Origin: Squalus acanthias
Lineage: Eukaryota
Length of the DNA: 64,000 bases
Assembly: GCA_030390025.1 (NCBI GenBank)
Contig: CM059432.1
Coordinates: 91,700,001 to 91,764,000 of the forward strand
Direction of reading: 5' to 3'
The number at the start of each line of letters is the position of its first letter. Positions within the stretch are counted from its first letter, which is position 1. The position numbers were made by a program, and so were the translations under genes. The notes below the pieces were generated by a model. It saw nothing but the letters and a program-made list of their open reading frames with translations. It made no database searches and was not told where the DNA came from. This document shows positions 1 to 64,000 of this stretch, one piece after another.

Positions 1-1909
1 CTACTGCTGCAGTTGTGGCGTCTGTCATTTCACTAATGAGACTTCCACAATGAGGCCTTAGGATAACTTGCACTTGTCAGTATGGTGGTCAAATTGTTAG
101 GGATCCGTTGGTTCTTGGCCATTGTCGAAGCTCTGGTAAGAAGCTGCGAGGCAAAAGTGCTCGATTGTCTAGGCTGAGCAAATCTGGCCAAGATGAGTGC
201 ATTCCGTGAAGCTATGGTCTCGCGTAATGCTGCCGCTGGTTGATGGGACTCTGCAAGTTGTTCGTTCTCTCTCTCCTCCTGCTCCTCCACCTCCTCCTCA
301 TCTGAGGAGGATGTGAAGAGCCACTTGGTCCTCCGGCATCTGCAAGTCACGACGCTGTGCCATGTTGTGAAATGCACAGCAAACCACGACGATTCTGGAG
401 ACCCTGGCTGCTGAGTATTGCAGGGCTCCACCTGATCTATCCAGGCATCTGAAGCGCATCTTCAGCATACCGATGGTTTGCTCGATTATGGCTCTGGTGG
501 AAATGTGGCTGGAGTTGTAGCTCTCCTCAGCTGCGTTGGATGGGCTCCTCAACGGCGTCATTAGCCACGTCTTCAGGGGATAGCCCGTCTCCAAGTAGCC
601 ATCCGTTAAGTTGGTCTGGCGGACTGAATAGCGGAGGCACACTAGACTGGCGCAGTATGAAGGAGTCATGGCAACTGCCAGGGTACTTGGCACAAACATG
701 CAGAACTTCCTTCTTGTGGTCACACACCAGCTGAACGTTGAGGGTGTGGAAGCCCTTGCGGTTGACAAAAATACCTGGATTGCGATGGGGTGCCTTAAGA
801 GCCACATGTGTGCAGTCAACGACGCCCTGCACCCTTGGAAAGCCTGCCAGATTAGCTTATCCAACCGCACGCGCCGTGACACTTGCTCGATCCTTGGTGA
901 AATGGATGTGATTGTGCGGGATGGCAAGGAGGGCATCGGTTACCTGCGTGATGCAGGTGTGTGTGGCCGCCTGGGAGATGCCGCTGATGATCCCTGGAAT
1001 GAGCCTGAGGCAAAAAAGTTGAGTGCGGTGGTGACTTTGACGGCCACTGGTAAGGGGTGTCCACCTGGTCCTCTGGGCTCCAGGTCTTGTTGCAGCATTG
1101 CACAGATGTCACCCACTACCTCTCGCGAAAGTCGGAGCCGCCTTTGGCACTGCTGCTCAGACAGGTTGAGATAGCTGACCCTGTGTCTGTAGACCCTGTT
1201 TGGGGGGTATCTCCTGCGCCGACGGCCTTCCATGCGCTGGTCTGTGCAGCTTCAGGCGGGTGAGCAGCAGCTTGGCGCTCCTGTTGTTGGTGCTGCTGTT
1301 GGTGCTGCTGTTGTTCATGGTTCTGCTGCTGCCACGGCTGGTGTCGTCCTCATCTGATGCCCAGGAGGGAAGGAAATAAATGGCTCCCATGCCTCTGGTA
1401 TATGCCTCAGTTGAGGAAGCGCTCAATGAGGGCGGCGAGAGGGGTTTCCCAGGAGGTCACACTGGAGATGGGTGTCAGGCTCAAAACTTCCAGAGCTGTG
1501 GTTATGCCTTCTAAAAGTTCCCCCAGACCTGTGACAACAAAGTTCTGCCACCTGCAAATGATGGCTGATCAAATCTCCTATTTAATGGTTGAGCTGCAGC
1601 TGAGAGTCAGCAATCCACTTGTGCTCCCGCCAGGTTTCACCGGCGTGTTTCAGATCAGGAGTGCTTCATGTGGGAAAAGGGTTAAACTAGCAAATAACTA
1701 TCAAAATGGCATTACAGAGCCAATTTAGGGCTTGTTAAGGGCATTAATGGCCTCTCCCGCCTCTTGGAGGCGGGACCAGCAGACACGATTTCATCAAAAT
1801 TGCGTGGAGGCGGGATGGAGGCAGGTTTGGGCCCACCCGCCAGTTTCTTCAATTTTAACCCCCCACACGCCTCCAATCCCGCCTCAATGGCCCTATCAAA
1901 ATCCAGCCC
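1..1909 (-). mobile_element. Harbinger/PIF DNA transposon copy A (continues off the left edge)
   Basis: HARBI1-like transposase. Terminus AAAATCCAGCCC ends at 1909; its subterminal region matches the terminus at 48294. Confidence 0.88.
170..1390 (-). pseudogene. HARBI1-like DDE transposase, frameshifted
   Basis: Fragments [57 protein letters not shown] and IIEQTIGMLKMRFRCLD are split across frames. Confidence 0.88.
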
Positions 1910-1919
1910 AATGTTTCCA

Positions 1920-2012
1920 TTAACTCTTTCTCTCTCCACAGATGCTGCCTGACTGCTGAGTATTTCCAGCATTTTCTGTTTATTTCAGATTTCCAGCATC
2001 CGCAGTATTTTT
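1920..2012 (+). mobile_element. Penelope-type terminal repeat fragment
   Basis: CTCTCCACAGATGCTGCCTGAC...TTTCCAGCATCCGCAGTATTT is the same tail as the GIY-YIG copy at 28590-28687. Confidence 0.6.
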
Positions 2013-2302
2013 AGTATCTGGCTTTTGTTGGATGCTTGCTACAGTGTGTCTGGCTGCTTTCCTCCGGCGTGGAAACTGATAGGAAATGTGTCAGAGAATG
2101 TATTCTTGGCATTTGTATTTCCTTTGAAAATAACTGCCATATTCAGATGGACATATTTTAGATCCCCTGTTATTTCTGGGAGGTAAATCCCAGACATGTT
2201 GGGGTGAGAACGAAAAGCTAACAGAGCAGTTCCTGGGTTAATTGCCTGCTCACGTCTGATTGAGTTATGTTGGGGAGCCAGCTAACTCTGATGGAAAGTC
2301 CT

Positions 2303-2494
2303 GGGCCCCGATATTAATGGGGAGGCGGATAGGGAGCGGAGGAACGCAGTAGCGGAGGCGGTGGGGGGCAGCGACCCGGAAGGTTCGGGGACGCGGAGGT
2401 CCGGATCGCGTTATCATTTTCTTTTTCTGTTTCCTGCCCAGCAGGCGGCCAGTATGTCAGGCTGGCCGGCTGTCGGGCGGGAATATTGAGGCCC
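2303..2494. mobile_element. MITE-like element
   Basis: TIRs GGGCCCCGATATT and AATATTGAGGCCC. The same terminus occurs at about 29020. Confidence 0.55.
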
Positions 2495-3029
2495 TGGTCT
2501 CTGTGTTTGAGTGTAAATGGATTATTACTCAATGGGGCCATTTAATAATAGGATGTTTTACCAAGATACAGTACCATGTGGATGAATGCACCTGCTACAT
2601 AGTGATGCAACTTCCTACATTACACTGAAGCCAGACAAAAGCTACAATTCTGATGTGTGATCAATCACCAATTCATGCATATTACTAAAGTAATTCAATT
2701 AACATCTAAATCAATAGACAGCTTTTCTAGTTGTTACCTTTCTCACCATGTTTATGTACTCATAATTAGGAATGGGCAGACAGTTTAAAGAAAACAAAAT
2801 CACATTTTTTCCCCAAATTAAAATCACAAACTCTTTATTATGGAACAAGTCACTGTTCTTCCTTGTGAGCAGTATTGTTATTAAAGCTCTGGAACACGAA
2901 TCACTAAAATTGACCACAGAAATAACTTTCAAAATCAGTTAAAGCAGGTTTCCATATTTTATCTTAATCACTGATTAACTCTGATCACCATGACCAAGAA
3001 ACAAAACTCTCTTTTGTCAAGAACCTTAC

Positions 3030-3101
3030 CTCACGAATCTCCTTTGGAGGTCCAGTTTCCCCAGCATGAACAGTACGATGGACACCATATTTCACAGCCA
3101 T
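3030..3101 (-). CDS. ada: ADA exon 7 ([24 protein letters not shown])
   Basis: 72 bp, AAG acceptor, GTAAGG donor, HAGE catalytic motif. Confidence 0.94.
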
Positions 3102-6100
3102 CTTGGAGGGGATCAAAATCACAAAATTATGATTTGTAATATTACATTTTTCCCATCCTGAAGGTACGGACTCATTCTGGATTGGCATCACAGGCATTGG
3201 CACCCTGCCAGTACCTCAGCCATGAATTCTTCTTGCATGAACCTAAACAGTCTCAGCGGCTATTCTACCATGGAGGACCTTGTACTTATCCTCATTCGCT
3301 TCAATCACTTCTAAAATATGCCCTACAAACTTAATCTTTTATTTTATGATGACACCCGAAATTCTATGGCAGAGGCCCTGTGTATGAAATGAGTGTTTTA
3401 AATTGATCGATTTTTGTTTGTGGTGTACATGCTGAACCAGAAAATCATGAAACTGAGCAATGAAGAATTCAATGGTCCATTACAATGCTCCTTCTGTAAA
3501 CACTTAGTGCTGCAATCAGCATTTAGATTTGTTCAACAGCTATAATTTATAGCACATTTTCTATGTGCCTTTATACAATGAAAAATATTTAGCAGCATTT
3601 CTATAGCCCTGTGAACTTTTAATTGTGCAGTTGACAGAGGAGCAGCAAAATAACACTCAAGGAAAGTGAAAATGTGGACAATTTACTCTTGTGGTCCATC
3701 ATCCAGAAAACAATATTGCTGGAAGACTGCATAGTGATAATATATTGACATGACTGGACTGTTAGTAACTACAGTTGACAGTAATGTTTAACATTAGAGA
3801 TGTCAGGGTAAAAGGTAGCATTAGGTACCATTAGATGCTTGTAGTCAGTTAGTTTTAAAAAAAAAATCTTGATTGTAGAAACATTTGAAGGAAAATTTTT
3901 AAGTAAATCAAACTTCTAGTCTAATGAATTTGCTATGTACTGTCTAATCTGCAAGCGACTAGTCAATGCAAAATGCACATTCCTATGTACATGAATTAGC
4001 TAATGATGGACCATAAGAACATAAGAACAGGAGTAGGTCATTCAACTGTATGGAAAAAGGTGTTGGAATTTACAGTCAATTTTGCAGTATTTCTTTTTGC
4101 TATATGTCCTGTTCTTTCAAAACAACCTTTAGACTAATCTGGAGGTACTCTTCATGTTCAGCTGAGCCAGAGAGATTCCCATGGTCCTGCCTGCACTACA
4201 GGGTCTCTCAGGGCTGGTTGTTGCGTTACGTGGGGACGTCATGGCCTAATGGAATGAACGAGAATGCTTAATGGCTTGTGATCACGTTCCCAGTTAACCT
4301 ATTCTTACCGCCTCAGGGGCAGTCTGGATACGTGGGTGGAGATAACTGGGTAGGGTAGGTTTCCAGGAAAGAGATCCAGACTGTCTAGTGGCTCTTGAAC
4401 TCCAGGTGAAGTCAGCACATTACCCATTCCAAATGGCATGTGTCCAGCAAGTGTTTCGACATGTTTGTTATGGGAAGATCAACATGGGGTTGGGGTGGTA
4501 TCCTTTTGCAACTAACCGTGGCAATTGCATTAACTTACAAATTGCCAAGTTGGGGGGAGGAGTCTTTCTCCAGTGGGTAGACCCAATGGGCACAAGCCTG
4601 GCTTTGCAGAAAAAGTGTGAATCCCAGCTGCCAGGTGGAAAACGGAGCTAAAAAAACTTTAATAAGGTTGGCAGGACCTCCGCATCCCCGGCCTTGCCAG
4701 GTTCGCCAGCCATTTTAGGCCTCACCTGCATCCTCCCTGTAAATATCAGGGGTATAAGTACAGTTGTAAGGAATTTCTATTTTGCTACATCCACTTTGCC
4801 CTGTAAGGATAATAGCAAAGGAACCCACCAATGGAGATACTCCTCAATGTTGATTAAGGAGCAACTACGTATGGGCAATTGCCACAAATATAAGTACCAA
4901 AAACACAGGATGAGGCACAGTCATTTCTTTTTTCAACAATTATCTCATTTATAGAGTTCCTCTGGAGTTTCAGGATAGATATACTATTATGCTTCTCTAT
5001 TTTTGTGGAGTCAGAACAGTAAAATGTAAAAACAGTACTTTTTTCACTCTCCATATTTTCACACATGGAATAGAACTGATAGTGGCTGAAAGTAATTGAC
5101 AAATGTATATTACATGTTTATATACCATTCTGAGTCTAATTATATATTAAATTAAGGTAAGAGAGTGGGATTGTATTTGGTAATTAAGAAAATTGAAGTT
5201 CAGAATTCTGCAATGTGAAATCCACATAGACATCCTACCTCATAAGCTTGTGTGTGGCCTGAACAGGATTCACACTCAATCAGCTCATCTCCTGCTAGGT
5301 CAATTCCCACTACACCATCATTTTGATACTTCTTACAAAGCTCAGCAACTTCAGGAGACCATGCTGGAGAGACAGAAGGAAAACGTAAGTTCTATTCAAG
5401 TAACTACTCCTTTGCCCAGTTTGAGCGTTATATAGACGTTCAACATACCAATTTCACAGTGGGACATCCCACGCCAGGTATGCACATGAAATCCAGTGGT
5501 ATATTGGTTAAGACACTCCTTAGGTGTCCCTGGTGGCCACCTGAAATGAACACTGGCCTCACTGTGCTTTTATTAGAGGATCCCTTTGGGAAATGGAAGC
5601 ATTTGATGCGATCATTTTTAAGTGTGCCCAGCAAAACATGGCAGGAACACTCAGGAAGCAGTGATATTTAAAGGAACCCTCACCTCTATTAAGTTGAGTC
5701 TCTGAAAAGCCCCTTTTGGGCTGCTGGAGATTTTTGGAGCCATTTTTTGGCTGTTTTGGCTGAGTTTCAGAAGTTTTTGACACTACAGAGCAGTTAGCTG
5801 CAGCTACACTGTTTTACTTCATTGGCTGAGTACTGGGAAAAAGAGGGATGTCACTGGGATTGCCATTGAGGCTGTCGCACCAGCAGGAAGAACAGCAGCA
5901 AGTACAGAAGCGCATACCTGCAGAGGGTGAAGAGGGCGAAGGAAGCAAGGAAACAGGAAGCCTTACATGATGCCGGTCTTCTGGAACAGAATGTCATATC
6001 TGACAGAGGAGCAGTGTGTGAGGAGGCTGCACTTCAGCAGGCAGGCAGTCACTGACCTTGTCACCTGTTGCAGCAGGAATTGGAGCCAAACACCAGGGCA

Positions 6101-9100
6101 CACACAGCACTGCCTGTGGGTGTGAAGGTTACAGTGACCCTCAACCTCAGGCTCATTCCAGACTGCAACAGGTGACATCAGTCAGTTTGCTGTCTATACG
6201 GCCATCAAGCAGGTGGCGGATGGTCTCTTCGCAAGGAGACAGCAATACATCACATTCCCAAAGCAGGCTGCTGATCAGGAGGAGAGTGTTCTCGGGTTTG
6301 CCCACATTGCTGGGTTTCCTCAGGTGCAATGTGTAATTGACTGCACAAACATTGTCCTGCACTGTCCCCATCAAGAACTAGCCTTGTTTTATAACAGGAA
6401 GGGGTTCCAACCCCTGAATGTTCTCTGGCCTGTGACCACAGACAGCGAATAATGCAGGCCTGTGCCTGGTTTTGTGTCATTAGCTGTGATGCCTTCATAC
6501 TACACCTCAATCTCCCTCTCTTCGAGCAGTCGGCTGAAAGATGTGCCCAACAAATTTAGCAGTGGCCGAACGCACGCACAGATTGGGCGCGGTCTATCCC
6601 ACTGCTAAATTTGAGAGTGTTGCACCAGTTTTATACCCAAGAAACAGGTGCAATACATAAGAATTTCTACCCCAATTATTTTATTTTCTATTAATACATT
6701 TCAGCATTTATTGGAGCAGAATTCTCAACAATTTCACAATCGCAATCCGGCGAACTCCCAAGGAAATTCTGAGCGAGCAATGGAAAATCTACATTTATAG
6801 GTTTCTTTTGTCAATTACAGCAGCACACTGAAAGCATGAAATATTAAACATCTCAGAAAATACTCTTATCTGAAAAGACAGTTGTAGAAAAGAAAATTAC
6901 CTTCCTTGTGGCGTATGCAACAGAGAATTGATCTCACTTTGATGCCAAAATCACGCTGACCTTTTCGAAAGCCCTGATTAACGAGCTTAACAACTTCATC
7001 TGGGCTTAGATCACCTCTAGGAGGCAAAATATAATAAATATTCAAATTACAGATGATTCAATATAAACTTTGTACACCAAAAAAAATGTCACTTCTATTT
7101 TTGAATTTTTTTTGTATTGTAGTAAGGCAGGCCTTTGATGCCCTGAAGCAAAACCTTTACTCTCTCCTATCCCAGTCGATCCCCCAGTATGGTTACATAG
7201 AATTACATTACATACAATATACAGCACTGAAACCACCCATTCAGCCCAACTAGTCTTTGCTGGTGTTTATACCCAACACCAGTCTCCTCCCATTCCATCT
7301 GCCTCAGCTCATCCTTTCAGCATATCTTTCTATTCCCTTTTCTCTCATGTACTCAGCTAGTTTCCTTTTGAAAGCATCTAAGCTATTTGCCACAACCACT
7401 TCCCGTGGTAGCGAGTTCTACATTCTAACCACACTCGGAGTAAAGAAATGTCTCCTTATTTACCTATTGTGTATTATTTACCTATATAGTGTTAGCTGTG
7501 GTTCAGTTGGTAGCACACTCACCTCTGAGTCAGAAGGTTGTGGGTTCAAGTCTCACTCCAGGGACTTGAGCATATAAAGCTAGGCTGACACTCCAGTGCA
7601 GTGCAGAGGGAGTGTAGCACTGTCGGAAGTGCTGTCTTTCGGATGAGACATTAAACCGAGGCCACGTCTGCTCTCAGGTGGACGTAGAAATTCCCACGGG
7701 ACTATTTCGAAGAAGAGTAGGGGAGTTATCCCCGGTGTCCTGGGCAATATTTATCCCTCAACCAGCATAACAAAAAAAACCAGATTATCTGGTCATTATC
7801 ACATTGCTGTTTCTGGGACCTTGCTGTGCGCAGATTGGCTGCCGCGTTTCCCACATTACAACAGCGACTCCACTTCAAAAGTGCTTTGAGATGTCCGGTG
7901 GTCGTGAAAGGCACTATATAAATGCAAGTCTTTCTTTTATTGGATTTATTATTATTCTCTGCACCCTCTCCAGTGCCTCTATATCCTTTTTATAATATGG
8001 CGACCAGAACTGCACGCAATGTGGTCTAACCAAGGTTCGATACAGGTTAGCATAACTTCCCTACTTTTCAATTCTATACCTCTAGAAATAAACCCTAGTG
8101 CTTGGTTTGCTTTTTTTAATGGCCTTGCTAGCCTGTGGCGCAACTTTTAGTGATTGTGTATTTGTACTCAGAGATCCCTTTGTTCCTCTACCCCAGCTAG
8201 ACTCGCCACCTCCAAGTAATAAGTGACCTCCCTATTCTTCCTACCAAAATGTAATACCTCACATTTATCTGTGTTGAACTTAATTTGCCAATTATATGCC
8301 CATTCTACAAGTTTATTAATGCTCCACAGAAGAGAGGGGATCAGCACAGGGATGCACTGCACCGGAGGCAATACCCCCAACACAGGGTATACAGGCAGAG
8401 GATGAGCTTCCTGGACATGACTGAACAGCAGTGCTTCAGGAGGCTCAGGCTATTGCGCCAGGTCGTCGCAGACATTTGTAGCTTGCTGGAACAAGACCTG
8501 CTGACCAGAGGACTTGGTGGACACTTCTTACCAGTGGCTGACAAAGTCACCACCGCCCTCAACTTCTTTGCCTCAGGCTCCTTCCAGGGATCTACAGCAG
8601 ACATTTGCGGGATCTTGCAGTCACCCAGGTGACTGATGCCATGTTTCACAAGTCAGCCATTTATGTGCACTTTGCCACTGATGAAGCCAGTGTTACTGAG
8701 CGGGTGCTCGGGTTTGCGGCTCTGGCTGGCTTTCCACAGGTGCAGGGTGTCATCAACTGCACACATGTGGCCATCAAGGCACCCACAGATCACCCAGGTG
8801 TGTTTGTGAACTGCAAGGGCTTCCACTCCCTCAATGTGCAGCTTGTCTGCAACCATAAAAAGATCATGCATGAGTGCGCCAGATTCCCAGGGATCTGTCA
8901 TCACTCTTTCATCCTGCGCCAGTCCACTCTCCCTCAGCTCTACGCAACTCCAAACAGACTTACCAGCTGGCTGCTTGGAGACAAGGGCTATCCACTGAAG
9001 ACGTGGCTGATGACACCCTTGAGGAGGCCATGCAATGAGGCCGAGGAGCACTATAATGAAAGCCACATGTCCACCAGATGTGTCATAGAGCAAGCAATCG

Positions 9101-12100
9101 GCATGCTGAGGATGCGCTTCAGATGCCTTGACAGATCTGGAGGAACCCTTCAGTGGCACCAGCCAGGTTCACCAGAATCATCGCTGTATGCCATGCGCTG
9201 CACAACATAGTGCAGCAGCAAGGATTGGAGCTGCATGAGGAGCAAGGCGCAGAGTACAGAGCCTCTTTGGAGGAGGACGAGGAGGAGGAGGAACCTGAGG
9301 TGGAGATGTCACCAGCAGTGGCACACAATGCTGCCCGGGAGGCCCAGGATGGCCTCAATGTCCCAATTTACTTAAGTTACACCAGTGCAGCCATATGGCT
9401 CCCAGATTCTGTACCAACAATCATTCCGCCACTACCACAAATCAGTCCTAAAATGGCCAAACCATTCCTGTCAACCAAGCACCCAGTGCTCGAGGTTAAG
9501 TAATGTCTTACCATTCACTTCAACTGACAAGGCCACTTCCCAGGAAGCAGGAAAAAATGGAAGAGACAGGAAAGTAGTGCAAAGAAATAAATTTATGTGA
9601 GTTTTGACAAATACCCATGTGCATGCTCTTGTGCATCTATGATTGTGTCTTTTTTCTCTTCCGCATGCTTCTATGAAGTGCAATCCCTGTGGCTTCAGCA
9701 GAGGTCGAGGTAAGCTGCTCACTTCCCTGCTGCGACTGCATAGACACTTTTGACAGCCGAACTCTGGGTTTTAGGGCCTGTGAGGGCCCCACCGAAGACA
9801 GCTCCTCCTGCAACTGTGCAGGGGCAGACTCGGCCATCGGGATCCGAGGCAGCATGTGGGGCTCTGACTGAGGGGGGAGGCAAAGGGGGAGAAGTGGGAG
9901 CGCTTTAAGCAGAGCCCCCACTTCCATGCCCCCTCTCACCATCATCCCTCTCATGGGCCACCCACACTTCCCTGCTAACAAGGAGCTGGAGAGCACCTTG
10001 CTGCACATCAGTGGGGCCATGAACGCCCAAGTCTATGTTGGTATCCCTCCTAGAGATGAGATCAATGAGGGTCTGCAATCTGTTGTTCACAGCAAGCATG
10101 TTCTTGTTCGACTGGTGCATTTGCTGCTCCATGCAGGTGGCCACCCTTTCCATGGAACAGCACATCGTTGCCATCGCCTGCGATATGGTGGTGCTCATGT
10201 TGGAGATGGACTCCTCCATTCTCTGTACAATTGCGCACATCACGACTGGAAAAGCTGCCAGATCCTTGTGCATTTTTTGCTGCTCCTCCAAGATCAACCT
10301 CTTTGTCAACGGCCCCCAAGGATCAGCATCTGCATCCAGCTGAGCAGAGCTTGGAGCATCCTGCGGCCTCCAGCGCGGACTCTCCACTGCTGTCCCTGTC
10401 TCCACCATCTGCTCTTGCTCACTTGTGATGTGAGAGACACCAGGTGACAACACTACTCTATGTCTCACAGGACCCACCGACGTGCTGGTTCTGGGTGCAT
10501 CCTCAGAGAGTGGAGCTGCCTGAGGAGTTGTCTTCCTCCTCCGGTTGAACAGTGGTGGGGGGGGGGGGGGGGGGCACTTGATGGACTTGTGGGAGAGTAA
10601 AGACATGAATTATACCTCTTATAAGAATGTGTAACATTACCATTATGCACATTTCACTGGCTGCTGACATCAGTCACCCCGAGTGACTGTTGTCTGCCAT
10701 GTTGGATATTTAATTCTGTCACCAGGTCTCTGGGAGGCCCCCCTCTCTCTGTCTCCCACCGCCAGCAGCTCAGTCACTCCACTTATTTCAAGAGCCTCCT
10801 CCTCTGCAGGCATCACATTTGTATATATTCTCTCTCTGAGAGAAAGAGGAGAATTTTGAGTGAGTGATGGAATGAGTGTAAGGGATGTATGGGCTACATC
10901 TGTAGAGGGTGACTATGAGGGGGTGGTGTGACATTGCCAAATGGCCTCCTTCTGTGGTGTTACTTTGTAGGATTGCATTAGGATGGGGGTGTCAGTGGTG
11001 CATAGTCAGATGGGGATGTGAGTAGATGCATAGACAGTGAGGGATGGGTGCACCTACAAGATAGGTTGGTGTGAGGAGTGATGTGCAGGAGTAGGCTTGG
11101 GAAGGCAGAGTGAAGGGGTTGGGGTGACACGCACATCAGGATGTAGCTGAGTGTGGCATTGTACTCACCTTTCCTGATCTCATAAGATCATTAAAACTCT
11201 TCCGGCATTGAATCCAGGAACAGCTGACAACACCCCTGCTGCTCATTTCTTGAGCAATCTCCAACCATGCCCTCTTGGTTTCTCTGGCTGCTCTTTTCCT
11301 GCCGCTGCCAGGGAATAGACCTCCCTGCGTGCTCTGACTCCCTGGACCAGGACTTCCAGGGAGGCGTCTGAGAACCTGGGCGCAGCCTTCTGTCGCTGTG
11401 ACTCCATGTTTGCTTCCACCCACACAAATCTCTGCGATATAGACCAATAGCCACCTCTCCCAACCACCTGTATGCCTCCTCCACCAACCTTCAACTGGGA
11501 AGTGTGTAAGGTTCCTTTAAATATCCGAGCTGAAAACAAGTCATCGGTGACACCAACAGACCCACTCCATTTAATTGGCTGGGAAATCCACATGACTGTT
11601 TCAATTGATGCAACTGAGTTAAACGCACAGTGCAGAGCACGCTGTTGAAAACTTCGGGATGGCGACCCGCACGCACCCCAACTCCAAGGTAAAGATTCTG
11701 GCCATTCTCGCCACATCTATGCTGTCCAACCAATTCATAATTTTAAAAACCTCTCATCAGGTCACCTCGTAGTCTTCTCTTTTCTAAAGAAAAAAGCCCC
11801 AACCTGTTCAATCTTTCTGTAGCTGTAATCTCAGTTCTATCCTTGTAAATCTTTCTTGGACTTTCTCCAATGGTTCTATGTACTTTTTATAGTATGGAGA
11901 CCAGAACTGTGCACAGTACTCGAAGTGCGACCAGACCAGGGTCATGTACAAGTTTAACATAACTTCACTACTTTTGAATTCTATACCCCTAGAAATAAAT
12001 CCCAGTGCTTTGTTAGCATTTTTAATTGCTTTGCTGACCTCTGATGCTGCTTTTAATGATTTGTTCACCTGTATCCCTAGATCCCTTTGCTCTTCTACCC

Positions 12101-15100
12101 TATTCAGTTTCTTATTTTCTAAGGTGTAGGTGATGCTTCTATTTTTCCTACCAAAATGCATCACATCACATTTATCTATGTTAAAATTCATTTGTCACTT
12201 AACTGCCTGTTCTGCAAGTTTTCTAATGTCTTCTTGTATTATGTTACATTCTTCCTCAGTGTTAGCTATACCCTCAGTTTGGTATCATCTGCAAATTTTG
12301 ATATTGAGGTACTTGTTCCCAAGTCCAAACCATTAATGTAAATTATGAATAACAGTGGTCCCAGTACTGATCCTTGTGGAACACCATTTTCTACCTTCAT
12401 CTAATTTGAAGAATTACCCTTTACCCCTACTCTCTGCTTTCTATTTTTTAGCCAATTTGCTGTCCATTGATCTATTTAACCCCTGCGTTCACATGCCCTA
12501 ACATTTGTCATTATCCTACCATGTGGTACCTTATTGAAGGCCTTTTGAAAATCAAGTAAATGACATCTACTGCATTATCCTTGTCTACTCTTTCCGTTAC
12601 CTCTTCCAATAATTCTTAGCCTTTTGGAATCCACGTGGACTATTTATTATATTTCCTGTCTCCAGATGCTCTTCAATCATTTATTTTAGTGTAGATTCCA
12701 GTATCTTTCCTATCACTGACGTTAAACTGACTGATCTATTGTTCCATCTCCTTTTTTGTATATAGGAACATTATTAGCATATATGGGAACAACATTAGTG
12801 AGGGTGTGGTACCCCATATGTCATCTCTCAAGTCCGTGTGGCACAGATGTGAGTGTATTTGGCACACAACTGCTTTAGCCATCCATCACCAGATCTGGCT
12901 GCATTCTCTCTCCTCAACCTTCCCACTGCTTTTCACACAGATAACCACTCCATCATCCTGCAATGTCCTTCCTCCATTGTCCATCTCAGTGGGATTGTTC
13001 TCGCTTTGTTCCACTCTTACCTATCCGATCGTGGACAGAGCATCTCCAGCAATGGTTTCTCTTCCCACCCCCGCACCATTACATCTGGAGTCCTCCAAGG
13101 ATCTATCCTTGGCCACTTTCTCAATGCTGCCCCTTGGTGACACAGGCTCAGCTTCCAATTTTTTTGCTGACAACAGCCAGCTCTATCTCCCCATCATCTC
13201 TCTTCACGTCTTCACTGCCTCTGTGTTGTCAGACAGCTGGTCTGCTATCCAGTTGTGGATGAGTCACAACTTCCTCCAATTAAATACTGGAAAAACTGCC
13301 ACTTTCTCAATGCTGCCCCTTGGTGACACAGGCTCAGCTTCCAATTTTTTTGCTGACAACAGCCAGCTCTATCTCCCCATCATCTCTCTTCACGTCTTCA
13401 CTGCCTCTGTGTTGTCAGACAGCTGGTCTGCTATCCAGTTGTGGATGAGTCACAACTTCCTCCAATTAAATACTGGAAAAACTGAAGCCATCATCTTTGG
13501 CCCCCACCACAAACTCCATATCTTGCCACTTATTTAATCCCCCTTCCTGATCATTGTCTCAGGCTGACCAAGACCATTCACAATCTCAGCATCCTATTCG
13601 ACCCCAAGCTGAGCTTGCTCTGACCACACTGTTCGCATATTTGACCCTGAAATGAGCTACCGACCACATATCCGCAGCATAACAAAGACTGCCTATTTCC
13701 ACCTCCGTAACATCACCCGTCTCCGCCCTTGCCTCAGCTCATCCACTATTGAAACCCTCATCGATGCCTTGGTTATCTCTAGACTTGACTATTCCAACGC
13801 ACTCCTGGCTGGCCTCCCACATTCTACCCTATGTAAACTTGTGATTCAAAACTCGGCTGCCCATGTCCTAACTCGCACCAAGTCCCGTCTGCCCATCACC
13901 CCTGTGCTCTCTGACCTACATTGGCTCCCGGTTAAGCAGCGCCTCGATTTCAAAATTCTCACCCTGGTTTTCAAATCCCTCCATGACCTTTCCCCTCCCT
14001 ATCTCTCTAATCTCCTTCAGTCCCACAATCCCCCACCACCCCCCCACCCCGAGGTATCTGCGCTCCTCTAATTCTGCCCTCTTGAGCATCCCTGATTATA
14101 ATCACTCAACCTTTGGTGGCCGTGCCTTCTATTGCCTCGGCCGTAAGCTCTGGAATTCCCTGCCTAAACCTCTCTGCCTTGCTACTTCTCTTTCCTCCTT
14201 AAAGCCTACCTCTTTGACCAAGCTTTTGGTCACCTACCCTAATTTATCCTTATGTGGATCGGTGTCAAATTTTGTGTCTTAAAATACTCTTGTGCAGCGC
14301 CGTGGGACGTTTCACTACATTAAAGGCGCTATATAAATACAAGTTGTTGCTGCTATACACTCCTTCACAAAAACCACCAACCACCTACTTTGACCTCTGC
14401 CTCCACCCCTGCCTCAGGCAATCTGCTGTTGAAACTATCATTCATGCTTTTGTCATCTCCAGGGACGGGCAAGGCCATGGAGAGATTTGAAAACAAAGAT
14501 GAGAATTTTTAAATCAAGGTGTTGCTGGAGCAAGAGCCAGTGTAGGTTGGTGAGCACAGGGGTGATGGGTGAACGGGACTTAGTGCGAGTTAGGATACGA
14601 GCAGCAGAGCTTTGGATGAGCTCAAGTTTATGGAAGGTGGAAGATGGGAGGCCGGTCAGGAGAGCATTCAAATAGTCAAGTCTGGAGGTAAGAACACAAC
14701 ACAGCGAATGTGAGTTCAAATCCACCATGGTAGTTTCAAAATTGAATTTAGTTTTATAAGATCTAGAAAAAGAAAGCTGGTATCAGTAAAAGTGACCATG
14801 AAGCTGTCGGATTGTTGTAAAAACCCAACTTGTTCACTAATGTTCTTTAGGGAAGGAAACCTGCCGTCCTTACCTGGTCTAGCCTATGTGTGACTCCTGT
14901 CCCACATCCATGTGGTGACTCTTAACTGCCCTCTGAAGTGGCCAAGCAGGCCACTCAATTTACCACCACCTTCGCAGGGCAACTAGAGACAGGCATTGAA
15001 TTCCAGCCTTGCCAGCGACACCTACATTCTGAAATGAATTTTAAAAATACAGAGTTCTGTATATTTATAAAATAGAGCCCTACGCCCCACAATCATTGTT

Positions 15101-18100
15101 ATCGCTCTTTGATGTCTTTCCCTACATGTTGGTGTCATTTAAAGGTAGGATGCCCAAAATTATATAATCTTCTAACTGTGGCCTCACCAACGATATACAC
15201 AAGGTTAGAATAACTTGTTTTCATTCACAATCAAATGTCTTAAGAGGCATCTTAGTATTAGATTAGCCTTGTTAACTGCTTTCCATTGGCTATCAGTGAA
15301 TAATCATACCTATATCGTTTTCCAATGGTTTTATTATACCAGGGGAAAAAGTGTGGAAACATTATACAGTGACGTAATAAAGACTCACTACGCACTTGAA
15401 CATAAAGCAAGGCTTTAATCAACTTGTGAACAAAACATGGAGGTCTAGTTAGCAGTCACTAGCTTCCTGTTTCCAGATTGTCTCTGCCCAAGGTGGGCCC
15501 ATGCCTGAGTATTTATACTCCCTGGACGGCGCCCCAGCTGGCCGCCCAGTAGTACTTCGAGTTGTTACTTGCAATTTATGACATTCTTCCTCCCTAAAAG
15601 GTTTGGAAGTCCAGTCTTCCTTTAACGGACTAGGCGGACCAGAAATAGCCGTAGACGTTTAGCTCTCTGCTTGTGACCGGAAGGCACGTCTCCCCGGACC
15701 GTGTCCTGGTCCCTGGGTCGCTTGGCCCGTACCGGTAAGTCAGTAGAGTCCGTGTCATCTTGATCATCCTGTGGAGGACTGGGAATATCATGACTCCGGG
15801 TGCGGGTCCCCACAGGTGCTGAGCTGGCCTCATCCCGGGTCGTGGCTTGAGATTGTCCGGCGTCCTGGTTTCGGGTGGCCATCCTACGGGGAGCGTCCAG
15901 CTCCCCGAGTTGATCCGGTAGCGTTGCCGGCAGATCCCCCGATGTCCCAAGCGGGGCGTCATTTTCATAGGGGTGCAGTGTTGATATCATTGTCGGGGGA
16001 TCCTTCATCATTCGGGCCCGTGTGACCGGTTGGGCAGGGAGCCAGATCTCGGAGCGAGACGGTGGTCTCCCGGCCATCAGGGTACCGTACGTGCGCATAC
16101 GTGGGGTTTACCTCCGTTAACTCCACCTAGTCAACGAGAGGGTCATTTTTTGCAGACCGGACGAACCTCCGGAGTAGCACCGGGCCTGGAGCCACCAACC
16201 ATGACGGTAGAGACGTCCCATGTGTAGAGCGACGCCGGAATTTGAAGAATCGCTCATGAGGCGTGACATTAGTAGATGTGGAGAGAAAAGACCTGATAGA
16301 GTGTAACACGTCGGGGAGCACCGTTTCCCACTGCTGGTCCGGTAGGTTGCGTGACCTTAGTGCCAGACGGACAGCGTTCCAGATGATGGCATTGTATCGT
16401 TCAACCTGTCCGTTACCGATTGGGTGATATGGTGTCGTCCTACTTGAGGCGATTCCCCGTTGGGAGAGATAACTTTTAAGGTCACTCGACATAAAGGAGG
16501 GACCCCGATCAGTGTGGATAAAATTGGCCGTCCCACAAAGGGAAAAGACCTGATCGAGGCATTTAATTACCATAGAGGTAAGCATATTAGGGCAGGGGAA
16601 GGCAAAGGGAAAGCGTGAATACTCGTCCACCATCGTAAGTAGGTAGGTGTTCCTTGTCGACGAAGGCAATGGCCCTTTAAAGTCTATGCTGAGCCTCTGC
16701 ATAGGCTGCATTGCATGTATGAGTAAGCCATCTGATGGGCGAAAGAATTGTGGTTTCAATTCTGCACAAATCCTACAGGAGGAGCATGTTTTCTTTACGT
16801 CCTCGGTTGAAAATGGTAGATTTTTGGAGCGCACAAAGTGCAACATGCGGGTCACACCAGGATGGCATAAGTCCATATGCAAATCCGCCAGAGTCGACGT
16901 TGACATTGAGGAGCAAAATGCCCGTGTGAAGGTATCTGGGGCCACGTTCTGTTTGCCGGGTCGGTAACAGATAGTATATCCAAAGGCAGCCAGCTCCATC
17001 CTCCAGAGTTGAATTTTATTATTTTTGATTTTCGTGCGCCTCCGGTTATCCAACATGAAGGCCACAGAGCGCTGGTCAGTTATAAGCGTAAAATGACGCC
17101 GAGCAAGAAAATGACCCCATTGGCGTACAGCCTCGATGATGGCCGTAGCCTCCTTCTCGACGGGGGGGTAATGGAGCTCGCTATCCTGCAAGGTTCTGGA
17201 TAGGAATGCCACGGGTCGGCCACCTTGATTCAAGGTAGCGGAGATCGCCACCTCCGATGCATCGCATTCGAACACAAAAGGAAGATTTTCTTCAATGGAG
17301 CGAAGCGTGGCTTTCTCCAGCTGTCGTTTGAGGAGGTTGAAGGCAGAAATAGCCGTAGCTTCCAATGGAAAAGACTTCGCATGGAGCAGGGGCTGTATTT
17401 TATCGGAGAAGTGTGGTATCCATTTTGCGTAATAAGCAAACATGCCAAGTGCCCGACGAAGAGAGCCGAGGTTAGTCGGGGGAGGGAGCTCCTGAAGTGG
17501 ACGAAGTCGCTCTGGGTCCGGTTTAATAACACCGTTGCCCACCCAGTAGCCAAGAATGTTCACCGATGGCACCGACTTCACCGATTTGGATTCGTTTAAC
17601 GTTAAGTGGCGACGGCGGAGTACGTCAAAAAATCTCTGAAGATTGGCGTCATGCTCCTTTTGATCATGGCCGGCAATAGTGATACTGTCTAAATACGGAA
17701 AGGTATCCGTCAAGTTCTCTTGCCGGACTAGGCCATCCATGGCCCGTTGGAAGACGGCCACCCCATTGGTGACCCCGAATGGAAGGCGGCGAAACTGGAA
17801 AAGCCGACCATTGGCCTCAAAGGCCGTATACTTCTTGTCGGAGTCTTGCAGTGGCACCTGATGGTACGCGCTTTTTAAATCGAAGGTCGAGAATACCTTG
17901 TATTTGGCAAGGTTGTTGACCATGTCATCTATGCGTGGCAGCGGGTAGGCATCCAGATCGGTATATAGATTAATAGTCTGCGAATAATCAATACAGACGT
18001 TTATGTTGTTTTAAGGGATTCCTCACGATGACGACCTGAGCCCGCCAGGGAGATGAACATGGCTCGATAATACCGTCGACTAAAAGGCAAGAGATTTCTG

Positions 18101-21100
18101 CCTCAATAAACGCTCGATCATCTTGGCTAAAGCGCCGCGATTTGGTGGCTATGGGTTTACAGCGGGGGGGGGGGAAGATTGGCAAACAGGGAGGGTGCAC
18201 CGAGTAAGGCCGCCGAGAGTGCACAAAACGGCACCTTAGAAATGGTAAGCTCCGGCCTTGACCCTCCAAACTCAAAAGTGATCTTCTTGTGCTGCTTCTG
18301 GAAGTCCTGTCCCAGAAGCACATCGCTGCATAAGTTTGCGAGTACTCCGAGCCGGGTGGAGAGATATGTGCGGCCGTTGAGGGTGAGGTTGACCAGACAG
18401 AAGCCAGAAGAATTGGTGGTCAGAGTCGTCAGAGCCATTGCAATCTCCCTGTCCGAGGGATAAATGTGCAGTTTTAACCTGTTGACAGCCCGCTTACTAA
18501 TGAAGCTGTCAGAGCTGCAGGAGTCGATTAGCGCGCTTAGAGTGTGCCCATTTACTGAAACCTTCGTGGCTGCATGGGACAAACTTTGGGGGAAAACAGC
18601 CGTGATGGGAGGAGGGGCAATTTTCCCTTCGGCAACTGTAGCCTTAACAGTAGTTCTTGGGGGAGGAGCAGCTCCATAGATAGCAGCTGTGAAGCTAACA
18701 GGAGCTCTCGACCGGTATACTTTAGAGGAGCGGCCTTTCTTGTTAGCAAAGGCCTATGACTGGCATACCTTGGAAAAGTGTCCTTTCTTGCTGCAATGAT
18801 TGCAGGTCACATTACGAGCCGGGCAAAATTTTCTGTGATGGCACGCCCCTCCACAAAAGAAACACTTTCTTCCTGATTGCCAGGATGCTGCTAGGGCGGG
18901 GTCGTCATCAGCGAAGGCCTCTAGGGTAGGGTCGTCGTCCATTAGAGTAGAGTCAACATCAGTGGGGGCATCCGCCCGAGACCTACCGAAAGACTCATTA
19001 AAGGAGATAGCCGCCGCCCGTGCACGTGGTGGGAGATAAGTGTCTGCATTTTTCTTGGCCAAGTCCAAGGAACACGCCTGGTCATAAGCAGCCCGTAAAT
19101 TGAGGGTTTTATTTTCCAGCAGGCGCTGACGTATAAAAGGGGACGCGATTCCATTGATAAAGGAATCGCGGATTAGTTCCTCTTGATACTGTTCAGCTGA
19201 AACTGCTTTAAGGTTACAATCCTTGCTGAGCCTGCGAAGTTTCTGGAGAAATTCATCGAGTGATTCCCCAGGCTGCTGCCGAGTTGTGGCCAGTAGGTGT
19301 CGAGCAAAGATTTCATTTGGGGACTTGACATATAGCTGCTGTAAGATTTCGATAGCAGTGTCATAGTCTATACAGTCCTCAATATAATCATACACATGAG
19401 GAGACACGTAGTTGATAAGCATTCGTAACTTATTAGGGACATCCGCCCCACATTCTTCAAGAAAGTTGCTAAAGGTACGAAACCAATGCTTCCATACCTT
19501 TGCTGCCGCAGGTGCATTCGGGTCCAGGTCGAGACGAGCGGGTCTAAGGAGTTTTTCCATGATGGATCAGTTTCTTGCCCAAGTTCCCTTCTGTGGTTCG
19601 AGTTGCAGCTGGTTGTTCCGAATCACCCAAAGCGTGGAGACGATATCAAGTTGATTAAATTGACGTAATAAAGACTCACTACGCACTTGAACATAAAGCA
19701 AGGCTTTAATCAACTTGTAACAAAACATGGAGGTCTAGTTAGCAGTCACTAACTTCCTGTTTCCAGATTGTCTCTGCCCAAGGTGGGCCCATGCCTGAGT
19801 ATTTATACTCCCTGGACGGCGCCCCAGCTGGCCGCCCAGTAGTACTTCCTGAGTTGTTACTTGCGATTTATGACATACAGTATCTAATGGAACAAAAGCA
19901 TTTTATTCCTAATAAAGAAGTTATGGTAACCTATGATTTTAACTGAATCTACTTACTCAGATTGCCCCCATGGAATAGGATGAACATTACAGTTTGCCAG
20001 GTAGTGTGGACTGTACCTAGCTTCCAGGTATATAACTCCTTCATTCGCTTTATCCTCCACAAGTTCATAAGCTATTTGCTCAATAGCTTCTCTGTCACCT
20101 CTGGGGAGTTGGAAAATGAAATGTCATTTACGCAGATTAATATTTTGAACATTTGTGAAGTCTTAAATCGTTATAAAAGTTGCAATTTAGCGGAAGTGGC
20201 ACAATAGCTCCACTAGTACAACACTGAGCTCATTATTATTGTTAAGTTATAAGTAACATTTACATACTAATTTCACTAACTGTTAAAATCTCTGGTTATC
20301 TGAAATAAGAGACTATTTGAAGAGACTACATAAAGCATGGAAGAAATATTTGAACAACAAGCTACCAAGTTTCTATTACAGATGAAAAACAATTAAATTA
20401 CCAAATTTAGTAAGTGTAATTTAGTTATTGGTGAATAATGAATAATGAATAATGAATACAAAAGGAGTTCTAATTTTACAAATAAAATAGATATTGTCAT
20501 TCACTTTTTAAACTTGTTGTTTCTGTGATCAGTATTAAATATTGTAAAAAGATGTTAAGACAACAGCTCTTAACATCCGTGTCAGCAGTGAATGACAGAC
20601 CACACCTTCAGGATTTCCACGTTTAGATGCGCATGCGCTAAATCCTGAAGTTGCAGTCAGTTACAAAGGGGTAATAATGGCGAACGCCGTTAGTTCATTA
20701 TTAACAACGCAAATTCCGATCCAATATTTCAGGTCTATGACCTTTCATTAGAACCTGCAACGTTAACTGTTTTTCTCTCCACAGATGCTGCCTGAACTGC
20801 TGAGTAGTTCCAGCATTTTCTGTTTTTATTGCAAATTTCCAGCATCCATAGTATTTTGCTTTTGCTATATTAATATCTACCTTGCAACTGTTACACATTT
20901 TGTAGCATGCATCATTCACAATAATCCCTTAATTTGCAAATGCTAATAATGATGCTCAGTATATGTGCTTAGGGTGTTTGTGTACACAAACTACTGTGGT
21001 TACACAAGTATTGAATGAGTTTATTCAAACTAAACATTACAGGGATGAATTTCCTCAGCGATTTTCCCGCTTGGCCACTGTAACTTCGGCGGAAGTACCG

Positions 21101-24100
21101 AGGAAACCTTGGAAAAACATCGTATACGTAATTTTTCTGGGATTTCCACAACCTTGCTGCTGTAGTTGCAATGGCCAAGCAGGAAAACCCCTGAGAAAAT
21201 TCCCAGTGTACAAAGTTTTAGGGAGATAACGCATGGTACTGGAGAGATATTCTAAAAAATATATACTGCATCAACTTTATAAGTATCAGATCTAAAATAC
21301 ACAGGGGGAGAAGTGCAGGAGTGCCCCATTTGAGGCGCCAAATTTTGAAAGCTGGAAAAATTAGCGCCAGGCACTAATGATTCCCAGCTTTCTGTAAATT
21401 CGGTGATAGCGCGCCAGGAAGGAAGTGGAACGCTAAATCAAACGCTCCAGTTTCTTCCTGGAGCGCTAAAGGATGCAGGTGGGGCGGTAGTGGTGCAGCG
21501 CTGCTGAGATCCGAGGCTCCTTCCCTCCCTTAAAGGGAATGGCCATCGCTGCAGGCTCTGCATTGGGACCAGTTAGCTGGTCCCCGATCAGCCCCATGTA
21601 CTCCAGCAGAGTGCCGGGCTGATCGATCGCGACCGAAGAAAAATGGAAAAAATTCAAATACTGCATTGCAACAATTTTACTACTTACTGCACCAACATCC
21701 CCTTTAACTTGTGCCCCCGAAGTGTCCGGCCTCCTGAACAACACCTCCTGCAGCTGTCGGTGTTGTCGCCCGGCAATGTTGCAGGGGGCGAAACCGAAGT
21801 TCGGGTCCGGGGCGATGCGCAGGACAATTACGTCATGATCTCTGGGCGCAGGAGATCATGGCGCAATGTGTTATCGCTACCGCAAACCTCTCAGCCAATT
21901 TAGCGGGAGTCGCTCATTTCACCGCACCCGGTCGGTAAGTCGTTAGCGCCCTGTTATCGCCCCCCCCGGAGGGGATAACGGGAGGTGCTAAGGAGGCCAA
22001 TATCTAGTCCATAGTAACTATCTGCAAAGGTTTTTTTGACGTGTAGCTCTATTAGACATCGGGCCAACATGTGCGATCGGTGGCTTCCCACGGGCGGCGC
22101 CTCCGATGTGCAAAATTTCTACGAAAGTACCTGGTGGTCCGGGAAGAATGGTGGCTTGCGCTCCTGGGCCTCTCCAGGTCCGCGCGGGCAGAGCCCCATG
22201 TATCCCGGGGCGCTTGCAGTCCGTAGGCGCTCCTGGGATCACGTGGGCCGGCCCAACCAATAAAAGAAGGGAATCCCCATTCATACTTATGGGAGTTCCA
22301 TACGTACAGAACTGTCAAAAGTATGAATGGGGATCACTTAATAAATACATCAACACATGAAATTAAAAAATAAATTACATATTTAAAAATTACAATGCCA
22401 TTTAATTAAATATTTTAAACAAATTTAATTTTTGGAAAAAAAAATTAAATGTTTTTATGGGGCTAAAAATAAACTTACCTTTTCGAAGAATATTTTTAAT
22501 TTATAAATGAGTGATAAAATTTTATTTTTCTATTTTTTAAAACTCTTCTGCTGGTAAAAGCAGGCCTTACGCCTGCTTTTACCAGGCGTAAGAAATTGAC
22601 AGGCATTCAGCGGGCGGAAGTTGTGCAAATAGCGCAACTCTACACCCGCAGAGGCCCTTTTCTTGGGCATGTGGAGTATCCGTCAAGATTCTTGACAGAT
22701 CGCAAGTGCCGGGTTTCAGCACATGCACTTCGCATGCCTAAATGCTGCACTTGCGTGACCCCTACGGGCGTGCTCACACCTCATACACACCCGTAGGGGT
22801 CGCAAAATACGGCCCATCATGGCTTCAGGAAGGGAGGAAGGAATGAAAAAAAAATTACACCGTATCTTATCAAGTCCAGGATGCCCCAAAGTGTTTCACT
22901 TCTGAAGTGTTACATACGCAAATGCTGTGGCCAAATTATGCACAAGATCCCACAAGCAGTAAATATGATAGACAATCAGTTAATCTCTTTTTGGTGGTGT
23001 TAATTGAGAGAAAAATGCTGACCAGCACATCAGAAGAACTCCCTCCACTTATTGAAAAGTGCCACATTAAAACAACATATCCAGGCAACAGCATTACATC
23101 AACCTGGCTCAGTTGGTAGTTGCCTAAATCAAAAAGTTATGGATTCAAACCCCACTCCAGGACTTGAGCACATTCTTGGAGTGCTGCACTGTTGGCAGTT
23201 CTTCTGTTGGCTGAGACATTAAAGACAGGCCCATTTGCCAGGATGGGTGGATGTCAAAGATTCCCTGGCATTATTCAAAGGGCAGGATGTACTTCCACTG
23301 TCCTGGTCAACATTCCTCCCTTATTACCACCACCAAAATCAAATGAATTGGTCAATTATCACATTTACTATTTGAAGGACTTTGCTGCATGCAAATTGCT
23401 TACTGTGTTTGCCTATGTTTTTGATAGTGGACTGATAAGCACTCCAGTGCAATGGGGCCAATTATAAATCAAGAAACTGTTTTATTTTACATGCAATATA
23501 TAAGTGAAGAGAGCACAACTTTTAGTGGAGTTCAATCTATTCCATACAGCTCCTCGTAACATGGAAACTAATAGGTCACCTTACTCCTGTTAATGAACTA
23601 AACTCATTTTACAGGCCAGCAATCCTCGAAACTTGCCAGGACTAACTTATCCTTATTACAGGCCTAAACTCTCTTCGCCTTCTTCTCCCCATCCGACCAC
23701 CCCCGCTACAAGTTTTCCAACCCGGAGAGAAAAAAAAATTCTCTGCCCCCTCTGTGTTGAGGATTGGCTCATCACACTGCCAATCTAAACTAGCACCCCC
23801 TATGGTGTGGGGGGCCACATTACAGGTGTGAATATCTCTAGGAGGCAAATCCCCATTACCTCAAACTAATCTAGCATACGAGAAACAGAATTTTGTATGG
23901 TACACCAGTGAATAGACTAAATCAACATCCCAGGAAGCTTGTGCATTTCTGGAAGTTAAACCCTTGTGTACTGAATTTAACTTCATAGCAACATCATGAT
24001 ATGAATTAACCCCAAAATGAATCTTGGGCAAATAGGCAAAAATCTAAAAATGGGACAATTATATATTCCTAAGGAACAAAGAATGATCATTTTTGGTTTC

Positions 24101-27100
24101 TTCATGTAGCAATTAGGAAGGGGCAGCGGTACATAGCATAGAAAAATATAGAATGAGAATATACTTACGCAATCACAGGCATATAGTAACTGAACTTTGA
24201 CAAAACCTCTGTAAGAGTTGATGGTTTGCTGCAGATTACAAGATTGTGAAGCTCATCTTCATTTCCTACTGGCATTTGGATTTTTCTTTTCCTAAAGTAA
24301 AGGTAATGCTATAAAGTTTTACCTTATAAATTACAATTGTTGGGTTTCTATAAAGTTCAACAACTTGCACTTTCATAGTACCTTGAATATAAAAAAAAGT
24401 CCCAAGGTGATTCACAAATAGGCATAAGGAAAACACTGCCAGGCCAGGGAGAGAAAAGTTAGATGGGATGACCAAAAGCCTGGTCAAAGAGATGGGTCTT
24501 GGCGGTTTCTAAAAAGGGGTGAAGAAAAGAGTTGTAGAATTTTAGGCATTCCAAAGATTGGACTGTGGCAACTGAACACTTTGCAACAATGGAGGAGGAG
24601 AAAGGGGGAAGCTCAGAAGGCTGGAGTCAGTGGAAGGGATGTAATGGAATAGCCATATTTCAGAAAAATACACCATCCTATGAACAGATTTCTGATATTA
24701 TTAATACATGATATACTGGGTTTTAAAATCTAAAAGCCTCAACGACACAAGCCGTAAACAGAAATATAGGCTTCTGAGATAAGATGAAGTGTTAACACAA
24801 AAGTTGTAAACACCACACAAACTTTTGAAATGGGAAATGGTTATTGACACTGATACAATGGCCTATTGAAGGAGCAAAGAGTTGGTTCCAAGGAGTCTGT
24901 AGTTTGGAACCAAAACAATAGCAATGCCCAAGTAAAGTGTTAAAATCTAACACTTTGAACAAGAAAAACAGAACATTAAAAAACTATGTGCCTTTGTAAA
25001 AGTAACATCAAATGAAACAGGAAACATGATTATATATATAACCAACTAAGATGGCTAGGAAAACAAACACCCTGGATGAAGTGTTTTTGATTTACAAATT
25101 GTAAAAGGTACAAACAGAACACTTTGAAGATATAATATCAATAGATGACACCAAGCAATCACATTGTGTTTGTATTGAAAACGGAACACACGGAGACACG
25201 ACGTCTGTAATATAAGCAGCTGAAGTGATTTAACAATTCAATGGAAAACCTTCCTAAGAATTGCATCAAATAGATAAATCTGTTATACCATATTTTATGA
25301 TAAGTTTTTGAAACACCTATACAGCAGACAGGATTCTAAAAGTTGGCAGCTGAAATGACAGTAAGAATAGAAAAGAATTCAATAGAGAATGACTCGAGAT
25401 AATTAGCTTACATCAGCAGAAAACTTCAAAGGATAAACCACTAAAAAAAGGTATCAAAATAGAGCTTTTCAGAGAGAGAGTCAGAAGTCGCTGGGAAGGG
25501 CCAGAGCGATTCTCGCTTTCAGAACCACTCTGTAGGCCTACAACTCTTTGAGTCTCGGGTAATCAAGGTATTTTATTTTGGTGGATATTCTGGTTTAAGA
25601 AATAAGTAGAAGTGTGTAAATGTAACGAAGTTAAGATTTGAGAATAAGGATCTCTGATAAGAAATGTAAGCTATTTGTATTTTGAACTGTTAAAGTTGCG
25701 ATAAAATCAACAGCTGTTATCGGTTCTTTAATAAATCTATATATTTTTAAAATTGTCTCAGAGTATTTCTGTATCAATCTCGCGAACTCAATTTCTGTAC
25801 TGCCTTCTGTAAGGAGTTGCAGAATTCTGGGGAGTTTTCTGGACCCTCATAATATCCGGAAGGTTACAGTCTAGTTAAACTTGTTAAAAGTGCTATCCGG
25901 AGGACGGTAACATCTTCAGGCCATTCCTTTCCTTTAGGGAGCGATAGTCTGAACCTTTAGACCCAATTAAGCGTCTCTTGGATTCGGCGACCGCTAACTT
26001 TAGTTGAAGGTGAACGTCTGGGGAATACGCCTGATCTGGGGTAGCCCGAAAAGGGCTAGGACTTGTAATTATCCCTTCAGGGAGCATTCAGGAGGGGATA
26101 TAGGGCTGAAGGAGATTTCAGACATATAGTGGGGCAAGATCATAATATAACTATAAAAATAATTATCTGTATATTAAAAAACCACTGCACCATTTTTGTA
26201 GAATGCTAACAATTTTTTTTATACAGATTACCTCTGCATTTCTTGCTTCTATTTCAAACTATTGATAATGTAAGAGTAACTGAACACTTTGTTTTGTACT
26301 TGAGGACAAGAATATTGCTAGGGGGATAGAATATAAAAATAGGGAGGTATTGCTTCAGTTGTACAAGGTATTGGTGAGACCGCACCTGGAATACTGCATA
26401 CAGTTTTGGTGTCCTTACTTAAGGAAAGACATCCTTGCTCTCGAGGCAGTGCAAAAAAGGTTCACTCGGTTAATCCCAGGGATGAGGGGGTGGTCATATG
26501 AGGAGAGGTTGGGTAGATTGGGACTCTACGCATTGGAGTTCAGAAGAATGAGAGGCGATCTTATTGAAACACAAGATTGTGAAGGGGTTGGATCGGGTGG
26601 ATGCGGGGAGGATGTTCCCGATGACGGGTGAGACTAGAACTAGGGGACATAGTCTTAGAATAAGGGGCTGCTCTTTCAAAACTGAGATGAGGAGGAACTA
26701 CTTCACTCAGAGGGTGGTAGGTCCATGGAATATGCTGCCACAAAAAGCTGTAGAAGCTACATCATTACATAAATTTAAAACAGAAATAGACAGTTTCCTA
26801 GAAGTAAAGGGCATTAAGGGTTACGGGGAGCGGGCAGGAATTTGGACATGAGTCTAGGTTCGGATCGGTCATGGCCCTGTGGGTAGTGGAGCGGGCCCAG
26901 GGACCGTGTAGCCTGATTCTGCTCCTATTTCGTGTGTGCAATTCTGTTAGATGCAGGAGATGGTTCTGTGATAGTAGATAGTAGATTGGCAGTTAGGATC
27001 AGATCAGCCATGATCTTGTTGAATGGCGAAGCAGGCTCGAGGGGCCGATTGGCCTACTCCTGCTCCTATTTCTTATGTTATGTTCTTAATATTGAATTCA

Positions 27101-30100
27101 ACTATTCCCCGTGGCAAAGCATTCCATGCCTCTCTCCTCATTCTCTGAGTGAAAGTTTTACATTGATGACTCCCATTACTAACTCTCCAACTAGAGGAAA
27201 TAGTCTTTCCCATTTCACTCTATTAAATCCCCTCTTAGCCTTCTCTGCTTCAGTGGAAATTGTCCCAATATCTCAAGTCTCTCCTTATATAGTTTTGCGC
27301 CCTTGGCATCATCCTGGTGAATCTATGCTAAACATCCTCTGGACTTTAATGGCCTTTCTAAAATGGAACACCCCAAACTTCACTACAGCCTAATCATTCC
27401 TTTATACAATGTTAGCACCACTTCTTTACTTTTGTATTCTATGCTCCTACTTATGAAACCTAAAATGCTGTTGACTTTTTAATAGTTTTTTCTACCTACA
27501 CTCACACTTTCAAGTAATTGTTTATCTAAATTCCTTGGTCTCTGTTTATCCATACCATTCAGTATCTTTCAACTGAGTGTATATTCGCATTCCTTGCTTT
27601 TCCTCCCAAAATATATTACCTCATACTTATCCATGCTAACTTGAATCTGCCAACCGTCTGTCCATTCCACTAACGTGCCTGTCTTCCTCAAGTCTTTTAT
27701 AGTCCTTCTCACTGTTTCGCAAGCCTCCTTTTGTATCATCAGCAAATTTCAAGATTGTTTTCCCAATGCTCAAGTCCAAATCACCTCCCTCACCTCCCCT
27801 TTCGGCATTCCGAAGGGAATGCTCCCTCCGCAACACCCTGGTCCACTCCTCTAACACCCCCAACACCCCTTCCCCTTCCCCTTCGCCCGGCACCTTCCTG
27901 TGCAAGCCCTGCCCTTTTACCTCCTCCCTTTTCACTGTCCAGGGCTCAAACACTCCTTCCAGGTGAAACAGTGATTTACTTGTACTTCTTGCAATTTAGT
28001 AATCTGTATTCGCTGCTCACGATGCGGTCTCCTCTACATTGAAAAGACCAAACGCAGATTGGGTGACCACTTTGCAGAACACCTCCATTCAGTCCGTAAG
28101 AGTGACCCCGAGCTTCCGGTCGCCTGTCACTAATTCTCCACTCCACTCCCACTCTGACCTCTCCGTCCTCGGCCTCTTACACTGTTCCAATGAAGCTCAA
28201 CATAAGCTCGAGGAACAGCACCTCATCTTTCGATTAGGCACTTATACAGCCTTCTGGACTCAGCATCGAGTTCAACAATTTCAGACCATAACCTCGGCCC
28301 CTATCATTTTTTTGCTCTCACATGGCAGCTGTTGATCATTCTGCCATTGCCATTTACACTTCATCTAGAGTCATCTTTTGTTTCTTAACTTGTCCCATTA
28401 CCATCTCCTTTTGCCTTGCACCATCATCCCTTTTATCTCTTAATCTCTCCTGCCTTCCATCCTATCAGACCTTCCCTTTTGTTCTTTCCTCCCCTCCCCC
28501 CTTTCTCTGCCCCTACACTTGCTGAAAAACCTGTTACATCTCCAACTTTTTCCAGTTCTGACGAATGGTCATCGACCTGAAACGTTAACTCTGTTTCTCT
28601 CTCTACAGATGCTGCCTGACCTGCTGAGTATTTTCAGCATTTTATGTTTTTATTTCAGATTTCCAGCATCCGCAGTATTTTGCTTTTGTCCAAATCATCT
28701 GTATGTCCCGAAAACTAAAAAAAGTGGACTCAGTACTGACTCTTGGGGTACACCACTTCTAAGCCTTCTCCAGTCCGAGCAACACCCATTTACCCTCTTG
28801 GTTTCCTGCCAATGAACTTTCTATCCATGTTACTACATTTCCTCTTATACTATTTGCCTCTTTTTTTCTAACAAGCATCTTGAGACATCTGAAAATCCAT
28901 ATAAACTAGCTCTACTTTATTTCCTTTACCCATCCAATAAGACATTTCTTCAAAAAGCTTTCTTATATTTGTCAATCATGACTTGCTGGCTATCCTTAAT
29001 CAACTTATATCCTTATAGTGGCCCCGATATTTACAGTGAGACAGGGAAGGCGAAAATAGCTGGAGTCACGTGAAGGCTGGGGACACAGAGGTCCTGCTGA
29101 ATTTAACAGCAGGACCTCATTATAACTTTTTCTTCCCTTTCCCAACAAACTGACAGGCTGCCAGGTGGGAAATCCAGCGGCAAGAAGTCGCAACCGGGGA
29201 CCCTTGGAGGCGGTCGCCATTAATCGAGAAGGGGGATGGCATGAGATTGGGGCTTGGGGGGGGGGGGGGGGGGTGAGGTGTGCGAGAGAGAAGCCATCGC
29301 TGGAGTGGTGGGGGAGGGGGAGGCCGGGCTATTTGTAAGATTTTCAATAATAATCCAGTCAGTCAATCTCCCATGGTGTTGCACACAGGACTAAAGGCCA
29401 AATATAGTCCTCACATAGAGCAGGGTTAGATAGCACTGTATAATTCCACCGTTGTACACAGACAATGCTTCCCATTTTAAGTCATACATTCTGTCCTTAC
29501 TTTGATACAATTCTTTGAATTTATATTACTTATAGTTTAATAGCAACACTTATGGAAATTTTGGAAGCAGAGCTTTGAAACTTCTTTGCAACATTGGTTG
29601 TTGTTTTTGTATCTTCATACTCTTCCCCTGGAGAATAGTGTGAAATAGTGAAATGATTCTCAGACAGATTAATAGTCTGGCAGGCAGTGACATGAACATT
29701 CCTTCCATGGGCGTAATCATTTTTATACACCAGCCGATAGGATTGTTAGTCCAATGCAGCGGGACTTTACGGCTTCCACAACACATATGATGAGGGGGCC
29801 ACAAATATCGATCAGGCGCAAGAATCCCACTGGATCTCAACCCAAAATTCAGAGTCTTCACTCAACAGGACTGTCTGGAGCAGGATTTGAATGCTGTATC
29901 TTCTGATACAAAGGCAGGAGTGCTACCACTAAGCTAAAGGCAGCATAAGTTGAGGAGCTGGTAGACACAAAACTGAAGCACTACAGTGCAACTACCGGTG
30001 AGAGGCTGGACATAGGAAATTATAACAAAAAGATTTGATGCAACAAGCTCAGAGTTTAAGAATTTGCTCTTTTATAACATTAGGATTGTCTATACCATGT

Positions 30101-33100
30101 AGGGGATACGATTTGGGCTACTGATCTACAGTGACTGAATAAGTCAAATTTTGTTTTTATGCCATCACCTAGATCACCTATTTCACCTCCGTAACATTGC
30201 CCGAGTCCGCCCCTGCCTCAGCTCATCTGCTGCTGAAATAATCATCCATGCCTTTGTTACCTCTAGACGTGACTATTCCAATGCACTCCTGGCTGGCCTC
30301 CCATGTTCTACCCTCTCTAAACTTGGTCATCCAAAACTCTGCAGATTGTGTCCCAACTCACACCAAGTCCCGTTCGCCCATCACCCCTGTGCTCACTGAC
30401 CTACATTGGCTCCCGGTTAAACAAACGCCTCGATTTTAAAATTCTCATCCTTGTTTTCGAATCCCTCCATGGCCTCGCCCCTCCCTATGTCTGTAATCTC
30501 CTCCAGCCCCACAACCCCCCGCGCTCCTCTAATTCTGCCCTCTTGAGCATCCCCGATTTGAATTGCTCAACCATTGGCAGCTGTGCCTTCAGCTGCCTAG
30601 GCCCTAAGCTCTGGAATTTCCTCCCTAAACCTCTCCGCCTCCTACCTCTTTCCTCCTTTAAGACGCCCCTTAAAACCTACCTCTTTGACCAAGCTATTGG
30701 TCATCTGTCCTAATATCTCCTTATGTGGCTCGGTGTCAAGTTTTATAATGCTCCTGAAGTGCCTTGGGATGATTTACTACATTAAAAGGCGCTATATAAA
30801 TACAAGTTGTTGTTGTTAAAATACACTATAGAATTTTTACAGCTGCTTTGGGGATTGAATTTCACAACTCTGCACAGGATTCTGCAAAAACTGTAAATGA
30901 GTGGCCTTGATATTTCAAATACATTCCTTTACCTATGTATTTAATTTGTATCCCTTACCAACTTTAATGCTGAGAATACACATGATATGCAAAATGCACC
31001 AACTGGAGGTGGATATCTGGTGTGTAGAAGTACTGGAGGAGAAATGGGGTTTCACTGCACTTGGGGGAAATCCTGGTCTTTGGCAAAATTTAAATCAGAA
31101 TCTAGCAATAGGAACGTGTTTAAGGTGCGATCATTATGAATTAACATTTGCAGAAAAATAGGATTGTTACTACGTATACACGACAATGTTGTCTGAAAAT
31201 TCAATTGAATGGGGGTCCTGGAGTTTCTCAGTACTGCAGTGGGAGTGCTGAAGTTTGGCAGGGCTGTAGGGGTTGGGGGTCCTCTGATCTGGTATCACGG
31301 TGGAAGGCAGAACTAAGGTTTACTAGGGTTCAGTGTGCGCATTGGCTCACTCATGAGGTACTGATCAACAGTGAGCGAGTGTCAAGGCATGGGCTAGACA
31401 GCACTGGTTGTGGGGTGAGAGGTGGGAGGGGAAGGCCCCATGGGTAGTAGCAGTGGTTGGTGGCTTTCCAAGGGATTGCTGTAAACTTTGAATTTGATGT
31501 CTCACAGTAGAAGACGCAAAAAGCATACCAGAAATAGTGAGGAACCAAGGGGCTGTTGAGAGTGAGGAACATAAAGTAATTAATATCAGTAGAAGAAGTA
31601 CTTGAGAAACTAATGGGACTAATAGCCGACAAATCCCCTGGACCTGATGGACTACATCCTCGGCTTCTAAAAGAGGTGGCTGCAGAGATAGTAGATGCAT
31701 TGGTTATGATCTTCCAAAATTTCCTAGATTGTAGAACGGTCCCAACGGATTGGAAGGTAGCAAATGTAACCCTGCTATTCAAGAAAGGAGGGAGAGCGAA
31801 AACAGGGAACTACAAGCCAGCTAGCCTGACAATCATTAGGAAAATGCTGGAATCTATTATTAAGGAAGTGGTAACATGGCACTTAGAAAATCATAATATG
31901 ATTAGGCAGAGTCAACATGGTTTTATGAAAGGGAAATCATGTTTAACAAATTTATTAGAGTGTTTTGGGGATGTAACCAGCAGGGTAGATAAAGGGGAAC
32001 CAGTGGATGTAGTATATTTGGATTGCAAACAGGCATTCAATAAAGTACCACGTAAAAGGTTGTTATGCAAGATAAGGGTTCAAGGGGTTGGGGGTAATGT
32101 ATTAGCATGGATAGAGGATTGGTTAACGGACAGAAAACCGAGCGTAGGGATAAACAGATCATTGTCAGGTTAGCAGGCTGTAACTAGTGGAGTGCCGCAA
32201 GGATCAGTGCTTGGGCCTCAGCTATTTACAATCTATATTAATGGGCCGGATTTTCCGACCCCCATGGGTGTGTACGCCTGCCTGGGAAAAGTGTCTCTGC
32301 GGGTGGAGAGTTGCGCTTTTTGCACAACTTCCGCCCGCTGAAAGGCCATAGAATTCTTACACCTGGTAAAAGCAGGCATACGGCCTGGCTTTTACCAGCT
32401 TAAGAGTGTTGAAAAATAGTAAAATTAAATTTGATAACTCATTTATAAATTTAAAATACTCTTCAAAAAAGGTAAGTTTATTTTTAGCCCTGTAAAAACA
32501 TTTAATTTCCCCCCCCAAAAAAATTTAAAATAATTAAATGGAATTAAGTAATTTTAATTATGTAATTTTTTAAAAAATAATTTATTTAATGTTTGTGTAT
32601 TTTCAAATGTGATCCCTATTCATAGTTTTGACAGTTCCGTGCGTACGAACTGTCAAAAGTATGAAGGGGGATTCCCTTCTTTGATTGATTCGCCTGGCCC
32701 ACATGATCCCAGGGACGCTTGCGAACTGCATGCGCCCCTGGGATACCTGGACCTCTGCGCATTTTGAAGAGAGAGGCCCAGGATCGCAAGCCTCGGGATC
32801 TACAGAACCAGCATGTAGGTTCATAGAATTTTCTCCGATCGGAGGCATCCGCCCGTAGGAAGCCGCCGACCAGAAATTCAGGGCCAATGACTTCGATGAA
32901 GGGACAGAGTGCAATGTTTCCAAGTTTGCTGACGATACAAAGCTAGGTGGGAAAGTAAGCTGTGAGGAGGACACAAAGAGCCTGCAAAGAGATATAGACA
33001 GGTTAAGCGAGTGGGCAGTAAGGTGGCAGATGGAGTATAATGAGGTTATTCACTTTGGTAGGAAGAATAGAAAAAACAGAATATTTTTTTAAATGGTGAG

Positions 33101-36100
33101 AAACTAGTAAATGTTGGTGTTCAGAGATTTAGGTGTCCTAGTACAAAAAACACAGAAAGTTAGCATGCAGGTACAGCTAGCAATTAGAAGGTAAATGGCA
33201 TGTTGGCCTTTATTGCAAGGCGGTTGGAGTACAAGAGTAAGGAAGCCTTGCTACAATTGTACAGGGCTTTGGTGAGTACTGTGCAGAGTTTTGGTCTCCT
33301 TATCTAAGGAAGGATAAACTTGCCTTAGAGGCGGTGCAACAAATGTTCACTAGATTGATCCCTGGGATGAAAGGGTTGTCCTATGAGGAGAGATTGAGTA
33401 GATTGGGCTGATACTCTCTGGAGTTTAGAAAAATGAGAGGTGATCTCATTAAAACATACAAGATTCTGAGGGGGATTGATGGGATAGATGCTAAGAGATT
33501 GTTTCCCCTGGCTGGTGAGTCCAGGACTAGGGGGCATAGTCTCAGGATAAGGGGTTGGCCATTCAAAAATGAGATGAGGAGGAATTTCTTACACAGAATT
33601 ACATAGGATATACGGCACAGAAACAGGCCATTCGGCCCAACCAGTCCATGCCGGCGTTTATGCTCCACACGAGCCTCCTCCAGTCTTTCCTCATCTAAAT
33701 CTATCAGCATAACCTTCTATTCCCTTCTCCCTCATATGCTTGTCTAGCCTCCCCTTAAATGCATCTATACTATTTGCTTCAACCACTCCCTGTGGTAGCA
33801 AGTTCCACATTCTCACCACTCTTTGGGTAAAGAAGTATCTTCTGAAAAACCTACTGGATTTCTTGCTGACTATCTTATATTGGTGGCCTCTAGTTATGCT
33901 CTTCCCCACAAGTGGAAACATTCTCTCTGTATCCACTCTTTCAAAACCTTTCATAATTTTAAAGACCTCTATCAGGTCACCCCTCAGCTTCTTTTTTCAA
34001 AGAGAAGAGAGACCCAGCCTGTTCATCCTTTCCTGATATGTATACCCTTGCATTTCTGCTATCAGCCTTGTAAATCTTCTCTGCAACCTCTCCAGTGCCT
34101 CTATATCCTTTTTAGAATACGGCAACCAGAACTGTACACAGTACTCCAAGTGTGGTCTAACCAAGGTTCGATACAGGTTTGGCATAACTTCCCTTCTTTT
34201 CAATTCTATCCCTCTAGAAATAAACCCCAGTGCTTGGTTTGCTTTTTTTATGGCCTTGCTAACCTGCGTCGCAACTTTTAGTGATTGTGTATTTGTACAC
34301 CTAGATCCCTTCGTTCCTCTACCCCACCCAGACTCACACCCTCCAAGTGATAAGTGACCTCCCTATTCTTCCGACCAAAATGTAATACCTCACTTTATCG
34401 GTGTTGAACTTCATTTGCCAATTATATGCCCATTCTGCAAATTTATTAATGTCCTCTTGTAACTTGTTGCAGTCTTCCTCAGTATTAACTATCCCCCCAA
34501 TTTGGTGTCATCTGCAAATTTAGAAATTGTGTTTTTGATAACTAAGTCTAAGTCATTAATGTAAATTGTGAACAGCAGTGGTCCCAGCACTGATCCTTGT
34601 GGACCACCACTACCCACCTTCTGCCACTGTGAATTTACTCCTACTCTTTGCTTTCTGTCCTGAAGCCAACCAGTAATCCATTCTGCTACTTCTCCCCTGA
34701 CTCTGCATTCTCTGACCTTGTTCATCAGTCTATTATGGGGTACCTTATTGAAGGCCTTTTGAAAATCCAGATAAATTACATCTACTGCATTACCATTGTC
34801 TATACTCTGTTACCTCTTCAAAAAATTCAATAAGGTTGGTCAAGCTAGACTTTCCCTTTTGAAATCCATGTTGACTATTCATTATTATATTTTTGGTTTC
34901 TAGATGTTCTTCTATTTTCTCCTTTAGTAGGGATTCCATTATTTTTCCTCCCACTGATGTTAAGCTGACTGGTCGAAAATTCCCTGGGCATGTTCTATCC
35001 CCCTTCTTAAATATCGGTATTACAATGGCCCAAAAATTAGTGCCGCTACGCGAGAGTACGCACTGCGTACTCTCGCGTATTCTGTCTCCAATTGCCGGTT
35101 TTCTGCATGCACTGCAAACCGGCACTTGGTGAATGGAAAAGGGGGCGGGTCCTAGGTGAACCGCGTGCGCGCTACAGGCTGCGCGCACGCAGTGCACTTA
35201 GTGGTTTCAACGCGCAGGTAAGTACGGAAGATTCTACACATAAAAAAGGAGTAAGACCCACTTTTAACAAGGTAAGTAGTGAATTAAGTATTATTTTGAA
35301 TTTTTTTTAACAGGTATATCTTTTTTAGAGACTTTAAAGACAGGTAAGTTTATTTTTATAACTTTTTAAAAGATTTTAAATTTTTTCAAAAATTTAATTT
35401 TTTATTTAAAATGGTTAATTTATTTAACTATACTTATTTTATTAATGTTATGGTTTTAAAAAAAATTTAATTGAGGTTTAGCGGTTCTTTTGGGGGGCTA
35501 TAGTATTCATAGCTTTCACAGCACTTATGTGAAAGTTATGAATGGAAGATGGTGTGCTGCCATTGGCTCTAACGGAGTCACGTGATCCCACAGCTCGCAC
35601 GAATTAACTACGCCGGTGGGATACGCAAGCCCAGCACAGCAGCTGTCCAGAACATCAAGTTCGTGCGAGCTGGAACTGAGAAAGCCAACGCGCAGTGAGA
35701 GATCGCGGGGAGGCCTTACCCTCGCACGAAAGGCTTCCTCACGAATTTTTGGGCCATTAGCTATCCACCAGTCCTCTGGCACTATACCTTTTTCTAACGA
35801 ATTATTAAATATGTGTAGTAATGCCTCTGCTATCTCTTCCCTAGATTCTTTTAAAATGCGCGGATGCAATCCATTCGGACCAGGGGTCTTATCCTATTTG
35901 AGTTTGATTAATTAATTATATCTCCTTTATTTATTTTAAATGCACTTATCTCATTACTAATCTCATCATCCAATGTCATGTCCACCTGTTCTATCGCCCT
36001 GGTAAATACTGAAATAAAATAATTATTTAATATTTCTGCCATCTCTCTATCGTTACCTGTGGTATTGTCCTGATTATCCCTTAATGGCCCTATTCCCATC

Positions 36101-39100
36101 CCAACCTTCCTTTTTTTTTTATTGATGTGCCTATAAAATATTTTACTATTTTGTTTTATGTTCCTTGATAATTTAATTTCATAGTTCCTCTTTGCCTCCC
36201 TAATTGTGTTTTTTGACTTCTCTCCTAATCTTTTCATGCACTTCATAGAGTCATAGGGGCGATTTTGCCAGCCCTGGGGAGGTGGTAAGGAGGCGGTACC
36301 CATCCCGCCCTCTGTGCCACCTTCCCAGGAGGCGGGTACCCGACCCGCGTCGGGTCCCCGTCTCCTCGAGGCGGGAAGGGGATTAGTGCCCCAGGTAGTT
36401 AACAGGCAGCTTTGTGGAGAATCCCTGTTTTCGTCCCTGACGGCTCTGAACCATGTCAGGGTCAGCGAGGCAGGCCGTCGGTCTGCAGGGGTCGAGATGT
36501 CCGGTGTGCAGGTGAGTGATGAGTGCAAGTGTGGAGAGGTAAGTAAGTGTGTGAGGTGAGTGTAAAGTGTTTTAATAAGTTTTACTTACCTTTACTTCTT
36601 CCTGCAGGCTTCCTCCCTTCAGGTCTCGGGAGTCCCTCAGCTCAGCGGCACAGAAAGCAGAATGGCCGCTGAACTGTCAAAAGCTGCAGCCTTCTGCTTT
36701 CTGCCCAGGAACGCTCTCTAACTGAGCCTGAGTGGAAGGACTCAACTTAGAGGACAGATCGTCATTGTTTGACAGCTTCACAGAGCCGTCAAACACTGAC
36801 ATTTCATCTGTCAAAGGCTCTTGACAGATGAAGCGTCACTCGCTGAGGTCACCTGTAACCGGCTTTCCCTTAATTGGCCTGCTAAACCCACTGGGTGGGC
36901 TTAACAAGGTCAAGCAAGGGAAAATAGTGTGGGTTGGCCACATGTCGATGGAGGCGGGACTAAAACCCGACAAATGGGGGTCCCACCTCCAAATGCTCCC
37001 CATTGAGAAAAATCCAGCCCAGAGTGTCATAATGGCACAGAAGGAGGCCATTCGGCCCATCGAGTCTGTGCCGGCTCTCTGTAGAGCAATCCAGTCAGTC
37101 CCATTCCCCCGCTCTGTCCCTGTAGCCCTGCAAGTTTATTTCCCTCAAGTGTCTATCCAGTCTCCCCTTGAAAACATTGAGTGTCTCTGCCTCCACCACT
37201 TCCATCGGCAGCGAGTTCCAGGTCATCACCACTCGCTGCGTAAAAAAGTTCTCTCACATCCCCCTTGTATCTCTTGCCCAAAACCTTAAATCTGTGTCCC
37301 CTATTCCTTGTACCATCAACTAGTGGGAACAGCCTTTCCCCATCTAGCCTATCCAAACCCGTCATAATCTTGTACACCTCTATCAAATCACTCCACAACC
37401 TCCTTTGCTCTAATGAAAACAAATCCAGCTTCTCCAACCTGTCCTTGTAGCTAAGATCCCCCATCCCTGGAACCATTCTGGTAAATCTCCTCTGCACCCT
37501 CAAGTGCCTTCACATCCTTCCTAAAGTGTGGTGACCAGAACTGGATGCAATACTCCAGTTGTGGCCTAACCAGCGCTTTATAAAGGTTCAGCAGAACTTC
37601 TCTACTTTTGTACTCAGAGGGTTGTGAATCTTTGGAATTCTCTGTCCCTGAGGGCTGTGGAATGTGAGTGATTGAGTATATTCAAGGCTGAGATCGCTGG
37701 ATTTTTGGACTCATGGGGAATCAAGGGATATGGAGATCGGGCGGGAAAGTGGAGCTGAGGTCGAAGATCAGCCATGATCTTATTGAATGGTGGAGCAGGC
37801 TCGAGGGGCCGAATGGCCAACTCCTGCTCCTAATTCTTGTGTTTTGTAATTGGCTCCTAGGCATGTATCTCCCTCTCCTTCTGTCTGTTTGTCTTCCCCA
37901 ATAAGAAAATGTAAACAGTCATTTCTAACTATCAACAGAACACGGGTGGTAATTAGATTTTCAAAATTCAACTTCATTCATTTTTTTAATTTGGGAAAAA
38001 AAAAAATTAACTGAGGAAAGACACGAGGGCAATTTTCAACTTTATCACCTGGGCGGTAATCAAGCCGAGCGGATTGCCACCCCCTACTGTGTTGTTGAAC
38101 CCACAAATCAGGTGGGTACTGTGGCAGTACCATGGGAAGAAATACTGTTGATATTACAGTTTGACATTGACACATACCCAATATTAAAAGAGATGAAATG
38201 TGAATGGCTGCTATTAGGAAAGTAGGAGAGGGAAATGGCTGCAGGTCCCTCCCTAACAGCACTGTGGATTACCTTCAACACGTGGACTGTAGCAGTTCAG
38301 AAGGCGGCTCACCACCACCTTCTCAAGGGCAATTAGGGAGTGACAATAAATGCTGGGCTTGCCACCACCTTCTCAAGGGCAATTAGGGAGTGACAATAAA
38401 TGCTGGGCTTGCCAGCGACATCCACATCCCAGGAATTAATTTTAAAAAGAAGTAGCTTCACAAAGAGGGGACCAGCGTGGGAGAAAGCAGGACAGCCCAC
38501 TTCATCCTGCTGATTTCTCCCCCCCCCCCCCAGTATAAAAACCTGTAAGCAACAGATTTAAACATTCAGCAATTAAGTTAGAGTAGAAAAGCTTTTGTTA
38601 AAAGTTAGGTAATTTCATACTTTAATACTAAATGGTTTTATATTTAGCTTGTTGAAACTTTGTTAAAAAGTAAAAAGTGAGAAGTCGCACAACACCAGGT
38701 TATAGTCCAACAGGTTTATTTGAAATCACAAGCTTTCGGAGCGCTGCTCCTTCGTCAGGTGAAGTCTGACGAAGGAGCAGCGCTCCGAAAGCTTGTGATT
38801 TCAAATAAAGCTGTTGGACTATAACCTGGTGTTGTGTGACTTCTCACTTTTTTCCACCCCAGTCCAACACCGGCATCTCCGCATCATGGCCTCTATTTAT
38901 AAAGCCCAAGATCCCGTATGCTTTATTAACTGCTTTGTTAACCAGTCCTGCCACCTTCAAAGGTTTGTGAACAAACACCCCAAGGTCTCTCTGTTCTTGC
39001 ACCCCCTTTAAAATTGTACCATTTAGTATGTATGTTCTCTCCAAATTCTTCCTAACAAAATGTATCCTCTCACACTTCTCTGCATTGAATTTCATCTGCC

Positions 39101-42100
39101 ATGTATCCACCCATTCCACCAGCCTACCTATGTCTTCTTGAGGTCTATTACTATCTTCCTCACTGTTAACTACCTCACTGTTAACTACACTTTGGATCAT
39201 CTGCAAATTTTGAAATTGTGCCCTGTACCCCCAAGTCCAATTCATTAATGTATATCGAAAACAGCAGTGGTCCTAGTACTGAACCCTGGGGAACACCACT
39301 GTATACCTCCCTCCAATCTGAAAAATAGCCATTCACCACAACTCTCTCTTTTCTAGCCCTTACACAGTTTTGTATCCATGCTGCTACTGCCCCTTTTATC
39401 CCATGGGCTTCAATTTTGCTAACATACCTAATATATGGTACTTTACCTTTTGAAAGTCCATATACACAACATCAACTGTACTGCCCTCTCTGTTAACTCA
39501 TCAAAAACCTCAAATCAAGTTAGTCAAATATGATTTGCCCTAAACAAATCCATGCTGGCTCTCCTTCGTTAGTCCATGTTTGTCCAAGTGGCTGTTAATT
39601 TTCTCCCAGATGATTGTTTCTAAAAGCTTCCCTACCACCGACATTAAACTGACTGCCCTGTAATTGGCAGGTTTATCCTTCTCCCCTTTTTTGAACAAGG
39701 GTAACATTTGCAATCCTCCAGTCCTTTGGCACCACCCATGTATCTAAGGAGGATTGGAAGATTGTGGCCGGCACCGCCGCAATTTCTACCCTTACTTCAG
39801 CAACCTTGGATTCATCCCATCTGGACCGGATGACATATCAGGGGCGATTTTCCCAGCCTCGAGGAGGCGGGACAGTTTGGAAAAAAATCACAAAAAGTGA
39901 AGGCGGGTTTGGATCCGCAATGTGGACCTGCCTAAGCCGAAGAGATGCCATCACGCCAACAGTTTGCCATCACCTAATTTTAATTCACACAGGGATGGCA
40001 TTTCATCAATAAACAGAAACAATCACCCAATCTGCACACAGATCTGGAGGTTATATCCCTTGCCAGCTGGACCCACACAGCCTTGGTTTCGTTGGGAGGT
40101 CTCTAGCTCTCGTCCGCTCAACCAGGATACCCAGCGCCTCATCAGAGAACCTTGGGGAGGCCCTTGCCTCGGAGCTGGCCATTCTTCAATGAGATAAAAG
40201 TTTGGAGGTGGTGCAGCATTGACCAAAAACCAGTGGAATGAGCCAAGGCAGCAAGCAGCCCTTAAATGAAGCTGGATAAGTGACGTCAGCAGAGGCGAGT
40301 TTCAGTCCCAAAAGACTAATTGGCCCAGGGAACCCACACCTCTGAAATTAACTGGCTAATTAGGGGAAAATCGCAAATTTTTCCCACCCGACAGTGGAGG
40401 CGGGTTTGGAACCCACCCTAAACCGAAACCCGCCTCCAATGGGAAAATCACCCCCACACACTTTAATTACTGCCAGCCTGTTTAGTACATCCTCTTTATT
40501 TTTATCTCATCCAGTATCCCAGCAACCTCCTCATTTACCATAGCTTTGGCAAAGTCCTCTTCCTTGGTAAAAACTGATGCAAAGTGCTCATTTAGTACAA
40601 TAGCAAAATACTGCAGATGCTGGAAATCCAAAACAACAACAGAAAACGCTGGAAAAACTCAGCAGGCGAGGCAGCATCCGTGGAGAGAGAAACAGAGTTA
40701 ACGTTTCAGGTCGAGACCTTTCTGATGAAAGGTCTCGACCTGAAACGTTAACTCTGTTTCTCTCTCCACGGATGCTGCCTCGCCTGCTGAGTTTTTCCAG
40801 CGTTTTCTGTTGTTACTCATTTAGTACCTCAGCTATGCCTTCTGCCTTCACCAATAGTTTTCCATTTTGATCCCTAATTGGCCCCACCGCTGCTCTGGCA
40901 ACCCTTTTACTGTTAACATGCCTATAGAAGACCTTTGGATTCCCTGTTATGTTAGCCCCTTTTATGTTATTTTACACCACCTGATTTTTGGTGTTGCTGA
41001 GAATCATAAAAAATTTGTATCACTGTCTTAGTCTTGCACCTCTGTCTTAAGCCTTCTCTCGCTCTCTGCTTTTCTATTTGTGGTGTCTGCATCACTCTTG
41101 CTAATGATGTTATATTGTCTCACTCTTTTTGCAAGTCTCCCTTTTCTCATTGTTTGCAGCCCCTCTAGTCTCCTCTCTCTTTCATACGTCTCCAATGTTT
41201 CTGTGTGGCTCTAAACATGTTCCTTTACTGATATGCGCAATAGCTACTTTTTTTTTTTTTAAAGGCCTACGCTACTTGGGTAAACGGCAGGGTTGGGTGG
41301 GCGGGGGGGGGGGGGCGGAGGTGGGCAACACATACTGGTTTAGAGGTAGTAGCAAGGAGAGGCTGTCAGAGACGAGCTATAAAATGGGCGATTCAGAGAA
41401 AACTTTGTGCTGATGGCCTGGCAAGGGGAGATTATGTGGAGGGATGGGGAGGTTGTAGCCAGGCAAAGCACTGGGTTTGAGTAGTACAGTGGAAAGGGGC
41501 AGTGGAAGGTGCAAACTGGGAGGAAATCTGGAACGGGCATGACCTGGGGGGAACTGTGGGAGTGCCAGTGTCTGGAATCACAGGATGGAATTGTGATCTG
41601 GGACCTGGAGAACTTTAGGATGACTGTGCTCAACCAGCACTCATAGGAAGTCTGGAGTGCAGGACAATTCACAAGTTGGGGTGTGGAGCACTCAAGGGGG
41701 GATTCCCAATACTGGGAAAACTCAGAAGGTTGGAGATCTGAGCATGCCAAGGGAGACAGGTGCTGGAATGTATGTGGGCAGTTGGGCAGAGCTGGAAGCA
41801 CAGATCATTGGTATGGGAGGAGTGGGGGGTGCTAGGCTGGGCTGTCAAAGTAATTGGAAGGATAAGACACTGGAAGACAGTTGTAGAATCACAGGGTGGG
41901 CAAGGATAGCAAGAATCACTGAAGAGGGAGATGGGAAACTGGAAGAAATAATCTTGCTGATACTCTTTCCATACCTAAGAGTGATAATGAAGTGTTTACT
42001 TATTTATTTTGCACATACAGAAACATAAATGGGAAAATTGCACATTAAATCACATACTTGGCAAAGTGCAAAATAGTTTTAAGTCTTATGGCTCCATCCA

Positions 42101-45015
42101 GATGCACATGAAGTTCAACCTGTAAAAGAGAATTGACATAACAATGTTTGTCAAACAGGAAATCCCCCCTCCCCACCACCTCCGCAGCACGTGCCACAGA
42201 TCCTCAAAAATCATTATGAAGGCTAATCTGGCAAAGCACACATTAAGAATTTCAGATAAGGGCTTGTGGGAATGTGGAATGCAAAATTTTTTTTTTTTTT
42301 TAAAAGGCACGCCCAATATTAAATGATATCCACAATGTTAATCAATTGCATGACAGAAACCGTAAATTGGGCTTAGATCACTTCTGGAGCAAGCAACAAA
42401 TAATTTCACTAATGTCAATATATATTTCAAAAGAAAATTAAAACAAAGCTATCTAGCACATACATAGAAGTGGGGTGTTCACTGATGATTGCGCAGCGTC
42501 CAGTTCCATGCGCAACTCCTCAGATAATGAAGCAGTCCATGCCCACATGCAGCAAGAGCTGGACAACATTCAGGCTTGGGCTGATAAGTGGCAAGTAACA
42601 TTCGGCGACACAAGTGCAAGGCAATGACTAGCTCCAACAAGAGGGAGTCTAACCACCGCCCATTGACATTCAACAGCATTACCATCACCGAATCTCCCAC
42701 TATCAACATCCTGGAGTCACCATTGACCAGAAACTTAACTGGAACAGCCATATAAATACTGTGGCTATAAGAGCAGGTCAGAGGCTGGGTATTCTGTGGC
42801 AAGTGTCTCAACTCCTGACTCCCCAAAGCCTTTCCACCATCCCTGGAGTGTGATGGAATACTTTCCACTTGCCTGGATGAGTGCAGCTCCAACAACACTC
42901 GAAGCTCGACACCATCCAGGACAAAGCAGCCCGCTTGATTGGAATCCCATCCACCACCTTAAACATTCACTCCCTCCACCACCAGCACATCATGGCTGCA
43001 GTGTGTACCATCTACAAGATGCATTGCAGCAACTCGCCAAGGCTTCTTCGACAGCACCTCCCAAACCCATGACCTCTACCACCTAGAAGGACAAGGGCAG
43101 CAGGCGTATGGGAACACCATCACCTCCAAGTTCCCCTCCAAGTCACACACCATCCTGACTTGGAAATATATTGCCGTTCCTTCATCGTCACCAGGTCAAA
43201 GTCCTGGATCTCCCTCCCTAACCGTACTGTGGGAGTACCTTCATGGTCTGCAGCGGTTCAAGAAGGGGGCTCACCATCACCTTCTCAAGTGCATTTGGGA
43301 ATGAGCAATAAATGTTGGCCTTGCCAGCAATGTCCACATCCCAGGAACAAATAAAAGATGTACCAACCAATTGAAGCACCCCACAGCCTCTACCTCCTGT
43401 TGTCATGGTGCCTGCAAATTATTGGCCAGTATTGTCTGCTGTGAGCAGGAATTGTTGCAATGTCAGGAATCTGTGCCCACAATTTGCAGTGGTATTCCAT
43501 CACTTACAGCAGACATTAGGAAGTAGAAGCTGGGAAAGAAACCAGGAGTGGTTCTTTGGGGGTGAAAGAGAAGAGTCAGGAGGAAAGGAGATGGCAGGTC
43601 CAGCATGAAATGGGTGAAACGGGGGTGCAGCAACGTGAACTGGGGAGGCTGGTGGCGGGGGAGGAAAGCGCCAGCATGAAATTAGCAAAAGCGCAAAGTG
43701 CCAGTTTGAACTGAAATACTGGAAGATGCACCAAATAAGGTGTCAAATTCAAAATGTTCCAGGGAAGCAAGCTCTTAGACTCCCCCCACCCCAGAAAATA
43801 AATATTGCACTTAGAACAGCTTTTAAAACTCACATGTACTTAACGTGCAAAGGAATATTGGGTATATCTAGCTTAAGTTAGTAGCCTGTGTTCCATGGCA
43901 CTTTCACATATTTAAGGTATTTTGAAGTGGTCAGCTTTTTTGGGAACTGAGTTTTTTTTCTAAAGCTGTTGATCAGCTTTTGCCAGCTCTCTAGTCTAAT
44001 ATATATGCCAGTAATAAATAAGTGTTAAAAAAAGTTTTCCCAAATTTAAAAGTAATTGGTGTCAGAAATCCAGCCCTGTTGTCCACTTTATTGTTAGTCA
44101 AAAACGGTGCAGCACTGAAGTTACACTAATTGGATGGACGCGTCCCATAATTTCCCATCCTCACCAGGAGCATGAGTGTAAACTTATAAAATCACCCCTA
44201 GTGTGTCCAAGGAGGTAATTTTAAAATGTTGAAAAGCACAAGTAAAACGATAATTTGTATATGTATTACTGGATACTTGTTATTTTAATTTTTTCATTGG
44301 AACCATTTAAAGAAAGTATGCCCATCTTCACAGTAGAAAGCGGGTTGCTCCACACAATTATTTTTGGTCATCCCAATTTAATGTTAGAATTAGGGTGCAC
44401 TCACAGTACAAATGTAGTGTCAGTATAAAGCAGTTTGGCGTTGCACAAATGCAGTCTGAATCTGGGAATAGCGCCCAACCTAACATTGGAATAAAGCCGA
44501 GTGAGACTCCCTGGAGCAAGCGGATTCGCTTTGCATCCTTTGCGGGTCAGTTCAGACTTTGGCATCACCAGGAGACTAAACTTGTGGAGTGAAAGCACAT
44601 CCTTTAGTCAGACAACTCCTGGTCCCGGAAACAAACGCGGCTAACTGTAGAAACACTACAGCACAGGATATCAAAATAATTACATTAAAAAAAAGGGACT
44701 TTTGAAAACTTAAGTTTCATTAAAATAACTCTTTCGAAAGCATTACCTCCAGTATTGTACTATCTGAAGAGAAACCAATTTAAACATACACGCAATAAAT
44801 GCAATCAAAATGTTTTGGATGCAAAATCGGTGAGATGGGACAGTCTCCTAAAATAAAATTAAACTAAACAGAACGCTCCTCCCCTTGCCAAAGAGTTGAA
44901 TTAGAATCTCACATTAGCTCTCGATTTCCTGCACAAATTGCCACTACTTTGAAGTGCCCAGTTTGAGCCTTACCTTGGGTTTGCTGAACGGTACTCCTGA
45001 GGCTTCCTCTGCCAT
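3030..45015 (-). CDS. ada: Adenosine deaminase (ADA1 family), spliced CDS exons 1-7; 3' part lies outside the window
   Basis: Seven GT-AG exons (42/62/123/144/116/125/72 bp) join in frame, with phases matching vertebrate ADA. Motifs: [12 protein letters not shown] (Zn ligands H15/H17), [26 protein letters not shown] (H214, catalytic E217). Orthologue versus paralogue not resolved. Confidence 0.93.
5239..5363 (-). CDS. ada: ADA exon 6 ([41 protein letters not shown])
   Basis: 125 bp, polypyrimidine tract plus CAG acceptor, GTAGGA donor. Confidence 0.95.
5430..6673 (+). mobile_element. Old, internally deleted Harbinger element
   Basis: Transposase remnants ([33 protein letters not shown]). 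Right terminus GAATTTCTACCCC ends at 6673. Left boundary approximate. Confidence 0.7.
6901..7016 (-). CDS. ada: ADA exon 5 ([38 protein letters not shown])
   Basis: 116 bp, cctAG acceptor, GTAATT donor. Confidence 0.95.
7190..8320 (-). mobile_element. CR1 LINE 3' fragments, interrupted by a SINE
   Basis: [19 protein letters not shown]...RDL RT tail on the minus strand. The 3' UTR resembles 33600-33830. Confidence 0.75.
7490..7938 (+). mobile_element. tRNA-headed Deu-domain SINE (SacSINE1/AmnSINE1-like), near full length
   Basis: A box TGGTTCAGTTGG, B box GGTTCAAGTC, Deu core GGATGAGACATTAAACCGAGG...CCCCGGTGTCCTGG, L2-type tail GGCACTATATAAATGCAAGT. Confidence 0.8.
8321..9380 (+). pseudogene. 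HARBI1-like transposase, frameshifted
   Basis: ORFs 8285-8632, 8605-9210 and 9153-9503 carry GVINCTH (D to N), LLGDKGYP and [17 protein letters not shown]. Confidence 0.88.
9637..11407 (-). pseudogene. Harbinger Myb/SANT-like (trihelix) DNA-binding protein, intron-containing, degenerate
   Basis: Exon 1 reads [21 protein letters not shown]...AWLEIA...[12 protein letters not shown], with donor AAG|GTGAGT at 11169. The last exon has a coiled coil and a basic tail (RKRKK). Confidence 0.8.
11704..12780 (-). mobile_element. CR1 LINE ORF2 fragment
   Basis: [17 protein letters not shown]...[20 protein letters not shown]. Confidence 0.8.
12890..14352 (+). mobile_element. L2 LINE 3' portion with an internal 186-bp tandem duplication
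   Basis: RT remnants [33 protein letters not shown]-like [13 protein letters not shown]. Tail GGCGCTATATAAATACAAGTTGTTG. Confidence 0.85.
13112..13484 (+). repeat. Perfect 2 x 186-bp tandem duplication
   Basis: Unit GCCACTTTCTCAATG...GGAAAAACTG starts at 13112 and 13298. Confidence 0.92.
14460..14690 (-). mobile_element. L2 fragment, inverted relative to 13780-13990
   Basis: [11 protein letters not shown]...[11 protein letters not shown] on the minus strand. Confidence 0.8.
14705..15040 (+). mobile_element. SINE sharing its 3' tail with the LINE at 42475-43354
   Basis: B-box-like GAGTTCAAATCC. Tail CCACCACCTT...GGGCAA...CCTTGCCAGCGAC also occurs at 38312-38430 and 43270-43345. Confidence 0.55.
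15370..15583 (-). repeat. Gypsy 3' LTR
   Basis: Direct repeat of 19661-19875, preceded by the PPT. Confidence 0.93.
15990..18753 (-). pseudogene. pol: Gypsy pol (PR-RT-RNaseH-IN), with frameshifts and a stop
   Basis: [48 protein letters not shown] plus D,D(35)E. Frameshifts near 18170 (G-run) and 17990, premature stop at 16127. Confidence 0.9.
18754..19560 (-). CDS. gag: Gypsy gag (268 aa, two CCHC knuckles); in frame with the protease after a TAG
   Basis: [14 protein letters not shown] and [14 protein letters not shown]. Confidence 0.85.
   Translation of the reverse strand: MEKLLRPARLDLDPNAPAAAKVWKHWFRTFSNFLEECGADVPNKLRMLINYVSPHVYDYIEDCIDYDTAIEILQQLYVKSPNEIFARHLLATTRQQPGESLDEFLQKLRRLSKDCNLKAVSAEQYQEELIRDSFINGIASPFIRQRLLENKTLNLRAAYDQACSLDLAKKNADTYLPPRARAAAISFNESFGRSRADAPTDVDSTLMDDDPTLEAFADDDPALAASWQSGRKCFFCGGACHHRKFCPARNVTCNHCSKKGHFSKVCQS
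19661..19875 (-). repeat. Gypsy 5' LTR
   Basis: Direct repeat of 15370-15583. TATAAATA and ATTAAA on the minus strand. Confidence 0.93.
19957..20100 (-). CDS. ada: ADA exon 4 ([48 protein letters not shown])
   Basis: 144 bp, cccCAG acceptor, GTAAGT donor. Confidence 0.95.
20727..20862 (+). mobile_element. Penelope-type terminal repeat fragment with a short inverted part
   Basis: Similar to 28560-28687 and 40599-40815. Confidence 0.55.
21041..21207. mobile_element. Foldback MITE (imperfect palindrome, arms about 80 bp)
   Basis: GAATTTCCTCAGCGATTTTCCCGCTTGGCCACTGTAAC pairs with GTTGCAATGGCCAAGCAGGAAAACCCCTGAGAAAATTC. Confidence 0.7.
21304..22010. mobile_element. GC-rich non-autonomous DNA transposon (Harbinger-type ends)
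   Basis: Degenerate ends GGGGGAGAAGTG and CAATATCTAGTCC; CpG-rich interior. Confidence 0.5.
22030..22815 (-). mobile_element. Non-autonomous Harbinger-type element, inverted relative of 32243-32885
   Basis: Shares the CTGGTAAAAGCAGGC...GCTTTTACCAG hairpin, an AT-rich core and the terminus AAAATACGGCCC. Confidence 0.7.
22850..23420. mobile_element. Two degenerate Deu-SINE fragments in opposite orientation
   Basis: Minus copy at about 22850-23070. Plus copy from about 23103 (TGGCTCAGTTGGTAG...CCCACTCCAGGACTTGAGCAC). Confidence 0.55.
24169..24291 (-). CDS. ada: ADA exon 3 ([41 protein letters not shown])
   Basis: 123 bp, tttAG acceptor, GTAAGT donor, KFxYYMPxIA motif. Confidence 0.93.
24640..26079 (+). 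mobile_element. Long solo LTR (1440 bp) inserted in an L2 fragment
   Basis: TGTAAT...CCCTTCA termini. 4-bp TSD GGGA (24636-24639, 26080-26083). TATAA at 25211, AATAAA at 25730. The minus-strand L2 resumes on both sides. Confidence 0.8.
26318..27086 (+). mobile_element. CR1 LINE 3' end
   Basis: [17 protein letters not shown]...RRMRGDLIE. Ends CTCCTATTTCTTATGTTATGTTCTT. Confidence 0.88.
27100..29010 (-). mobile_element. Old CR1 fragment interrupted by a Penelope element
   Basis: ILKFADDTK on the minus strand. Sequence resumes after 28687. Confidence 0.65.
27784..28687 (+). mobile_element. Penelope-like element, 5'-truncated, with GIY-YIG endonuclease remnant and terminal repeat
   Basis: [58 protein letters not shown]. 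10-bp TSD GTCCAAATCA (27774-27783, 28688-28697). Confidence 0.85.
30170..30817 (+). mobile_element. L2 LINE 3' end
   Basis: [11 protein letters not shown]...LHWLPVK; tail GGCGCTATATAAATACAAGTTGTTGTTGTT. Confidence 0.88.
31503..33592 (+). mobile_element. CR1 ORF2 fragment interrupted by a MITE
   Basis: [47 protein letters not shown]. Confidence 0.9.
32243..32885 (+). mobile_element. Non-autonomous Harbinger-type element with AAT TSD
   Basis: TIRs GGGCCGGATTTTCCG and CAGAAATTCAGGGCC. Removing it restores CR1 TATATTAATGAC (IYIND). Confidence 0.85.
33595..36245 (-). mobile_element. CR1 LINE (3' end to RT), tail-to-tail with the previous CR1, interrupted by a MITE
   Basis: [40 protein letters not shown] on the minus strand. 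Confidence 0.9.
35027..35755. mobile_element. Non-autonomous Harbinger-type element
   Basis: Perfect 12-bp TIR GGCCCAAAAATT. Flanks AAT and ATT. CR1 is continuous across it. Confidence 0.85.
36256..37020. mobile_element. Non-autonomous Harbinger-type element in a CR1 tail
   Basis: GGGGCGATTTT...AAAATCCAGCCC; the right end is identical to the copy A terminus. Confidence 0.75.
37021..37845. mobile_element. Two CR1 3' fragments (minus 37021-37613, plus 37614-37845)
   Basis: [11 protein letters not shown]...[15 protein letters not shown] on minus; CR1 3' UTR on plus. Confidence 0.8.
38246..38440 (+). mobile_element. LINE 3' tail with a 50-bp tandem duplication
   Basis: Unit CCACCACCTTCTCAAGGGC...GGGCTTG starts at 38312 and 38362. 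Confidence 0.7.
38672..38890. mobile_element. Penelope-type inverted terminal repeat with hammerhead-like cores
   Basis: Arms of about 87 bp around a 7-nt loop (38759-38765). Core CTGACGA-A-GGAGC/GCTCC-GAAA. Confidence 0.7.
39841..40454. mobile_element. Non-autonomous Harbinger-type element
   Basis: TIR GGGGCGATTTTCCCA / TGGGAAAATCACCCC (14 of 15 match). Confidence 0.8.
40599..40815. mobile_element. Penelope-derived perfect hairpin insertion
   Basis: 88-bp arms (40635-40722, 40727-40814). 12-bp TSD CTCATTTAGTAC (40587-40598, 40816-40827). Confidence 0.8.
42058..42119 (-). CDS. ada: ADA exon 2 ([21 protein letters not shown])
   Basis: 62 bp, ttttacAG acceptor, GTATGT donor, HxH zinc motif. 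Confidence 0.95.
42475..43354 (+). mobile_element. CR1-group LINE 3' portion (different family)
   Basis: [57 protein letters not shown]. Confidence 0.75.
44974..45015 (-). CDS. ada: ADA coding exon 1 ([14 protein letters not shown]); in-frame upstream ATGs at 45057 and 45054
   Basis: Ends in KPK with donor AAG|GTAAGG, as human exon 1 (MAQTPAFDKPK). Confidence 0.88.
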
Positions 45016-45057
45016 CCTCAGTTTCTGGAGGTTGAGTGCGAGTCGACGACGCATCAT

Positions 45058-45300
45058 TTAAGTAGAATTTCTTGCTGGCATCAGGCAGATAAAAACACGC
45101 CTCTTCCTCTTTCAGTGCTCAAGATGTTGCTGCTCTCTGTGTTTTTAACAAGGATCGATACGCCCAACATTTAACTCTGTCAAGGTCACTTTTTTAATCA
45201 CCGGTCAAAGACGCCAGAAGAAATTGTGCACTTATCAGTCTTATCAGTCCAATTCAGTGTTGTCCAACAAGCGAGTCACTTTCCACATGTGGCTAATTGC
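45058..45300 (-). promoter_or_regulatory. ADA 5' UTR/proximal promoter: 7-codon uORF, tandem GATA sites, E-box
   Basis: uORF ATG at 45081, TAA at 45060-45058. CTTATCAGT twice at about 45232-45249. CACATG near 45285. Function inferred only. Confidence 0.4.
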
Positions 45301-46181
45301 ATTTTGATTAGTAAATAAAACACGTAACAGACACCATCGTTGGCCATGTGATCTCACTACTCATATTCACACAGGCATGTTGTACTTTATCCTTTTTGTG
45401 CGTTTGCTGGTAAAATTGTATGAAAAGCAGAGTGACATCTTTTAATGGAAAAGTAGATAAATCTTTTGAAGCACAGGAAGATACAGGACTTTGGGGAGAG
45501 TTGCGGGGTAGTGGGATTAATTTTGAATTGTTGTAGTTAAAAAATGGCACATACGAATTAGGTTAAATTTACTCCGGTCCTGTAAAATCTATCCTAACGA
45601 GTGAACTATTTTCTACATCAGGTCACATAGTATAGCAAAGCACAACTTCCGTTTTGTGTGTTCCTGCATACCTAAGAACTTGCTGTCATGTTGCTATGTT
45701 TTTGATATCTGAATACTATTATATAGCACTACTTACCGTTGTTACGGAAATGCGGAAAATGGAAGAAATTCTTACATTTGTACTAGTGAATCTTCAGTGG
45801 TGTGCCACACGACAACTCAAAGCACAGGGGTGTTGGTAAGGAAAGGACTGAAAGTTTTGATGGAGAAAGAAATGATGTAAGGTGGGAAGTTGTTTTGTAA
45901 TTACTTTTTTTTAGAGAGGAACATGAAAGAAATAATGGAACTTCAAGGGAACGTCGAATATCTAAGTAACGGAGCTGGAAGAGTGGGTATAAAATAAATA
46001 AATAATGGAACATGTAATATCGAAATAAAAGCTGGAATAGCAGGTATCACATCAATAAATAATGGAGCTGGAAGGAGAGCATGAAATAATTCATAATGAA
46101 GTTGGAAGGGGGAATAAAATAAATAGATAATGGGGCTGAAAGGAAGGAAGAATAAGTAAATAACAGAACTACCCCCTCCAA

Positions 46182-46272
46182 TGTGAGAAGTCCACAACAC
46201 CAGGTTATAGTCCAACAGTTTTATTTGAAATCACAAGCTTTCGGAGCGCTGCTCCTTTGTCAGGTGAAGTGA
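46182..46272 (-). mobile_element. Single arm of the Penelope-type repeat seen at 38672
   Basis: Near identical to 38677-38765. Confidence 0.7.
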
Positions 46273-48309
46273 CATACCCCCTCCAAGGCCAATATATCCC
46301 TGCTGAGATGCAGTGCCCAGAACTGAATGCCCTACTCCAGCTGGGGTCTGACCAAGGCTCTGTACAATTGAAGCATCACTTCCTCCCCTTTGTATTCCAG
46401 CCTCCATTGAGCTAAAAGGCAACATTCCATTAGCCTTTTTGATTACTTTTTTATATCTGTGCGCTAGCTTTTAGTGATTTATGTACATGGACACCCAAAT
46501 TTCTTTGCTCCTCCACAGTTTGTAGTCTCTCACTCTTAAGAATATTGAGGGACAGTTTTAGAGCCTTGAGCAGCGTGAGCCAGAGGAGTTGGGTCGAGGA
46601 GTCAACCTAGATTCCCAACATTAAATAACAGAAGCAGAGATCTGATGGAATGGGGCTGGAAAACAGGAATCAAGATTAGGAGTGGGGCTGGACGTATAAT
46701 ATTTTAATTTCAGCAGAGGCCTTCAGGAGCAGACTGTGAATATTGTAAGCAGGGCTGGAGGGATGTGGCTTGCAGGGGAGCAGGACTGAATGTTGAGCCA
46801 GCAGCAGAATGGGGGAGAGGGAGTGGCTTACATGGGAGGGGGCCACAGGGCCATATGTTTATCTTTTTTGAAGTGGAAATGGGCAGGGCCTAACCAGCAG
46901 CAGGGAGCAGGGAACCCGTTTTATTTTTTAAAAATTTGCAGCATGAAAAGTTTTAAAATTGAAGTACTTTTATTTTGTTTTCTTACATGTCCAATGTAGA
47001 GGTTTTGAAGAATCTGAAGACTATACATAACAGCATCATTCATTTGGCAGAAGCCCTACAACTATAGTGTGACAAATGTTCACATATGTTTTTTCAATTC
47101 TCAAACGTTGACAAGTTCCATGGGGCTTTTCCACCATTAATGTTGACATAAAAGAGAGATACAAAATTGTGGCAACAGGAAGTGCACGTCATCTGCCATG
47201 TTGAACCCATAGGCACCCAGTTTAGCCTGTAAAATGGGTGCAGCGCAATTCAATTTCTAAACCAGGGAATCAGAACCAAGTGTAGTCTTCGGGAGAAATG
47301 GGGTTAGAGGGCAGGGGATATTTGGACCAGGGAGCACATACATAACTCAGTCCCCATGTTAAAGTCATACATTCTGTTCTTATTTTTATATTTCTTTTAT
47401 AAATTCCTTTGTCCACATTTATAATGGAAACTGCTTATCTGAACTTGTCTTATTGTAATTATATCCTCCTGCCAATGGTGGTGAAGTACAGCGTGATACG
47501 TTTACATAGCCAATTTCCATTGAAATTATGGACATAAGAACTTATTGGAGTTGACAGGAATTGCATGCAGATGTAAGTATTTTTTTTAACAATTTACTAG
47601 TTGAACTCTTGTGGTGTTGCACACAAGAAGTGAAACAATATGTTGTTTGATAAGGAGAGGATGATCAAATGGTACAATGGAGAATGTGTCATTATAGACC
47701 AATATGGAAATTATATAATAAAAATAAACAATTGAAAATTGGGATAAAATAGCAAATTTGCAGCTTTTCATATAATTGTAGCATTTCAAAAATCAGGGTA
47801 AAAATATATAAATCTGAAATATATAACTTGTACAATGAAATGTATTATGTTTGATTTTATATATATTACATATATTACATCGATAATATGTGCAAAAACC
47901 AATAGATTTTTATCATGTGTATAAATTATTGAATATAATATGTAAATAGTATTTTGCATATAAATTATACAGTAAAATTATTAACATAATTTTACATTTG
48001 CATATCAGTTTCAATGCAATGGTTGCAGAGATAGCAATGCTTAAGTGATAGGGAAATATGAAACATTAGAGGAGGAATGAAGAGAAAATAGTTGGGCTCT
48101 GGAGAACTTGGTGGTAGCAAGTGGAAAAAAGGTTACGATGCCAAGTAGGTGATAAAAGTTTAGTGATCAGTTTCAGAAGAAAAGATAGGGGGTTATAGAG
48201 AATTTTGTACTGGTGAATGCGTTAGTGGCATGAGGTCCAAAGAGCACTATTACTGATAAAAAGACACAACACGTCTTTATCTTCGCAGTCAACGGGCTGA
48301 ATTTTAAAG

Positions 48310-48540
48310 TAAGAAAGAAAGACTTGCATTTATATAGTGCCGTTCATGTGACCACCAGTTGTCCCAAAGGGCTTTACAGCCAATGAAGTACTTTTTTGAA
48401 GTGTAGTCACTGTTATAATGTAGGAAACGTGGCAGCCAATTTGCGCACAGCAAGCTCCCACAAACAGCAATGTGATGACCAGATAATCTGTTTAAGTGAT
48501 GTTGATTGAGGGATAAATATTGGCTAGGACACCGGGAATA
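48310..48540 (-). mobile_element. Deu-SINE 3' half inserted just inside the Harbinger TIR
   Basis: Reverse complement of 7725-7938. Confidence 0.8.
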
Positions 48541-49065
48541 ACATTAAAGAGTGAGTGGGTTTGGGAGCGGGTGGGTAGTTAAAAGCACTGAAATTGAAAG
48601 CGTGTTAGGAAGCCAGCTTCAACCCGCCGGCTTCCACCTTGAACTCGAGGACATTAGGTTGCGAGCAAGAGACCCCCCTCGGGAGAGGCGGGTTACCTAT
48701 TTAAACCAATTAAGAGCTAGTTAAGAGGCTATTAACAGCCTTTTTTTACCTGTGGTTTGAGTTTTTACTGGGTGTCCATGGGATTCCTGGGCTTGCTGAA
48801 CATCGCCAGTGAAAGTAAAGCGAGAGCGCAGTGGCAATTGAGGGAGCTGAACAAAAGACATTAAAAAAATCAAACCTCACACCTGCTTCCTTGCCTAAGG
48901 GAAAGGCTTTTGCTGACACCACTTGTTCTGAGAGTTTGCTTTCAGGAGTTTGTAGGTGATTTCTACAGCTTTGGCGGTCACTCTCACTCTATTGGTGTCA
49001 CTCTCACTATATTGGAGGATTGTGCATCTGATCTCCACTGTACATCTGTCATATATCAGATCAGA

Positions 49066-50238
49066 ATGGGTGCAGCTTATGCTGTTTCGCCTTGGACCTC
49101 AGATGGGGACCAAGATGAGCAGCAGCAGCAATAACACCAGCAGCACCAGCCGGAGCAGCAGCAGCAGCAGCCTTCTCCTCACCGACCTGCCACTCCACAG
49201 GAGAGAGGCGATGAGCACAGGGGTGCACCTCGCTGGAGGCGATACCCACAACACACAGGGTATACAGGCAGAGGATCAGCTTCCTGGACATGACTGAACA
49301 CCAGTGCCTCAGGAGGCTCAGGGTATCGTGTCAGGTTGTGGCAGACATTTGTAGCCTGCTGGAAGAAGACCTGCTGTCAAGTGGACCTGGTGGACATGCA
49401 TTACCAGTGGCTGTCAAAGTGACCACTGCCCTCAACTTCTTCGCCTCAGGCCCCTTCCAGGGATCTGCAGGAGGTATTTGCAAGATTTTGCAGTCGGCCG
49501 CCCACAAAGGCATCACCCAGGTGACTGATGCCATGTTTACCAGGGCAGGCAGTTATGTATACTTTGCCACTGATGAAGCCAGTCAGAATGAGCGGGCGTT
49601 CAGCTTTGCGGCTCTGACTGGCTTCCCACAGGTGCAGGGCATCATCGACTACACACATCTGGCAATCAAGGCACCCTCAGATCACCCAGGAGTGTTCATG
49701 AACCGTAAGGGCTTCGACTCCATCAATGTGCAGCTCATCTGCAACCACAAAAAGCTCATCATGCATGTGTGCGCCAGATTTCCAGGGAGCTGTCATGATT
49801 CAATCATCCTGCGCCAATCCACCCTCCCTTAGTTCTTTGCACCACTGACCAGACCTACCGGCTGGCTGCTTGGAGACGAAGCCACTGAAGACGTGGCTGA
49901 TGACACCGTTGAGGAGGTCAAGCAATGAGGCCGAAGAGCGCTACAATCAAAACCAAATGATAATGAGATGTGTAATAGAGAAAGCGATCGGGATGATGAA
50001 AATGCGCTTCAGATGCCTGGACAGATATGGGGGAGCCCTTCAATATGCACAGCATAGCGCAGCAGTGAGGATTGGAGCTGCTGGAGGAGCAAGGCACAGA
50101 ATGCAGATCCTCTTCGGAGGAGGAGGAAGAACAGGAGGAACAGAAGGAGGAGGAACCTGATGTGGACATGGCCCCAGTAGCGGTGCACATTGCTACCCTG
50201 GATTCCTGGGATGGCCTTATAATTGCACTATTTAGTTA
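49066..50238 (+). pseudogene. HARBI1-like transposase with stops and frameshifts
   Basis: MGAAYAVSPW, a poly-Q tract, [39 protein letters not shown]. Confidence 0.88.
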
Positions 50239-50546
50239 GGTTGCACCAGTACCCCATATGGCACCCAGATGCTGAACCAACTTCACCACCACCACCCCCG
50301 CGCCCCCCCCCCCCCCCCGCCAGCACAAAGCAGTCCTAAAATGACCAAACCATTATTTTCACAGACACTCATTGCTTGCAATTAAGTCATGCTTTACCAT
50401 TTGCTACAAGTGAGAAGGCCACTTGCCAGGCAGCAGGCAAAAATGGGCAAGACGGGAAAGTGGTGCAAAGAAAATGTTTTATGTGCGTTCAAGTAACGTA
50501 AGCTTCACAGTGAAACATTGCCTAACACACCCATGAGCATACCCTT

Positions 50547-53500
50547 GTGCACCTAGAATTCTTTCCTCTTCCTCTTCCTACCACTTCTACATCGTGCAAC
50601 CTCCGTGGCTTCAGCAGAGGTGGAAGCCGGCTGCTCACTCGCTGCTCTGACTGCTCAGCTGCTTTTGGCCGACGTCCTCTGGGTTTTGAAGCCCATGAGG
50701 GCCCCTGCCAAAGACTGCTCTACCGGCACCTGTGCAAGGACCGACTCGGCCATCGGGACACGAGGCAGCATGTGGGGCTCTGACTGGCCGAGGGGGTGGG
50801 GAGGGTGAAATGGGGGATAAGTGGAAGTACTTTGAGCCGAGTCCCCACTTTCATGTCCCCTTTCACCATCATCCCTCTCATGGCTCACCCGCACTTCCCT
50901 GCTAACAAGGAGCTGGAGAGGACTTTGCTGCACATCAGTGGGGCGATGAACGGAAAGTCTAGGTTTCTATCCATCCTAGTTAAGGTGGCATTCAGAGTGT
51001 GCAAGCTGTTAGTCAGAGCAAGCATGCACTCGTTTGACTGCCACGTTTGATGCTCCATGCAGGTGGCCAACCATTCCATGGACGATCACATCATTGCCAT
51101 GGCCTGTGACATCATGCTGGAGATGGACTCCTCCATTCTCCCTGCAAGCAATCCCATCGCAGCTGGAAATCCTGCCAGAGCATCCCACATTTTCCGTTGC
51201 TCTTCCAGAATCATCCACTTAGTTGATGGCCCCCAAGGTTCAGCATCTTTGTCCAGCTGAGCAGAGCTTGGAGCTTCTTACACCCTCTGACGAGGATTAT
51301 CCACTGCTGTCCCTGTCTACACCATCTGCTCCTCATACGTGGTGTGTGAGATGCCAGGTGACAACACTACTTTCTGACTTCATGGTCCCGCCGATGTATG
51401 TATCTGCACTGGTGCTTGGTCTACATGGGTCGTGTGACGGTGCACCCTCAGAGTATGCGACCTCTGTAAGACTTTCTCTTACTACTGTTCAGACCTCGAG
51501 AATTACAAATAAGCGTAACAATGACAGATAAGTTTGTGATCAATAAAAGTGGTCTATATTCACACTAGTTTAAAAATTCAAGCTTACATAGAAGCACCCT
51601 CGGCAATGCATACGCTCACAGTTTATTAATTCGGCCCAGCAATTCATATGCTTCACAGTTTAGGATCCCCCTTTCAATATATATGCCCACAGTTTCGTAC
51701 ATAAAAGTATCCCCGCAATGTATATCACCCTGGCAATATATATGCCCACAGTTTAGTCAAACATACATAAAAAGTACCCACAGTAATATATTCCCAGCAA
51801 TATATCCACTCCATGTCTGACTTTCGTACATACATACATACATACATACACTCCTCCATGGATGATCAGTCCAGAAAAAGTGATAGGCTGTTCACATTAA
51901 CTGGCCATTTCAACAGCCCCCTTTGTCCTTCTGACTTCGCTTCTGTCTCTTACTCTTTATAGTGCCCTCCAGCCTGGGCCTCCTCATATTTCTCCATCTG
52001 CCTACCTCTGATAGGTCAGTGTCACTGCCAACCTTCCCTGATTGCAGTTCCTTCTGCATGATATGCCCATGTTCCTGTGATGTGTGTGGGGGCAGGACTT
52101 CCTCTTCATCCGATGTTTCTCTTTCCTGTCCATGTGGTCTCAAACAAAGGACTATATGCTGACCCACCTCCATTTTGAATCCTTACAGACAAAGGAACAC
52201 ATGCTGACTTCCTCCATTTTGAATCTGTCAATTATCATCTCACAATTCATTCGCAATTTCGATCTCCACACGGTAGCAGCGGTTTTATTATGTATATAGC
52301 AGCATGTATAGCAGCTTACACCTCCTCTGAGGAGTCTTCCTCCTCTGGCTGGACTGCCTGGGGGACACTTGATGGGTCTGTGGGAGAGTAACGACATGAA
52401 TTAGAACTGTCATGATAAGAATGTTGTAAGTAACCATTATGCACATGATCATATTTCACTGGCTGCTGACATCAAGTAAACCTGAGTGAGTGTTGTATGC
52501 CATGTGGCTGTGTGATAGTTAATTCTATCACCAGGTAACTGGGAGGCCCCACATCTCTCCATCTCCGATCATCAGGCCGCCGACACTCAGCTTATCTCCA
52601 GCACATCCTCCTCTGCTGCTGTCCTTTCCATGGAAGAGCACATCATCGCCATTGCCTGCGACATGGTGCTACTCATGTTGGAGATGGACTCCTCCATTTC
52701 CTCTACAATCGCGTACATCATGGCTGGAAAAGCTGCCAGAGCCTTGCGCATTTGTTGCTGCTCCTCCAAGATCAACCTCTTTGTCGACGGCCCCCGAGGT
52801 TCAGCATCTGCGTCCAGCTGAACAGAGCGTCCTGCGCCCTCCGACATGTGATGTGTGAGACACCAGGTGACAACACAACTGTCTGTCTTATTGGTCCCAC
52901 TGACGTGTGTATCTGAGCTGGTGCATGGTCTGCATGAGCCTGGTGACCGTGCACCTTCAGAGTGAGTGACCTCTTCTGAGGAGTCGTCATCGTCCTCTGG
53001 CATCACCTCCTGCAGGACACTTGATGGGCCTGTGGGAGATTAAAGACATGAATTAGAACTGTCACAGTAAGAATGTTGTAAGTGAACATTATGCACATGA
53101 TCATATTTCACTGGCTGCTGACATCAAGTCACCATGAGTGACTGTTGTATGCCACATGGCTGTGTGATATTTAATTCTGTCACCAGGTAGCTGGGAGTTC
53201 CCCTTCTCTCCATCTCCCACTACCAGCAGCTCTGCAGATCGCCAGCACCTTCTCCTCTGCTGCAGTCAGTGGTGTCATGACTGGAGGACCACCTCGGTTT
53301 TCTGTCTCTCCCGGGTGTTCTGTGCTCTCTTCTCCTGCAAGAAGGGAAACAAGAGACTTTTGAGTGAGTGATGGAGTGAGTGGAAAGGATGGATGGGCAA
53401 CATCTGTAGAGGGTGACTATGAGGGAGAGGCGTGACATTGCATTAAGATGGTGGTGAGTGTCAGTGGTGGATGGTCAGATAGAAATGTGAGTAAGTGCAT

Positions 53501-53859
53501 TGACAGAGCGGGATGGGTGCACCTGCAAGGTATATTGGTGTGAGGAGTGATGTGCAGGAGTAGGCTTGGGAAGGCAGAGTGAGGGGGTTGGGGTGACATG
53601 CACATCAGGACATAGTTGAATGTGGCATTGTACTCACCTTTCCTGACCTCATGAGGTCATTAAAGCTCTTCCTGCACTAGATCCATGACCTGGCTACCAC
53701 ACTCCTGCTGCTCACTTCTGCTGAGATCCACAGCCATGTCTTGGTCTCGGCAGCTGTCAGCAGGGAATAGGACCATCCTGCAGGCCCTGACTCCTTGGAC
53801 AGGAGTTCCAGGGAGGCATCACTGAATCCAGGGGCAGCTTTTTGGTGCTGAGTCTGCAT
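50547..53859 (-). pseudogene. Harbinger Myb/SANT-like gene, degenerate and partly duplicated
   Basis: Exon 1 MQTQHQKAAPGFSDASLELL with donor AAG|GTGAGT near 53638. Last-exon homology to 9637-10550. Confidence 0.75.
51465..52320 (-). mobile_element. Solo LTR (856 bp)
   Basis: TGTAAG...CTTACA perfect 6-bp inverted termini. 4-bp TSD CCTC (51461-51464, 52321-52324). Orientation tentative (minus-strand TATAAA near 51958, AATAAA near 51624). Confidence 0.85.
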
Positions 53860-54061
53860 TTTTTTAATTATCCAGTAATCTAAATTTCTTTGCCAACAAG
53901 CAATTCACTATTAACACAATACACTCTCTTCTCCAACAACCTCTCTTGCACCTCCACTAACTTTCAACTGTCACCTGTGCACTGCTCCTCTAAATACCGG
54001 AGCTGAATTGGAGCCATGCGTGACATCATCACGCCCGCTCCTGTTAATTGGATGGGAAACA

Positions 54062-54583
54062 GAGGGCATAGCTGATGTACTAAATGAATACTTTACATCT
54101 GTCTTCACTCAAGAATAGGATGTTATCAATGTCACAGTAAAGGAGAAGGAGGTGGAGAAATTGGATAAAGAGAAAGTACGTAAACGGTTGGCAGCGCCCA
54201 AAGCAGAAAAGTCACCTGGTCTAGATGGGATGCATCCTAGGTTGCTGAGGGAAGTAAGGGTGCAAGTAGCAGAGGCTTTGCCCACAATCTTTCAATCCTC
54301 CTTGGATATGGGAGTGGTGCCAGAGGACTGGAAGGTTGCAAATGTTACATCCCTGTTCAAAAAGGGGGAGAGAGATAAATCAGGTAACTACAGGCCAATC
54401 AGCCTAACTTCAGTGGTGGGAAAACTACTTGGGACCATAATCTGGGGCAAAATTAATTGTCACTTAGAAGAACATGGATTAATAAATGACAGCCAACATG
54501 AATTTGATAAAGGCAAATCATTCTCTTATAAACTTGATTGAGTACTTCAATGAAATAACAGGGAGGGTTGATGAGGGTAATAT
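54062..54583 (+). mobile_element. CR1 fragment, target of the large LTR element
   Basis: KSPGLDGMHPRLLRE...NYRPISLTSVVGK; breaks exactly at the LTR start. Confidence 0.85.
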
Positions 54584-56329
54584 TGTAGAATTCGCAATAT
54601 ATCGCGATTTGATTAATAAGGAGAAAAACACAAAGTTTCGTTCAAACAGCTTTTATTTCAGCAGAATGCTGACAGGTTTAAATTGGACACAAGCAGCCTG
54701 TAAAATGGCCGCCGCACCTCGTGACAGAACATTCTAGACTTTTCAACAGGCAGACAAGATGGCGTTCCATTAAACGTTTTTTCAAGATCGATAACGATTC
54801 AGCACAGTGAAGATAATACACGAGACATTATGGGTTTACAGTATAAACATAGATACTGAAATCGGTCTCCCAGGTACAAAGGAAAGCCATTGTACCGAGT
54901 AATCAAGGGCCCATCCAAAGGACATTAATATGTAAACTCCCAACGACTCTACGATGAGAGAGCCGTTAGCAGGTAGTTATACAGGACACTTGGAAGCCCC
55001 AAACCCCTCCAGGGAGAACACCGACCGATTTAACAATGGGAGAAGTATTAACAGGTACTCAAACATTCATGAGTAGCCCCGAAACCCATTAAGGACGGAG
55101 ATCACCCATACAAGACATTTGGGCGCCAAACCCTAAACAAAAGAATGGACATTATAGTTGGGCGGGAAACGGAAGATTTTTGCACTATAATTGCAGGCCC
55201 CAAACCGTCCACTCGCTCTCTTGCCTCTTGCCTCGTGCTCTTGCTCTTGCTCCTGCATTCGCTCGCTTGCTCCTGTGCTTTTATCCGGTCGATTCGTAAC
55301 CTCGTGGCTGCTCCTGTGTACTCGTAGTTGGGCTTCTGCGTGCCTGTTGCCTCTTCTGAAAAGACTGTTGCACTTTCTGATCCGTTCGGATCTACCTCGT
55401 GTCGCGTAACGAAGACCTATGTTGGTAACTGGCAGCGGAACCAAAGGCCCGAGATGAGATGAGATGAGATGAGAGGAGAAGAGAAGAAGACCATATCCAT
55501 CGCCACGGTCAGTAAATCCCGACCGCGCCTGTAGGTCGATTAGCCAAGTTTTCCTCGCCAGGAAGATTTCTCTTTCGAACTTATAACGAAACATATTGCA
55601 TCAATGATAACTGGACTGTGCCCAAAGCAACTGGAACGTGCAAACATATCGTATCAATGATATTGACAACGGTGCTCCAAGATTAAACTGTGAAGCCCAC
55701 CAACAGAGGTCTTCACCACAGCGGACGGTCCAGCCTACTAGCCGGAGCAGCAGAAGCAAGTAAACAAGTGGGACCAGGAGATCTCCTGACCGACACGTGG
55801 GTGCTGCGGTGAAAAACATCCGATCAGCTATTCGGAATTTCTCCGAGTTGTCACGAGTGGTGAGCATGAGTCTCGAGATCCTACGAAGCTAGTTTAGGAT
55901 AGATATTGATAGGGGAGGGTTTAAAGATTAAGGATATTTGTAATGTGTGCCCCTATTTACGTTGTGCCGTTCGTTCCTCGTTTCCCTAAGATCGACTATA
56001 TAACCGTTTGTAAGATTGTACTGTCATTAATCTGTGCTTATGACATGTATTTCATAATTTTAAGTATCATGCAATAAAGATTTTCCATTTCGTACCATTC
56101 AAACCAAGTCTACATGAGTTTTATCTCCATTACTGCTCTCGCATCTAAGTCCAGTGTCTAGAACCGTAAGGGAGAGTGATTCGAACCACTCACAGGTGTG
56201 TCTAGTGTTCCCAGACTGGCTGGAGACCAGAACAGGCAACCAGGCCTAGACCCGCACTGACATACAGGCTGCACAGAGCCGCGTGAATCTCACAGGCTAC
56301 GAGACACGCAGGGTCAGGAATCCCTTACA
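54584..56329 (+). repeat. 5' LTR (1746 bp)
   Basis: TGTA...TACA termini. GC box near 55160, TATAA at 55186, AATAAA at 56073. The end is inferred from the PBS position. Confidence 0.88.
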
Positions 56330-56333
56330 GAAA

Positions 56334-58145
56334 ATGGCGACCGCGGCAGGACACTGGCAGCGAGAGGGTAGTGTGTTAGATTTTGGAATGACTGTACGAA
56401 ATGTTATGCAGGAAAAGATAGCGGATTATGTGTTTGGAAAGGTTAATCTAACTAAAAAGTGGATAAGTGAGTTGTTAGCGGATAAGAGCCCACTAGAGGC
56501 AGCTGAAAGGTGGACTGATAGTAAGGAACATAAAAAGACAGTTGAGAAAGCAGTCTGGCTTATGTGCTACAAAAGGCAGGTTCAGATTTCAAACCAGACC
56601 ATTACAGCGCTAACAGCTCGTATCAGCCATTTAGAGGGAGAAATGGAGGAGAAGGTTTCTGGAGGGGAGGTGCTCATTAAGAATTTAAATGAGTTACACC
56701 AGGAAAGCCAGGAAGTCTCCAGTTACCTTAAAACAAGGATAGAGTATCTCGAGTGCCAGGTCACTGAAGCAAAATTGAACGAGAGTAGGTTAAAGGAAAG
56801 ATGTAACCGCCAAGCTGCCCAGATAAGAACTCAAGAAGAGAGCTTAATGGGGGTTAGGTCGGCGTATAAGTTGGCCCTTGAGGATAAGTTTCAGGGAGCC
56901 GACCATAGCGCCTGCCAAAGGGAGATAGAGAGCCTCAAAAAGGCCGTGAATAATGCGAACGGCATGGTGTGCCTTATCAATCCGTCGGCGCACCAGCCGC
57001 TAGTAAATGAGAGATTTAGAAATTCCCCACCAAGTAAAGCAGAAGAAGTAGTAGCCACTGCGCCCTCCGCGCCACCCAGCTATTCAGAAACCTGGGTTAG
57101 GGAGGAAGCAACGGAAGAAACAAAAGAGCCCATTGAAAAGGAAGTAGAAAAGGGATCGTTGTATCCAGTAACGGGGATTAAAAGGGGCCCAAGCAGAAAC
57201 GGTGGGGAAGAACCGGGGGATCTCCTCGGACAGCTGGTGTTGCCTCACAGTTCACATCAGCTGAGAGCTATGATAAATCACGTACGGAAGCTGACCGAGA
57301 TAGACGACCCTTCCGTACATTTCAGGGAAGTTGAGCAAGCCGCAGCCATTAACGGCTGCGATGATGGGGAGACAGCAAAAATGCTGCTGTTCTCATTAGA
57401 CAGCTCGGTCCTTCAGTGTCTCTCAGGCGAGAGCAAGAGGGGAAACAAAAGTTATGAGGAATTGAAAAATGAGGTCCTAGAAGTAGTGGGGGCGAACGAC
57501 GGAGGTCCGTTTGCTAGAGTGGGACAGACAGTGCAGATGGAGGGAGAACCCCCGAAGGTTTTTGCCGACAGGCTGTGGCCAGTATATGAGCGCAGCTGTC
57601 TAGGTGCGCCCGAGCGCGAAGATGTGGAAGGCGCCGCTCTAATTCATTGGCTTAGGTGCATAATAGCCAACAGTTTACCAGCTGTTAGAGAGCAGGCAAA
57701 AGCCTGGTTCGATCCCAATGACCTCAACCTTACGGAAGAGTCGGTCTTGAATCGACTCACGTTAGGTTATCGTAACATAAGGGGTATGACGACACGTCCC
57801 TTTAAGGGAAGAGTACATGAGGTACGACCCGCAGCCCCGGCTCAAAGAGAGTGGCATCAGGAGGGTAATCGCGCCCCACAGGCAAGTAATGCCTGTTACG
57901 GGTGTGGGAAGACAGGGCACTGGCGCAAGCACTGCAGGAACCCTTGGAAGGATTCCAAGGATAAAAATCCCGCGGTCCGAGCCCAGGCGCCTGTCCCGCC
58001 TAAGGAAGCAAAGGCACCCACCCCTCCCGACGACCTCGAAGCAGTGTTAGGAGCCATGCGCAAGATGGTTTTGAATGCGCGTGGACAGGTGGCGGTCGCA
58101 ACCGGCCCCGTAGGTGCCGCAGGACCGTCTAATAGTACCCAATGA
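56334..58145 (+). CDS. gag: Gag (603 aa from the first ATG): coiled coil, PSAP/PPSY late motifs, capsid-like region, one CCHC knuckle
   Basis: Uninterrupted ORF; APSAPPSY; CYGCGKTGHWRKHC. Confidence 0.88.
   Translation: MATAAGHWQREGSVLDFGMTVRNVMQEKIADYVFGKVNLTKKWISELLADKSPLEAAERWTDSKEHKKTVEKAVWLMCYKRQVQISNQTITALTARISHLEGEMEEKVSGGEVLIKNLNELHQESQEVSSYLKTRIEYLECQVTEAKLNESRLKERCNRQAAQIRTQEESLMGVRSAYKLALEDKFQGADHSACQREIESLKKAVNNANGMVCLINPSAHQPLVNERFRNSPPSKAEEVVATAPSAPPSYSETWVREEATEETKEPIEKEVEKGSLYPVTGIKRGPSRNGGEEPGDLLGQLVLPHSSHQLRAMINHVRKLTEIDDPSVHFREVEQAAAINGCDDGETAKMLLFSLDSSVLQCLSGESKRGNKSYEELKNEVLEVVGANDGGPFARVGQTVQMEGEPPKVFADRLWPVYERSCLGAPEREDVEGAALIHWLRCIIANSLPAVREQAKAWFDPNDLNLTEESVLNRLTLGYRNIRGMTTRPFKGRVHEVRPAAPAQREWHQEGNRAPQASNACYGCGKTGHWRKHCRNPWKDSKDKNPAVRAQAPVPPKEAKAPTPPDDLEAVLGAMRKMVLNARGQVAVATGPVGAAGPSNSTQ
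56335..56352 (+). promoter_or_regulatory. Primer-binding site, tRNA-Arg(TCG)
   Basis: TGGCGACCGCGGCAGGAC is complementary to GTCCTGCCGCGGTCG-CCA, the vertebrate tRNA-Arg-TCG 3' end as recalled. Confidence 0.85.
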
Positions 58146-59378
58146 CTAGAGCCCACGCAGCCTGCCTACCTGTGTCCTTTTAAAGGACACGCACAGGAGG
58201 GGGTCTGCGGTGAGGAGGCCAGGTTAAAAGAGCAGGCCTTGCGGGAGGAGAACGCCCGCTTAATAGGGAAAATAGATGGGCTGGAAGGGCAGCTTAGAGA
58301 GCAGGCCCTGCGGGAGGAGAACGCCCGATCAATGGGAAAGTTAGACGTGCTCAGGCTAGAAGCGCAGCTTAGAGAGATAAAAGCAGCCTACAGGGTAGCC
58401 AAGAGCAGGGAGTATGAGGATTTAAAACAGGATAGAAATCTGCAGCCTCCAGCAGGTGAGATTTCACAGAAACAAGCAGGGGCGGTGGCCTGTCTTAAGG
58501 GAGGGGCCAGACCTGCGAGTGGGAAAGCACAGCCCCAGGTAGGACCACAAGGCACACAGGCAGGCATAGCAGCTTGCATCAGGGGAAGGGACATCCCGGA
58601 CGATCATGCAGCGTTTTTCTGGAGTTGGGGGTTAGATGAGGAAGAACCCAGGGTACCCTGGTCAGATGAGGATAGTGCAGATGAGCATAGTGATGACGAC
58701 GGGTGGTTTCGGAGGAACGGTCCCTTTTACGATATGGAGGGGACGGGGGCTGCAGGTAGAGATCCACACAGGGTGGACACACGAGCTGCAGGTCCCGAAG
58801 ACAGGAGGGAGGAGCTAGAGGAGGCAGGGCCAGCCGCTATGGGAGCACAGAGAGTACCGGTGTGGCTCCCAGAGATGTGGCCGCCCGCTTTGAACGTCCA
58901 GTCCTCAGGGGAGGCAGAGATCACGAGTGAAGGGCCGCCTGCTGGGCCGAGCAGGGCGGAGCCACGAACTGCCAGCCCCGAGGTTAGGGAGGCGGAGTCA
59001 GCGGAGGCGGAGCCGGCGACTGTGATGGAACCCCAGGTCATCCCGTTGGAGGTCTCGGAACCCGGTCCGTCCGTCACGGAACCCCCGCCCATAGCAACTC
59101 CCCGTAGGTCAAGTAGAGAACCCCAGCCCAGGAGGATGTGGTCATGTCCCCAGACTGCCCCAAGGCGTAAAATTCAGGTTAAGATAACCCGGGTAGAGAC
59201 AGGCCACATCGCAGCAGTAACAGGCTGCGGCAGATCAGAGGAAAGGGTCAGCGCAGTAACAGGCTGCGGCAGATCAGAGGAAAGGGTCAGCGCAGCAACA
59301 GGCTGCGGCAGATCAGAGGGAAGGGTCAGTGCCCTCCCACCGTCGGGAAGAGCTCGCAGCAGCCTTCTCAGAATTTAA
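58146..59378 (+). CDS. ORF2 (410 codons), in frame after the gag stop, non-enzymatic
   Basis: No stop from 58146 to 59375. No DTG/DSG, YxDD or integrase motifs. Confidence 0.6.
   Translation, partial: LEPTQPAYLCPFKGHAQEGVCGEEARLKEQALREENARLIGKIDGLEGQLREQALREENARSMGKLDVLRLEAQLREIKAAYRVAKSREYEDLKQDRNLQPPAGEISQKQAGAVACLKGGARPASGKAQPQVGPQGTQAGIAACIRGRDIPDDHAAFFWSWGLDEEEPRVPWSDEDSADEHSDDDGWFRRNGPFYDMEGTGAAGRDPHRVDTRAAGPEDRREELEEAGPAAMGAQRVPVWLPEMWPPALNVQSSGEAEITSEGPPAGPSRAEPRTASPEVREAESAEAEPATVMEPQVIPLEVSEPGPSVTEPPPIATPRRSSREPQPRRMWSCPQTAPRRKIQVKITRVETGHIAAVTGCGRSEERVSAVTGCGRSEERVSAATGCGRSEGRVSALPPSGRARSSLLRI
59214..59330 (+). repeat. 3 x 39-bp in-frame tandem repeat (AVTGCGRSEERVS)
   Basis: Units start at 59214, 59253 and 59292. 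Confidence 0.92.
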
Positions 59379-59673
59379 AGGGGCCGCCCTGAGAACGGGC
59401 GGCACTGTAAAGTTATTAGTTTTAAGTTTTAAGTTTATAGTTCAAGGTTAAGTTTTAAGTTTGTAGTTTTAATAAGGCTAAGTTTGTAGTGTTTTTAACA
59501 AAAAACGATAAAATGATGGGAGTTTTAAGGCTAGGTTTAGAGGAAGTCTATTCAGCAAACGTTGAAGTTTACGTGAGGCGAGGTCAGGGGACCCGCTCAC
59601 CCTTCACAACAGCCAGAGACCTTTTTGCGAGGCCGGCTACCTCATTCTATCTGATCACAGGAACCAAGGAAGG

Positions 59674-62026
59674 ATGGAACGAATTCTAGTATTGCTCGTG
59701 GCAATCGGATGTGGATTGGCCTATCGAGGCCACACCAAGGATGTCGTGGTGTTTGGATGTTCCGGGGACACGGCCCCCATCGCGGTGGATGGGACCGGAA
59801 GACGGAAGGCAGAAGGGACCAGCACCTATTTCCACAAGGGAAGGTGGCCAGGATGGCTGGGAACGAACTCAACGGAGTATTCCAGCACATCGGGGTTCGC
59901 CTACAAAGAGACTTCTTTAATGTGCCCCAAAGTAAGGATCATCGCACCCAGGATCAGCGTCACCGTCGGCAAACGGATTTGTTTGACCTGTAGTGGGGAT
60001 GTCCCATTGAGCCGATGGTGGTGGCTGCGAAAGCTGAGCAAAACTATGAGAAACTCCTCGGTCGAGTGGGAACGACTGGGTAATAATACCCATCGGACAA
60101 TTACGGGGACAGACGGACAAGTGAAAGTCTGTTGGGACAAATGGTGGGAACCGGATGAGGGGATTTATGTATGTATGTGGGGGTCAAAGTACGTTTGCCC
60201 CAAAGGCATCTCCATATTTTTTATTAATCAGTGGCAGGATAACGGACAGGGGATGAGGTGGGATGCGAGCACCAGGGGGTGCGGAGCCCCATTCTCCCCG
60301 ATCCCAGTAAATGCCACTGAACTCATTACGCGCCCACGCAAAGCCCCGCCCACGATTCCGGTGGTTCTAGCTGAGGAAGAAGGGTGCCCTAAAGCTAGTA
60401 AGGGACCCGGGAACGGTTTGGTACTGGTCCCCACAGACCAGATACTATTTCAGGGGGTACATTACGCGGTGGCCTCGGTGATTTTAAATCTCACTGAGCT
60501 ACGGTTGCCAGAGTGGTGCCCCAAAAAGACGGAACAGTTGTATCAGGTCCTGTTGACCAAGATGTTCAGACAATTTTACGAGTTTGATTTTGCAGAAATT
60601 GATAAGACAAGTTTGTACACCGCACCGCAGGAAGTTTTGGATCAAGTAGGGAGGCAAAGAAGGGGTTTGGTGAACGATGCGTTCACTGCTTTTAACACAG
60701 GGACATCTGTGGTCAACGCTCTAGACAGTGTGGAGCTGCAGACCCAGATTAATGGTTTAAAAACACAGTTAAAAGACATTCTAACAGATGAGAATAAAGT
60801 GGTAGGGTCAGGTCTACACGAGGACCAAGCCATGACTCTCCATTTAAAGGAAATTATAGCAGAGCTGGAGAAACATGCGCGTACGGTAAATGCCCTGATC
60901 AGGGAAGATCGGAATGCATCCGATCAAGCTGCGCAGAACGAGGTGTGCGTGCTTTACGGGGCGTGGTTACTGGGCGAGGGCTGCAGTAATTTGGAGGATT
61001 TAAAACAAGGTTTGGTTCCGTCCTGGATAAGTAACAAACACCTGCGGGCGCTCCACCCTTTTCAGAACGCATTAAGCCCGTGCCAGCTCAGGCTAGCTTC
61101 AGAAGCTTACCCAGTCCCCGTGGACTGCGGACGTTCAAACCATACTATTATGGGAATAGTATTACGCATGCCGGTTTTGGGCAACACAGCAAAGCCCGCC
61201 CCGGTGTATCGGGTAGAGAACATTGGTGTCATTCAGGGGGGAGCCCACATTCGTTATGCAGCGGTTCCACCTTACGTCATCCGCTGGGAGCAAACGATGA
61301 CAGGTACAGATCTCTCTGGTTGTCGTGGCAGGGGAGCACACATAATACTGTGCCCCCAGCACTTGAATGCCTTTTTAACACCACAGTGCGGGTTCAGAAC
61401 GGCTGGCGCCAAGTCCATGAATTGCACCATGGAGGCAATGGCACAAGATCATGTGCCTCCGCAGGTAGCATACATCGGGGGTGGAACATATTGTGTTACC
61501 ACTGCAGCGCAACACTACCAGCATGGAAACCGTAGCCGGTGTCCGGTGAGTGACAGCAGTTTCTGTTTTTAAACCCAGGGCTGAAGTTCAAGTAGCACAA
61601 CAGCGAATTATCCCAATCCCTGAACCATCCACTGTTCATCTCACAGTAAAAGAGAATTTCACCGACTTGCAGCGATTTGTCGCGCATTTTGGATACCTCA
61701 TTCCCCCTCTCCCTGAGCATTTAACCAAACTTCTGAAAGCCGTCGCGGTATCACAGAAGCATTTTTATACGTTAGAGCAGAAAACTGTCGAAATAGGAAC
61801 AGACATTTTGGACATAGTGGTTCCACCGTGGTGGAATCTGTTCACCAATATTGAAGTGCCTTCATGGATCAGAATAGCCTCCCACATTTTAGTCGTCTGT
61901 CAAGTGTTTAATGTAGTGTACCTATTGTTCATACATTGTAAAAGAGACAAGCGCCTCACCAAGCATGAAAACACGGGAGAGTGGCGAGAACGTTACGTGC
62001 GCGTGCACGATGAGAGCACCGTGTAA
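59674..62026 (+). CDS. env: Env / class I fusion glycoprotein with an Ig-like N-terminal domain; 783 aa if one extra T at 61566-61570 is removed
   Basis: Signal peptide, DEGIYVC, furin RQRR (60652-60663), fusion peptide and heptad repeat, Cys-rich region. The TM (about 61864-61938) is in the +1 frame. Acceptor TCACAG at 59660. Confidence 0.85.
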
Positions 62027-62436
62027 TAGGAAAATGGCGTCACTCCCGCTCGCCGCGTGCGCCGCGGAAGTTTGTACTCATTGTAAATACGTTGGAAACT
62101 CGACATGTTTAAGAGTTGGGATTTGTTTATTTTGGTGATGGTGTTGATTGTTTGGTTTCGGGTTTTGTTTTTCCTTTCCCTGAATAAAAGACAAATATAC
62201 AGGTGATGCGTGAGGTATCGGCCTGGTTACGCCGGGAAGGAAAACAAGTGGTGTAAGTTTAAGGGCAAATGATGCCTACGGTGATATAAAATGTGATTTT
62301 CTTGGGAAATAAGGACGACACAGAGACCCTAGTTAAGTTAAAATTTATGGGATTAATTTACTGGATTCGGAGTGAAATCGAGATAAGATTGCTCACCACT
62401 GTGATTTTTGATACGATAAGCGGAGTTATTCGCATC

Positions 62437-62448
62437 AACAGGAGGGAC
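62437..62448 (+). promoter_or_regulatory. Polypurine tract
   Basis: AACAGGAGGGAC immediately before the 3' LTR. Confidence 0.7.
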
Positions 62449-64000
62449 TGTAGAATTCGCAATATATCGCGATTTGATTAATAAGGAGAAAAACACAAAG
62501 TTTCGTTCAAACAGCTTTTATTTCAGCAGAATGCTGACAGGTTTAAATTGGACACAAGCAGCCTGTAAAATGGCCGCCGCACCTCGTGACAGAACATTCT
62601 AGACTTTTCAACAGGCAGACAAGATGGCGTTCCATTAAACGTTTTTTCAAGATCGATAACGATTCAGCACAGTGAAGATAATACACGAGACATTATGGGT
62701 TTACAGTATAAACATAGATACTGAAATCGGTCTCCCAGGTACAAAGGAAAGCCATTGTACCGAGTAATCAAGGGCCCATCCAAAGGACATTAATATGTAA
62801 ACTCCCAACGACTCTACGATGAGAGAGCCGTTAGCAGGTAGTTATACAGGACACTTGGAAGCCCCAAACCCCTCCAGGGAGAACACCGACCGATTTAACA
62901 ATGGGAGAAGTATTAACAGGTACTCAAACATTCATGAGTAGCCCCGAAACCCATTAAGGACGGAGATCACCCATACAAGACATTTGGGCGCCAAACCCTA
63001 AACAAAAGAATGGACATTATAGTTGGGCGGGAAACGGAAGATTTTTGCACTATAATTGCAGGCCCCAAACCGTCCACTCGCTCTCTTGCCTCTTGCCTCG
63101 TGCTCTTGCTCTTGCTCCTGCATTCGCTCGCTTGCTCCTGTGCTTTTATCCGGTCGATTCGTAACCTCGTGGCTGCTCCTGTGTACTCGTAGTTGGGCTT
63201 CTGCGTGCCTGTTGCCTCTTCTGAAAAGACTGTTGCACTTTCTGATCCGTTCGGATCTACCTCGTGTCGCGTAACGAAGACCTATGTTGGTAACTGGCAG
63301 CGGAACCAAAGGCCCGAGATGAGATGAGATGAGATGAGAGGAGAAGAGAAGAAGACCATATCCATCGCCACGGTCAGTAAATCCCGACCGCGCCTGTAGG
63401 TCGATTAGCCAAGTTTTCCTCGCCAGGAAGATTTCTCTTTCGAACTTATAACGAAACATATTGCATCAATGATAACTGGACTGTGCCCAAAGCAACTGGA
63501 ACGTGCAAACATATCGTATCAATGATATTGACAACGGTGCTCCAAGATTAAACTGTGAAGCCCACCAACAGAGGTCTTCACCACAGCGGACGGTCCAGCC
63601 TACTAGCCGGAGCAGCAGAAGCAAGTAAACAAGTGGGACCAGGAGATCTCCTGACCGACACGTGGGTGCTGCGGTGAAAAACATCCGATCAGCTATTCGG
63701 AATTTCTCCGAGTTGTCACGAGTGGTGAGCATGAGTCTCGAGATCCTACGAAGCTAGTTTAGGATAGATATTGATAGGGGAGGGTTTAAAGATTAAGGAT
63801 ATTTGTAATGTGTGCCCCTATTTACGTTGTGCCGTTCGTTCCTCGTTTCCCTAAGATCGACTATATAACCGTTTGTAAGATTGTACTGTCATTAATCTGT
63901 GCTTATGACATGTATTTCATAATTTTAAGTATCATGCAATAAAGATTTTCCATTTCGTACCATTCAAACCAAGTCTACATGAGTTTTATCTCCATTACTG
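62449..64000 (+). repeat. 3' LTR (partial)
   Basis: Matches 54584-56135; the ORF-track translations are identical in both copies. Confidence 0.93.

What the first reader, a model, noticed from the sequence alone, without database searches (positions are those of the whole stretch)
19640..19720. Gypsy element with no tRNA PBS: the PBS position pairs with its own LTR polyA signal
Seen: on the element strand the 5' LTR is followed by A-TTTAATCAACTTG (19659-19647), not TGG. This is the perfect 13-nt complement of CAAGTTGATTAAA in the LTR (19717-19705), which contains the ATTAAA signal; the loop is 45 nt. Established: Tf1/sushi elements self-prime using the transcript 5' end. Inference: here the partner is internal to R/U5, so the hairpin may both self-prime and hide the 5' LTR polyA signal. 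It cannot form at the 3' LTR.
Basis: partly seen in the sequence, partly recalled or inferred. Interest (0 to 1): 0.7.

Follow-up and report, generated by a model that had tools for sequence, protein, structure and literature searches.

The report
Self-priming hairpin in animal Gypsy retrotransposons
This broken jumping gene and most relatives we could examine carry, where a host tRNA normally docks to start DNA copying, 12-19 bases that pair with the element's own end-repeat and change in step with it, so the lineage likely primes copying with its own RNA; masking of the polyA signal is at most a likely side effect.

Summary
Confirmed. The 4.5-kb Ty3/gypsy element (19875-15370, minus strand) has no TGG after its 5' LTR. 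Bases 19659-19647 perfectly complement LTR bases 19717-19705; 0 of 20,000 shuffles reach 13. The pairing is lineage-wide: 27 of 34 relative regions with a gag start show at least 12/13 Watson-Crick pairs starting one base after the LTR's CA, against a shuffle maximum of 11. There are 55 two-sided changes over 13 pairs. One copy only 1% from its siblings has a matched change in both LTRs and the primer site, as expected if the primer is recopied into that site. No chromodomain was found and no Tf1-type 'pretzel' signal, so it works like Tf1 but is not a Tf1/sushi member on the features tested. The polyA-masking idea is only partly supported: a canonical hexamer lies in the arm in 13 of 23 elements. 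Whether the arm is internal or at the RNA 5' end is unresolved, because no RNA reads mapped. This scan reported the same clade-level feature before on other DNA.

The parts
19661..19875 (-). 5' LTR, 215 nt, TG...CA
   Evidence: 97.7% identical to the 3' LTR
19705..19717 (-). LTR arm CAAGTTGATTAAA, the predicted self-primer; ends in the ATTAAA hexamer (19710-19705); predicted cut between 19705 and 19704
   Evidence: conserved and covarying in relatives; the cut site is inferred
19647..19659 (-). primer-binding-site position, perfect complement of the LTR arm, no TGG
19660..19660 (-). one-base spacer between the LTR-terminal CA and the duplex
   Evidence: A in 20, T in 2, G in 1 of 23 elements; the one-base offset was imposed by the scan but was seen unprompted
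19663..19702 (-). two predicted hairpins inside the 45-nt loop (19702-19686 and 19684-19663)
   Evidence: predicted fold only; the U5-end hairpin is not significantly enriched across relatives
19800..19807 (-). TATAAATA box in the 5' LTR, 90 nt upstream of the arm
   Evidence: segment 19779-19810 is shared with more abundant repeats in two runs; promoter function untested
15622..19560 (-). single gag-PR-RT-RNase H-IN reading frame, broken in this copy (stop at 18756-18754, frame change between 18157 and 18010, stop at 16129-16127); two Cys-His knuckles in gag; no chromodomain hit
15584..15595 (-). polypurine tract ending GAA, directly before the 3' LTR
15370..15583 (-). 3' LTR, 214 nt; holds a second copy of the arm (15426-15414) without a partner downstream
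19876..19880 (-). target-site duplication CTGTA (second copy 15369-15365)
19957..20100 (-). host adenosine deaminase exon; the element sits in the following intron, in the same orientation, about 80 nt past the donor
   Evidence: PF00962 E=3.6e-8; splice sites read from the sequence

Best explanation
The element's primer site is the exact complement of a 13-base stretch of its own LTR, and this duplex likely serves as a self-primer: the RNA is predicted to fold back and be cut just after the arm's terminal AAA, and the freed 3' end would start minus-strand DNA one base from the LTR end. Shown: the complementarity, its fixed register, the absence of TGG, and lineage-wide two-sided covariation. 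Inferred from Tf1: the cut is made by the element's own RNase H; the arm fragment stays paired and primes; plus-strand synthesis copies the primer back into the primer site, which would explain why the two arms track each other almost only by Watson-Crick pairs. Not determined: whether the arm is the capped 5' end of the RNA (Tf1 geometry) or lies about 55-60 nt inside it, as this LTR's TATA box would imply (about 50:50). Where the arm holds the polyA hexamer, the same duplex would also cover the 5' polyA signal, as a secondary benefit.
For: Register and polarity are those of a primer: the arm's 3' end pairs with the base one nt after the LTR's CA. 27 of 34 relative regions (from 33 of 93 fetched loci, those with a gag start) reach at least 12/13 Watson-Crick pairs; the best of 760 shuffles is 11, and 3 of 3 distant TGG-PBS controls score 9. 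On 21 aligned duplex-positive sequences 272 of 273 cells pair, 10 of 13 pairs change on both sides (55 cells), 0/500 shuffles reach this, and sliding by 1-3 columns drops pairing to 20-50%. There are 19 different primer-site 13-mers in 23 elements; each matches its own arm at 12.8/13 on average and other arms at 8.6/13. None of the 23 has TGG after the LTR. Among 28 duplex loci there are only 6 defective pairs, 1 of them G-U. L018, 1.1% from three sibling copies, has G>T in the arm of both LTRs plus the compensating C>A in the primer site. About 50% of Tf1 cDNA keeps a DNA copy of the PBS at its 3' end (PMC11042837, passages). A stem of at least 4 bp starts at the first base after the arm in 19 of 23 elements, against 7.9 expected.
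Against: No biochemical or RNA-end evidence; the one raw RNA run laid 0 reads. 7 of 34 regions miss the threshold (L030, L047b, L050, L069, L074, L076, L077). Some look decayed: L074's 3' LTR keeps the matching arm and L077 has a 10/11 variant, and L050 has 10 bp in the same register. L030, L047b, L069 and L076 are not explained. The covariation alignment was chosen for having the duplex, and its rows are related. The L018 case is one observation noticed after the fact; L023 shows the opposite state (arm changed in both LTRs, primer site not). The flanking stem is weak evidence: stems starting 2-12 nt further on are nearly as long, and this copy has only 2 bp at +1. The Tf1 pretzel side-duplexes are not enriched.
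Confidence: 0.8

Rival explanations
1. The duplex is a regulatory hairpin that masks the 5' polyA signal (as recalled for the HIV-1 polyA hairpin) or serves packaging, and priming happens by some other route.
For: A canonical hexamer is inside the arm in 13 of 23 elements; the duplex can form only at the 5' LTR; the arm is 24-68 nt from the primer site, a plausible place for the polyA signal.
Against: 10 of 23 arms lack a canonical hexamer, and in 3 of these it lies in the loop instead. The duplex starts exactly one base after CA, almost never uses G-U (1 of 6 defects in 28 loci), and leaves no alternative primer site (no TGG in 23 of 23).
Confidence: 0.08
2. The primer is element RNA but comes from the 3' copy of the arm (the RNA's 3' R region, or a second RNA in the dimer or a solo-LTR transcript), not from fold-back of the 5' end.
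For: The same arm and its GCC flank are present in the 3' LTR; solo or 3' LTR sequence is 3-5 times deeper than internal sequence in two runs. Sequence covariation cannot tell which copy donates.
Against: The 5' copy is tethered 24-68 nt from the site and folds with it in every prediction made; the proven case, Tf1, uses the 5' copy (PMC7175516, passages).
Confidence: 0.08
3. A host tRNA, tRNA half or other small RNA primes here, and the LTR match is secondary.
For: The core is partly conserved across distant families (commonest pair kept in 13-21 of 21 sequences at the ten inner positions); no host tRNA set could be searched.
Against: 19 different 13-mers in 23 elements, each tracking its own LTR, including a change inside one 1%-divergent family; no TGG; no tRNA or other Rfam family over the element.
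Confidence: 0.03

Closest known systems
Tf1/Tf2 (S. pombe), Tj1 (S. japonicus) and the Tf1/sushi group of chromoviruses
   Same: Ty3/gypsy domain order; no tRNA site; the primer site pairs with LTR sequence upstream, with primer polarity. In Tf1 the first 11 bases pair with the PBS and RNase H cuts between bases 11 and 12 (PMC7175516, passages).
   Different: No chromodomain hit in 6 of 6 long relatives or in this copy. The duplex is 12-19 bp with a 24-68-nt loop and often overlaps the polyA hexamer. No enrichment of the two extra 'pretzel' duplexes described in PMC10085805 (passages; test). Position of the arm relative to the cap is unknown.
Plant Tcn1 (gypsy) and TAR (copia) lineages, predicted self-primers
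   Same: Predicted on the same criterion: at least 10 nt complementary to the LTR, starting 0-5 nt after it (PMC6317226, passages). This element meets that criterion.
   Different: Those are plant chromoviruses and copia elements; this is an animal, chromodomain-less gypsy lineage.
Metazoan non-chromovirus gypsy clades (Mag A/B/C, Cigr-1, Saci-2, MolGy)
   Same: Short LTRs; the LTR ends resemble the 'Mag C' motif TGTNATRT...AYANAACA (PMC3601003, passages); two Cys-His knuckles; single ORF of about 1,200 aa in 4.0-4.5 kb, which I recall also fits Cigr-1 (recalled, from no call).
   Different: I could not place the lineage in any named clade because no named reference sequences were available. 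The passages seen say nothing about self-priming in these clades.

Membership tests
Ty3/gypsy LTR retrotransposon | LTRs TG...CA, TSD, PPT, order PR-RT-RH-IN | tested here: met
   best solved match of a full-length relative is Ty3 Gag-Pol
Tf1/sushi group | Primer site complementary to own LTR, no tRNA site | tested here: met
Tf1/sushi group | Chromodomain at the integrase C-terminus (usual for chromoviruses) | tested here: not met
   No chromo family in Pfam scans of 6 of 6 long relatives (1024-1227 aa, E<=0.01) or of this copy's C-terminal frame; degenerate chromodomains could be missed
Tf1/sushi group | Three-duplex 'pretzel' with PBS-adjacent sequence pairing to LTR sequence downstream of the primer | tested here: not met
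   Summed post-PBS/loop helix length 122 vs shuffled 122.5 (278/500 as high); U5-end hairpin 111 vs 103 (61/500) in 23 elements. A simple test of ungapped helices only.
Tf1/sushi group | Primer is the 5' end of the transcript | tested here: inconclusive
   0 RNA reads laid; no TATA at -25 to -35 from the arm in 19 of 19
Tf1/sushi group | RNase H cleavage releases the primer | not testable with these tools
   needs biochemistry
Tf1/sushi group | RT phylogeny inside chromoviruses | not tested
   The tree held no named chromovirus; it only separates 21 duplex rows from 3 TGG-PBS rows (SH-aLRT 99, long branches meet)
tRNA-primed gypsy elements | TGG-initiated PBS within a few nt of the 5' LTR | tested here: not met
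   0 of 23; present in 3 of 3 distant controls L009, L011, L013
Mag lineage / Cigr-1 / Saci-2 clades | RT-RNase H phylogeny with the named reference elements | not testable with these tools
   No named references among hits; the readable supplements of PMC6238403 were listed but not opened; the Saci-2 paper is not held

The most novel reading that the evidence does not exclude
A widespread animal gypsy lineage without a chromodomain evolved self-priming independently of Tf1/sushi and does it differently: the primer is cut from inside the transcript at a conserved AAA/GCC helix junction, the same short duplex covers the 5' polyA signal in over half the families, and the primer site is rewritten from the LTR arm at every replication cycle.
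Probability: 0.25. Interest if true: 0.72.

Novelty: new variant of a known kind. Interest (0 to 1): 0.55.

Why it matters
Self-priming has been shown experimentally only for fission-yeast Tf1 and predicted for its chromovirus kin and some plant lineages. Here the signature marks a chromodomain-less gypsy lineage whose proteins occur in cnidarians, molluscs, a crustacean, a flatworm, an insect and cartilaginous fishes (the LTRs of those named hosts were not examined). If real, tRNA-free priming is common in animal genomes, such elements would be outside the reach of silencing by 3' tRNA fragments that target the PBS (inference), and annotation tools that require a tRNA PBS would miss or under-score them. 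The leader is under 100 nt with a sharply predicted cut site, so it is a simple substrate for testing how an RT makes its own primer.

Tried and rejected
Own genome: none held, so host tRNAs and sibling copies could not be searched directly. Viral contigs: two scans, no relatives. RNA evidence: no RNA holder listed; the one raw RNA run laid 0 reads, which is no test; contig runs showed one minor LTR variant at 19712 without a visible partner change, uninformative because contigs drop rare variants. Whole-region folding stability: not above shuffles. Splice-acceptor-like motifs upstream of the arm (seen by eye; a splice-built primer is the lead in notes e1-7811049 and e1-7882409): 8 of 23 vs 5.3 expected, 78/500 shuffles as high, rejected; the duplexes are contiguous in the unspliced LTR. 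Pretzel duplexes: not enriched. Fixed TATA-to-arm spacing: not found. Rfam over the element: two chance-level hits, no tRNA; ARAGORN found no tRNA in the window. Naming the clade: failed. The first tree run did not finish; the quick tree is reported (L006 left out for low coverage). Literature: 10 searches found no description of self-priming in a non-chromovirus animal gypsy clade. The library lacks most subscription papers, Repbase Reports and GyDB pages; I recall, without being able to check, that some Repbase gypsy entries mention self-priming, so prior notice is quite possible.

Full report
The element. The finding lies at the 5' LTR/internal boundary of a 4.5-kb LTR retrotransposon on the minus strand: 5' LTR 19875-19661, 3' LTR 15583-15370, 97.7% identical, flanked by the 5-bp duplication CTGTA, with a polypurine tract ending GAA before the 3' LTR. 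It encodes gag with two Cys-His knuckles, protease, RT, RNase H and integrase in one frame that is broken in this copy. It sits in an intron of an adenosine deaminase gene. The whole genome is not held.

The observation. After the LTR-terminal CA comes one A, then TTTAATCAACTTG (19659-19647), the exact complement of CAAGTTGATTAAA (19717-19705), with a 45-nt loop. None of 20,000 dinucleotide shuffles of the LTR gave a 13-nt complement (best 12, once); the 3' LTR with its host flank gives 4. The surrounding 221 nt are not unusually stable as a whole (z = 0.27), so the signal is this one helix and its position.

Relatives. The pol protein has at least 1,438 relatives at E<=1e-50 among 8,000 scored candidates. 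Among the best 120 are proteins named from Nematostella, Xenia, Hydra, Mytilus, Biomphalaria, Palaemon, Trichobilharzia, Cyamophila, Scyliorhinus and Hypanus. Of these 93 loci, 33 had a recognisable gag start with upstream DNA (L047 gave two regions, one of them placed by its LTR pair rather than by a gag hit), making 34 regions. The other 60 loci were not scored for the lineage; three of them, distant elements with two LTRs, served as controls.

Conservation. A scan for the best 13-nt pairing that starts one base after any CA near the gag start found at least 12 Watson-Crick pairs in 27 of 34 regions. The best of 760 shuffled regions reached 11, and the three controls reached 9. The controls have a classical TGG site instead (I recall it as tRNA-Leu type, not tested). 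In the relatives with two LTRs that I inspected, the LTR pair fixes the CA end independently, and the duplex again starts one base after it. The seven misses are L030, L047b, L050, L069, L074, L076 and L077. L050 has 10 bp in the same register. L074's 3' LTR retains the matching arm, and L077 has a 10-of-11 variant ending AGA instead of AAA with no polyA hexamer. The other four remain unexplained or decayed; none of the seven was seen to have TGG, though only the 23 duplex-positive elements were scored for it (0 of 23).

Covariation. On an alignment of 21 duplex-positive segments, 272 of 273 cells in the 13 inner pairs form a standard pair, 10 pairs vary on both sides (55 cells), 0 of 500 shuffles reach these values, and sliding the register by 1-3 columns lowers pairing to 20-50%. 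Beyond pair 13 pairing decays towards background. This set was chosen for having the duplex and its rows are related, so one search is the unbiased figure. After dropping five near-identical copies, 23 elements carry 19 different primer-site 13-mers, matching their own arm at 12.8 of 13 and other arms at 8.6. This rules out a single host RNA as the partner.

Evidence on mechanism. (i) Polarity and register are those of a primer whose 3' end would be the arm's last base. (ii) Across 28 duplex loci there are 6 defective pairs and only one is G-U; the threshold biases against G-U, but most regions pass it. (iii) Four copies from one assembly differ by 0.9-1.15%; one, L018, has G>T in the arm of both LTRs and the compensating C>A in the primer site. 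A specific compensating base at about 0.5% divergence per lineage is expected roughly 2 times in 1,000 by independent mutation (my estimate, made after seeing the case). It is the expected result if plus-strand synthesis copies the primer back into the site; about half of Tf1 cDNA keeps such a DNA copy of the PBS (PMC11042837, passages). L023 shows an arm change in both LTRs without compensation, which fits a first-generation state but is not support. (iv) The arm ends in AAA in 20 of 23 elements and is followed by GCC or ACC in 17. A stem of at least 4 bp begins at that next base in 19 of 23 against 7.9 expected, which suggests a helix junction at the predicted cut. This is weak, because the loops are structured throughout and this copy has only 2 bp there.

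The polyA idea. The arm contains AATAAA or ATTAAA in 13 of 23 elements. Ten lack it; in three of those the canonical hexamer is in the loop, and two elements have a second one in the loop. The duplex is thus kept where it hides no canonical signal, so masking is not what maintains it, though it may be a real side effect in this family.

Internal or 5'-terminal primer. Unresolved. This LTR has TATAAATA 90 nt upstream of the arm, in a 32-nt segment shared with more abundant repeats whose sequence differs downstream; if it is the promoter, the arm lies about 55-60 nt inside the RNA. Against this, the sharp 12-19-bp limit of complementarity is what copying a short primer to its end would leave (inference), and no TATA spacing is conserved: none of 19 elements has one 25-35 nt upstream of the arm. 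The only raw RNA run laid no reads.

Comparison with known systems. Tf1 uses its first 11 bases, cut by RNase H (PMC7175516, passages). Tf1/sushi elements are chromoviruses with a three-duplex pretzel (PMC10085805, passages; PMC4600332, passages). Plant Tcn1 and TAR lineages are predicted self-primers (PMC6317226, passages). The present lineage shows no chromodomain hit in 6 of 6 long proteins and no pretzel enrichment. A quick RT/RNase H tree of 47 rows puts all 21 duplex rows and the ten named animal proteins on one side of a 99-support branch, opposite the 3 TGG elements and one long-branch row, but it holds no named reference, so neither the clade name nor an independent origin is shown. 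Passages seen from PMC3601003, PMC6238403, PMC8556966, PMC3670739, PMC2582038, PMC554778, PMC12440569, PMC6934838 and PMC5006619 do not describe self-priming in a non-chromovirus animal gypsy clade. Ten searches found no such paper. Repbase, GyDB and most subscription papers, including the Saci-2 paper, could not be seen, and the supplements of PMC6238403 were listed but not opened; these may bear on novelty and on the clade name.

Earlier notes of this scan describe the same clade-level signature at eight other places in this genome (of 22 notes that fit the look-up, 8 were shown) and in another genome. They are unchecked AI notes, seen after my analysis, and are not counted as support.

Verdict. 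The feature is real and lineage-wide. It most likely marks Tf1-like self-priming (0.8) in an animal gypsy lineage that fails the Tf1/sushi membership features tested. New variant of a known kind; interest 0.55.

Noticed in passing
window 54584 to beyond 62990, + strand: A second, very young LTR element (repeats identical over at least 300 nt, continuing past 55115/62980). It has a gag-like ORF with a CCHC knuckle (56250-58145), an unknown ORF (58146-59378) and an env-like ORF (59566-61572) with a signal-peptide-like stretch, an RQRR site and a fusion-peptide-like stretch; no pol seen. No Pfam or PDB hit. It recalls a non-autonomous lokiretrovirus-like element (recalled label, untested).
   Followed up: partly
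window 40635-40814 and 38672-38852: Near-perfect long palindromes (88-nt arms, 100%, 4-nt spacer; 87-nt arms, 98%, 7-nt spacer) inside dispersed repeats.
   Followed up: no
window 19779-19810: The 32-nt LTR segment around the TATA box is several times deeper than the neighbouring LTR in two runs (844 and 2092 vs about 110-250) and differs downstream in those contigs, so it is shared with a more abundant repeat family.
   Followed up: partly
L077:1414-1467: Relative whose duplex ends AGA:TCT rather than AAA:TTT, begins right after a TTTAC, and contains no polyA hexamer; one mismatch in 11.
   Followed up: partly
L001-L009, L011, L013 (bacterial genome bins): Animal-type gypsy retrotransposons, some complete with both LTRs and target duplications, lie in contigs of bacterial metagenome-assembled genomes, probably host contamination.
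   Followed up: no
L018, L021, L022, L023, L024, L041, L061, L085 gag start: The leader is extremely short: the gag ATG lies within about 10 nt of the duplex end or overlaps it, so the duplex might also affect translation initiation.
   Followed up: no
window 13112-13483: Exact tandem duplication of 186 nt.
   Followed up: no
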